Source of the DNA: Vicugna vicugna
Taxonomy: Eukaryota
Direction of reading: 5' to 3'
Assembly (NCBI GenBank): GCA_013265495.1
Contig: MU058065.1
Coordinates: forward strand, 4,810,976-4,874,975
DNA: 64,000 nucleotides
Positions 1 through 64,000 of the stretch are shown piece by piece. Under the pieces are notes generated by a model, which was not told where the DNA came from, did no database searches, and saw nothing but the letters and a program-made list of their open reading frames with translations. Numbering within the stretch: position 1 is the stretch's first letter; the number at the start of each line of letters is the position of its first letter. The translations under genes and the position numbers were made by a program.

Positions 1-93
1 AGCTGCCTATTGATTTCAAGACTAGCTTCGAGGGAAGCCCTCTGTATGATCTGAGGGCTGATGAAGAATCCATATGTCATGACAGTTCAGATA
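1..93 (-). pseudogene. Exon remnant at window edge, possible start of a fifth unit
   Basis: Long pyrimidine tract at about 96-120 lacking an intact AG; reads GFFISPQIIQRASLEASLEIN. Confidence 0.3.
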
Positions 94-799
94 CCAGGGG
101 GAGAAAGAAAAGGAAAGAGGCTGACTGTAATTCATCCTCTACTATAATTATCAGTGAGTTTACAGTTAGCACACCAGACCAAATGACATAATTTGTAAAC
201 CCAGTGAGTTATGGTTCTGATCTCAGGCCCTGGGGCCAACCCAGTTTGTATTACAAGTTGACATTTCCAAATCCTTTAGAATCTAGCCTTTGATTGCCCC
301 ATAGAGGTAAAAAAAAAAAATTACAAACCTTTTGAAATTCATTGATTGACCACACTGAGATAAACACACAACTTTCTGAAACAGAGGAAACTGTTTATTC
401 AAAGGCACTTTATTATTTTCACTAAAGAAAAATGGAAAACTTTAAAAAAAAGGTAAAAGCATTTAAGAAGAACACAAGGTATTGATTGAGGCTTGCTTTG
501 ACTTGTTAGGCATGCATCAGAGTCCTAGCTTTCAAATCCTTCTCCTCACATCCTGGGAGACTGCACTGGCCCAAATGGGACCCACAGGCCTGTGATTCTG
601 CCCAGAAGGGGAACACACCCTTCTCTACACTATGATTCTGTGTTATGGCTACATGGTAAAATGGAACCCAAACCCAGGCAAGGAAATCTTGTCCTCAAAG
701 GGCCATGGCTAGAGTAAATGTGGGGAAAGGGTTTTGCTAAATCTGGGAAAATACATTGCAAAACTCAACAGCTTGGCTACATTAGTATTCATCTAAGGT

Positions 800-962
800 A
801 ATACAGGTACCACCTAAGAGCTTGCTAAAATGTGGATTTCCAGTCCAAGCCCTGAGATTCTGATTCAGTGGAATCTGGATGAGGCCCAAGTATCCACATT
901 TATTATAAGCTTTGACAGTGATTCTGATGCTGGTGATTCATGAGTCACACTCTGAAAAATAC
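800..962. mobile_element. MER5A-like hAT-Charlie DNA transposon fragment
   Basis: gagattctgattcag...gtgattctgatgc...cacactctgaaaaa pattern. Confidence 0.65.
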
Positions 963-1482
963 TTGAAAAGACCATTTTGCTATGCACCATTCAAAAATGA
1001 ACATTATGAAAGTTTCTAAAGGGAGATTTCATTTAATCATGTATTTTTTTCATCACCACCTAGGAGCCTACTCATATGAATGTTAGAGAAAAGATTTGCT
1101 CAAATAATGGGACATTGTTATTTTCTTAAAATAAATGTTAGAATATTTTATAATATTCAGAAATTCTTAGGCTAACCAAGAGAACAAAAATTAGTATAGT
1201 TAAGAAATATGTCAGTATTAATTTAATAAAGATTGCCAGCCTGATTTTTTCTTGTAAAACAGTAAGTTATGCTTGCTTAGACGTGGATTCTTTTTAGGTT
1301 CTGAATCAAGGTTTTTTTCCTTTTTTAATTGTTTTGCACAGAGGGGAATTTTATATATTAAATAGCAGGTGAGTAAGTCCATTCTCTACTAACCTATTTC
1401 TGTACATGGGCATGAGTGCATATGTATACTTAGGTTTGTGGCTAATGCATGACTGATATTAACATTTGTAAGTCTTAATACT

Positions 1483-1585
1483 GAAGAAGGAGGAGAGCAA
1501 GAAGACAAAGGAAGAGAAGGAGGAGGAAGAGGAAAAGGTGAGTGAGAAGGTGGAGGAGGGAGAAGAGGGGAAGGAGGAGGAGGAA
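1483..1585. repeat. GA-rich low-complexity tract
   Basis: Runs of gaggag and gaagag. Confidence 0.85.
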
Positions 1586-1649
1586 ATGTGTACCCAAAAA
1601 TCTCCCCCTACTTAAATTTATCTTCCAGTTTTTTAGTGCTCAGACTCAA

Positions 1650-2085
1650 GCATGGCACCCAATGATCTCTGCCTCTTGATATTCGTGTCCTCATGTAGTT
1701 TTGTCCCATGTTGTTTCAAGGTTGGTCTGGGTAACCAATAGAACATGGCAGAAGTGATGAGATGGTACTTCTGAGGTTAAGTCATAAAAGAGGCTGTGGC
1801 TTCTGCTTCGCTCTACCTGAGAGAGATGGGGGAAGACAGCTGCAATGCCTTAAGGACACTTAGGCTGTCCTATGGAGAAGCCCATGTAGCAAGAAATGTA
1901 GGTCTCCAAACAACTTCCATGTGAATTCATCTTCTAAGGAGTGGGTGACCAGACCCAGTCAACCCCACTGAGCTGCTTCCAGTTCCCTGACCCTTCGAAA
2001 CTTTGTGATATAATAAATATTCCTTGTTTTAAGCTGAGTTTGGGGATACATTTTTTTATGAAGCAATTTTCATCCATAGTTACTA
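1650..2085 (+). mobile_element. MLT1-type (ERVL-MaLR) LTR
   Basis: accaatagaacatggcagaagtgatg...aataaat..ttgttttaagc motifs. Confidence 0.7.
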
Positions 2086-2654
2086 TGTAACATGTCTGTG
2101 ATGGAACTCTCAAACCATCTTCCACTTGACCTTGTGGTGGGCTAATGTGTAGAAAAGAGAAAAAAGAAGGAAAGTCACCATCACAAAGTTAAGTATATTC
2201 ATTTATTACTAGTGGTTAGTATTCTTTGAAGTGCTAAGGACAGAGATTATTAATAAATGAATTCTCTTTTGTACCATCCTACATAAAAAAGGTCAATATT
2301 TTCCTATCAAATGAGGATACTTACATCATTTGAAATTGATGGCAAAAAAAATCTATTGATGCTATTTCATTGTATTAATCACAAATCTAATAATATGAAA
2401 TTCCCAAATCAAAAATATATTTATTGTTTTCAATTTCAGTCCTGTCTTTAATCATGTGATATTGAGTGAGGATTAAAAAATAACAAACAAAAGATATTCT
2501 TCACACTTCAATTTTAGAATTATACTCAAATTAATCACTTTCAATAAGTTCCTTTTAAGAAATAGTTTACATATTTCCCACATCATCTTAAGTCTCATTT
2601 GAAAATAAAGAATGGATAATACCCAACAATGACAAAAAATTGTAAATTTTTGTT

Positions 2655-3490
2655 TTGCTCAACATTGCTTATCATCAGAGAAATGCAAATTCAAATCACA
2701 ATAAGATGTTACCTCACACTTGTCAGAATGGCTGTCATCAAAAATTCCACAAAAAACAAATGTTGACAAAGACACGGAGAAAAGGGAACACTAATACACT
2801 GTTGGTGGGAATGTAAATTGGAATGGAAAGCAGTATGGAGGTTCAGCAAAAAATTAAAAAGAAAACTACCATATGATCCAGCCATTACACAGCTGAGTAT
2901 ACATCTGAAGAAAATAAAAACACTATTTTGAAAACATACTCGCATCCCAATGTTCACAGCAGGATTATTTACAATAGCCAAGATATGGAAGCAACCTAAG
3001 CGGCCATCCACATGTGAATGGATAAAGAATATGTGGTACATATATCCTATGGAATATTATGCAGCCATAAAAAGAACAAAATTCAGCCTTTTGCAACAAT
3101 GTGGATGAACATAGTATTATGCTTAATGAAATAAGTCAGACAGAGAAAGATAAATACTCTATGTTATCACTTATATGTGGAATCTAAAAAAACAAAGAAA
3201 TGCATATAAAACAGAAACAGACTCACAGATTTAGAGAACAAATTAATGATTACAGTTGGAAGAGGGAAGGGAGAGGGGTGAGATAGGGATGTGGGATTAA
3301 GAGACACAAACAACTATGTATAAAATAAATAAGCAACAAGGATATATTGTGCAGCACAGGGAAATACAGCCCTTATTTTGCAATGACTTTAAAATGGATT
3401 ATAATCCATAAAAATATTTAATCACTATGGAGTACACCTGAAAATAATATTGTAAAACAACTATCTTTAATAAAAATAAAATCTAAAAAA
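2655..3490 (+). mobile_element. LINE-1 3' end (ORF2 C-terminus, 3'UTR, A-tail)
   Basis: aaatgcaaat..cacaataagat, tggaagcaacctaag, aaataagtcagacagagaaaga; ORF 2709..3041 is L1 antisense. Confidence 0.9.
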
Positions 3491-3537
3491 ATTTCACCAC
3501 ACTTCTGAGTAAAGAAGATTGCTTACACTACCAGCTA

Positions 3538-3605
3538 ACTTTGTCTCTCTGTCTGTCTCTGTCTCTATATCTCTGTTACACACACACACACACACACGCA
3601 CGCAT
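3538..3605. repeat. (TC)/(CA) microsatellite
   Basis: Directly visible. Confidence 0.85.
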
Positions 3606-3624
3606 ATATTCTATGGTGCCAGCA

Positions 3625-6085
3625 GTAACCTGATACCATATCCAGCAAACACTATAAGAATATTAAAGACTAGCACTGCCTGAAAAACAGATGCAAAAAA
3701 TATAAATAAAAATTTAACAAATTGAATTCAACAGTATGTAAAAAGGATATATCTTAACCAAGTGAGGTTTAACCTAGGATTGCAAAGTTGGTTAAACATT
3801 TGAAAGACAATTAATATAATTTCTCATATTTAATTTAATTTAAAAATCACATTATCCTTCTTATAGACAGCAGAAAAAGCATACAACAATTTTCAACATG
3901 TGTTCATGATAAAAACTCAACAAACTAGGAATAAAAGAGAACTTCCTCCACCTGTAAAGAGCAGTTACAAAAGACTTCAGCTAATATCATACTTAAGGGT
4001 TAAAGTCTAAATATTTTCCCACTGAGATTAAGAATAAGGGAAGAATGAATACTGTCATCACTGATACTCAACATTTTACTGGAGATTCTAACCAGTGCAA
4101 TAAGGAAAGGAAAAAAATAATGAGAAACTACAGATTAGAAAGGAAGAAATACAATTGTTTCCACATATAGATGACATGATTGTCTACAAACCCAAAGACT
4201 GAAAAAAAGCTACAGAACTCATAAGGGAGTTTAGTAGAGTGGTAGGATACAAGGTCAACACACATGTATCAGTTATATTCCCACTTAGTAGCAATTAATA
4301 ATCAGAATTAATTTTTATTTAAAAACAATTTATAATGGCACAAAACATGAAATACTTAAGTAGAAACTTGACAAAAGATGTACGTGATCAGTACAGTGAA
4401 TACTACAAAGCATTTGAGTGAAATTGAAGATGACTTAAATGTAGAAGAGATTACCATGTTCATGGATCAGAGATATCAGTTCTTACCAATTGTTTACATA
4501 GGTTCAGTGAAATCTGAATCAAAATCCCAGCAAGATTTTTGGTAAGAAAATAGCAAAATAATTCTAATTTATACAAAAATGCAAAAGGCATAGCCTAGTC
4601 AAAATAATTTTGAAAATGAAGAACATATTTGGACGAGTAATTTTGTCCAAACTTTATGCATTGATACCCTAACTGAACTGTAGTTTTTGCATTGGTCTGA
4701 GATATTTCTGCAATAGATGTCCATCATAAAAAAATGCTATCAAATGTGTGTGTGCATACAGGGAGAAAAATGGTAAAAAAAAAAAAAGCATATTGATAAA
4801 TGGAATACTTTAAAAAACTCCTAGAAGATGGGATAGAAGGATGAAATTTAAGTGACCATGGGTTTGGTGATAATTTTTAAGTTATAACACCAAAAGTGTA
4901 ATACAAGAAAGAAAAAAGATTTAAGTTGGGCTTTATAAAATTTAAAACTACTGCTCTGCAAAAACAGTGTTAAGATATTAATAAAAAAAACAGACTGGGA
5001 TAAAATATTTGCAGAGTAGATATCTGATAAAAGACTGGTGTCTAAAATGTACAAAGAGCTCTAAAGCTCTAAGAAAACAAGCAACTCACTTTTTTTAAGA
5101 AGTCAAAAGATACGAACAGAAATCTCACCAAAGGAGATACTCAGACAGCAAGCACGTGAAAAGATGTTCAACATTATATGGTATTAGGGGATTACAAATT
5201 AAAGTAACAATGAGATAACACTAGAAGCCTATCAGAGTAGTCAAAATCCAGAACACTGACAACACCAAATGCTGGCAAGGATGTAGAGCAACTGGAATGC
5301 TCATTCATTGTTGATGGGAATGCAAAGTCATTTAACTATTTTGGAAAACAATTTGACAGTTTCCTAAAACACTAGGCACACACTTACCATTTGGTTCAGC
5401 AATCATGCTTCTTAGCATTTACTAAAGGAGTTGAAGGCTTATGTCCACAGAAAACTTGAACAAAGATGTTTTAAGTAGCTTTATTAATAATTTCTAAAAC
5501 TCAGAAGCAACAAAGATGTCCTTTAATAAGCAAATGAATAAACAAGCTATGGAACATGTGTGCAATAGAATATAATTCATCAATAAAAAGAAATGAGCTA
5601 TCAACCACAAAAAGATATGGAGAAGACTTTAATGATATTTCTAAGTAAAAGAAGCCAGTCCGAAAAAGCTGCCTACTGTGTAATTCCAACTATATGACAT
5701 TCTAAAAACAGTTAAACTATGGAGACAGGAAAAAGAACAGTGGATATCAGGGGTTAGGGGAGAGGAAGGGATGGACAAGTGGAGTGCAGGAGAATTTGAG
5801 GGCAGTGAGTTTATTCTGTATGATACTGTGATGGTGGATGCATGTCAGGTACATTTGACAAAACCCATGGAATGTACAAAGAGTGAACTCTAACATACCC
5901 TATGCAGTTTAATAATTAATAACAGCATATCAATATTGACTTATCAGTTGTAACTAATGCACTACAGTAATACTAGACGTGAAAAATAGGGGAAATTGTG
6001 GGTGGGGGTGAGGAGTTACGTGGAATCTCTCTATATATTCAGCTCAATTTTTCTATAAATTAAAACTCCTCTAAAATGAATCCTA
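3625..6085 (+). mobile_element. Older L1M element, degraded ORF2 and 3'UTR
   Basis: RT-region remnants (gatgacatgattgtcta) and L1M-type 3'UTR. Confidence 0.85.
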
Positions 6086-6337
6086 TTAATTACAAAATAA
6101 TTGAAGAGAACAAAGCATCCTGCTGTCATGATGGGTTTCTAGAAATTAGGATAAATCTATGAAATGTTAAAAGGGAGTTTGAAAACTTGGACACACCTTA
6201 TATCCCCCAAAGAGTTTAAATGAAATAAATATAAACCCTTTGGAGTTGACAGTAAAAGCAGAAAACTAAGTAAAATGTCCGTTCCCATAAAACTCAACAT
6301 GTAAAACACACTTTTGATGGAGCCAGCACATAGTTAC

Positions 6338-6409
6338 ATTTTATCAATGTTACATTAATTTAATAATATATATTTTATCAATGTTACATTAATTTAATAA
6401 TATATATTT
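6338..6409. repeat. 34-bp tandem duplication
   Basis: attttatcaatgttacattaatttaataatatat x2. Confidence 0.9.
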
Positions 6410-6919
6410 AGTATTTAAGTAAGGACTATCAGAAGACACTGTAATACTTATACTCAAGGGGCTTTCAAATATTACCCCTAAATCCCATGTAAGGAGGTAA
6501 TATTATTTCACTTTATAAAGAAGAAAATGGAGTTTCAAAGATATTAAAGCATTTTCTTGAGGTCACCCAGACAGTGGATTTCAAATTTGGGTCAATCTGA
6601 CTCAAATTATATATTCCTTTCTTTAAAGAATAAATGGAAATTTTAGGTGCTCTGAAAGCCAGGTTGTGGAGAGACATTTTGGAGCAGATGGGGTCCCTCC
6701 AAATATACCAAGTAACAACTGCATTGCAGAGGGTGTGTCAAGTAGGAGGAATGAATGCCAAAGGATAAGCTAAGGTTGATATCAGGTCATAGAAAAATGA
6801 TAGTATCGTAATAGAATTCACTTCCTACATGAGGAAACGAAGGCCCTTTTCAAGTTTAGCTGCCTATTTGATGAGACAGATCATCTTCACCTAATATCCT
6901 TTCTATCTTTCTTCCTTTT

Positions 6920-7380
6920 ACGAAAACAGCCACTTACTCTTGCCCAGGGATGTGACTGCTCTCCTAGAGACAACATTTCCCAGCCTTCCCTATCGCTTGC
7001 ACTGTCATGTGACTGAGTTCTGGCCAATGGATTAGAGGCATCGACATGCAAATCTCCTGAGTCATGCTCCAAAAAACAAAATAAAAAGATGCTTATGCTT
7101 TCCCTCTTCCCCCTTTTATGTGAATGTGTGATGGATATGGAAGATATGGTGGGAATGAGCCAGCTTTGACCATTCTCATGAGGACCACACTGGGTGATGG
7201 ATAAGCAACATTTCAGAGGGAACCAGAAGCTCTGGGTGGCCTTACAGAGCAGAGATGCTGCACTTCCCTGGACCACCTACCAACTCAGTCTTTCCATGAG
7301 AGAGAAACAAATCTATCTTGTTCAGGCCACCTTCATTTAGTCTCTGTTAAAGCAGCCAAAACCATCCTAAAATTAACACA
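6920..7380 (+). mobile_element. MLT1-type LTR
   Basis: catttcccagccttcc..catgtgactgagttctggccaatgg motif. Confidence 0.7.
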
Positions 7381-7755
7381 TTCTAACTTCCAGTTTCGTG
7401 TTATCAACCTTGTATGTTAATTATACGTAAATATTTACTCTGATCACCAATTTATGTAAATATATTAATTATTTTTTATGTGGATGAACAAGATGAATAT
7501 TTTGGAACAGGATCAATATTTTGAAGGTTAACTAGGCAATTTTATTCCCAGAACTACAGATTGTAGTTTATATATTACTATTCTCATATTCTAATTGAAA
7601 TATTGAACATTATTGAAAATTCAAGACAGATTAAATATCACATTTCACAGGCAGAATCTATATAGTAAATAGCACATCACTGTTTTTGTTGTTGTTTTTT
7701 ACTGTTAGGTTGGGTAAGAATCAATTACTTTTACATTTGGCCTATTTCGACAGAC

Positions 7756-7822
7756 TTTTCTTTACTCTTTTGACTTAATCTTCTTTACTCTTCTGACTTA
7801 TCTTCTTTACTCTTCTGACTTA
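7756..7822. repeat. 22-bp tandem repeat x3
   Basis: tcttctttactcttctgactta units. Confidence 0.9.
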
Positions 7823-7823
7823 C

Positions 7824-7869
7824 TGGAAACTGTTCCAGTCAATGAACATAATTTCTCCAATCAAAACAG
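7824..7869 (-). pseudogene. Small exon remnant
   Basis: aaatttttag acceptor, CA|gtaagt donor; VLIGEIMFIDWNSF. Confidence 0.4.
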
Positions 7870-8155
7870 CTAAAAATTTCTGAGATAACTATTAAGTTCT
7901 GAAATATTCTATGGCTATTTTTTCCAGAACTTTAAACATATTTTAATTGCATCTGTTTAAATGATTTTAAAAAAAAAGACTTTCCCTTTCCCAAAACTAT
8001 AAAAATGTTTAATTAAAAACAGAAATTCTGAAATACCTTGAGCAGAGATTGGGGGTAAGAAAGAGGTAACGCAGGAGTTTGCAATGGGTTTATGGGACCC
8101 CAACTCATGCCATAGTGGGGATATTAATCACAGCTGTAATTACAGGACAACTTAC

Positions 8156-8322
8156 TTGACATAGTCTCATACTACACCTGATCAGAGCACGTTCACATCC
8201 AGGCTCTCTCTGCTTCCTCAGAGCATAAATGCTAAGAATTTGCATTTAATTCAACTGCTCCCAAAAAGGGAAGTTTGCTGAAGTTAAATAATGAACATGT
8301 TCTCATTTTCCTGCATGGTTGC
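8156..8322 (-). pseudogene. Exon remnant
   Basis: tttacttacag acceptor, gtaagt donor; stops in all frames. Confidence 0.45.
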
Positions 8323-8761
8323 CTGTAAGTAAACTTAGGTAAATTTTCGATACTTATAATTGCTTTGCATCGTGCACTAACAAGGTCAGTGAATTGGAAT
8401 TTAATGTTCCTCTCATTAATTAATGTGCCTTTGAATTATGTGCAGTGTTACACATGTGTTCTCAGATTTGTATTAGACATTAGCTAGGAGAGATGTGCAT
8501 GTCTTATTCATTTAACTAATTTTTTTATTCTTCAAGATGAGTGGGGGCAGAGGCCAATCAAAAAGTTATTGGAGGTCCTCTATTTCAGTCCCCTTCTAGT
8601 CTGTTAATTGTTTTAAATGTCTGAGCAATTTAGACTAAAAGCAGTAAAACATTTCATCTTGGAAATTTCCCTTCATCTTCCTATCTTCCTTATCCTCATC
8701 CAAGTTGAATCTTTCTTCCATCTAGAATCCCTAGACCTGACTCCACGGAAAGGTCTTTTGG

Positions 8762-8762
<1 letters not shown>

Positions 8763-8801
<39 letters not shown>
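8763..8801. repeat. Poly-T run
   Basis: About 39 T. Confidence 0.95.
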
Positions 8802-8804
<3 letters not shown>

Positions 8805-9875
8805 TGAATTCTTTTAATTTGGTCTAGACCACCTCAATTTCTTAACTTCAGCATCTTAAGAACTAGATGTGTTCTTTCTGGTTGCCAGCTTCTACTAAAC
8901 TAAAATTATATAGTGTTTTGATGTTGGGGCATATTGTAAAAACATTATGTTAATAACATATTACCCTTTCTACATTAAAGTAACTAAACTTGGACACTTT
9001 TAAATTACAGACATACCAAAATGAGTGTGAGAGGCCGTATTGTATAGTGGATGTTGACACCACTATTTCGCATCCTCTGAGCCTTAGGTTTTGTTTTTTA
9101 AAAAAATTGAGTAGATACAAAACAATATTTATAAATAATCAAAAGGTATGAGAGTGACACAGCATCCATTTGTGCTCCACTACCAACGTAATGTAAGAAA
9201 GAAGAAATGATTCTATGAAGTCCTTACATTCCCTGCCCCGATCCTGTGTTCTCCCTGCTCCAAGAAGCCATTTCACCTTTAATTTTACCAAAGCTTTACC
9301 TTAATGTCCCATGTTTACTGTTATTCTTTTTAACTTGTATAATTAATATAATAGAGATAATCACTTAGTAGGATTGTTAATACTAATGATTTAGTAGATA
9401 CAGACAAAACACTTAGAATCTCACTTGGCAGAGAAATCAATAAACACAGCCATTGTGGTAACACAGATGATAATGATGAATAAACTTAATACTGTCATGT
9501 ACTTTGGTGCTTCTGTTCATCTTTTTGGTTAGCAAAAATTTAGACTATTTGTATCCTTTGAGGCAAGATGAAAATACAGGAGTTAGTTAATTTATAAGGT
9601 TAAAAAAACCTTACTATAATAAAGAAAAAATTCCCATAAGTATGCACATATTTCTGTGGAAGAAGTTCAGGATCTATAGAATTTGGTGGGGGGGAATGGA
9701 AATATGAGTATAAGAATTTATGGGGGAAAAAACTGAATCCTGCAGAAATGTTTTGTTTGTCACAAATTTGTTTTAAGCATTTCAAAACTCTTGAGTCAAA
9801 CTTTCTACCCAAAGCAATATTTTAAATCTTTGGAAAATGTTCATATACTTTTGGTTGAGATCTCATTGCATTTAC

Positions 9876-9935
9876 CTCTCCTTTGTGTTTACTCAGAAAA
9901 CAGTCATTTTTAAGGATGGAGCTAAGTCTCATGCA
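9876..9935 (-). pseudogene. Unit 4, TAGT C-terminal 60-nt exon, open, phase 0-0
   Basis: tttaatttccag acceptor, GAG|gtaaat donor; CMRLSSILKNDCFLSKHKGE continues in frame from DQIYQL. Confidence 0.6.
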
Positions 9936-10480
9936 CTGGAAATTAAACACACATCAAAGTAATCACAATGACAACTCATGTATTCATTTAAAAAGTCTAA
10001 AGAAAATCATTTCAAGAGGCTATGGAATGTATAACTATATAGAGGAGAGCAAAACTGCACTCAATAACAAATCTTTTGGTTGGAAAAAGTCTTTGCTTTG
10101 GGCACAAGTCAGAAAATAACGATAGAAGAAGCATCAAAATGTCATTTGGAATCAATTTCTTCACCTCAGGATAAAAATCACATCAATGCATCTTAGAGGA
10201 TACTGACTTTTTTATAAACTTTAAAAAAAAATCTCAGAATAACATCCCAGAAAACTACACACATCATAAGTGTAAAGCTCAATACATTTTCAAAAGGTGA
10301 ATACACTCAAGTTCCCATTCACCCAGATCCAGAAACAGACATCTGCAGCATTGCTTGGACTGCCTTTCAATATATTTTTGATCCTGTTTCTCTCACTGAG
10401 CAAAAGGCTGATAATCAAAACTTATGTCTATGAAGCCCAGATAAAGAAACAAGATTTAGTCAACTAATCCCTTAGCTTAC

Positions 10481-10781
10481 CAGCTGATATATTTGATCAA
10501 TCACAACAGATTTCCCACTGAAATAATTATGATGGCCTTTTACGAGGCCACTGACATTGACCAATCAAGACAGATCAAATACACAGAGGGGATCAATTCT
10601 GACTGATTTTTGTTCACACGGGGCCAGCTGGTAAGAAGTAGAGCGTATGATCCCCACCAATGGCTTGATGCCATGATTTTTGTATCTAGAATGAGGCCAA
10701 TATACTATTTGATGCCTTGACCGAAGAGCGAATACTTTGCTACCATTTCCTGAGGTGTTTTGCTTCTCTCTTTCATTCTCT
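10481..10781 (-). pseudogene. Unit 4, TAGT middle exon
   Basis: CTG|gtaag donor; GSYALLLTSW, then LVNVSGLVKGHHNY (cf. unit 1 LVARISGLKLQGLH); alternative acceptor at 10627. Confidence 0.6.
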
Positions 10782-11635
10782 CTAAATGAAGAGATTTGTT
10801 TTGATGGGAAAAGTTATTTTTAAAAAATAACCTGTCCTTCTTTTTCATCAAGTTTAGGTGTGAGAAAGAACATTGAGTAAGATGATAAGAATCAACCCAA
10901 CTAAAAATCTAATTATTGTGGATATGTTTCATCTCAAAGAAAACTTTTTAAAAAATCCTTTTAAATCATTTGGGTTTTTTTTTCCTTCTTAAATATGGCT
11001 TATGTTATGAAATCTTTTGAAAATCAACTTTGAGAAAATCTTTCATCAGGTCCTCTTCAGGAGATGAAGTATTTGGATGTTGCCTGGTAGACATTCTTCA
11101 GCACAAGCGGAGCTAGCCGAGAAGGGGCTCATGTGTAAATGAAAGTTGTATTTAAATTTCCCCATATTCTAGCTCTGATTTCAAAAAGCATGGGCAGTTC
11201 ATTTGCTTCTGTTCAAGACAGGAATAATGATTAGCCCATTTGGACTGAAAAAGGATTTCACATTCAGCAGTGTCCCTGGAAATATAACTTTTTCTGTGCC
11301 TGCTGAATTTTAAAGAGAGAGTAAAAGTAGGATCAGGAAGCCAAAAGAAGGCTTTTTGAGAGTTTTATCCTGGGCAGGCAGAAAAAGAGAGGGAGTGAGA
11401 GAGGCAGACAGGGAAATGTAAGACCACTTAAAATGAATGCATTTCTTCCTCTCCAGTCATATTAAACAACAGACCATTTGTCTGTTATTAAGAACATGAT
11501 ATGCCCTCCATTTAACAAACTTTCCTTCCCATAACAGACATTTAAAAATCTGACAATTAATACAGCATTCAGGTCTGTAGCATGGTAATTTAATGCAAAC
11601 TTTTAAAAGGATTAGCTATTTCAAATATTAAATAT

Positions 11636-11680
11636 GGATCTATATAATGTGGATCTATATAATGTAGATCTATATAATGT
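11636..11680. repeat. 15-bp tandem repeat x3
   Basis: ggatctatataatgt units. Confidence 0.9.
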
Positions 11681-12089
11681 GAAATGAATATCATATAATA
11701 GTAAGCAAATGGTTTGTGGAGATCTTCATTCTCTATTTTTTCTTTAGAACTAACATATGTACTCTGTTTAACAAAATTAAACACCTACAAAACTTCTGCC
11801 AACAAACGATGAGTCCTATCCACCCCAGATCCAGTGCCACTTCTCAGAGATCATCATTCTCCAAAGTTTCAGGCATGCTTTTTGGAAACTTCCCATGAAA
11901 TTATACAACACATATGCCTATAATCAACGTGGTAGGTGTAGGTTTCAGTGCACAAAATGACATATGTGAGAAATGCTGTATTTCTTTATTTCCCTGGAAC
12001 CAACTAAATTTCACCTTCTAGCTTCCAGCCTGCTATGAAATTCAAACTAAGTCATTCTCAAGTACTAAGAAACCCCATAACCCCCATAC

Positions 12090-12302
12090 ACAGCATTTTG
12101 TCTCTCAGTGGTGCAATGATCTTTCCGAGAATCCCAGGCGCTGAAGAGACCCCTCGGTCCGTAAGACATCAATCCCTCCTGGTTACCACCAAGAGTAGCC
12201 GTGGATTGTTCCAGTTGAAACGATTCCTTCATATCTGCTCTTTCTAATGTCTGTGCCATAGATTAGCGCCCAGGGATATTTGATGAAGCCAACAACCTTT
12301 TT
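12090..12302 (-). pseudogene. Unit 4, TAGT N-terminal exon
   Basis: aaattttcag acceptor; IRKSRYE, WNNPRLLLVV (cf. unit 1 KPQLLLVL), DRGVSSAPGILGKII; 3' edge uncertain. Confidence 0.6.
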
Positions 12303-13017
12303 CTGAAAATTTTCCACCTCCCAAAGTCACTGTTTGGGATCAGAGTATGAGTTTCTGATACTTAGCAGACCCATAAACCTCTCTCCCCTCTCTTTTTTTC
12401 ATTTTGGCTATTTTCAGGGATTTTTTTTTTCTTGTCAGGTCCCAAATATCCACTATATATATGTATATACATACACATCATTCGCCCACATTCACATGCC
12501 CTACTTTCAGCAAAACCTGGGAGAATGGGATATGGACTCAAGTACTGAGACACTCACACAGACACGCACACACACCCAAGATAAAAGCCAAATTGCAAAA
12601 GGCCCACTTTGACATAATAACAGAGCCATTACAGGCCATTGTTCTTCAGATCTTAGAGACACTCTCATTTTTTTTAATGTATATATATTTTATTACTGTT
12701 CTTACATTTTATTAATAATTTTTAAGATCAGCTATAGCACTGAGAAAATATCCTGTAGCACTAACGTTTACTAATTCTTCTGATTTTCTTGATACAGTAT
12801 TTCTGATGTCTCACGTTTTCTTTCTTTTTGAGAAACAATAACATTCAAACCCAAATTCAATGCAAATGGAGCCATTTGAGGGGAAGAGTTATTTACTCAT
12901 TTTCTAGAGCATCCATATATAAGTGAAATGATTCATGTTTTTTTAGTTTGGATGGTCTGGAAGATATGAGTTCTCTTATCCATCAACACTATTTGTGGCG
13001 ATGCTGTGACTATTTAC

Positions 13018-13603
13018 CCCCATCCAGATACTGTCGTTCTTAGTGGCCTGGTCCCTCTGGGGACAACCAGTGAACACATTATGGCATGTGGTCAGAACCC
13101 TGAAACAAGCACTATCATGATTTATTTCTATCTAAATTATTCCAACTTGGGCAGGGATGCTGAATTGCACTGATTTCCCATAAAACTAGTTCATTTGGAT
13201 GAATACTGGTTTATCTCTTGATGCGAGATGTTAGAAGAACAGAAAAAATAAAGACAAATACACACAGATAAATTTCCCCAACCTTGTAGTCTGAATCGAA
13301 CAATGGTTTTTTGTTCTTGTCATTGATCCAGTTGGTAATTAACAGTATGCTCTGCAATAAATGTCACTTGCATATATTCGAACATTCAGCAATATTACTA
13401 TTCCCTTTCTTAGAAACAAAAATGAACCAAAGAACCTTTTAACAGCTGTTTGAAGCACATTTTGCAATCAGATTGGACATTTGTGCCTGTAAACAATGAA
13501 ATGGTGAATTATTCTTTAAATCTGCAGCTCTGACAGTGTTTTACAATCTGATCACTTGGAAGAAAACAGACCACAATATGAATCGATTTCCTGGAGAATT
13601 TAT
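13018..13603 (-). pseudogene. Unit 4, pre-TAGT exon(s)
   Basis: 13603-13283 reads SDQIVKHCQSC..YMQVTFIAE..VRFRL (cf. GREB1 HHCEQC..IQLHFII..MRLP); further pieces KPVFIQ near 13200 and a GT-AG-bounded segment 13099-13018. Confidence 0.55.
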
Positions 13604-14719
13604 CTTAATATAAAACTCTAACAAATACTCCTTTTTCTCAACTTCTTCCCTTGTTAATTATTATTGTATTTGAAATCTGTAATTTAAAATAACTGTAGAT
13701 AAAACTGACACACTTCATTTGGAATATAGCACCTTATAAGAAAAACAGCCAAATAGGCTTATTGTTTGCCAGCTATGAATGTAACTATGAATATTAAGCA
13801 GAATTTATATTCATTACAAGAGAGTGAGGGAAATGTCTAAACATTACTTACACATTGGAAAACTATCTAACAGGCATCTATTGAATAAGGGCAAGATACG
13901 GTGGAGACACTGAGAGGCACAAAACAAAAATTTCTTCCCACGTAACTTATGCCCTATCTTGAAAAATAAGATATATAAATATCAGACCCTTACAGGATAA
14001 TCAATAAATTAAAAATATAGTGAGATATAAATATGAAACATGTCTAAGATAAAGATGCAGGTAAATGTCAAATGAATGGCATAGATAATGAATTCTAAAA
14101 ATTTAGAAAAGGGTCAGGATGCTGGGAATTAGAATAATTCATGAAAGTCTCAATAAGCATCCATCTTTAAGGATGATAACAGTACAGATGTAGTGTGATG
14201 TGCTGAACCCTGAGCTGGCTCATGTAAGCCAATCATTAGCAACTCTTCTCAACTCTGTGCTCAATGATTTTATGTTAACAGCGTGAAATTGTCTGTGTTG
14301 GGTGTATTTACACCACAAAAGTTGTCAACCTCTACAAATTAAGACTTTTTTTTCCTCAGAAAAACAGTTGATAAACGTTTATCATAACATCATGATATGT
14401 AAGGGACAGCACCAAAATCTAATTTGAATATTCATTTAATTTCTATTTTAAACAGTTTTGTAGAGGAAGAGGCTGAGGCCAAGGAGTTGAAATGACTTGA
14501 GTAAGTCACACTGTAAGTGTAAGTGACAGATTTTAACCTACAGGTTTGCACCTAAGAGTTCTTCCCACTTTGGAGCACTGTTCCTATATGGGCAAAATTC
14601 ATTTTTACTAATGAATTGTCCTCTGAACTGGTAGGAGCTGTTTATCTTGAACAGCCAGTGTATCAGAAGCCTAAGTCTATTTAAAAAATATTTTTAAATT
14701 AACAATGGAAAAAGCCAGT

Positions 14720-15230
14720 GAAATCTGTTTTAGTCTTTTTCTACATCACAAATACCCCAAGATTCAGTGACTTACCATTTTATTTTGTTCACAGTTTTAT
14801 GGGTCAGGAATTTGGGGAGAGTGAAGCTGCAAAGTTCTAACCTGGAATCTCTCATGTGATTGTAGTCCAATTTTAGCTTGGGCGGAATCTATCAGGAGTC
14901 TCAACTTTCTGGTTGCCCGGAGATGCCTTGAGGACTGACTGCCGAGAGTCAGCGGCTGCTGTCTTTGAAGCTTCAGTGCTTGACTTCTTCAGTGTGGCAG
15001 TCACAGCCTATCGGACCTCTTCCATGGTGGTCAGTGCTCCATGAACAAGTCTTGCAGTGAATGAGGCAGAAGCCTTTCCTGGCCTAGGCTTGAACGTTAC
15101 ATAGTCCCCTTTCTGCTGCATTCTCCAGTGGCTGAAGCAATTATAAGCTCAGAGTCCAGGAAAGGGGGCGTTGACGTCCCCTCTCTAGTGGAGATGTCTC
15201 AAAGCACTTTGTGGCCATTTTTTGTAAACC
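14720..15230 (-). mobile_element. MLT1-type LTR
   Basis: tcacagttttatgggtcaggaatttggg...ctgcattct motifs. Confidence 0.6.
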
Positions 15231-15287
15231 TGATCTAGACGTCAAATAAATTTCCTTCCAAATACTCTAATAAATAAAACCTTGGTC

Positions 15288-15470
15288 TCATACAAGGAAA
15301 TATATTCAATACCTTATAATAACCTATAACAAAAAAGAATATAAAAAGGAATATATATATATATGTATAACTGAATCACTATGCTGTACACAAAAAAACA
15401 CAACATCATAAACTGATTATACTTCAATTTTTAAAAAATTAAAAAGAAACAGAACAAACAAACAAAAAAA
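15288..15470 (+). mobile_element. 5'-truncated L1 tail with target-site duplication
   Basis: actgaatcactatgctgtacac..A-tail, flanked by ccttggtct on both sides. Confidence 0.8.
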
Positions 15471-16069
15471 CCCTTGGTCTGTACAACATGTTGTTCTAGT
15501 TTTTTCCCTCAGCCATTGACAAAGAAAAGGGGTAACTAAGATTTCTAAATCCAAGTTCAACTGAACAAAAACTTGGGTGTGACTTCCTTTCCTCATCCTT
15601 TCATGTTCTTTACGAACTATTTTGACAATCTTAAATAATATTTAAGGAAGGGACTCAAGTAAGTGTAAGCTACCATTCTCAATCTTACGAAACAATGCAG
15701 TTGAGGAGATGTAATATTCACTCATGCATTCATTCTTTCATTCAAGAATCAGTTATTGAACACCTCCCCTGAGTCAAGCTTAGTACCAGGAACTTTAAAA
15801 ACAAAGAAAAACAGATATTGTCACTGGCTTTCATAAGCTCACAATGCAATGGGAACACAAACCACACACAACTACAATGCAATCAGATAGTTGATAGAGT
15901 TATGAAGAAATTTCTGCAGGATCCCGGAGAAGAGAGCCATGAGGTCTTCTTGGTAGGAAGTGTGTAGAATTTTGAAGTTGATATTGGAAATCAAAAGTAT
16001 GGATAGTTAAAAATATATCCCAAGATTTCTTTGCCTGTGTTTTCATAATTACATTTAATATGCACATAC

Positions 16070-16238
16070 CTCTAACAGAGGCATTAACATCATACAGAAT
16101 GACCAAATCTCATTTACCTGATTTAGGAGAAGGTGTAACTTTACAGCTTCTGTGTTCCACCCACTTACCCAAATTTTCCTTGATTTTAAAGTTGTTTTCC
16201 AGGCTGAGGGAAAGCAGAAAAGGCCTCGACTAATGCTT
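16070..16238 (-). pseudogene. Start of unit 4 (pre-TAGT segment)
   Basis: ctctttggttctag acceptor, G|gtatgt donor; AFPQPGKQL*NQGKF and DLVILYD (cf. GREB1 FDYIIHD); an internal GT-AG pair only 51 nt apart. Confidence 0.5.
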
Positions 16239-16373
16239 CTAGAACCAAAGAGAGAGTATAAATATATAGTTTGAACAAAAGCAGTGTCTACAAAGGGAAA
16301 TGCCAAATTCAAGAAATTATCAAAAAGCTACTAGGGAAAAGTGAATGTCAAAAAAAATTGGAAAGCACGACTG

Positions 16374-16547
16374 TTTAAGAATTAATCACAATGTGAATAA
16401 TATGTGAAGTTAGCTCACAGTGAAAAAAAATGTGACAAAGAATATATGTACGTTCATGTATAACTGAAAAATTGTGCTCTACACTAGAAAATGACACAAC
16501 ATTGTAAAGTGATCATTACTCAATAAAAGAAGTAAAAAAAAAAAAAA
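16374..16547 (+). mobile_element. 5'-truncated young L1 tail
   Basis: gttcatgtataactgaaaaattgtgctctacac..poly-A; flanks aaagcacgactg and aaagcactgactg. Confidence 0.75.
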
Positions 16548-17708
16548 GCACTGACTGATGCTTCCCACATGGTTACTAGGGTTCCAATAAAATGGATCAA
16601 ATGCAAGATCATCTTAATTACTAAGAGAAGGTTTTAATCCAAAGAATATAGGAATTGTCACTGTAAGAGTAACTATACCAATATGACAAATAGTTAAAAT
16701 GCAGAGCTTTGACCCATAGATGCCATTTTAGTGGGATTTGTCCATATTTGGGGCTATTAGGGTTAGGTTAACAAGATATCTGAAAAATTTCACAGAAGTG
16801 ACTTTGTGCAGAATCCACAAGTGTGACTTGTAATTCGGAGAGTCTGGCTCAGGGTGGTCCTTTGGTTCATGCAATTTGATTCTTTGTTCGTCTTGCAGTT
16901 TGACTTTGTAATAGACCGTTAATACACAGAAATATCAACTTACTGAATTGTCAAATCTCAGACCTAATTTAGAAATCCTTAAAACTCACTTGATAGAAAT
17001 CATTTTTTCTAACATCTATTCCAGTAAGACTGACCCCTCCTTCCGTTTAGTCTTCCACATCTAATCACTGAATCTGATTCTCTTCCCCTGCTGGACCCCA
17101 GATCAATTTATTCATTTCTAAGACTTGAGAGCAAAGTGCTAGGAAAGAGAGCTTCAGCCACTAGAGAGATTTGCACTTAACTAACTGTAGACTATTGAAA
17201 AGGGGTTATGTTAAAGTTAAGCAATTTTCAATCCAATATTCTCTCCAGCTAAGCTGCCCTTATTGGTTCTTCAACATCCAATTCTGCTACTACCCTAAAT
17301 GCTGGAAAAAGCCTGCATGTGGGACAGAACAGACTACATGATGCTGCAGTAACAAACAATTTCCGAATCTGAGTGACTTACAACAACAAAAAATTAATTT
17401 CTCCCTTCTATTAGCCTCTATTAGACTCTTAAATTGGCAGCAGCTCTGTGCCTCATGTTACACTCATTTGGGGACTCAAAATGACAGAACTTCCACATAT
17501 ATGACGTCACTGTGGTACAGAGGAAGGAATATGGCTTATCACATACTGTCTCACTGAAGCTTCTGCCCAGAAGTAAACACCTAACTCCTATTCACTTTCT
17601 GGGTCACATTATGGTGGCCAAAGCAAGTTACATGGCAAAACGGATGTGCAGTCCCACCAGGAGAACTGAAACACTAAAGATGCAACATCTTTAAAAAAGT
17701 AACATTTC

Positions 17709-18135
17709 TTGGACCTGAAGAATGTCATTCTAAGTGAAGTGAGCCATAAAGAGAAAGAAAAATACCATATGATGTCATTTATACGTGGAATCTTACAAAA
17801 AAAAAGACAGATGAATTTATTATTTACGGAACGGAAACGGACTCATAGACATAGAAAACAAACTTATGGTTCCAGGGTTGGAAAGGGGGATGGGAGGGAG
17901 ATATTGGGGATTCAAGATTTGCAGATACTAACTACTATACATAAAATAGATAAACAACAAGTTTCTACTGTACAGCACAGGGAACTATATTCAATATCTT
18001 GTAGTAACTGACGATGAAAAAGAATATGAAAATGAATTTATGTATGTATATGTATGACCAAACTTCTATGCTGTACACCAGATTGAAACAGCGTCGTAAA
18101 CTGACTATAATTCAATGAAAAAGAGATAAAAAGAA
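17709..18135 (+). mobile_element. L1 3' end
   Basis: ORF 17709..18011 resembles the L1 ORF2 end (DLKNVILSEVS); acagggaactatattcaatatcttgta. Confidence 0.9.
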
Positions 18136-18410
18136 AACATCTTTAAGTAGCATCTCTAAAACTTGCCACATCTTGCGTAGCCACCATTAATAGAGACTAA
18201 CTCTAGGAGAAAACATATTAGCTAGCTTTGCATTGTAAAAAACCTATAACTAAATGTAATTGTCTTGTGTCTTACGTATTTCTTTTGGGGTGAGACAGCT
18301 CCATATTTACTGTAAAACTGGCACAAAAACTATTTTAAAAAATCAAAAACATGACCATTTCATCAGTCTGCTGTAGCTGTAGAAAAAAAGCTTGTTTTCA
18401 TTCATTTTAC

Positions 18411-18762
18411 ACGGTTCAATTTATCTCCGAGGCTCTCTTGATTGTTACTGAACCTGCGGTGGTACCCAGCTCATCACAAACAGATCTGACTCGGAGCTTT
18501 CTAAAGCTAATTTTTGCCTTGGGGGCTTCGTGGTTCAATCATCACACTTTCTCTCCTTTTGAGTTCCTGTTAGAGCTGGGCTTCCTGGGGTCTTGCACAG
18601 TCGTCACTCTGAGCTGGCCTACCCAGAGGTATTTAAATTTTTTTCCCTCTATCTAAGAAACTGCTGGAGAAGGTCAACCGAACCTCCGCCTCTCCTCAAC
18701 ATGACTGATGCTGTACAAATTGAGATTTGTAAACTTCAATGGCTTGGGTTCTCCGTTTCCAC
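18411..18762 (-). pseudogene. Unit 3, GREB1 C-terminal domain exon
   Basis: catttttgtcag acceptor; LKFTNLNLY, VDLLQQFL and IEGKKFKYLW resemble GREB1 LLFSGLLLY..FLKKFHFLKGATL; 3' edge uncertain. Confidence 0.55.
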
Positions 18763-19872
18763 CTGACAAAAATGCATTCCCTTTACTGCTGATCAAGCGT
18801 GAACAAAGAAGAACCCATCTGGGGTGGAGGAAAATTAGAAGCATGATTCTAAGAAGAATGTCTACTCCCTGACTCCAATACCCAAATGTTTTCCTTCTAC
18901 TGGCCCTATTTAGCCATACTATTTTTCTAGTTTTGTTTTTAGATTGTTTGTTTAATCTAGATACAGTTTGAATGACTAAGTCACATTCACAGACATGTTA
19001 CATGGTGGCACCAATTCCATCAAAAATAATAGAAATATGGATTATGCACTAATTCTACATAAATGATATTTGTTAATAAAATTATGTAATTTGAAAGTAT
19101 AGTTTTTCTTATTTTACATGCACACAAAAGTTTCAGAGACATTTCTTTGGGGGAAATTTTTTAATTGGCAGGTTCTCTTCCAATTTCAGTGTTAACTTTC
19201 TGTGAATATTAGATGTGTTTTCTTAGCTAATGTTCTTTGACACAAAGAATAGACCCATTTATTTCTAAAACAGAAAAGTAACCCAGTTCACTCTTTTATC
19301 AGTGAGAGTATTAAGGTTCTGAAAGGTTTGTTAACAATAAGGGAAGAGGAATTTCTGGGAACTCTTTGTAAACTAAAAACATTCAATAGGCAAAAGAAAG
19401 GAAAAACAATAATAATATTATATAATATTAATCACTTTTTAGTTTGTGTTTGAAAATTTATGTCTGCTTTTTTTTAAGACATACAGAATAGCTGAAGTAG
19501 AGATTAACTGAATGGTTTTAAATTAACATGTGTAATACGATTGTTTGGTAAGGACTACTTAGATTCTGTGTTAGGAAAGATTCTGAGGCTTTACAATAAG
19601 GTTCTGTGATTGATTAGTTATGTCTTTTCTGGTTCCAGGAATGAGAAAAGTATGGCACATGCCATTCTTTGTTGGGCTTGATGTAACTCAAAATAAAAGC
19701 AAAAGAAGAGACTGCTTAAAAATACTATGGTTTAATTTTGATCATGTTACTATACAGGGTATAATACAGGGTATAATTGCTGAACTTTGTGTTTTCTATT
19801 TTCCTGGGAATGTGGTGGATGGTTTGTTTCAAGGAAGTTTTAAATGTGTTTTTGGACGCCAGAACAACTTAC

Positions 19873-19993
19873 ACTGGTCAGACAAGGGAAGTGTAATGGA
19901 AGTGGCTGTTATCTAATGATTTCCGGCAATCTTTGGGGCCTTCCAAAGAAACATATCGTTCAGGAACAATTCTAAGAGCATTTCTAAGAGCAG
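19873..19993 (-). pseudogene. Unit 3, GREB1 C-terminal domain exon
   Basis: tcttctctggttag acceptor, gtaagt donor; ALRIVPERYVSLEGP. Confidence 0.55.
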
Positions 19994-20724
19994 CTAACCA
20001 GAGAAGACCCCCATGCAATTCATTCTTGGAAGGTCTGCATTTAAAGTTATATACCAAATAAAAAAAATTGTGATTTACTGTGAGGGAAGTCCCAAGGGAT
20101 AGTCTTTGAGGATAGCTCTGAATTGTGGCTATTTTTTCTAGTCTGTAAGTAATGAGGACACTGACAATTGTTGCAAGGGAAACAAAAAGAATTTACAAAG
20201 AGTGTGTTGTAAAATTGCTCTGGACATAGACATGGTGAAAAGATAATGCAGTCTTGACAATCAAGGACACACAAGTTAAAAAAGAAAGAACTCAGCCAAA
20301 AATATCACAGCATATAATTGTAGGCAGTTGCTACTAAAAAATTTTTCTTATACTCTGAAAAAGTAAAATACAGGATAGGAGATTTGGAGAATCAGTTCAG
20401 TGATTCAATATTCATATAGACACTCAGAAAGAAAGAATAGAAGTCAGAGGAGAAACCATCAAAGAACTAATGTAAGATCATTTTCCATGATTAAGAGGTC
20501 CATTGAGTTAGTGTTCAGCCCAGTGGAAGAAAAAGGATCCACATTAGTGCCCAACCTTATGAAATTTTTTCAAAGAGTAAATTCTAAAATCTTCCAAGAA
20601 ACCTAAAAATGGTACATTAAATTAATTAGAAATTAGAATGCCTTCATGCTGGTCATGGCAATCTGAGAAGTTAAGAGACAAAGGACTGGTACCTTCAAAA
20701 TTCCTAGGCACTTATCTCCCCCAA

Positions 20725-21355
20725 CTGTCCCAGCTATCTACTGCTGTGTAACAAACCATCCCAATCCCCCAAGTCATGTGTTTTGCTCACAAATGTGCAA
20801 TTTGGAAAGGTCTTAGCAGGGATGGCTTGGCTGCTCCTTGGGATGGCTCTGCAGGTCAGGAGGATCTGGTTCCAAGTGAGTGTACCCATATGGCAGATGA
20901 TTTGATACTGGTTACAGATTCCTCTCTATGTGGGTGTCTCTGTGGGGTGATTTGTGTGTCCTCATAGCATGCTGGCTGCGTTGTGAGAGCCAAGTGTACC
21001 AAGGGAAGACAAAACAAAAAAAAAACAAGTGAAACCTGTATAACCTGTGTGTCCTAGCCTTGAAGGCCACATAGCGTCACTTCCCCTATAGTTATGTTTG
21101 TTCAGATTCAAGGACAAGGAACAGAACCAAGGGAAGACAAAACAAAAAAAAAAACAAGTGAAACCTGTATAACCTGTGTGTCCTAGCCTTGAAGGCCACA
21201 TAGCGTCACTTCCCCTATAGTTATGTTTGTTCAGATTCAAGGACAAGGAACAGTGATCCAACCACTCTGTGAGAAGAATGTGAAAGTCACGTTCTAAGAG
21301 CTTGTGAGATAGGAAACATTGTTTTAGTTATTTTGGGAAAATACAATCTGCCACA
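20725..21355 (-). mobile_element. MLT1-type LTR with an internal 128-bp duplication
   Basis: ctgctgtgtaacaaaccatccc...aaatacaatctgccaca. Confidence 0.7.
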
Positions 21356-22263
21356 TCAACCTAAAATTCCATCCCCGAAGAAACTACTAATTAAGTGCAA
21401 GGGTTGAATGAAGACCGTTTTCAAACGTGTTAGAGCGAGATGATTGACCTCCGATGCACTCATTCTCAGGAAGCTGCAGGGGACATTTCCCAGGACATGA
21501 GAGCACAAAACAAAGACACTGACTGAAATTCAGGAAAGCAGGGACCTGACTCTGTGGAGGAATGGAGAGCTCCCCTGATGGTAGAGTGATCTCCCGATGG
21601 TAGCTGTGGGCCACCAGAGAGACCAATCAGCTTAGGTCAGAGCAGGGCAGAAGGCTCTGGAAGTGATGTCTCAAAAATACAAAATTTTACAACACAATAT
21701 GATCGTGTTAAGGAAGACTGAGTCCATTAGGGGAGAATTTGAAGCTGAAGTAGAAGGGCACATAGAAAACTAAGTGAACAAGGAAATAAGACAGTCGACA
21801 TCAAGGAAAAGAAAGAATTTTTCAAGAAAGGAAAAAATGTCATGGTGCACTACATGATTTCGTTGAGAATAGTGTTTATAAGGTCATGAAAATGTCCACA
21901 TCAAATGCTTATACAATCAAAATTGTGTTGTAATCTATTGAGAGAAAAGGGTGTGTGGTTAGGACGCATATCTGGGTAGACACTGGGTGAGGGAGATTAA
22001 ATACAACTAAATCATTATCCTCTATAGTAGGAAATTAATAGGTGTGTCTACAATTTTAAACCACAAGAAGTTGTAAGTAAGCTTTTTAGAGATATTGAGC
22101 ATGAATTTATAAAGAGAGCTGGGAGTGGTTGCCTCTGGGAAAAGGGCATCCTGTTTCCAACGGAAATAGGCATGGAGGAGGGTGACGGGAACCAGACAGA
22201 CATGATTTTCACAAGTCTTATAAAACTATTTGACTATTGAGAATAAGGAATAGAGGAACATAC

Positions 22264-22346
22264 TTGTTGGCTAAGACAGCACATCATGGTCTCCAGCGTC
22301 CGTGATCACCGTCACGTATGTGGCCAGGGTCTCTGTGAGGGAAGGG
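22264..22346 (-). pseudogene. Exon remnant, unit 3
   Basis: ttttattttatgcag acceptor, A|gtatgt donor; PSLTETLATYVTVITDAGDHDVLS*PT, phase 2-1. Confidence 0.6.
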
Positions 22347-23249
22347 CTGCATAAAATAAAATCACACCACTCCCCGTCTCTTATAGCAGCAGCCGGGGCC
22401 TCTTCCTGAAGATGCAGGTGCGCTGTCCAGCTGCCCTGCACACCCAGGGAGGAGGGAGGAGGGGCGTGCTCCAAAGTGCCCTCATCTGCCTGCTTCTGCC
22501 CCCACAGTCTCAGAGGAGGGCCTTTCCTCTTTAAACACAACCTTTGATAAATGGAGGAGAAATAACTATCACATCCAGAAAACTCATCAAGCTTCCCAGG
22601 AAATATGAATGTAAATAAAATATTGATTAAAAGCTAAAAGGATTTTAATTAGGTTACTTAGTTTAATAGTTTAATTTGGCAGAAACAGACAACTTGGACA
22701 ATGTTCTTTGTGTAAGCACATTTTAAATCACTAATTAAAATTTCAGATGGCACTCTGAGATTAACAAAAGGATCTTCAAAGGCAAGCAAGATGCCCACTT
22801 ATTTTATTTTAAAACTCCAAGCAATACTAAGATGTTACTTTGAGTCCTTTGTCTAAAATAATGTGAAATCTTGTATGTGTTATAACCCACTTTGACCCGT
22901 ACACCACCTGTAATTAATTTATATTGAACAGAAAGCATAATCTGGTAGGCCCACATCCCATATATTACATTTCTGTTGAAGAATCACCTGTGTTTATAAT
23001 AGAATAGATAAAAATTGATCTTTCAGAGAAACAGTGTTATTTCATAGGAAAAAAGGACTCAAACATATAAAACTCATGACAGAGTAAAATGTTATTTTTC
23101 AGTATGATTCAGTTAGTGCATAAACCATTTTGAAATGAGACACTCAAAGAAGCTCTATTTTATATCTCTATTAAATAATTACATATCAACATACTGAATG
23201 GCACACTTCAAGGTCAAAGCTAAGTCTGTGATCGAGGCATACAGAGTGT

Positions 23250-23770
23250 ATCAACTGAGGAAAGTAATTACACAGACACTCTGGAACAACACTGCTTGTT
23301 TCAAATCTTAGTTTGTCACTTACTAGTCACATGACCTTGAACGATTTAGGTAGCATTCCTATGCCTTGGTTTCCACATCTATGATATAAGAATTACAATA
23401 ATCATACCTACTTTGCAGAGTGACTGTGTGGATAAAAATGAATAAATTTCCAGAATTTAACACATGAAGTTATAGCATGTTGTCCAGAAAAATGTTAATC
23501 CTATAAATATAAAAAGCTGATGTAATTAGGGTGGTCGCATCACAGAAAATTGAAAATCTGTATTTTTAATGGGAGATGAAGAAGTATCAAGGGCTTTGCT
23601 TTAAGACTGATTTGGATTCAAATCCTAACTCTCACATTCACTAGCTGTGTGTACCTTGAGCAAGTTACTTAACCTCTCTGCGCTTCATTTTCCTCTAGTA
23701 TAAATGAGGATAACCACATCCAGCTCAGGGTGTTGTTGAGGAACTGATGGCATGATGATCAAAATTGTTC
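23250..23770. mobile_element. Two MIR fragments
   Basis: ccttgagcaagttacttaacctctctg core. Confidence 0.7.
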
Positions 23771-24553
23771 AGTAATTGTTAAGTTACAATCCCTTCTCTT
23801 TAGAAATAATATAAAAGTAGAGCGTATGTATTTGGTGAACTGACTTATACAAATTTATTGAAGTGGTTGCTTCTATTAATTCAAATTTTCTAGGAAGGAC
23901 TTCAATGGTGCACTGATTTTATAATAGCTACCCAGACATAGGAGGGGCTGAGTGTGCCCTGATACAATGAAAGTCCGTCACTGATCTGTTGCAGGGGAGA
24001 CAGTATTTGAACTCATACAAAGATCAATCAACATATCAAAAATACTAGTATTTAGATAAAAGTCGTTGTGGCTTTTGTACAAGTCATGGAATGGTGGGTG
24101 TGCCCTTCACCTTCCTTTAGACAACTTCAGGAAAAGTGCTGAAGGTGTCGTCTAGGCTTCTTGGCTGTTCATGACCTCAGTTCAGACATTTGACTGATTA
24201 TACATTAAGATACCGGATTGAAATTCTCCTGGGAAGTCTGCTTCCAGACAAATCCCCCAATATATTTCACTGACACCCCAAGTCAATGGGAGTGAGGACA
24301 GCGGGTCTAGGAGATTAGTTAACATACTGTCTATGACTAATGACAGTAAATAAGGCAACCATATGCCACTATCATCTATTTTTTAAATAAGTTTTGTAAA
24401 TAGGTCAACAAGGATGGTGATTAAAAACAGTGCAAAGTGAGAGGGAAACCTGTCTATAAATATTCAAGGAAGTGAGATCCTTAATCTGGTCCTACATTAT
24501 CTTAATCCATAGTGTCATAAGGAAATTAAATTTGGTTCAAGGACTACATTTAC

Positions 24554-24818
24554 TTTGGTATAGCTAAAGATTTTTCTTCATCATTCAGAATTATCCATTT
24601 CTCTTTTGAAGCTCTTGTCTCCGTGGACTGTTGGGACAAGCCACCTTCTTACAGTTTTATTTTTCCCTTCAATCGAGTCACTCTCTAAGTCAGTCATCAT
24701 TTCATCCTTTGAAATTTCAGCTTCTGTTGGAACCTTATAATCTTTCTTCCAGTTGTTTTCTGCATCCACAATCTTTGCTGCTCAATCCACATGTATTTTT
24801 GAACCTGTGCCCAGTTCA
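24554..24818 (-). pseudogene. Charged linker exon, unit 3
   Basis: Strong acceptor cttcctctgtgtttttgctaacag, AA|gtaaat donor; ORF 24581..24769 plus a frameshift to KEKWIILNDEEKSLAIP, phase 2 into the next exon. Confidence 0.6.
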
Positions 24819-25198
24819 CTGTTAGCAAAAACACAGAGGAAGAGAAGTATTAGAAAGGTCCATGACTTCGTGGAATACATACAGTTGGGGAGACCGATGT
24901 ATGATAAATAATGAGAGAAAAACATAACACAGCATAAATGAATGTATGTGTTAACACATAGTAACATGTGTTTCCATATAACATAGGAAGCTTTGTGTAG
25001 TTCAGGAGGTATGTGAACAAGATGGCCCATTAAAATACACTTATAGAAAGCGAGGCAGGGTTTCAGCCTCCCTGGCGAGACTAGGATTCCAGGTCACTTT
25101 TTCTGTCTCCCACGTGTACCAGGTATGACTCTACTGTCACAAAATGGAAATCACTCGTCACACAAATCGTTTTCATTATTATGTAAACATGTCCATAC

Positions 25199-25652
25199 TT
25201 CAAAATCCAGCTTCTTTTTGTGATGGAAAAATATATATATAATTATTCTTTTTTTCCCCTATGGTTTGGTGAAGTAGATCCTGTGGGGCAAAACAATTGG
25301 TACCCAGGTTTAACGACACAAGGCAATCACTGGCCACAAAGGCTTCTTCTCAGACAAAAGCTGTGTCCTATTGGTATTCAGTAAATCCTTGAGAAAGCCA
25401 CCAGGCAGCTCTTTATCTGTCATTATCGGCTGTTCTTTGATGAAACCACTATCTTGGAAAATGCATCTGCCTTCCTTGGGAGATTGTTAAGCAGCGGAGA
25501 GTGAACAAACCTGCAATTTCTGGGCTTTGCGGCTTTGCTCTGAGTAGCAACCAATGCTGAAAGGTGCGCGGTCTCTGTTCAGCGTGATCCCCACATAAGA
25601 AGGTTACAGAACCAATTTCAAAGGCAGTTTTTGTTCATTGGGTAAAAATTCA
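25199..25652 (-). pseudogene. Unit 3, TAGT C-terminal exon (heavily decayed)
   Basis: TFQHWLLL..SPEIAGLF, DAFSKIVV, GFLKDLLNTNRTQLLSEK; both boundaries uncertain. Confidence 0.45.
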
Positions 25653-27480
25653 CTAAATCTAATATATTTCCTAATGGACACTTTTCAATTTTTTCCATAA
25701 AACTGAAAAAAAAACCCATAAAAATCAGCCTTTAATTCCAGTTAGGCAAATTGATAATGCAGTTTTAACTCAAGCTTCATTTTAGATTAATTGATCAGAA
25801 TATTCTAGTTGAAGGAATGATGGTTTATTGGTCCCTCGGACCTGAAGTTATTCTTCAATGCCCTGACAGACATTTTTTTTTAATATCCTTTCCATCCACT
25901 CTAAACTTCCTTTTTGGGGTCCCTTCTGCTAGTCTCCTGGGTGGTTGGGCTACACCGTAGTGACGGTGTCTATGGCTTCCCCAATGTGGTAGTTTTGTAG
26001 GTTCAGGATTCCACCTCAAACTTAATTATCAATGTCATATAAAAAGGAGCTAACAGTCCTCTCCCATCTACCCCAAGCCACACCTTTATTTCACTTTAAC
26101 AAGTCATCGAATCTGACATATAAAAAGGTCAGAACTATTGCTTCAAAGCCTGGATGGAAACATGACTTGTGTCTCTTGCATGACATGCATTTAGATGGTG
26201 ATGTCAGATTAAGGAAATGGTATTGACTCAAGCACTTTGCTGAGAACTGCAGGAGAAAGGCACGTGGGCAGCCTTTCTACCAGGAACCACAAACTCAGAC
26301 AACAACGGACACTCACTCAGCACTTGCTGTGTGCCGGGAACTCCTCCTAGGACTTTGCGTGTAGTGAACTCAATCCATTATCGTACACATTTAGGGGTTG
26401 GGTATCATTGCTCTTACCATGTTAGAGGTGGGAAAAATTAAAGCAAAGAGAATATTAAGTAATTTCCCCCAAGTTTGCACCACTAGTAAATGATGGCAGA
26501 GGGATTTGCAGCCAGACCGTGTGGCACTAGAGTCAAATTTATTAACTACGACTCAGCCCTGAGACTCTAACTTCCCACAGCCGAGGCCAAGTCAGAGGCG
26601 TGAGCAAAGCGGACATGTCCAGCTCTTCTCGCCATGTGGGGACACAGACCTGGTGCTGGCATATCTTCCCACATTGCAAAGGACACCAAAGCCCTGATTT
26701 GTTCATATAAAGTCTCTTGCTTCTAAAATGTTAGGTGTTGATTTTAAAGTGTTTTTGAACACTTGTGTTATGGAAAACACAACACACTTCTGAGGGCCAC
26801 GAGTTTGATACCTTTGTTTTAGACACATAGTGTGGCCCCTTGGAGTGCAACATAAATGGCTCGAAAAGCTGTTCATTTATTTGCAGAATAAAAATTTCAG
26901 AACTGCTGAACTGAGGCCCACCCAGCTCATCTGGGCCAGCGTCCCATCCCAAGATAGATTTTCCTGAGTCTGTCAGCTGCTTTCCTTGTCTGCTCACTAA
27001 AATTGTTAGAAAAACCTCCCGCCTCTCGTATCAAAATAGTCCTTTTGGTGTTTGATTTCAGTGATCTCCCTTTTGCCCTCTGAAGATACACCGCTAAGAC
27101 AAACCTTTCTTCTACAAAATACTCTTAGATTTTTGAAGGCAGCTAACATAAGTCCTTCATCTTCTATTTCAAATTCCACAATCACAGATTCTTCAATAAT
27201 TTCTGTGACATGGTTTCAAAAAATTTAGTCTTTAAAGAAAGGCAAACAGTAACCTTTATCAAAAATCTATTATATGTTGTTTTGATGGTTTCCAAATTCT
27301 TTTTTTTTTGATTGACAAACCCCTATCATAAAAGTATGTGGAGTATAACTGCCATATATATGTTACTTTCTACATATACAATGTACATATGTAACTTTAT
27401 ATACATATAATATATTTGTTATTTTATAATTTGTATAGGTGTTAACTATTACTTGCTAATATCTTTATGCACATTTAATT

Positions 27481-27660
27481 CAGAGTTTCTCAATCTTGAC
27501 AATCAGTATTCTGAGCCAGAGAAGTTTTGCTGGAGGGGGTGGTCCTGTACACGGTAGAGGGGCTCCAATGGCATTTCCCAGTTTTGATAACCGAAAATAT
27601 CTCCCGACATTTCCAATGTCCCCTTAGGGGCAAAGTCGCCCCCTGTTAAGAACCAGTGAT
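27481..27660. mobile_element. MER20 hAT DNA transposon
   Basis: cagagtttctcaa...aatgtccccttaggggcaaa...ttaagaaccagtg. Confidence 0.75.
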
Positions 27661-27699
27661 TTAGGGTAAGGTTTATCATTCACTGCTATAGAAATAAAC

Positions 27700-28282
27700 C
27701 ATAGTTCAGATACTCCACTTGGCAATTCTGAACCTGTTGGCCAGCTTCCTGCACATTTATTTTGATCATGATTTGTCTTTATCTCTTAAGGGAGCTATTG
27801 AGGAGTTCGGGCTGGGAACAGAAGTACATGCGCCTCCATTGTGTTCTGGTTTCTTTGTTCTGCCACTTAAAGTGCTCCCTGTGTTCCGGTGCCGCTTTCA
27901 GAGAGCTTTTCGCATTTCTTCCCACACCCAGTTACTGAGCCCATTTAAGCTGAAGAATGTCATGGCCCTCTGAAAGGATATGACAGTGGCCAGCGGGGTG
28001 GAGCTCATGCTCTAATCCCATGGGTGGGACACCATCTGTGACACTCGACCACCTGATTCTGGTCCCAAGGGGCGTGCCAGTGGCAGTCTATAGAAGAAAC
28101 AGCACTGAAGTTTGATGAATTTCTTGCTCTACATAAAACCTAAACAGTAATAGCTGGACACGATGTTACCTTCACCCCAGAGTATTATTTTGCTCCCCCT
28201 CGGGCTGCACAGATCGCATTTTGGACACAGTTACAGACTTGCCAAGGACATTACTTATTTATCTTAGATTGGAAACATCCCA
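27700..28282 (-). pseudogene. Unit 3, pre-TAGT and TAGT N-terminal exon
   Basis: ttctttattttag acceptor; ordered motifs LCPKCDLC, FRFYVE, YRLPL, TVISFQRAM, EAHVLLFP, CRKLANRFRI. Confidence 0.6.
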
Positions 28283-29149
28283 CTAAAATAAAGAACCAAA
28301 ACTAGAACACGAAGTCCGTCTGGTTCGTGCTGAAATCAGGAGGACTTTACCCTCCGTATTTACACCCCAGCCTCCTCCTTTTGAGGTGTTTGGAAGACTC
28401 AATGACAGGTTGGCTCACCCTGTGGTTACAGATAGGTAGAGCCTCTTAGCTTATTTTCTTCCATTTATAAAACAATCTTGACCCTTCGACCAGAAATTAC
28501 TTCCTTAGAACCCTTCTCTAGTCTATTAAGATTTTTTCAAAACTGTGTTCATGGTAGCGTTGGATTTTGGTTCGTCTTGCCTGTGTTGTGTTTCTGCCCC
28601 TTCCTTCTGGTTACAGGCCCGTCCTCCCCTCTCTCTTCGTGCATGTGCTGGCCTCCAGGGGAGCCGCATAACCCAGGCTGGACCAATTAGCTGTTCTTGC
28701 TCCTTAGAACACGAGCCTTGCAGAGGCTCAAAGATGAAAACTCTTGTAGGTTACATATCACTGAGCTGCACTCTGATTAGACTGTCCATTTTTGCTGCTA
28801 CACGGATCCCCAGAGCTTCCCTGACCCCATCTTTCTGAGGCCTGTTATGCTGTGTCTCTTTTGATTTTGTAAGCTCCATCAAAGCTAGACTTGGCATCTT
28901 TTGCTTAAAAGAAAATTAGTAGATGCAAGCTTTAAATAAATTAGCTCCCTCCCAGTTTTGTGCTATCTCCAGACATGACACTTGTATCTTCTAAATCATC
29001 ACCCAAGATACATTGCCGGATCAGGATTTCTATGCCCAGATTTGACTCCTTAGATTCTTACATACTGATGATAAACAAGCAAAATTTTAAAAGAATTATA
29101 ATAGCTCACAATTATTAAGTATTGTATGCAAAGCACTATTTTATGATGT

Positions 29150-29610
29150 TTTTAAATGCACCTTATTTTGGAGTAATTTTAGATTTGTTGAAAAGTTGCA
29201 AAGACAATACTAAGGGTTCATACACCTTCACCAACTCCCTGTAGTGTTACCATCTTACATAACCATGTGAATTTGCCAAACTAAGAACACATCATCGGTG
29301 CATTGCTGTTAACTGGACTACAGACTTTGTTTGGAATTCACCAGATTTTCCCACCAGTGTCCTCTTTCTGTTCCAGGGTCCAAATCAGGTCCCACATTGC
29401 ATTTAGAAGTGCTTTATTTTTGCCAACTCATTTTATCCTCACAGTTACCTATAGGTGGGCACCATCATCTTCCCCATTTTACAGATGAGGAAACAGACTC
29501 AGAGAAGTTAAGCAATTAGTCAAGTCACACAGTAAATGGCAAAACTATGATCTGAGCCCGGTGGCCTGGTACCAGAGCCATTGTTTTTAACCCTTATGCT
29601 GTGCTGCCCC
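29150..29610 (-). mobile_element. L1M fragment followed by MIR
   Basis: taattttagattt..aaaagttgcaaag; cccattttacagatgaggaaac. Confidence 0.7.
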
Positions 29611-31031
29611 TTACCCACCCCTCTCCAAAAAGAGGAAGAGGGACATGGCATTTTCTGCTCTCTTGCCTTCAATTTAGCTTTCAGATGAGTTTGGTTTATA
29701 CACTTTGTTCTTAGTGGACTTCTGCCAGTCCTGGCGGTTACTCCAGCCCTTCAGCATATGCATAAACCATCTCTTGAGTAATTCCTTTTTCAGTTCTGCA
29801 GAGATTAGTGTCAAGACTCAGAATGCTTTAGTATACAGAAGTGACATGAGTTACAAATCAAATTATTTGCCCATGGACATCTCTCCCAAACAGAGCTTTT
29901 CAAACCTTAATGTCTGTGCAGATCACAGGATATATGGTTAAAATGCAGATTCTGCAGGGTAGAGGTGGCACCTGTGAATCTGTATTTCCATCAAGATCTC
30001 AAGTGATGTCCATGCTGCCGGTCTCAGAGGACACTTTGGGGAGGGAAGCCATAAACTTCTTCTTCTGCACCTTTCCTTAGACTGGCCGTGTTTCTCGTCT
30101 TCATTTCTCTGCCTGGGCTCAGAGGAGGGAGCAGTTTCTGCTGTTCTGTTAGAGCCTTTTAATCTAGTTCAGATTCCAATTTTATTTAAATATAGTTTGT
30201 TAGGTCCTTTGCATCTGGATTTCTTTTTACTTCTAGGAATTATTGAAGCAAAGCATCTGTGTATTGTCCTGTTTTTGCCCTCTGTCATTTGTTAGTGACC
30301 CTCCTAGTGGTCTTCCCTAGTCTTCATTATCCAAATCCATCCAAAGACTTTCTAATTGTTAGGAGCATTTCTGCAAGCCTTAATTTACTCTAAAACACTA
30401 ACTTCCTTGCCACTGTACTTGCCGAGATGTGACTCATTTTTTTAAATTTGTTTTAGACCTCACATTCTTCCTTCCATCTTTTGTGTGTGGTGTTTTAAAC
30501 TCTTCGTAGGTCAAAATTTCTTTTCATATCACCTTCCTCTCTGGGTTCCTCCAGATTTCTCGGTCATTGAAAACATTTGCAGTTGTAATAATGTCACGTC
30601 CTCTTCTCTTCCTTTGTTCCTGGTTTGCTTATTTTAAGAATGTCCACCTCCCATTACTTTAGAATCTCTAGCCTATTGAGACATAAAATTTATATATTTT
30701 CTTGGAGCCTTTTGAAATTGGCTTTTATAAAGCACAGGTCTGAATCTGATATACTCATTATATGTTCAGTTGCTCATTAGCAACCCTAAGATGAGGTCAC
30801 TGCTTTCTCCGGAGTTTCCTATTATTCAAGGGTCCCCTCCCTCCCTCCCCAACATGTCCTTCCTTGTAGGTTAGAATTAAAGCCAGACTAGCAGTTCTCA
30901 CCACTGTTTCCTATACTTTCTGGAAGATGAAAGTGCCAGCTCTTCCTCTGGGCTAAGCATTTGCATACTTTAGATTTTTTTTTTTAAATGGGAGAAATGA
31001 AAAATCTCAGGCCAAGCTCTGCAGAGCTGAC

Positions 31032-31322
31032 CCGAGCATGGATGCAGACAAGCAAACATGCTGGGAAACACTCTCGCTCAGAAGATCAGGCTGAAGGGGG
31101 TCAATGTCAGTGCACCGGGACACTTAGACTCTCAGCAAATACAGCCACGCCTCTGGGACAGTCATGCTGTCACCTTTCATAGTGGCAGAGTCTGCTGCAG
31201 TGTTGTCTGTCACAATCATGCTGTTCTATTATCAGTTGTTCAGATCAAAGTGCCACCAGGATTTTGGGGTTCAAGAATATGCTCTTTATAAGTAAACAAC
31301 CAACCCCTGAGGCTGGAGCTTT
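31032..31322 (-). pseudogene. Unit 2, GREB1 C-terminal domain exon
   Basis: ttgcttttcag acceptor; SLRGWLFTY..GGTLI*TTDNRTA*L*QT and MTVPEAWLYLLR resemble GREB1 FSGLLLY..GATLCVICQDRSSLRQT..LELEDEWQFRLR; 3' edge uncertain. Confidence 0.65.
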
Positions 31323-32099
31323 CTGAAAAGCAATGGGTTTCAGATCAGGAGGATAATGGGAGGAGAAGTGACAGGTGCCTGATTCGGGGGAGTGACTGAT
31401 AACATCAACTCATTTCCCTCCTGCTAAACATATAAACTGCCAATGGACCTAGTGCAGGGGGCTGTGGGTGAGTGGATGTCCTGATCGTGGCAGCACCCAC
31501 TGAGTTCATGATCTAGCTGGAGACGTGTCTATGGGGGAAGGGGCTGGAGGAAAAAGCGAACTGACGAGAGAACAATCCATCACAGGGAGACTCACGCATT
31601 GGTTGTGCTCTTTGGTTATCCCTGGACTACTCAAGTTTTGGTGCTCAAAGGACATGCTGGTGACACTGCAGTGAGGGGTAAGGATATACTGGGTGTCTAG
31701 GGAGATACAGAAGTGAAGCGAGCAATGTGTCAAAGGGAAGGAGGCAGGGGAAGGAAGCAGCCCGTGGATGCACTGCTCTGTGTGCTGTGCGCAGACAGCT
31801 GCAAGTCTTGAGCAACCGGAGTCCTGCATCCTTCTGAACAGCCTCCTGCCTGCATCCTCCACTGATGCAGATGAGCCAAGCCTCTTCCTCTGCCCATTCC
31901 CATCACCACCCGTACCCAGCACATTAGCCTTGAGTGCCCAAATAACCTAGTTCATTCCAGTTTAGCAGAAACTTATCCTAAAGCACACTCAGACTTCTGC
32001 TGTCCATTTCTCCTGTGTATGTACATATATATATATATATGTTAGTCTCACAATTTTAAACATTTTAGCTGCAAATATATAGATCTAATTATAGACTAT

Positions 32100-34250
32100 T
32101 TATAGTCTGTGTTTTGATTATCTCATGGTGCATTAAAATTACCCTCAAAGCATTGTGGTTTAAAGCAAGAATCATTTATTTTCTCATGAGCCTGGGTGTC
32201 AGGAACTCAAAGCAGGCCTCATTGGGACAATGTCTTTGTTCCTCGTGGTATCAGCCAAGGTCATTCACTCGTCCGCTTCCAGCTAGAGGCTGAGTCAGGC
32301 TGGCCAGTTAGAAAGGCTTCACTTGAATGTCTGGTTTCTTGTCTTTCTGCACACAGCTTCTCTCTCTCTTTCTATGTGGCTAGCATGGGCTTTCTGACTG
32401 CATGGGGATCTCAGTGCAGTTGAAGTTTATTTCAGCTTTTCCTTGCTAGGCAGCAAGAAATAATTTATAATTATTTCTCATTGCGGAGAGGTTTCTCATA
32501 TGGTTGCCATCAAACATCAGATGCGGTGTGGTTACCCTAAGGTCTAACTGAGCTGAGTGTCCAAGAAGCTGAGGCCCGTGGCTGGCAGTCGGTGCTGGCA
32601 GCTCAGCTGTCATTGTAGCTGCACTGCCTACACGTGGCCTCTTGAGTGCTGCTACGTTCTCCCGTCAGGAGAGCTTGGTTCTCAGCGGGAGGATCCCAAG
32701 AGTGAGAGCTCCAGGAGACCTGAAGACAATGTTGCTGAGCTTCTTGCGACCTGGCTTCAAAGCAATGCAGCATCACTTTAGCCACCTTCTGGTTTTAAAT
32801 GCTTTTTAATTTTATTCTTTATTGAAATGCAGTTGACTTACAATGTTAGTTTTGCATGTCCAGCAAAGCGATTCAGCTATACACATACAGATATATTTTT
32901 TTCAGATTCTTTTCCATTATTGCTTATTATAGGAAACTGAATATAGTTCCCTGTGCTATATAGTAAGTCCTTGTTGCTTATCTATTTTATACATAGTAGT
33001 GTGTCTCTGTTAATCCATATGGATTTTTTTTAATTGCAGCGTCATCAGGTTACAATATTGTGTCAATTTCTGGTGTACAGCATAATGTTTCAGTCATACA
33101 TATACATACATATATTCCTTTTCATATTCTTTTTCATTATAGTTTGCTACAAGATATTGACTATAGTTCCCTGTGCTATACAGTGTAAACTTGCTGTTTA
33201 TTTTATATATAGTAGTTAGTATCGGTAAATCTCGAACTCCTCATTTATCCCTCGTCACCCCTTTCCCCCTGGTAACCATAAGTTTGTTTTCTATGTCTGT
33301 GAGTCTGTTTACGTTTTGTAAATAGGTTCACTTGTGTCTTTTTTTTTTTAGATTCTACATCCAAATGTACATATAACACCAAAATATATATCGTATTTTT
33401 CTTTCCCTTTCTGACTTGCTTCACTTAGAATGACAATCTCCAGGTCCATCCTTGTTGCTGCAAATGACATTATTTTATTCTTTTTTATGGCTGAGTAGTA
33501 TTCCATTGTATGTATATGTATCATCTGTCGATGGACATTTTAGTTCTTTCTATGTCTTGGCTATTGTAAACAGTGCTGCTATGAACATTAGAAAGTATGG
33601 ATCTTTTCAAATTAGAGCTTCCTTTTAATATGTGCTCCAGAGAGGGATTGCTGATCACATATATAGTAAACACAGTTTTAGTTTTTTAATGGAATCTCCA
33701 TACTGTTTTCCATAGTGGCTGCACCAAACTACATTCCTACCAACAATGTAGAAGGCTTCCCTTTTCTCTACATCCTCTCTGGCATTTATCATTTGTGGAC
33801 TTTTTAATGATGGTCATTCTGACCATTGTGAGGTGATACCTCATTGTAGTTTTGATTGTTTATTTCTCTGATAATTAGCAATATTGAGCATTTTTTTCCA
33901 TTTGACTTTAGCCATTTTCTGTTGGTCAAGAGTCAGTTACAGGACAAGTGCTGATTCTAGCAATGGGAACTCTGCACAGACATGAATAGTGGAAGGGGTG
34001 GCCCATGGCATAAAGAGATACCTTTGATGACTGACACCATGGACTTCTTACATGGTGGGTCACTTTCAAGAAGCAACATTCTAAGAAAAGCAAATGTAGA
34101 AGCTGCAGGTTTCTTAAGGCCTGGTCTCCAAGTTACATGATATGACTTTTGCTGCATTCTACTGGGCAGTCAGGTAGCCCACATTCAAGGGGAGTGGGGA
34201 CAGGGACCCCATCACTCCATAGGAGAAGTGGCAAACATTTAATCCCCCAA
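32100..34250 (-). mobile_element. MLT LTR pieces interrupted by an L1 3' end (about 32790-33900)
   Basis: L1 antisense 3'UTR and ORF2 end flanked by actttagcca(c/t)(c/t)ttctg direct repeats. Confidence 0.8.
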
Positions 34251-34506
34251 GCTCTCTGCTAAAATACTTAGATATAGGGCGAGAAAAGTCATGGAAATAT
34301 TTCAGCCATTCTGATACTAGTTCTTTAATTGAAATAAATATTGATACATTATAAAATAAATATTTTTATGTGAAAAACATTAACATCGACTTACACTTAT
34401 AAACTTTCTTCATCAAAGTTCCATGGTCACTAGAAATTTTCTGAATAGGGGGATTGGATGACAGTTTTACACCTTATTGGTAAGTCTAATTTCGTTGTTT
34501 ATTTAC

Positions 34507-34638
34507 CTTTAGGAGAATTTCCCTAGTTTTGATTTTGAAGGGTTTGGGGCCTAAATAAACAGATAATCACTTTTAAATCTTTGCTAATGAACTCATTTTA
34601 TTTATCAAATGCTTGACTCTTTTTATTACAGTAAAAAC
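34507..34638 (-). pseudogene. Unit 2 exon, 132 nt, phase 1-1
   Basis: ctttatttctcag acceptor, AAG|gtaaat donor; FYCNKKSQAFDK*NEFISKDLKVIICLFRPQ. Confidence 0.55.
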
Positions 34639-36034
34639 CTGAGAAATAAAGTGAACATAGCAATGACACTGAAAAATTTCAAACTAACTTTTGTCCTTAG
34701 AAATGTAAGGTGCCAGTTTTGATTATTTTTATTCAAAGATTTTTTTTTCTACTTGCACTTTTTAATAAGACTTTGTTTAATACTTCTAAATCAAGTTAAA
34801 ATGCCCCCTCTAACATAAAATCTCATAGAAACTGAAAACTCTATTCTTATCAGATATTTTAGAGATATTTCTTCACTCCATGCATACACAAAATATTACC
34901 CAAAGCACACTTTTAAAACAAGGATGAAATAGAGATATGGAATCAGATGATAAGTGATCTTAAAGTTACATTCATTCATTTATTCATTCATTCAACACAC
35001 ATTTATTGAACATTAGCCAAGTGCTGGATGTTAGGATCCAACAAAATATCAAATAAACATCCTTCTCTACTTTATTATGATTTAAGTCTTTATATTTGAG
35101 GTTTTAAAGTATCAGTAATATACATTAGCATAAGGGATGAAATCTGTAGCTTTCACTGCTTATTTGAAATGCCATCATTATCATGTGCTAAATGATTATA
35201 AATACATGCCACTGATTCTAGGCTTCATGATACTATTCCATTAATCTGTCTTCTTTTACTCTTCCAATTACCTTAGCTTTAAACTGTGGCCCAGTTTGAA
35301 TTTTTTGTTTTTGTTGTTTTAACATGTAGTAGCAAGGGGCACACTGGTGATTAAAATTTAGAGTCTGAGGTCATCCTGTCTTGGTTTGAATCTAAGCTCC
35401 ATCACTTACTGGCTGTTTTACTTTAGACCAGCTACATAGTCTCTTCTAATGTCAGTTTAATAACCTATATAATATTAATAATAATATTTACAGCATAGAA
35501 TTTAATAAAAATGTGTTTGTATTAGTTAAGAAGTTATAAATGCTATTACAAAATTAACCAAAAGTCTCAATGGCTTAATAGAGTCAAAGGTTATTTCTGG
35601 TTTCTGTGAAGTCCAGTGGGTATTCTGTTTGGGCTGGTAACTTTCTACAGGGCTATTCAGGAAGAGGTGGTCTTGTGTGAGAGAGAAACACTAGATCTTG
35701 CAGTGATGCTTATCACTTCCATTCACCTGTCATTGGATAGAATGAGGTCACATGGCCCCACCTAACTACATAGGAACCTGGGAATGTTGGAGGGCCCAAA
35801 CCAATCTCTGCAAGAATATATAAAATCCCTTTCAAAATGTCTGATACAAAAGTAATTAATAAATATTAATCATTATGGTTATTACTACAGACATTCAACA
35901 TGGTCCATCCCTCAGTCCTAGACATTTATAAATGGATGAGAATAATGAAGTGTGGCAAGTGCCATAATGTGCGAGAACAGCAGGCTAAGAGATCCCATGG
36001 CCAAGTCCAGGGAGAGCTAGAAATGGTTACATTC

Positions 36035-36660
36035 TGATGGAAGCAAAATCAAGCAGGACCCTGCAGGACCTTCCCAGGGACAGACCTCCCTCTGCCCCCT
36101 CCACGTGCCCCACCTCTTATTTGATTTCCAAAAAGCAAATTTAGTCAGAGAAGTGAGAAAATGCAGAAACAAAGAAAAGCAGTCAAGCAACACAAAATAG
36201 GAGTAGTTTAGCCACATAACAAAGCCAAAGTACCTTTAATCTCTCCTCAAAAGCTATAGATAATATTCTGAACCATATTCTTGTATTGTTTTGCACATAC
36301 TAAAAGCCACACCAGGAGGGAGAAGTTAAGTGCATGACCATTAACATGTAGCTCCAAGACCAGCTGGAACCTGAGGATTGATAATGCTGACCCTTGTGAC
36401 CTCACCTAGTTACCTTACCACCCACCAATTAGAATATTGTACATGAGCTTATTACACACCCCATGACCCTCTCTCACTTTGTATTTTAAAATCCTTCTCT
36501 AAAAGCCAACAGAGAGTTCAGGTCTTTTGAATATGAGCTATCCAATTTCCTTGCTTGACTTCCTGTAATAAACGCTATACTTTTCTTCACCACAGCCCAT
36601 TGTCAATGGACTGGATTTGTTGTGCCTCATGTGAATGGACCCAAGTTTGGTTTGGTAACA
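36035..36660 (+). mobile_element. ERV-type solo LTR
   Basis: TG...CA ends, aataaa signal near 36567, ggacccaagtttggtttggtaaca terminus. Confidence 0.65.
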
Positions 36661-37819
36661 GAAGTAGCACTTAAATATACATCTAAAAGATAAGTAAAAT
36701 TTGGCCTGTTCAAAACAGGGGGAAGAGAGTTCTAGGCCGGGAGACTCAAGGTCTAGAAATGAGGGAGAAAGTGATGAACTTGAAGAATTTAGGTAAGTTA
36801 GATGTGGCTCTAGTAGATTGTGGAGGTAGAGAGTTGAATAAAGAGACTTGAGAAAAAGAAGGGAACCAGGCAAATAGGTCTTACAAAACATGTAAAATTG
36901 TTTTAACTATATCCTGAAATCATTTGTGACTGGAGAAGAGAGGGGGCTTTAATGGGGAATAAATAGTGACAACATGAAACATTGTGAGATGAAAAATGGG
37001 TCCCAATGAATAGCATATTTAGAGTAAGAACTGACAAATTATAGGAAAACATTGTGGGTTCCTGGGCATAGTATAGTCAACATGATAACTTTTGAATGAT
37101 AGCAAGTGATCATCTTGGCTTTAAAATGGATGAGGAGTAAAACTAGACACATTAACTAAGAAGTTGTTGGAATTTGGCTAGGATGCTATTTGAAAGCCTA
37201 GTGAAAATGGAAGAAAAAATGAGAGGCAAAAAGAAAAGACCACTTCAAATAGAAACAATTACAAGACCAAATTCTTCATTCAAAATTATGTCAAAATGTG
37301 TAATTAAAATCTCAATCCATAGAAAAACTCAACTGTGTATTTCATAATCAATTTCTCAAAACCTGTTTTAGTCCATAAAAATTTCTTTAGCATCTACTAT
37401 ATGCCTGGCATGGTATAGGTGCTTGACATTAAAAAAAATGATAAAATGTCAGTCAAATCCTCAAAGAGTCCAAAGTCCAGTGGAGGAATCTAGTGAATAC
37501 ATAATTAGACTACAGTCTTGTAAGAGCTAGGGCAAGCTTCTGTAAGGACACTAGACCATTTGGTTTATTCTTTAGTGACATATTGAGGAATATTTCACAG
37601 TATAGGGACATGTGAACTGGGTTTTGAATTAAGACTTCGCAAGAAAGAGGAGAGAAGGGAAAGTACATCCCAGGAAGAGGGAACAGCATGTACCAATGTC
37701 CAGAGATGAAGGGCAGGTTAGTACTCAAGTGTTCATGGAGTGCTTAGGAAGGACTTGGCACTCCCTAGCACCATTTGAAATTCAACATCTCATCATGACT
37801 TTACTTGGCCAATGGATTA

Positions 37820-38700
37820 CGTTTCAAAATGATAAGGGCCACTTCTGGGCAGAAGACTTTCAAAGCCAATCATGGATTCAATATCCCTTTCTCTCTTCCC
37901 TGAGGACTGGTGATACTGTAGATAGTGAAGGATCCACAGCTCGGGACTCTGGATGAGAAATCTATTTGAGCACAGTCTTCTGTGACTCCAAGGCGGATAT
38001 GTAGAATGAGGGGGAAACAAACTTTTACCATTTTAACCCACTGAGATTTGGGGGAATTGCTTCTTACCATGGCATGACCCAAGCATTCTGGACTCATACA
38101 AAAAATGGAAACTTGAAGTGAAGTACTATGAAAAGAAAACCCTGAATGAGGCATCAAGGATACTGCTCAAGCAGAGAGTGACAAGGAAGCTATTACTGAA
38201 GGCAAGAAAGATGTAATAGTCAACTGTGAAAACGTTAGTAAAATCGCCTCCAAATCTCCAGTAACTAGGGTGGCGGATTATGTATTGAACACATTCAGAG
38301 CCGGAGGTGAAGAGACTGCAAAACAGCAGGCATGTGTTGCTTGCTGTTGGTAACGCTTGGTAAAGTGTATTGCCTGGAAGGGATGGACTCAGAAAACAAC
38401 TGGCAAGTTCGCCATCAGTCGAGAGGGAATCGAGAGTGTCCACGAGTTAAAGTTTAGGATTTAAATCAGCAACTGTTTTTAATTCCTTAACAACAAAAGA
38501 TAAAACAGAAACATCTTAAAGCAGCAGAGTCAATCAACTGTATTATTTCTGCAAAGGTAAATGGGAGGGTCTGGGCATCATGCCAATTATTAAAATCGTG
38601 GAATGAATGAAGGGATCTCAGATTAAAGGTCTCACTAAGAATGTGGCGTCCATTCAGTTCATTCAATTGAACAAAATGGCTCAGAAAAAAAAGATTAAGT
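37820..38700 (+). mobile_element. MLT1 LTR plus MaLR internal remnant
   Basis: ttaacccactgagatttggggg LTR end followed by MLT-int-like sequence. Confidence 0.55.
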
Positions 38701-38989
38701 TTGTGGAAGGGTGGGGCCTTAATTTAAACCATTCAGATAGTGTAAGTAAACACTATCAGAGTAATGACATAGTTATAGAATAATAACTTTTTCAAGTTTT
38801 GATTATTTATCAACCTGAACATTTTATAATTGAATTTTTTTTAAAAAATCCCTTACAAATAAAAGAACATCAAGATAATAAGAATAATTTCATTATCCCT
38901 CAATAAAGACAATTCGTAAAGTTTAAAAACCTTAAACCTATGATTAATCCGCATAAATACAGTTAAACATATACATGAGAAAAACATAC

Positions 38990-39203
38990 CACTTGTATCT
39001 GCAATATTATATAATCTTTTTAACTCTTCATAGATCTTTAGTACTGCACTTGCTGATATTAATCTAAAACATAATTTGGGTTCTGATGGCAAACCAAAAC
39101 ACTGATTTGGCAAGATTGCATATTACATATTTGCTGTCCTGTCACTCAGGAAATACTCGGAATTTGTAAAAGCAGGCTGTTGTGTCTCAGAGTTGGTATG
39201 TAC
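38990..39203 (-). pseudogene. Unit 2, TAGT C-terminal exon
   Basis: ctcccttttcacag acceptor, G|gtatgt donor; YIPTLR and DSKYVICNLAKSVFWFAIRTQI in different frames. Confidence 0.6.
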
Positions 39204-39709
39204 CTGTGAAAAGGGAGACTTTGTTGAGTTTTGGGAAGAAATACTCGAGCCCTAGAGAGGTGCTTTTTAAAATGCTTTGTTATGAAACTATGGGTATTTC
39301 TCAGAATTCTCTTCAGATAGCTTTTTTATGTTCTTTTCTACCAGACCGAAATTCCTTCCCTGGAGAATTGGAAATAGGTTATGGGCAAATTATGAAAATA
39401 ATAATGCAGAATCCCTTACAGAGTTTTTTGGGGTTTTTTTGTTTGTTTGTTTTGTTTTGGAAGTGGGAGGAAGCAGATCTGGTTTTTCACCTTGAAAGCA
39501 CAGGTTGGGTCTGTGCTTCTCTTCACTTTCTTCAGATCATGTGCTTTTAAGGAGACTTAGGAAATTTGTCTTTATATTCCAACTTTGCTATTTTAAGTGA
39601 GAAATGCTGAAGAAAAAAATGCTGATTTATGACGTTGCTCAAAGGCTTCACTCTCTGGTTCATAATGTCTTAGGTGCTTTGTTGTTGTTGTTGTTGTATT
39701 GTGAATACA

Positions 39710-39927
39710 CTCTTTAAAACTCCCAGTTTATAGGCTGCACTTGATTCCCTGACTCGTCAGTGAGCATTAGGCTAACAACGTGGGGTTTCTGCAGGGGGAC
39801 CGCCACAGCCTCAGCCCAGGCGATGCACCACATGGAAGGAAATTGAAAATGTGTGCGTGTGGGGGGGTGTGTGTTTAAGGCAGGGGCGATGTTTGACTTT
39901 GAGCCCAAAGAGACAGAGGGATGACAC
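39710..39927 (-). pseudogene. Unit 2, TAGT middle exon
   Basis: ttctctcaatag acceptor; GASPGLRLWR (cf. GREB1 YALLGLRKW), then VPLQKPHVVSLML (cf. EPFSRCHVHNFII); 3' edge uncertain. Confidence 0.65.
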
Positions 39928-40221
39928 CTATTGAGAGAATCAGCAAAGGGGCTCTGGGAGAAAGACACTGTCAAAGCTAACACCCTGCAGCTACGGAGAA
40001 CTAGCCTCTAACTCGATCTAAGTGTGGTGTGGTGCTATGCTTGAAGCTAAAAAAATTTTAAAATGATGTAAAACACGTCCACATGCTTGGCACACAGCAA
40101 GCATTTAATATAATGTTCTTTCTTTACAAAAACCACTGTTCTAGCACGTATTTCTTGCATGTTAATACACCAAGTGATAATGGGGCTCTGAAACACTCAT
40201 CCAGAACCTCCCACCCGACGC

Positions 40222-40223
<2 letters not shown>

Positions 40224-40254
<31 letters not shown>
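40224..40254. repeat. (CA)n microsatellite
   Basis: Directly visible. Confidence 0.95.
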
Positions 40255-40255
<1 letters not shown>

Positions 40256-41137
40256 CCTGCAGGATAATTAATGGATGGAGTGATTGGGACCAAATGCTTG
40301 CTTAGTGAGTTCAGTCCCCGGTGCTTTGTACATGCAACTTGAAGAGGAGGCAATAGCTTACCAGGTGAAAAGAAGAGCAGATATCAGAGAAGAGGAGCAA
40401 TTACAGATGCGAGGCAGTGCATAGAAAAGTTCAAGGTGAGAAGAGGCTCTTACTAAGGTCAATCTCAGGGCACTAGGGACATTCATCCTGAAGCTGGCTA
40501 GTGACAGGTGCCAGACACATAACCAACACATAATAAAGGATGCCAGGGACTGGTAGGGCTTAGCCAGAAAATCTGGAATTCTCTAGAATGGTGGAGAAGG
40601 AGGCAACTACAAAGTTGGTCTAAACTCAGGGAGATGAATTATTGGGTTCATATCAGAAAGATGTTTCCACTCCATGGAAACAAGTAGAACCAAGGTAATG
40701 CCAGAAACCTGATGGCACCCAACCCAAACGAAAGGAACCTAGAGAGGGCTGAGGACTATTTCAGTCTTGAGAGAAGAATTAAATCTCTCACCAGTACTAC
40801 ACAGACAGCTCCAATGTATTTAGTCACAAGCGATTTTGTTTTTCTTAGGTTTTTCCCTTTGATTTCTATGAATTTTAGTGAGGTAGGCTTCTAAACCTCC
40901 AGAATAAAGATAGGTATCATTGTGTCAGGGGAAGCCGAAGACTTCCCACACCTCTCCCCAGTCCTATGCAATCTCTTGCACTGCCTCCTTTCTGACTTCA
41001 TTCTGCCCTTATTTTGGCCGGTGTAGGGTAGATAATACCTTAGATTCAAAGGTATTTACCCTTCCCTTTAAATCAAGATGTCATTAAACAGTTAGCATCT
41101 TTTAGGGGGCCAGGATTATTAAAGCCAACATGCTCAC

Positions 41138-41670
41138 AGGATAACTCCTTGACACGATGCTTGTGTTTTAATAGGGATTTCAGTGGACAATGCCTTCCCC
41201 ACAAAGGAATGGATCCAATGGTAGATGTTAGATATCTTGGGACATGTATTTCTTTTAAAATGCCTTACATTTCAGCATGTGGTCATCCACCTGCTCTACT
41301 CATGTGTAGCTCTATGGCCACTGCCGTAGAGATATGCCTCCTGGCTTTGCCCTGAAGTTCCAAAATCAATCCTCCAGACTTGTTCTGGACATTGATCTCT
41401 TTGGAGAATCTAATGGTCAGGGCTCTATGTGGGTCTCTTGCTGCCGCTCAGAGTAACCTCGTGCCTTTCCACTATAGTCTTGTGCCTAAACTGTTCTCCG
41501 CACCCATGCGATTCCAGTGTTAAAGCAACTCGGGGGAACATACACAATGTACGTGAAGCCAACCAAAATGTTGGTTTTAACTCACAGGTGTTAAAACAGG
41601 AAAGGTCTTATACCGTAAGATTTTAATACCATGCGATGTTTCATTTTATTGGGACATTCCTTGGCATAGC
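41138..41670 (-). pseudogene. Unit 2, TAGT N-terminal half exon
   Basis: ccttttatag acceptor, T|gtgagc donor; ordered motifs FPVLTP, RHKTIVERHEV, GKARRHISTAVAIELHM, VEQVDDHML, HCPLKSLLKH across frameshifts. Confidence 0.75.
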
Positions 41671-43312
41671 CTATAAAAGGCTCTTTAAAATATTGCCCAC
41701 CCACTTTTGCCCGGCATCATTCCTAACTGGCCTCTCCAGTTCAAAGACACTCAACTTCCCACTATTCCTTAGACACGAATGTCCCTTCTCAAGCCACTCT
41801 GTGCCTTCAGTCATCCTAGTCTCTATGCCAAAAGTTGACTTTTCTCTCATTTTCTGGAAAAGTTTTATTTCTTCTCTCAATTGAAAGCTAATGTCTTCTC
41901 TTTACAGGCTTTTCTTGCTCTGTCCTGAGTTGTACTGTCACCTGAGCTTCCACTATTTTTTATCAGAACTTGATTACATTATTTATAAATATGTATCGCA
42001 GGTATCTACTTACATGGACGCCTCACATTGCTACTCTTTGTGCTCCTAATGGGGAGGGATTATGCTTTATACAGGTGTGTGTACTATGTACCTAACACAG
42101 TGTTGACTGTGCTAGAAAAAGAACACAGCGTTTGTTGATTGAATCACTGAAAATAAATTGCAAATGTATATGTATATATAAAGTAGTCTTGATGATAGGA
42201 AACATTTGTCTTGGCATGTGGGATAAGGCACTACCCAGGGCGTGAGAAAGAAAAGAATAATTCTGTCATAAAATATCCTTGTTAAAAATAGTCACAGTGT
42301 ATTAAAAGCTGTGAAACACTTCATCTGAAAAATCACCTTTCCTACAAATTACTACTTGCCTTTTGAATAAAAGACACAGTCTCTAAAAGATGATTATCAG
42401 TTATTGAGCAATCAGAATTTTAAAATTACATTCAACCCACAAGTTGGGAGATGCCTAAGTGGGTGGAATCTGTTGAGTTCTGAATAAATTTGGCATTTCT
42501 TTATTTTCTGACATTAAGGTGCTGAAATATGCTGTCAAGCATTAACATGTTTGTTGATGGTAACTTGGCTTGGCAGATAGAAACTCCAGTGTGAGCTACA
42601 CTTTCACGATTACATTTTCATTACTAAACGCAGATCTCTATCTAAGGCCGTTTATTGCTTTGAGTTATTAGTCATATGCTGTTATCCTTGTTCAATTTTA
42701 ACAGTGGAGCTTAGCTTGAAAATCCATTTGGTAAATAGTCTATTCTATGTCCACAATCCCAAGGTGACGAGTGAACCCAAGTAAGAGTTAGTTAAACCAG
42801 ATGTTGCATATTGCAGAATTTAAAAGCCATTTAAATGCAGTGCACGTTTTGAAAGTTGTTTTAAGCGTGCAGTATATATAAATATGTATTAACTATAACA
42901 CATAATATAGTTTATAGTCAAGTAAAAGTATTATTTTGCTATTCTTTATATGTTCAATTTATTAATCTTGCTTTTGCCAATGTATTTCAAAAATTTTTAA
43001 ACCAATTATAATAAAAAAAGTAGGTGAAACTTGTAAATTTTGTGTAAAATCTTTGGCTAAAAGATGATTTTGGTCACCTTGAATTTAATTAATGAAAATA
43101 CTTTGATCAAGAATAAAAAGGTTTAAAGTGAATAGTGTCTCCTCCCCACCACTCCTCAAAAAAATTAAAAAGCAAAATGACTTTTTAATTACACTTGCAG
43201 TTTATAGCAAAATTTTTTTTTAATTGTTAGTGGACTTATAAGGGCAGCATAAATATTTCTTAAAGATGTTAGCACCACTAACAAATGCCTACACTCATTT
43301 CTACAAGTTGAC

Positions 43313-43545
43313 TTTAGAAGTGGTTCATCAAGGAAGACGGTGCTCTGTTCTTGAAATGTATTTTAATAAAAGAACACATCCATCTTTCTCTGGTGTGGTC
43401 ATCGCTGTGTTTTTCGTTTGAATGTTCAATTAGATCATGAAGTTCATTGAATTTTGACATCACAATGTTGACATCAGAATTGTTCGGATGATTGGAATGG
43501 ACGATTTCCCATCCAGAATTTTTTTCCTCCAAACAACAAAATGTA
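43313..43545 (-). pseudogene. Exon ending unit 1 and linker
   Basis: Strong acceptor ttttctttctttgttgaag; TFCCLEEKNSGWEIVHSNHPNNSDVNIVMSKF (ORF 43314..43532). Confidence 0.6.
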
Positions 43546-46500
43546 CTTCAACAAAGAAAGAAAAGCTCAATCAAAGAATTTCTAATATAGAATCACTCCT
43601 TCCTGTTTCACTTTAATGTGAAAAGAAACACTATGTAGACCCAGGTTATCTGTTTACAGCAAAGAAACAACAAATTCTTCCTCTTATGCCAAGATTGAGT
43701 TGCAACCACCAATTAGATGCCAAGTGCACAGAGCACGCCCCAGGGTCTGCTAATGCCTTTCGACCACTTCATTGCAGTAGATTGTCGTAATTAGTGCCTT
43801 ACCATAAATACGAAAATGAGGGGGTCGCGCCAGGTGATCTCTGAAGTCCCTTCCGGCATTAGAATTCGAGGAGTTGGTGAGCCAGAAATTGCTAATGTGT
43901 TTCTGAATGTACCAAATATACGCCTGGGGACAAATTGCTCATTTGGAAGACGGGTCCTTTTTATTAATTTGGCTCAGGAATATAAGCTTTAGTGACGAGT
44001 AGCACCGGGTAAACACTAATAATAGTATGTGATTCTGCAACATTTCGCCTTTCACTAAGAGTTGTGTGTTCGCATCATTGCGTTTTATTTGCAATAACAT
44101 TGTGAAGAAGTTCTATGATCAAGATTTTGTCACACCTTCAGCAAATCTGTAGAAAATTTAATATTACCACCCCATCCTCAGTTTTCCTGCTTCGTCAAAG
44201 AAGCTAAGGGATCTCCACCAGGGAGCAGAGGACAGGGACCACAATTCATCTGCGTCAACCAAATAATTCTTGCTTTTTTTTTTTTTTGCTTTACATCCCC
44301 CAAATCTGGATTCACTCTTATCAAACAGGTCCATTTGTACACGTTAAGACTGAGAAAACAATTGGATGTCCATAAAGATACGGTGAGACAGATATTTGAA
44401 TTTGGAGTTCAGGGGAGGAGTTTAAGTTGGAGAAGTAAATCTGTGAGTTATGGTAAAAAAAAAAAAATCATCTGAGTCTGGAAACTCCATGAGGGCAAGG
44501 ACTGTTTCCACTTCATTCACCATTGCATCCCTCACATCTGATTCAGTGCCTTATTAAGGCTATGATCCAGTAAAGAGAAAAAAAAATACATGAATAGTAA
44601 TAGAAGAAACTTAAGAAAAATAAAGAAGACTGAGAAATCATAACAGGATATTTCAGAAGCAGTAGGAATCCTTGAGGAGGTGCCATTGGAGAGAGCAGAG
44701 TTGGAAGTGACATTGGAGAAGAGTTTTCCAGACATAGAGAAAAGATGACACAGGAGCCTGGAGTGAGTGTGTGTTCACGGCATTTGAAGGGCGGGAAGAA
44801 CTCCTGTGGCTGGAGGGAGCAAACAGCCTTAAGAGATGGCAGCATAGATATAGTGGTTGGGAGAGCAGGTATCTTATTTAGGGCATGGATTAGACAACAC
44901 AAAAGGTAGTTAAATCCACTTTCACATGCAACTCTGAAGAAGTAGAAATGAAAAGAAAAAGCAAACTTGTGTATCTTGCCTCTAGTTCAGCTTAGAGACT
45001 CTACTATAAATCTTTAAGCATTCTTTTTTGTCCTTCTTGTTGTGAACTTGAACTCAACCCATTTCACAGCTCTCTAAGAACATTATCTTCTTCCTATTTT
45101 CAAACTACTCACTCTGAGAGTTTAGATTCCACAATCTCACCTCTCATGTTTCTTTCTTTTTTTTCCCTTTTTTCCTCACCAATGATTGTGAACTTCCTTT
45201 TAAGGGTACTGTATTAAAGACCCCTGGATATAAGCTAGTGTTTTCCAAAAGAAGTTTCACTTACGCTATTTCTGGAAAAGATACTGAGTGTACCATCTCC
45301 ATTCATTCAACTATTTATTCATTTGTTCATTTTTATAGTCAAGCTAGACACTAGAAATAAAAAGATGAATTAATATAAAGTCCTTAGCTCAAGGTCCTAT
45401 AGTCTAGTGGGGAAGATAATTCAAATTTAGTATGATAAATGCAATGACAGATCTATGCACGGTTACAGAAACTCAGAGAAGAGGGTACTTAACAATGTGA
45501 ACTATTTTCTAAGCAGCCAGACTCTCCTTATTCTGAAGTCATATAACCATACAAGGGTTAAAAATGTGTTCTACAATAGCAGCAACTGGTTTCTCTACAA
45601 TCTTACTGGATTTTAACTTTTTTTTAAATGTTAATCCTAGAAGAATTGAGTTTTAGTACTTTCTAGAACTTTGTCTCTCATTGGTAATTCTACCCAAAGT
45701 CAAAAGGAAAAAACATTGTGCCAGTGTGTCCAAGCAATTCCAAGATGACATTTAAAAGCACATTTCAATGTAACTTAGAAAAAGGAGTTCTGGTCAGCAC
45801 CCTGCCAAGAGGAGGAACACAGTAGACTCAGATTCCAAACCAAGATACTTCCCAGATTTTCTATGGGACTGTTTGGTCTCCATATTAATTCCAGTGAGTT
45901 GGCTTATTTTGGTGTAAAATACCTAATTCTCTCGGAGAATCCTTTTTTAACCATTTGCTTGAATTGTTGAATGCTTTAATATCTGCCTGGTTGACATATG
46001 CTTTAGTTGATGATAAAGGCAGTGTTTTGTTTGAATTTTGTTTCTGTACATCACAAGTAATGACCCAAAAATGGAAGTCAGAATGAGGCAAAAATTAAGT
46101 GAAGCTTTGTTAAGGAGACAGATTATCTTTCTAATAAAAACCGAGTACATTTTTAGTAATTGTGGGATGTGTGAATTGTCTTCTACCTTATAAAGGCATA
46201 GATCTATTGCATTCTGCCAGAATTTATTCTTTCCTCGAAATATCTTGGAAGAGAGAACTGTAACCTACAATCTCTTTCCTCAGCAAATAAAGGGAAGTGA
46301 AGATAATATTCTAGGGAGATAATATTCTAGTGAAGATAATATTGTTGTGTAACGGCTATTTTCTAAGATAGTTAGTGTCCCCTACCTGTGTCCCAAATCT
46401 CCACGCACACAGACAAAGCTTAGGGCATTTATTATTTGGCTCCTATTCCAACAGGGAATATTTATCCTCTATGATTCACCAGAGCTTGAATATATTTATG

Positions 46501-46854
46501 GATGAAAAGTTTACATGGTACTTGAAAATATTTTTGGCCAACTCTGATAAGATAACCTACCTGCATTTTCAATCTATATTTTATCCCTTCTTGGCCCAAG
46601 ATGCCACTACAGCAGAGATTTTAGCACCTATAGGCATGGTTTGAACCACAAAATTAAAAAAATAATAATTAGAGTAATAATAATGAAGTAAAAATTATTT
46701 TAGAAATTTGGTTTGACATAACCAAGTAATTTATTTAATTCTCCATCTCATTTAATAATAGATATATAGATGGCTGGAAATATATACCCCGAAAACTATA
46801 CTTTCAAAATTAATGTTAAAATTTTTTAAAAAATCCTGAAGAAATGAGTATCCC

Positions 46855-47060
46855 AGTGGTTTACAGCACTTTTGATCCTTGGAGCCAGATAATTCTTGTT
46901 TTGGGCGGGCTGTCCTGTGCATTGTAGGATATCTAACAGCATCCGTGTCCTCTTTCCATAAATGCCAGTAGCAACTCACTGGTTGTGACAAGCAAAATGT
47001 CTTTAGACATTGTTAGATGTCCTTGAGTAGAGGAAACTGCCTGGTCGAGAACAACTGCTT
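46855..47060. mobile_element. MER20
   Basis: gctgtcctgtgcattgtaggat..gttgtgacaa..gagaacaactgc. Confidence 0.8.
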
Positions 47061-47599
47061 TCAAATGTAAGTCAAACACAGGTCTGCTAGTAATTCTCCC
47101 CTGCGAGGGATGGGGAAGAGACCGCAACCCCTTGCGTGGTCTAGAGGCCGTGTGCTGCACGCCTCCAGGGGTGCCATTCCAGGGGCTCAGGGGCAAGTGC
47201 TCCCCCTGGAGCCAAGCAAAGCTCTGGCTCTGAAACCACAGTCCTTCTTCAAGACTGGAGCTGTGGTCGTGGGGAAGGGGGAGGAGAAACATGTCCTGTC
47301 GAGGGCCAGAGACAACCATACAAAGTGGCAATGGTGTGTATCCACCTCCTGAGCTAGCTTAGACAAGTGGTTGGCTGCTCACACTGATGGCTATTTTGAG
47401 AACTCCAGGATCTACAGAAAAGCAACACTCTCTCAAAGACAGATAACAAGATGGCAGGGAGCGGTCATGGGGTTGGTGCCCACTTGGCACACCCTCATGA
47501 AGGTTCTCATCCTCCCTGGCCAGGACGTCACCAACCTCTTGACTGAACTCCATCCATAGGCTGGCTTCCATCCAACCTTCCTCCACACAGCTGTCAGAC

Positions 47600-49450
47600 C
47601 GTTCTTTTGGAAAACACTACCCTGAAATTATCTCTGCCCTTTTTAAAATGCTTTGATGTTGCCTTTGAGATAAAGTTCAAGCTCCTTAGTGTGGCCAGGA
47701 TGTTGACTTCATCTTCTGACACACTCTTTCACACACATCTAGTCCCCAATTCAAATCTGAATGTCCTCCTTTCAGTCACTCTAGCCTTGCTCCTGCAGCC
47801 CTTTCTTGTCATTGTCACTTCAACATGTGCAGCCAGCCTGTATTTTTCACTGAAAACAGTCAGTAAAGAAGAAAACCTTTTTGTTGTGTTTCTTTTCTTC
47901 TCTTATCCCTCCTCCTCCCCCTCCTCCCTTCCCCTTCCCCTTTTTGCTTCTCCTCATCCTCCTCTTCTTCCTCCTCCTCCTTATCTCCCTCCCTCCCTCC
48001 TTTCCCTTTCTTTCTTTCCACATAAGCATTTCCTTATGTCACTACAACTCTGATTTAGCAATTTCAAAACTTACAGCCTCTCTTCTGTTGTCTTCCACAA
48101 TTTCTCCCCCTTTTCCCCACCTTAATTCTCCTCGCAGACCTCTGACTAGTTCTTCTTGGTCTTCCCCTATGGTAACTCTTCTCCCTCCTTCAACGTCTGC
48201 ATTCAGTAGAGTTCCAACATTAACCCTCTTCTCTTTCCACTCTCCAAATGCTTGCTGGGTAATCACTCTGTTGGAGTAACTTGACACTTAGGTGCTCGTG
48301 GCCCACACTTGTACCTCCGGGCTTAGCCCATTTCCTGAGCACCAGATATAATCAAATGTCTACAAAGCAATTTCCCTGGATAATCTCACTCATACCCCTA
48401 ATTCAACATACCCTCAGCTTAGCTCATCTTTTCCCACAGACTTGGTCTTTCTACTATGTTCTCTGTCTCACTGAAATGCCAACCACCCTCATCAGAAACC
48501 TGGAATTTTCCCCAGACTGCTTCCTCATTCCCCACATTCAACTGATGACCAAACCCAGTTGATTCTATCTACTCAAGCTCTCCCAAGGCTTTCCTGTTAT
48601 CACCAACTATATTCAGCCTCTGTTGGGTAGGATGTTTCAAGTATTTATCAACAATGTTCTGTGCTCCCAGTCTTATTCTATCCAATCTATTTTTCACCTT
48701 GCTGCTGACAAAACAAGTCTGGTCATGTCTCCTCTCTGCCTGAAAATCCTTCAAGGGCTTCCCACTAACTGTCCACAAGATGCTCGAGCTTCCTGCCATG
48801 GTAGACCAGGAAAATGGGAACATCATTTTGTCTGAACTACAATAAAACAAACATCCACCATAAGAGCTGTCATCAAATCGATGGATCCATCTGGGGCTAA
48901 GCAAAGGCCAGAAATAAATTTAGAGCAAACAGCACCCATGTGTCACACGTGACCCCTAACTTCCTTTCTAGCCTCATCGGTTGCCATGAAGCCTCTTTTT
49001 CTGTGCACATCACGTGCCGGCTCCTTGCAGATCTGTGAGCGTGCATTACTACCTCGTGACCATCCTTTCAACACTTTGGCCTTAAATGCCCCTCTCCCCT
49101 CTGTTCTCCTGGCAGACATGTACATTTCCTTTAACACTCTGCTCAAATAGAACTTCCTTCATGAAGCTTCCTGGTTTGTTTCATCAGATACACTAAGTTT
49201 GCTCTCCTCTTTTTCATCTGCTCTGCACCCTCAAAAGGCAATACCACTGCATCTATAATTCTTCACTTCAAGTATATTATTTCATTTACTTCTTCATTTA
49301 CTAGATGTTTAGGGTAAACCACGTTCAGGAAAAGCTGTATCTTATCGATTCTTAACACCTGCTATAGCACCCAAAGCATAGAGACATTCAAAAAATACAT
49401 ATATACACATATATTTAAAAATAATAAGAGAACAAATGAACGGATGAATT
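47600..49450. mobile_element. L2 LINE fragments with a CT-rich tract (about 47890-48015)
   Basis: L2-like pyrimidine-rich body ending aatgaacggatgaat. Confidence 0.6.
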
Positions 49451-50450
49451 ATAAGAATGTACCAGACATTTTAAAGGTTTATCACAGCTCTTCATTTGCT
49501 GATTCTAAATTTTCAAAGCTTCTCTCTTAGTATTTATACGTAAGGAGCAAAATGCAATTCTCTCAAGAGAGATGATACATTGACTTTGATTTAAAATAAG
49601 CTGAGTGAAAAATGTATGACTCCAGTTTGATGTGGATAGCATCTTCAGAGCAAGTTCTCATAGGGATGAAATGCACAATGAGCATGAGATCACTGAAGGG
49701 CAAAGGGAAAAATACAGCAAAAGGAAAATGGGCTCAGTAAGGAACAGCCCTGGGATGAGGTCCTTTTCAAGCACTTCAGAGTTTTAATCAAGAGAGGTCT
49801 AAACATAGGAGGGTATTTTTTGTTTGATTTTTGTTTTGTTTTTTTTTACTTCTCCATCTCTGTAGTTCTAGTCAAAGGAATAAAGAACCTGTACATCTTA
49901 CCCAAATTTGCTCTCTAAAATGACAGAATTAGTTGGAAAAGTATCAAACTATCCCTTTGCCTTATATTTCTGGGTCTTCTAAAAGAAACAAAATCACAAA
50001 GTTAACAAAAGTTGAAACAGAGGCTAATAGCTCCTGTAGGGACAATGACACGAAAACATTCATAAATTAAGAGTTTCTGTTTGTATTTCTATTGTAAAGA
50101 TCAGAGTGAGGTTTTCTTGCATGAAAGGCTATACCTTGATAATAGGTGTGAAGGTAACAGTGACTGGAATTAAGATAGGAGACTTTGTTTTAAGCAAATC
50201 AATGTTTAGAACCAGTAACAGAAGATTTATCATCCTCCTAAAACTCCATCTCTCGGGATGATTGGCCCCACAGGAGCCAACCACTTGGATGACTCAATTA
50301 AATTTTATATAATTCATAATTACCCATTATGTAGACATGAGCTTCAGTTAAACATAAAGGGAAATTTTCAGATAGATCATCAGTTGGCAAAAAAAAACTA
50401 TTTATAAAGAGAATTTTAGAATTTCCATCTTGGAAAAAGTATTAAGTCAC

Positions 50451-50805
50451 AATGTTGAGGTGCTCCCAGTGACTCCTGCCCTGGCTTGAAGAGGGAGGGT
50501 GCCATGTTGGTTTGTCCCATGCCTGGATTCTACATTCAGGGCCACGAACACACACCTGCACTGGCAGAGTTTGTCTAACAGCATGGTGACTGAGACAGAC
50601 ACGGTCTCCACACAGAAGGCGGGGAAAAGATGGAGAAACAGAAGGACAAGGTCCAACTCTATTTGGGGCCAAATACTGTGAGGCTTTGGCAGAGTAATGC
50701 CTGCTTTGCTCTGCTTTTGGAGAACATGGGAGAGGAGGTCTCCCAACCCTTCTGTACCACCATCTGCCTCGACCCCACTATGGGAGCCATACCTGACAGT
50801 CATCT
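50451..50805 (-). pseudogene. Unit 1, GREB1 C-terminal domain exon (frame still open)
   Basis: Inside ORF 50447..50986: MTVRYGSH...PKPHSIWPQIELDLVLLFLHL...CRCVFVALN; degenerate donor gtgact, phase 2 into the next exon. Confidence 0.65.
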
Positions 50806-51043
50806 CTGAGAAACTGCAGTATTTTGACTTTTGGTATCTGCTATGTAATGGTATGGGAAAAATATTGCCTAAAATATAACTGTATGTTATTAAAAAAAAA
50901 AAAAGACCAGCTGGGGAATGAGTTTGTAATGGGAATGTCACTAGTACAAATTGCAAGATTAAAAACAAAACACCATAACAACCCATCCATTAACTGGAAA
51001 TAGTTGAAATGTGTAGAGTTAAGTCAGGGAGGGTGATACATAC

Positions 51044-51310
51044 AGGATCAACAATTTTTGTATATTGCTGAATAGAAAAAAGTATGTGATTGCTTCTGTG
51101 ATCCAAAAGTTTCTGATTGCTTCTCCCAAACACGGGCCACGAGCAGAATCTGGTAAATGACTGCTCTTTAATCACAGCTTCAAACCAAAATTCTTCGTGG
51201 AATTCAGTTGACTTTCAGGTATTAATGCCTTTTGCGTGTCTCCACGGGTACATTATATCATCCTACTGTAGCTGATTTCACTCTTGCGCCTTTTAAGGTG
51301 ACCATTGTGT
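51044..51310 (-). pseudogene. Unit 1, GREB1 C-terminal domain exon
   Basis: ttttttctgtttaaccacag acceptor, CCT|gtatgt donor; EFWFEAVIKEQSF...NHILFSIQQYTKIVDP resembles LLLEKFLQ...DHPVLSVDCYLNLG. Confidence 0.7.
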
Positions 51311-54300
51311 CTGTGGTTAAACAGAAAAAAATATGGCTTGGATAAGTGTTCAGGACCAGGAAATCCTGACTCCAGGGTTTGGAATAATAAGAATGCTGCT
51401 GTTACAAGGTTAGCATTTATAAGCGCTGAATATTCTGACCAAATGTTTGTAACCTTCACAATCTGGCAGTCAGAGGAATGCACCTGTGTTTCATTACCTG
51501 CCTCCAGAAACCCCACAGGAAGATTCGAAAATCAGGCGCAGGAGGAAGAGAGAGAGCCTTCTTGATTTTTTCTCTTTAGAAATCTCACTGTCTTTGATAG
51601 AAGATACAAATAATAAGGAACCCTCGCTCAGTCCTGCAAGGCTCCGTGGATGACTGCCTCTGGACACACACACAAAGTTTCGGCAAATTCAGATTTGGAG
51701 ACCCAGTCCCCTTAAGAATCAGTGACAGAGCATAGCTTTTTCTATCACTGCCTGAAGTTTCTCAGCAGTGCAAGTTCTTAGTTTTAAAAGATGAGAAGTT
51801 CTACCTTCCTCTTTTTGGAGAAGTTGGATGGATACAAAAGCACAGAATTTTAAAAATTTAATCAAATGTGCATTTGAGTTCTATCCTTTCCACTTGAAGT
51901 TTACATGTTCTCCAGTTCTCAGAATCTTTGAATCCTGACCTCAAATGGAAGTAAGGATATAATGTGCCTCATGATGGTACTGTGAGAATTAGTGCAATGA
52001 TGTAAATTAAAGGGATTTAACTACAAATCCAAAGTCGCCCTTCCCTCTCTGTCTCTGTCTCTGTCTTGGTTTAAATGCTAGTGTCCATCATTCTTCAGCC
52101 TACAGCTGGGATGAAGTCCAGACACTAGTAGTTCTCATAATGATCAATACAGGAATATCTTACGCTACTGCTCCAGGAACCGTAACTGAATTCTACCAGC
52201 AAGACACCCAGTCACCTGCTGGGGAAGTGGTAGAACCAGGGTGCACCCAACTGGGACATTCTCCATTTTGGCAGCGGGCACTCATAGGGCATTTACTTCA
52301 TGGAGCGGAAGAGGTGAGATCCGATGAGTGCACTGTCCACCGCCCACACACTCCATGCCCTTCCCCCCAGATAAGGAACAGCTAAGACCAAGGTACTACA
52401 GCATAATGAGGCTTTTGTATTATACCAGCACCTCTTTTCCTGGCGGAAAGAGGAGGAGAGTAGAGGAAGAGAGATGGGAGAGGGAGAGGGGGCACTGAAA
52501 GAGCTCATTTTCGTCACAAACACTCCTTATAAGAATTAGGCATAAGATGGTCTTTGGAATGGCTTCATTTAAACACTATTCAAAACATTGGCAGAGACAG
52601 GAACAACAGCTCCGACCTCAGTTCCCCTCCTGGAGGCCGGATACCTTTCCCAGACATTGAACCACTAATGGGAAATTAAAGCCAATAAAACAACAGCTGG
52701 AATCCCATAACTGACAAGGTTTATATTGTTCTCGAAGCAATTCACACTTAAAGAATTTCCTTTCCCATCATCAGGCTCCTTTCTTTCTCCTGAGCATTCC
52801 AGTTGATGGACCCTCTCCTGGTGAAGTGGTTTTCTCTTTGTTTAACTGAACAAAGCTGATATCATCAGAGTCTCCAGAAACAGCTCTGCCTCAGAAAATT
52901 TGAAGAGCTCTGCTCTCTCCTCTACTTCTGAACGGCAGGTTTGGCTGGAGGAAGCAAAGGAACATTTGAGCGCCTACTGTATGAACAATATGTATTCGAC
53001 GCTCCTAAGTAGTGCTAATTTTTCTATTTTGTCCAATGTTGGGGACATTATATTTCCTATTTCACGAGGAACTGAAGCTCACAGAAGTCTTGGGGATAAC
53101 TATTTCTGTCTCTTCACCAAAGTACTCATGTGAAGTCAGATTCTGCAGCAGGAAAATAAGAGTGAGTTGCTATGTTCCACTGGGGAAGAAATAGATCGAT
53201 TCGTATCAAATGGTAGCAACAATAATAGTAATATCTAAGATTTACTGGGAACCCTTCAAGTACCCACATGACCATACTAAGCAAGTTACATGACTTAGGT
53301 TACTTAAGTGTTTTTATCTACTCGAAAGTCCTTTTTTACTGTTACAATTCTTGTTTTACAGAGAAAGAAATTGGGACCTATCAGGGTTAAATAATTCATC
53401 TCAGGCTTTGGGCAGAAAGTACAATAATCAGGATTTAAGCAGTCTGGACCGCCTGACTCGAGAATGAGAGTCCTAAATGACTTTTGAAATATAAATAAAT
53501 TCCTATGTATGTGTATACAAACAGACCCAAGGGCATTATCATCTGTCACTCACACTCCTATTATAATATGCTTTCTTGACTAAGAGAAAAAAAAAATGGT
53601 GGCGTTAAAGCCACCTCGTTAGGAAGACCGGTGGAAATGTGTTGCACTATTGAATGTCATCTGTGAAATGTGTCACATCTGAAAAAAATGTTAAGATCTC
53701 TGCCTAATGGGAAAAAGGGGTGGATAAACAGATGGTCACAAAGCCGTCTGTCTGGTAAGTGCTGTCATGGCAGGAGCATGTGCACAAGATCATGAGACAG
53801 CCGGGATAAGAGTCACCCACAGAAAGTTTTCTTAAAGGAGAAAACACTTGAATTGTATCTTAGAGGAAGAGCTCACCAGGCACAGAATGGATGGAAAAGC
53901 AACAATACAGAGGGAGAAATACAAGACAAGGACTATGCTGAGGCCGTGGGGGTGGAGAAAGAAGAGGTAAGGTGTGCGCGGTCAGGCAGGTGTGCGGGAA
54001 ATCAAAGGTGAATGGTATTTGTTGTTCCATGTTTTTGTTTTTATTCAGATGATTTGGATTTTAACCTACAGAGGGACTGGGAACCATTTAAACATGTAAA
54101 GCTGGGGAGTGACATGATCTGAATTGCATTTCTCCAAAGTTACTCTGGACTAAACATGGAGGATGGATGGACAGGGGGAGGGACAGACGACAGGAAAATG
54201 GCACAGGAGGCAGTGATTCTGAGTGACCTGACCTGCGGGAACTAGTGCGGGTGAGAGAGAATGCAGGGCTGAGCTAAAACACCGGCAGGGAGGTAAAGGG

Positions 54301-55689
54301 GAGGAGATCTATGTAAAAACAAAACCTCAGAATGTGGAGCTGACAGAACTAGGTGGCCATATTGGTTTGGTGGGTGAAAGAGAAGGAAGGACCAAAGACG
54401 ACCACAGGTTGGCTAACCTGAGCAACTGTGTGGACTGTGGAACCATTTCTGATAGGAAATAAATGAGAAAGAGAAGAATTGGGGCTGGATAAATATTTTC
54501 ATTTGATGATGACGATCGGGTGCCCATGCAGAGCATCTGAAAAATAGGCAGAAGAACATGCTAGAATAGAGCGCAGGAAGGAGGTAGGCGCAAAACATGG
54601 AATTTTGGATGTCACTGCTGTGTGATTGATGGGTTAGTCTTGGGAGTGGCTAAGTCTCCGACAGCCTGCGGGATGGTTGTGGGAGAGAGCTGAAAATGAC
54701 GCCACCATACACAAAACTGTAAAGGGGCTCATTTGAAGCAACAAAGCCAATGAGATAGCCTGGAAATAAGTAGGTTGAGAGCTATGAAGAAAACCACCAA
54801 GGAATGACCTCAGATAAGTCAAGAGACATTTTCAAGTTGACAGTGGTCAGCTGTGTCAAAAACTCCAGCGAGGCCAAGTGTTCAAGTTAGCCAAAGGCCT
54901 GCCGTGGAGTTTGGGAGAGTGGAGTCCCTGATGAATCTGAAGAAAATAATTCCCCTGGGTCTGTGGTGTTGAAGGAAGACAGCAATTTAAGCTCAGGCTA
55001 AAAGGGAAGGAAATGGAGAAGGTAAACTATTTTTAAACAGTTTTAAATACCTCCATTCTCCCAAGGCTTTGGATTAACATAGGTTAGTCAATATTTTTAT
55101 CATCTTAATATATTTTCGTTGCAAGTGATTAACTTTTATTTACTTTTCAGGGCACTAGCTTTTAAATTAGCAACCTCAAAGAAACCAAATATAGAGGTGC
55201 AATGCCCAAATTCCTTCTTTAAACTTTCTCACTCTCATCGATCTCTTGATATTTATCTTTCCTCCATAACCATTGTTCTATATTTAAAACTCCGTGAAAA
55301 ATTTTGTGGTTCTATATTGTTCACAAAATGTCATTGTCACCACACTCCAGTCTGGCTCGATGCCCCTCCAGTCCTTGCCCCAGTTTTAATGCAATCCCTA
55401 CAACAGCTCATCCCAGACTTGTGATCACTTCTTCCCAGAACTTTTTGTTTCCGCACTGTTTTCTTTCTTATTTTTAATGGTATTACACTCGTACGATATA
55501 CACAACCAGTTTATTCAATTCAGTTAGGAAAATAATCCATCTTGAAAATGAAGAACCATTTATGTGTTGTCATGTGAAAGCACACAGAACATTTTATTAA
55601 TGTAATTTAAAAGGTTTTAACCATATATTACTCGATTCGATTACCAGCAGAGAAAGACAAAATGATTTGCACATATTTGTTTCAGGTAC

Positions 55690-55951
55690 CACTCCGATAA
55701 TGTCTTATGCTTTCATTACTTCAAGACCTTAAGAGAACAGTGTTCAAGATGCCATTTCAACCTGACCCCACATTTTGTTTTCTTTTTATCTCCTGAAGAG
55801 TCTGATCCTCAGTGTTCCAGGCCAATCCAAGCCAGCCTGACAGAATCTGCTATTTAATGTGATATTCTCCTTGCAGAGATCTCTCAGACTCTTCATATGT
55901 AAGCCTTGGAGTTTAAGCCCTGATATACGGGCTACAAGGAAGCTATCATAC
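55690..55951 (-). pseudogene. Unit 1, TAGT C-terminal exon
   Basis: ttctttgattacag acceptor; YDSFLVARISGLKLQGLHMKSLRDLCKENITLNSRFCQAGL, then a frameshift to QEIKRKQNVGSG; resembles GREB1 HNFIILNV..RFLCDDVDFNLRVHSAGL..MKKQIVVGG. Confidence 0.75.
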
Positions 55952-56132
55952 CTGTAATCAAAGAATTTGCTGTTCCTAATTCTTTTCCAAATTGCTAGCT
56001 CATTAGTCTACCCAGAATAGCCAAGATGGCCTGGCATCCTTTCAGTCCCTGTGAATGTCTGCTGTCTTGCTCTGGGAGAGGTTTTTCTGTCTCCACGCCT
56101 TTGGGTTAGAAAAAAGAATGTTCTGAACTTAC

Positions 56133-56210
56133 CAGGCAGAAAAGATTGCTTTCTAGTACTCAAAGTCCTTTCCTCTGGGGCGACTTCCTGCCTCATACTT
56201 CAAACAGATC
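56133..56210 (-). pseudogene. Unit 1 TAGT exon, 78 nt, phase 2-2
   Basis: ctttttcacttgtcacag acceptor, TG|gtaagt donor; ICLKYEAGSRPRGKDFEY*KAIFSAW. Confidence 0.7.
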
Positions 56211-58199
56211 CTGTGACAAGTGAAAAAGATGGCTCATTCGTTCTTTCAACAAACATTTACTGAGCATGATTTGAGAGCACAAAGTCAAGTAAGACAACTT
56301 TCCTTTCTTTTAAGGAGCTTACCTCCTCACTGGGGAGAAAGATAGGGAGACCAATGATTACAGGAGAAGTGCAAATGCTACCCAACAGGATCGCACAGGT
56401 TAAATTGTGAGCCCAAAGAGGCATATCTATTTTAGAGAAAGAGATCAGAGAAGGCTGCTCAGAGAGCTAGTGTTCTCCCTGAGAACCGAAGGATGAGAAG
56501 GAGTTTTCTAGAAAATATGGCAGGATGGTGTCACTGAGAGAGAGGAGAGCAGGTATAAAGGCAGAGGTCTGAAACAGCATGGCGCTGGGGGGAGGGAGCG
56601 GAGAGAAGTAGAACTTGACATATTGTGCTCTGCATAGTTTAGGACGCTTCAATCTTGCCTAATGAGACCACATTCATATTTAAGGTGTATACATATTAAA
56701 CGGAAAAATAAAACACAGTCACACAAAGAGCAACTGCATGCCACCTTTGAGGAAGTTTGTTATTATTGGAGTGGCAAACACCTGCCAGGAAGGGTGGAGC
56801 TGAGACTGGAACACCAGGCTAGGGCCACCTCATGCAAGGAGACCTTACCTGCCAACAAAGAAATCTTGAAATGTTCCCTGAAAGCCTCAGGGAGACAGTG
56901 AAAGATTTTAAAGAGGATGTGTCATTGTTTAATGTGAATTTAAAAAAAAGTTACTTTGGAAAGAAGTATGGATAGAGTAGGATGGGGTTGATATTGGAAG
57001 TAAAGGAGCCAACGGAGGGTAATCCAGGGTAATAATGCCAAGAATCTGGGTTATGATAGTGGAAGGAGATGTGGAGACAAGGGAGCAGATAAGAGGGATG
57101 AAAAAAGGTCAGGACCACAGAGCTGAGTGATGGATTCAATATGCAGGTATGGCTGGGGTGTGGTATAGGAAAGAGGACTCTAGTCCATACAGCTGACTAT
57201 TGTTAGTCACCAGGAAGGGGCTAACAGAGACAGGACACATTTAGAAAAAAAGATCTTGTTGATGGGTTGAATTTTTATGTCCTGTAGCATATCCATGTGT
57301 AGATGCCTAGTGCCATTTGGGAAGAAGAGTCTTGTTGCTGAATGGCTCCCTTAACCATTCATTAGCCTCACAATTCACTAGATTGTATTTCTTGGAGGAT
57401 ATGATAATAAATTGATTAATATCAAACCAATCCACATATTAGGTAAATATTACTAGCCTCTACGGGGAATAAGAAGGGTTAAATGCATTTGGTGGAATGG
57501 AGATTGAAGTGGTCCTTAAGAACAAAGAAAAGAAGTGACATATACTCTCAGTCGTGGGTCAATGGTGAGTCGTGCTCCAAAGGACACAAAACTGGTGGAA
57601 CAACAGTCCCTCCATTTGCAGAATGTCACACTAAAGAAACAAGGACCAAGAAAACAGTGAAAACTGGGCAATGTCTGCATTGCATATTTCATCTAAAAGA
57701 AGTGGAGGCACCTTTAAAACAGGATTGTGTAATATAATTATTTTAATCACCTACCCATCAGTCCCATAATGGTTTGGTATATGACTAAAGAGTTATCTAG
57801 AAAAGCTGATTGTTTAGACAGGGAAGATTAAGGGTGAAAGTGCCAACTATTATTAACTTTCATTGGCCTAGTCAACAACTGGGGATACTTATTGCATATT
57901 ATACTCTGCGGTTACAAAAGTGAGTGAATCAGATTCACCTCCTGATATATCTGTAGACCTCCATCCCATTTACTAGGAGGTCTGGCCCAACCTGGTTTAC
58001 AAGATTGAGTGAGTTCCAAGAGTTACCCCAATTCTACAGAAAATAAAACTGAGACAGAGTTGTGAAATAAATTGCCAACATTATAAAACTAATTAATGTC
58101 ATAGCCAGGGCTGGACTCCAAGTCCCAGGCTTTTTACAATATACTTCCTTTAAGAGTCAAAGTAGATCTCATGGAACAATTTAAGGTACTAAAATGATG

Positions 58200-58595
58200 A
58201 AACTTCATTCAAAATAGCCCCAAACCAGAAGCAACACAAATATTCATTAATAAGATGGATTAAAAATGTTGAGGTATTCATAAAGTGGAATACTATGCAG
58301 CAATGAAAATAAATGAACTATAATCACATGCAGCAACATAGAGGGCAGACATGAAGGAGTAAAGGCTGCAAATTCCATTTACATAACATTACAGAATAGG
58401 CAAAATTAATCAAGAGTAATAAAAATTAAAATAGCAGCTATCTTTGAGGAGTGGTCTTGACTACTGATGTGTTAAAAATGTGCCCTCTCTTGATCAGGGG
58501 GATAGTTACCACTGTATACATATATAAAATCCCTTGAATTGTGTATTTAAGATCGATATCCTTTGTATATGTTTAATCCTAGATTAAAATAATAA
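58200..58595 (+). mobile_element. Old L1M 3' fragment
   Basis: aatagccccaaaccagaagcaac..tggaatactatgcagcaatgaaa. Confidence 0.7.
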
Positions 58596-59408
58596 ATGAT
58601 GAGCAGGAAAGAACTTGGCAAACTGGTAAAGTGTATGTCAGGCAGTATTTATAAAGCAGTTTCATAAAAAAAAAAAAAACTGGCTACAGGTTCTTGATGA
58701 TTTAACTTCCATTGTTGCCTCATGCTCATTGCCTGCTCTCAGCTCAGAACTGTATTAATTAACAGCGGGACAACTACTATGAGCGTCAACTCTCTGTCTT
58801 TCCCCCTGTCTATCTACACAACACTTCCAGTTATCCTTCCTAAATGTTGGCTTGCCCCATTAAATACCTTCAGTGATTCCCCATTTCCTATAAAACGAAT
58901 CACTAGCACAGATATGGGGTCGTTTGCGATCTTTCACCAGCCAATCACTGCAGCATCACCTCCGGCCTATCACCCCATTCACCTCCGTGCTTTCCTTCTT
59001 TCTTTCCTTCAGTAAATATTTATTAAAGGCCTATTTAGATAAGACACTCTGCCAGGTGGTGGAGAAATGAAAATGAATGAGAAAAAATCTTATCATTTTA
59101 CTGTAGATCAGAGAAGAAGAAGCAAAGATCTATGTAGAATTACAAAGCTAACGAGGGGCCTCAAGGAGAGAGATGAAAGACGTCACGGAGGCCAGAAGGG
59201 GAGTGACAGGCTCAGCCCGGGAGGTACTGTTGCGCGGCTGACGGAAGATGCTGAGTTTTGAAAGAGAAATAGGCATGGTAGATAGGTGTATGGCGGGTGA
59301 TGGCCTTTCAGGCTGAGGGAATCGCCTGAACCAAGGTATGTAGGCAAGAAAGAGAATGGGATCTCTAGACAATGAAAAAAAAAAAAACTCAGAATGATCA
59401 ACTCTTAC

Positions 59409-59998
59409 TGTTCAAGGGCGGAGGTGAGGCGTGGCAGTGCTGGAGTCGGGAAAGGCAGGCAGGGAACCAGCTCATCGAGGTCCTCGTTTGTCGTGCTGAG
59501 GAAGTTGGATTTCGTCCTAAAGGAAAGCGGCGCTCCCAGACACACCCTGGGCGACAGCCCTGCCGAGCGCCGCAGAGTTCCACCGCCACTCCACGCACTT
59601 TCACAACTTTCTGCTATTGTTCTTCTGGTTTCCTCAGCTGCAGATGCCAGCCCCCACCTGGCAAAGTGGTATCCATTGTTCTCAGCTGTCTACTTGACAA
59701 CCTGGAATTGCTTTTCGTGAGCTTGGCATGGACATTAGGCCATCGGCCCCCATTAAGAAATGTTGTGAGACCAAACCCTGGAAGCTTGCTCTTCTGTTGA
59801 CTGTAGCGATGTTGTTCAAAAATGTTGTTTGCTGTGTTTCACAAGGATTCTCTTCATGTGGGCACCAAGGACATGTCTCCCAGGACCAGCAGGAGTTGAG
59901 GTTTCCCAAGCACTGATTTGTATTTGTCTTAATCACACTGTGATTCATTTCAAGAGATGCTTCTTCTCTTGCTTTAGCCCACAGCCCAGTCTGTGCCC
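59409..59998 (-). pseudogene. Unit 1, TAGT N-terminal half exon
   Basis: CA|gtaaga donor; motifs AQTGL, DKYKSVLGKPQLLLVLG, TAENNGYHF and LTSALEQ in shifting frames; 5' edge could lie up to about 60170. Confidence 0.65.
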
Positions 59999-61446
59999 CT
60001 AAGAGTAAAGCCTGTACTCTTTTGGGGGATAAACCTCATCTTGCTTTCATTTTATTTTCTTCTGTTTTCTCAATATCCTGATTTCTGCACTTACCTTTTG
60101 AAGGATTGCCTGTGATTTTGAGATCCGTTTTGAAATCATTCTGGGAACAACTGGGAATACAAATGACTAGATGAATAAATAAGCAGATGAGTTTTATTCG
60201 TTAAGACTCGTCTTTGGTGAAGCCAGCCCAAATAGTTCCAGGCAGAGTTACTTAGTGTCTGCTCGGAATTCTTACAGCTCTTGGTTCATATCTTTATTCA
60301 AGTCCTCCTCTATTCCTTTACAAATAATCTCTGACAGGTTTGTTTATCCCACCCCTTCAGGGCCCCCCCACAAGTCAGGGACAAAAGGTTTTCATTTCCT
60401 GTTATTTTCCCTGAGTCTAGTGCTGTACAAGATCAGGACACATTAATGCTTGGTGTCTTAATAAATGAATGAACAGGTAATGATAAAATGAAAGAAACAT
60501 GAGTTGAACATATATGCCATGAGATCAGGGAATGGGGTGAAAGAATCTTAAAGAAAACAGTAGTCAGGAACCCCCAAGACGAAGGGCTTTGTAGAAAAAT
60601 CTAGACATCTAGATAGTCTCAAGTCCAGAGTGGGCTGAGGATCCAAGGATCATTTTGGACATGGAGAAACAAGGAAAAGGGAGAGAAGGTGGCTGCACTG
60701 ATTTGAGCAGGAGATCAGCAGGGCTGGGTGTCGGACACCGGCCATAGGACCAGAACCAGGAAAGAGATGTTTATCAAGCCCCTGAATTATCAAGCTAGAG
60801 GCTGTGTTTGGATGCTGTAAAAGCAGAGAACAGTAACAACCTTGAAAGGACATGAGCCCTTAATCCTCTGACTAAGGGCTGTCATGTGAGTTTGAAAAAA
60901 AAAAAAGCAGGATTTGAAAATTCACTTATAAAAAATTATGGAAATGGTTGTTGAGTGCTTTTATTCTAGTCTCACAGGTGACTCATATTAAGAAGCATTC
61001 CATATATTGTTCTGTGCATCGCCATTTAACCACGGTTTTCATGGGCATGGAACCTCCTTGGGACATAAAATGTCTCTGCGGGGGCAAAAGGGCAGATGGT
61101 TTCTCCCTCCGCGGTAGATTAGAGGACTGGGTCTCATGCCGGCCAAGGTATTTGCATAAATTCACTCACGTGGTTAGTAGTTAGTGGAACCAGAAGGGAG
61201 GTTTCCTGACTCACAGACTCTAGCACAATATTTAGTTTATTTTGCTGCCTCTGCAAGCTGTAGACAATGCCTGATATCAGCTTACCCAGTAGAGCGAAAC
61301 TCTTCTGGGAGTTTCACTCTAGAGTAGTGACTTCCTGGAGCCTCAGGGGTAAAGTTCAAATGCATCAGCGTAGCATTTGAGGCACCTTCCCAGGCTGCCT
61401 GCATCTGCCCAGGCAGCATCGTTTCCCACAACCTTCTCGGGTGTAC

Positions 61447-61543
61447 CTGTATCAGCTGCTTCCTTCTGAGGGTTTGATCTGAACCATTTCTCCGCCAGAA
61501 ACATAAAGTGTCAGGCTCTTTCTTGACTCAAAAGGTTTTAAAT
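61447..61543 (-). pseudogene. Exon remnant upstream of TAGT unit 1
   Basis: tttgtgtag acceptor, CAG|gtacac donor; reads LKPFESRKSLTLYVSGGEMVQIKPSEGSS*Y. Confidence 0.35.
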
Positions 61544-61586
61544 CTACACAAATTTTGTCTCCATTTCATAAAAATATCTCTATTTG

Positions 61587-61588
<2 letters not shown>

Positions 61589-61618
<30 letters not shown>
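61589..61618. repeat. (TA)n microsatellite
   Basis: Directly visible. Confidence 0.95.
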
Positions 61619-61621
<3 letters not shown>

Positions 61622-62268
61622 TTAAGTGACCTATAAATTACTGTTCCTGATAGCTTAGCCTTAGAGAGAGATTGAAGCCCCAGAAAGAGGCACCATGTTT
61701 ACCCTCTGGCTTTGGGGACTGCCCTACATGAACCCTAAATTAAGAGAGAGGGAGTTATATTACACTGTGAACTCAGGGCAGGGGACATCTCATCCCTCCC
61801 TACAATTCTAGCACATGCCTCAGATTTATTATATATTAGCCAAATGAATGGATGGGTGGACAGATAGACAGATGACTGGAAGGATGAATGAATGAATAAA
61901 TTATATAAAAGCTATGCAAATACAGAGCAAAGGAAAAAAATAAATGGTTATCAATCACTTAGTACTTCTCAAGATATGTCCTATAATTAACCTTATGGTC
62001 TCGCTACCTTTTTTTACACAATGCTATAACCCGTATTGACATAGATACGATAATTTCACATATGATTGGAAAATAAAGACGTACTTATATAACTGATCCG
62101 CTTTTGGCAAAGACCCAATAGAAAACTCCTGAATCTAATTTATCTCATTAATTCCTTTCTCTGGATATTTGAAACAGTCTTTTTTTGTTTTCAGCATGAA
62201 AAAGCAGGAAATATTTTTATCCTAAAAATCCCTGGGGGCTATATTTACTATTTATTGATTGTACTTAC

Positions 62269-62368
62269 TTTAAATTATGCCTTTGCTAAAATTCAGATTT
62301 GTTTCCCATTATCAAGTAGACAAGAGATGGATTTCAACAGAGGTGACTAGGACATAGATGACCATCGA
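62269..62368 (-). pseudogene. Exon remnant
   Basis: Long pyrimidine tract then ...caaaag acceptor, gtaagt donor; stops in all frames. Confidence 0.4.
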
Positions 62369-63149
62369 CTTTTGTTTTGGAAAAAAAAGAACAAAGGAGA
62401 AGAAATGCATTCTTCTATAATGAAATTTAAACCGTTTCTTATTAAAAAGTAGAAGATATTTGGTAAGCAAGGAGTTAACATGTGTCAATGGAGGGTAAAA
62501 AAAGAGCAAGACAAGACAGTTGGTGGGGGCGGTGGTCCTTGGGTGGCAAAACAGAGCTATTATGTTAGGGGTCCCTGAGGAATCTTCCAGAATGTTCCAA
62601 GTGACAGCTTCTTTTCCCTCCCACAGAAATTTTGAGGAAAATTACCTAAATTAACTAATTCCCTAATTCTCTTAATTGTCCCTATTAAAAAGTTCTTACA
62701 TGTACTATATTTAAAAGAGAAAGAGAGAGGGAAGAAGGAACTGAATATATTTGTCTAGCACTGCTCTCTGCAAGGTGCCATCAACAGCTGGCGACCTGAG
62801 TGAGCTGAGCCCGCTCTTCCTCTGCCCTGGCTTGTTGGGAGGATGGCAGGATGTTAGCAACTGAAGCAAGACTGGGAGAATAAAGGTAGACTCCTAGCAT
62901 TTATGGATATTTTGAAATTTGGGGGTTTTTTAATGAAAATGTTGGTGAATCAAGGACATCTACAGTAATTACAAATCAAGTCTTTGGATTAGCCTGGAAA
63001 ATAAAAACATATTGTATATAATATAGTTTGCCTATAAAAAGTAATTTTGTATATATTTTATATATATATATATAAAATATAATGATAGGATAGAAACAAA
63101 CACTTTAAAAAGCTAGAAAATATTTTACATCCATTTTTCTTTTTTCCAC

Positions 63150-63930
63150 TTCCTCCCCGTCCTCTTCTCTTCTGTTTTCTCGGTCTCTCATTTCCCCTGA
63201 ACAAGTCAAGGAAAAGTCTAATTCTGTCCATGAACTTGCCATGTGAACCTAGGTGGATCACTTAGTCTTTCTATGAATGAAGATCAACTCTCCTCCAGCT
63301 CTCTCCTTGTGTGATGTTTCTCTGTTTAATCACAATAGTCTGTAATGGATAAGCACTGCCTTTTCTCTTCTCTCCAGATGCTGCTGTGTGTGAGCTTCCT
63401 CTGCTGGGATGTGGTAGGATGTAGTCTATCACTAGACACAGCAAAATCTGTATGGAGGGAGGATCTAAGGGATGTTGACAGAAGGATATGAGATCTGATC
63501 TATTCAACAATAAATATGTACATGGAGAAATTTCAGGGCAAAAGAAAGGATTGGGGGTTCTGGCTCTGCAGGATAGTGTGGACCCGCTTCGATGGTGTTT
63601 CATGGAACAGGGATATATATCTCTCACTCACTATCTCCTTCTTTCTCAGCAGTCCTTTTTCCCTGTCTACCTTTAACTATCACAATTACTTTCCCTTTTT
63701 CACTACTGTCTGAAACCTTCTTGTTTTTTGTCTAACCCTGGTGGAATTTCAAGTCTTCCTCCTTCAACTCACCCTTGGGTCAACCTCTCTGATGCATCCA
63801 TGGTTGCTGTAATCGTTCTCCACCTCCAGGCAATAGGAGTGTGTCTACTTCTCTGTGCTACACGGGTTGCATATTCACAATCATTTCACATTACGCACTG
63901 TCTTGCCCTGTGGTATCAATTCCTTAATCA
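63150..63930 (-). pseudogene. Probable large exon remnant of the same gene (domain unassigned)
   Basis: Non-repetitive, protein-like broken reading frames (ERYISLFHETPSKRVHTILQSQNPQSFLLP*NFSMYIFIVE; FFCPEISPCTYLLLNRSDL) after acceptor-like cttcatgtttcag; boundaries uncertain. Confidence 0.35.
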
Positions 63931-64000
63931 CTGAAACATGAAGCATCCTCAAGTTAAATCATCCCTCATTCTATGTATACAGCAGATTGAGTACAGCTTC

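Follow-up and report, generated by a model that had tools for sequence, protein, structure and literature searches.

A DD pair in long-decayed vicuña DNA: at best a passive leftover of a possible TAGT/GREB1-type gene, and not a conserved catalytic site

TAGT domains were reportedly defined in a paper of 2013, and old unitary pseudogenes common to placental mammals are known as a general class. In the current study, the TAGT alignment gave 366 matches, and two TAGT domains were found in 32 of the 120 longer proteins listed among them; no animal-named protein was among these 120. In GREB1, D1645 and D1646 belong to six residues that were mutated together to abolish activity, and GREB1-type domains have been claimed to glycosylate proteins (PMC7968844). 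Phage GT-A enzymes with R...DDD...EDY/F motifs are described in a preprint (bioRxiv 10.1101/2023.12.21.572611). A literature search, covering mostly journals other than subscription journals, returned no report of a third GREB1 paralog, of a GREB1-like pseudogene or of tandem TAGT domains.

We analysed a window of 64,000 nucleotides of Vicugna vicugna DNA, a stretch of mammalian AT-rich DNA carrying L1-like fragments. A preliminary description had assigned a chain of short motifs in this window to the second of four units of a GREB1-like gene, and had claimed that this unit keeps a DD at the catalytic position. The chain itself was confirmed: all nine motifs, from PVLTP to GGTLI.TTDNRTA.L.QT, follow one another on the minus strand as described, with the DD near 41280-41295 as reported (Table 1). 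The frame order along this path is 2, 1, 2, 0, 2, then 0, 2, and then 1; since the motifs are spread over three frames, the path needs five frameshifts within two presumed 3' exons, four of which fall between 41.6 and 41.1 kb and the fifth at 39.8 kb. In GGTLI.TTDNRTA.L.QT, both dots inside the motif as first described and a third position are stops. Around QVDDH, frame 0 has a stop 4 codons before the motif and another 8 codons after the DD, and the bases of the DD are read as a TGA stop in frame 2, in which both flanking motifs sit. With these five frameshifts, and with 8 stops counted over nine stretches of the path, a TAGT-type enzyme is not encodable.

Table 1. Coordinates of the motif path and of neighbouring features in the window.
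Feature	Position	Strand	Remarks
PVLTP	41600-41586	-	frame 2; stop two codons downstream
HKTIVERHEV	41484-41455	-	frame 1
One extra base in window versus P0002/P0004	41436..41442	-	frame 1 to 2; deduced from protein
GKARRHI	41351-41331	-	frame 2; four relatives have DKT[VIM]RHI
QVDDH	41293-41279	-	frame 0; DD codons 41287-41282
Two extra bases in window versus P0001/P0003	41200..41203	-	deduced from protein
CPLKSLLKH	41189-41163	-	frame 2
Donor-like GTGAG	41132..41137	-	possible end of first presumed exon; consensus match only
GLRLWR(S)	from 39817	-	frame 0
PLQKPHVVSLML	39797-39762	-	frame 2; joined to GLRLWRS across C5 run
(CAA)6 microsatellite	39679..39696	-	within presumed second exon
stop-D-I-M-N-Q-R-V	39672-39649	-	frame 1; candidate second acidic (E-D) site of TAGTs
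L1-like fragments	32795..33896		within presumed intron; match other copies in window; taken by us to be L1 from translated motifs
GGTLI.TTDNRTA.L.QT	31257-31204	-	frame 1; three stops

A DD by itself does not exceed chance expectation: the minus strand carries 35 such pairs, and the probability of finding one no more than 9-45 nt from an arbitrary point is 1-5%. A pattern of G.[AS][RK] followed 54-63 nt later by a hydrophobic residue and DD, composed after the sequence was seen, occurred once on the minus strand and not on the plus strand, 0 and 1 times on two reversed controls, and at 0.09 per shuffled strand. The distance from the A of A(R) to the first D is 58 nt in the window, which corresponds to 19.33 codons in differing frames, versus 60 nt in TAGTs, where the first D stood 20 residues past the A of ARN in 157 of the 160 domains matching the pattern (of 171). 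The equation of the DD with the ISDDS of GREB1 found no support for homology from any tool. The window has 16.3 codons from H to D and 18.3 codons from the first R to D, and these 16-18 codons, with the residue correspondence set by eye, do not match the spacing of 36 between H1609 and D1645 in GREB1.

A stop-D site that was absent from the earlier motif list lies 125 nt past PLQKPHVV. The second acidic site was sought with a pattern that had been loosened after the sequence was seen and that fits 67 of the 171 TAGT domains; it matched the minus strand once, at 39672, compared with 0.18 per shuffled strand, and the profile score of this site was under all 240 of the 240 peaks listed. If the first presumed exon ends at the 41137 donor and the second begins at a point set by eye, the DD is separated from the stop-D by about 103 codons, or by 97 without the 6-codon microsatellite; the corresponding distance is 82 in the phage profile and 96 in GREB1 (D1646 to D1742; PMC7968844). 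No clean acceptor was found just upstream of the block formed by GLRLWRS and the motif joined to it (39762..39817).

When frame 2 (41130-41669, with X in place of stops) was compared by phmmer with 1.84 billion representative proteins, only P0001 (86 aa, 65%) and P0002 (61 aa, 58%) matched; neither GREB1, GREB1L nor an intact vertebrate protein was among the matches over these 1.84 billion proteins. The two clusters, with two Logan members each, provided four short ORF translations (P0001-P0004), which appear to be gene-caller ORFs in orthologous mammal DNA. A search for longer homologues with frame 2 yielded 0 of 95 candidates, and a profile of the window with its relatives (A1) passed 2 of 97, again P0001 and P0002, and nothing further.

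The differences between the window and the relatives fitted a neutral simulation in four of four cases (BLOSUM of differing residues, P 0.19-0.60), with an implied nucleotide divergence of 15-22%. The word "keeps" in the original claim, implying selection, therefore had to be given up, since the stretch diverges from its relatives like neutral DNA. The choice of frames fared better in part. P0002 reads straight across the join from HKTIVERHEV to GKARRHI that the motif path needs, and the 2-nt indel near 41200, relative to P0001, has the phase required for passing from frame 0 of QVDD to frame 2 of CPLKSLLKH. Of the three joins open to testing, two thus fall at indels of the needed phase, for which we estimate a chance of about 1 in 4. 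The remaining join, from GKARRHI/RHI into the QVDD frame, had no matching indel in any of the four relatives; it either predates the split from them or is unreal.

We consider the stretch to be probably a long-dead TAGT/GREB1-like gene. The fuller reading, namely that it is the relic of a spliced TAGT/GREB1-type gene in which the DD is ancestral, is the one we adopt tentatively, with confidence slightly short of even; the homology to TAGT/GREB1, the splice sites and the ancestral second D are what we infer from the letters. Such a gene would have encoded a glycosyltransferase and would have died before the camelids split from the mammals of P0001-P0004. In its living ancestor, the DD may have bound metal and a nucleotide sugar, as the properties of the family suggest, and the stop-D at 39672 would represent the ancestral second acidic site. 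One frameshift upstream of the DD, common to the relatives, would be older than the split. Today no enzyme would be made, and the DD would have survived passively, like the majority of bases when neutral divergence is 15-22%. The DD as a conserved catalytic site is rejected; it is at best a passive leftover, and no mixture of active and inactive domains in the ancestor can be deduced from it.

The stretch may instead never have been a gene, that is, ancient non-coding DNA from which short peptides were strung across frames, with the DD as one of the 35 chance pairs. We regard this explanation as doubtful, though its probability is substantial. It agrees with the negative outcome of every library and profile test. 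The Pfam TAGT family (PF20691, cut-off 27.5 bits), for which three TAGTs serving as positive controls scored 162, 133 and 89 bits, had no match in single frames, short pieces, two read-throughs or P0001-P0004, and GREB1_C (PF20267), confirmed to be present in the profile library searched, had none in three read-through frames of 31150-31353. The window remained at background with a frameshift-aware full phage-TAGT profile and reached 11.5 bits with the core TAGT profile, versus control peaks of 12-18. With a spliced phage-TAGT profile, 47-80 of 114 null tiles scored as high as the window, as did 86-207 of 224 null tiles with conserved-column models (12/12 settings). A profile-profile comparison by hhalign gave a probability of 0.05-0.5%, and AlphaFold2 applied to A1 gave a pLDDT of 32 and a pTM of 0.19. 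As the family profiles were built from prophage and viral TAGTs, and such prokaryotic profiles may be too distant for a decayed animal paralog and would miss it, these negatives weaken the GREB1/TAGT claim and leave it open.

None of the 366 open frames scanned (of 375 with at least 52 aa in the window, the nine L1-overlapping ORFs at 32.8-33.8 kb being excluded) reached the curated Pfam cut-off, and an Rfam search of the window had no matches; therefore, no flanking gene could be recognised as an anchor for synteny. A permuted SF2 helicase, a Zn-binding domain or other GREB1 N-terminal domains were not found in these 366 of 375 frames, a scan that decayed exons would escape. Ten window ORFs searched in a protein collection were not present there, phage tblastn gave no matches, and PDB sequences gave no match for alignments A1 or A2. 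Metagenome scans confirmed 0 of 132 candidates and produced three pattern matches, none resembling the window. In a protein-cluster atlas, P0002 was without a usable match and P0001 matched only bacterial clusters at no more than 0.90, below the recognition level.

The repeat units on which the preliminary description was built were not detected either, which also suits a stretch that was never a gene. A six-frame self-comparison of the window revealed interspersed repeats only, and units 1, 3 and 4 showed no self-similarity above background. Pieces of unit 2 compared with the rest of the window, with the query region shuffled, gave best off-target scores within the control range, among which old decayed repeats could hide. 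The claim that the DD occurs only in unit 2 is not assessable, as there are no detectable units; further, in decayed DNA, a DD in one unit only would say nothing about the activity of the ancestral units. That short motifs risk chance occurrence is illustrated by an L1 ORF2 relic, on whose antisense strand an exact ISDDS (4065-4051) and an HEHG (4464) are found. The ISDDS at 4065 was considered as a further unit and rejected for its antisense position in L1 ORF2. Separately, an SLDNS (19919) was seen 28 codons before SLKQTIHH (19835), in the 20.0-19.6 kb region, a possible D-N counterpart recognised by eye.

Two further points are in line with chance. Stop depletion along the stretch was not unusual, reversed controls giving an equal or lower P, and motif letters were over-represented among the residues private to the window: in a 32-residue overlap, the window had 8 private residues, P0002 6 and P0001 4, and four of the window's 8 were TAGT-like motif letters (the G, A and R of GKARRH and the second D). 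Besides the prokaryotic nature of the profiles, two observations speak against chance alone, namely the two frame joins that fit indel phases and the second acidic-site motif near the expected distance.

At the DD, frame 2 of every one of the four relatives encodes W followed by L, so the second D in frame 0 must be G; the first D is possible in P0001 and P0003 and impossible in P0002 and P0004. The preliminary description had itself named orthologs lacking the DD as counting against its reading, and the four relatives, presumably orthologous, are of this type, in a sample biased to frame-2 ORFs. These data raise the alternative of a real relic whose unit was already degenerate, reading either D-G or, in frame 2, W-L-H-V-E; one G-to-A change on the camelid branch would then have made the second D. 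Parsimony asks for this one change only, as both relative lineages agree, and no indel lies between RHI and the DD site in any of the four relatives. However, the relatives were sampled as frame-2 ORFs, and a DD puts a stop (TGA) in frame 2, so that DD-bearing lineages have their ORF interrupted there and are sampled too rarely; frame 2 is opened by two transitions, of which TGA to TGG is one, and the comparison of the window with its relatives is unrooted. We consider a camelid-made second D unlikely, and we judge the evidence from the relatives on the second D itself to be about even. Both relative lineages carry D, T and non-R at the G, A and R of GKARRH, together with the G at the second D. 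The differences at G, A and R escape the frame-2 sampling bias and weigh against the TAGT reading.

Frame 2 was also considered as the coding frame, being open in P0001 and P0002, and was rejected, as an open run of 54 codons remained in 20% of the simulations of neutral change. A DD selected in a still-expressed product, through recoding, a short exon or splicing that bypasses the breaks, is highly improbable: QVDD starts at a CAG/GT site and 5-10% of the words in 39600-41800 also occur in seven RNA or guessed-RNA runs, a sharing that carries no weight as evidence, but the DD lies in an open stretch of 16 codons bounded by frame-0 stops on either side, the divergence is neutral and the relatives lack the DD.

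Returning to the ancestral DD in a dead spliced gene, a wider and rather unlikely extension is that the genomes of placental mammals contain the remains of a third, undescribed gene of the GREB1 clade, built of tandem TAGT and GREB1_C units. One unit would have kept both acidic sites, the others would have been non-catalytic binders of sugar or substrate, the gene would be intact in some outgroup vertebrate, and camelids would retain the catalytic letters best. A real relic would mean that GREB1 and GREB1L were once accompanied in vertebrates by a further glycosyltransferase, cytoplasmic or DNA-type, and an intact outgroup copy would allow a second test of the claim of GREB1-type protein glycosylation (PMC7968844). 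The DD alone adds little to this.

Three known systems can be set beside the window. With phage and prophage TAGTs (PF20691), it shares G.AR followed by a hydrophobic residue and DD, at 58 nt versus 60; these enzymes have ED...LR where the window has stop-D...RV, and neither their invariant N (in RN) nor the R-x-N that precedes ED was found in the window. Compared with GREB1 and GREB1L (PF20692 cpSF2-GREB1, PF20691 and PF20267), the window differs in having no Pfam or phmmer match, no helicase-like domain, and stops and frameshifts, whereas the distance from the DD to the second acid is alike (96 codons versus about 97-103) and the order of short motifs presumably is as well, judged by eye. 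Although neither an intact ortholog nor a flanking gene was found for it, the window resembles the old unitary pseudogenes in its presumed exon-intron layout, in its shared and lineage-specific frameshifts and in its neutral divergence.

The stop-poor long frame 2 (Table) is, by eye, a possible second unit in which D-N would replace the DD; its similarity to unit 2, the presumed repeat unit carrying the DD, was not above background. The GATLCV spelling, which is like both the GGTLI motif (GGTLI...QT) and the GREB1 C-terminus, adjoins an apparent MER-type element and may be a matter of chance.

Features of the window
Feature	Position	Strand	Basis or content
Stop-poor long frame 2	19550-20190	-	ELHGG (20021), SLDNS (19919), SLKQTIHH (19835)
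GATLCV	26822-26839	-	resembles GGTLI motif
Decayed L1 ORF2-like stretch	3800-5200	+	contains IDDMIVY (4167-4187)
L1-like fragments, alike one another	2656-3516, 5159-5708, 15292-15459, 16399-16547, 17710-18146, 32795-33896, 58203-58358		within-window similarity
Tandem duplication, 129 bp, 99% identical, recent	20998-21253		within-window repeat
Perfect duplication, 34 bp	6338-6409		within-window repeat
Longest ATG ORF, 179 aa	50450-50986	-	no Pfam match

The label L1 was given to the fragments from their translated motifs, and IDDMIVY corresponds to the reverse-transcriptase DD motif in the ORF2-like stretch. ISDDS (4065-4051) and HEHG (4464) lie on the strand antisense to this stretch, an L1 relic, and are spelled there by chance.

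The longest ORF had no Pfam match and was absent from the protein collection searched. Seven RNA or guessed-RNA runs contained 5-10% of the words of 39600-41800, an overlap that is no evidence of expression.

Outside the window, a prophage-like gene for TAGT (TET-associated glycosyltransferase domain, PF20691) immediately adjoined a gene whose product resembles ParB by eye at 3/3 loci (L121, L128, L129). Two TAGT domains were found in 32 of the 120 longer metagenome TAGT proteins listed (P0005-P0124) out of 366 matches, and others among these listed matches combine TAGT in one protein with a domain of a DNA polymerase, a methyltransferase or a helicase.
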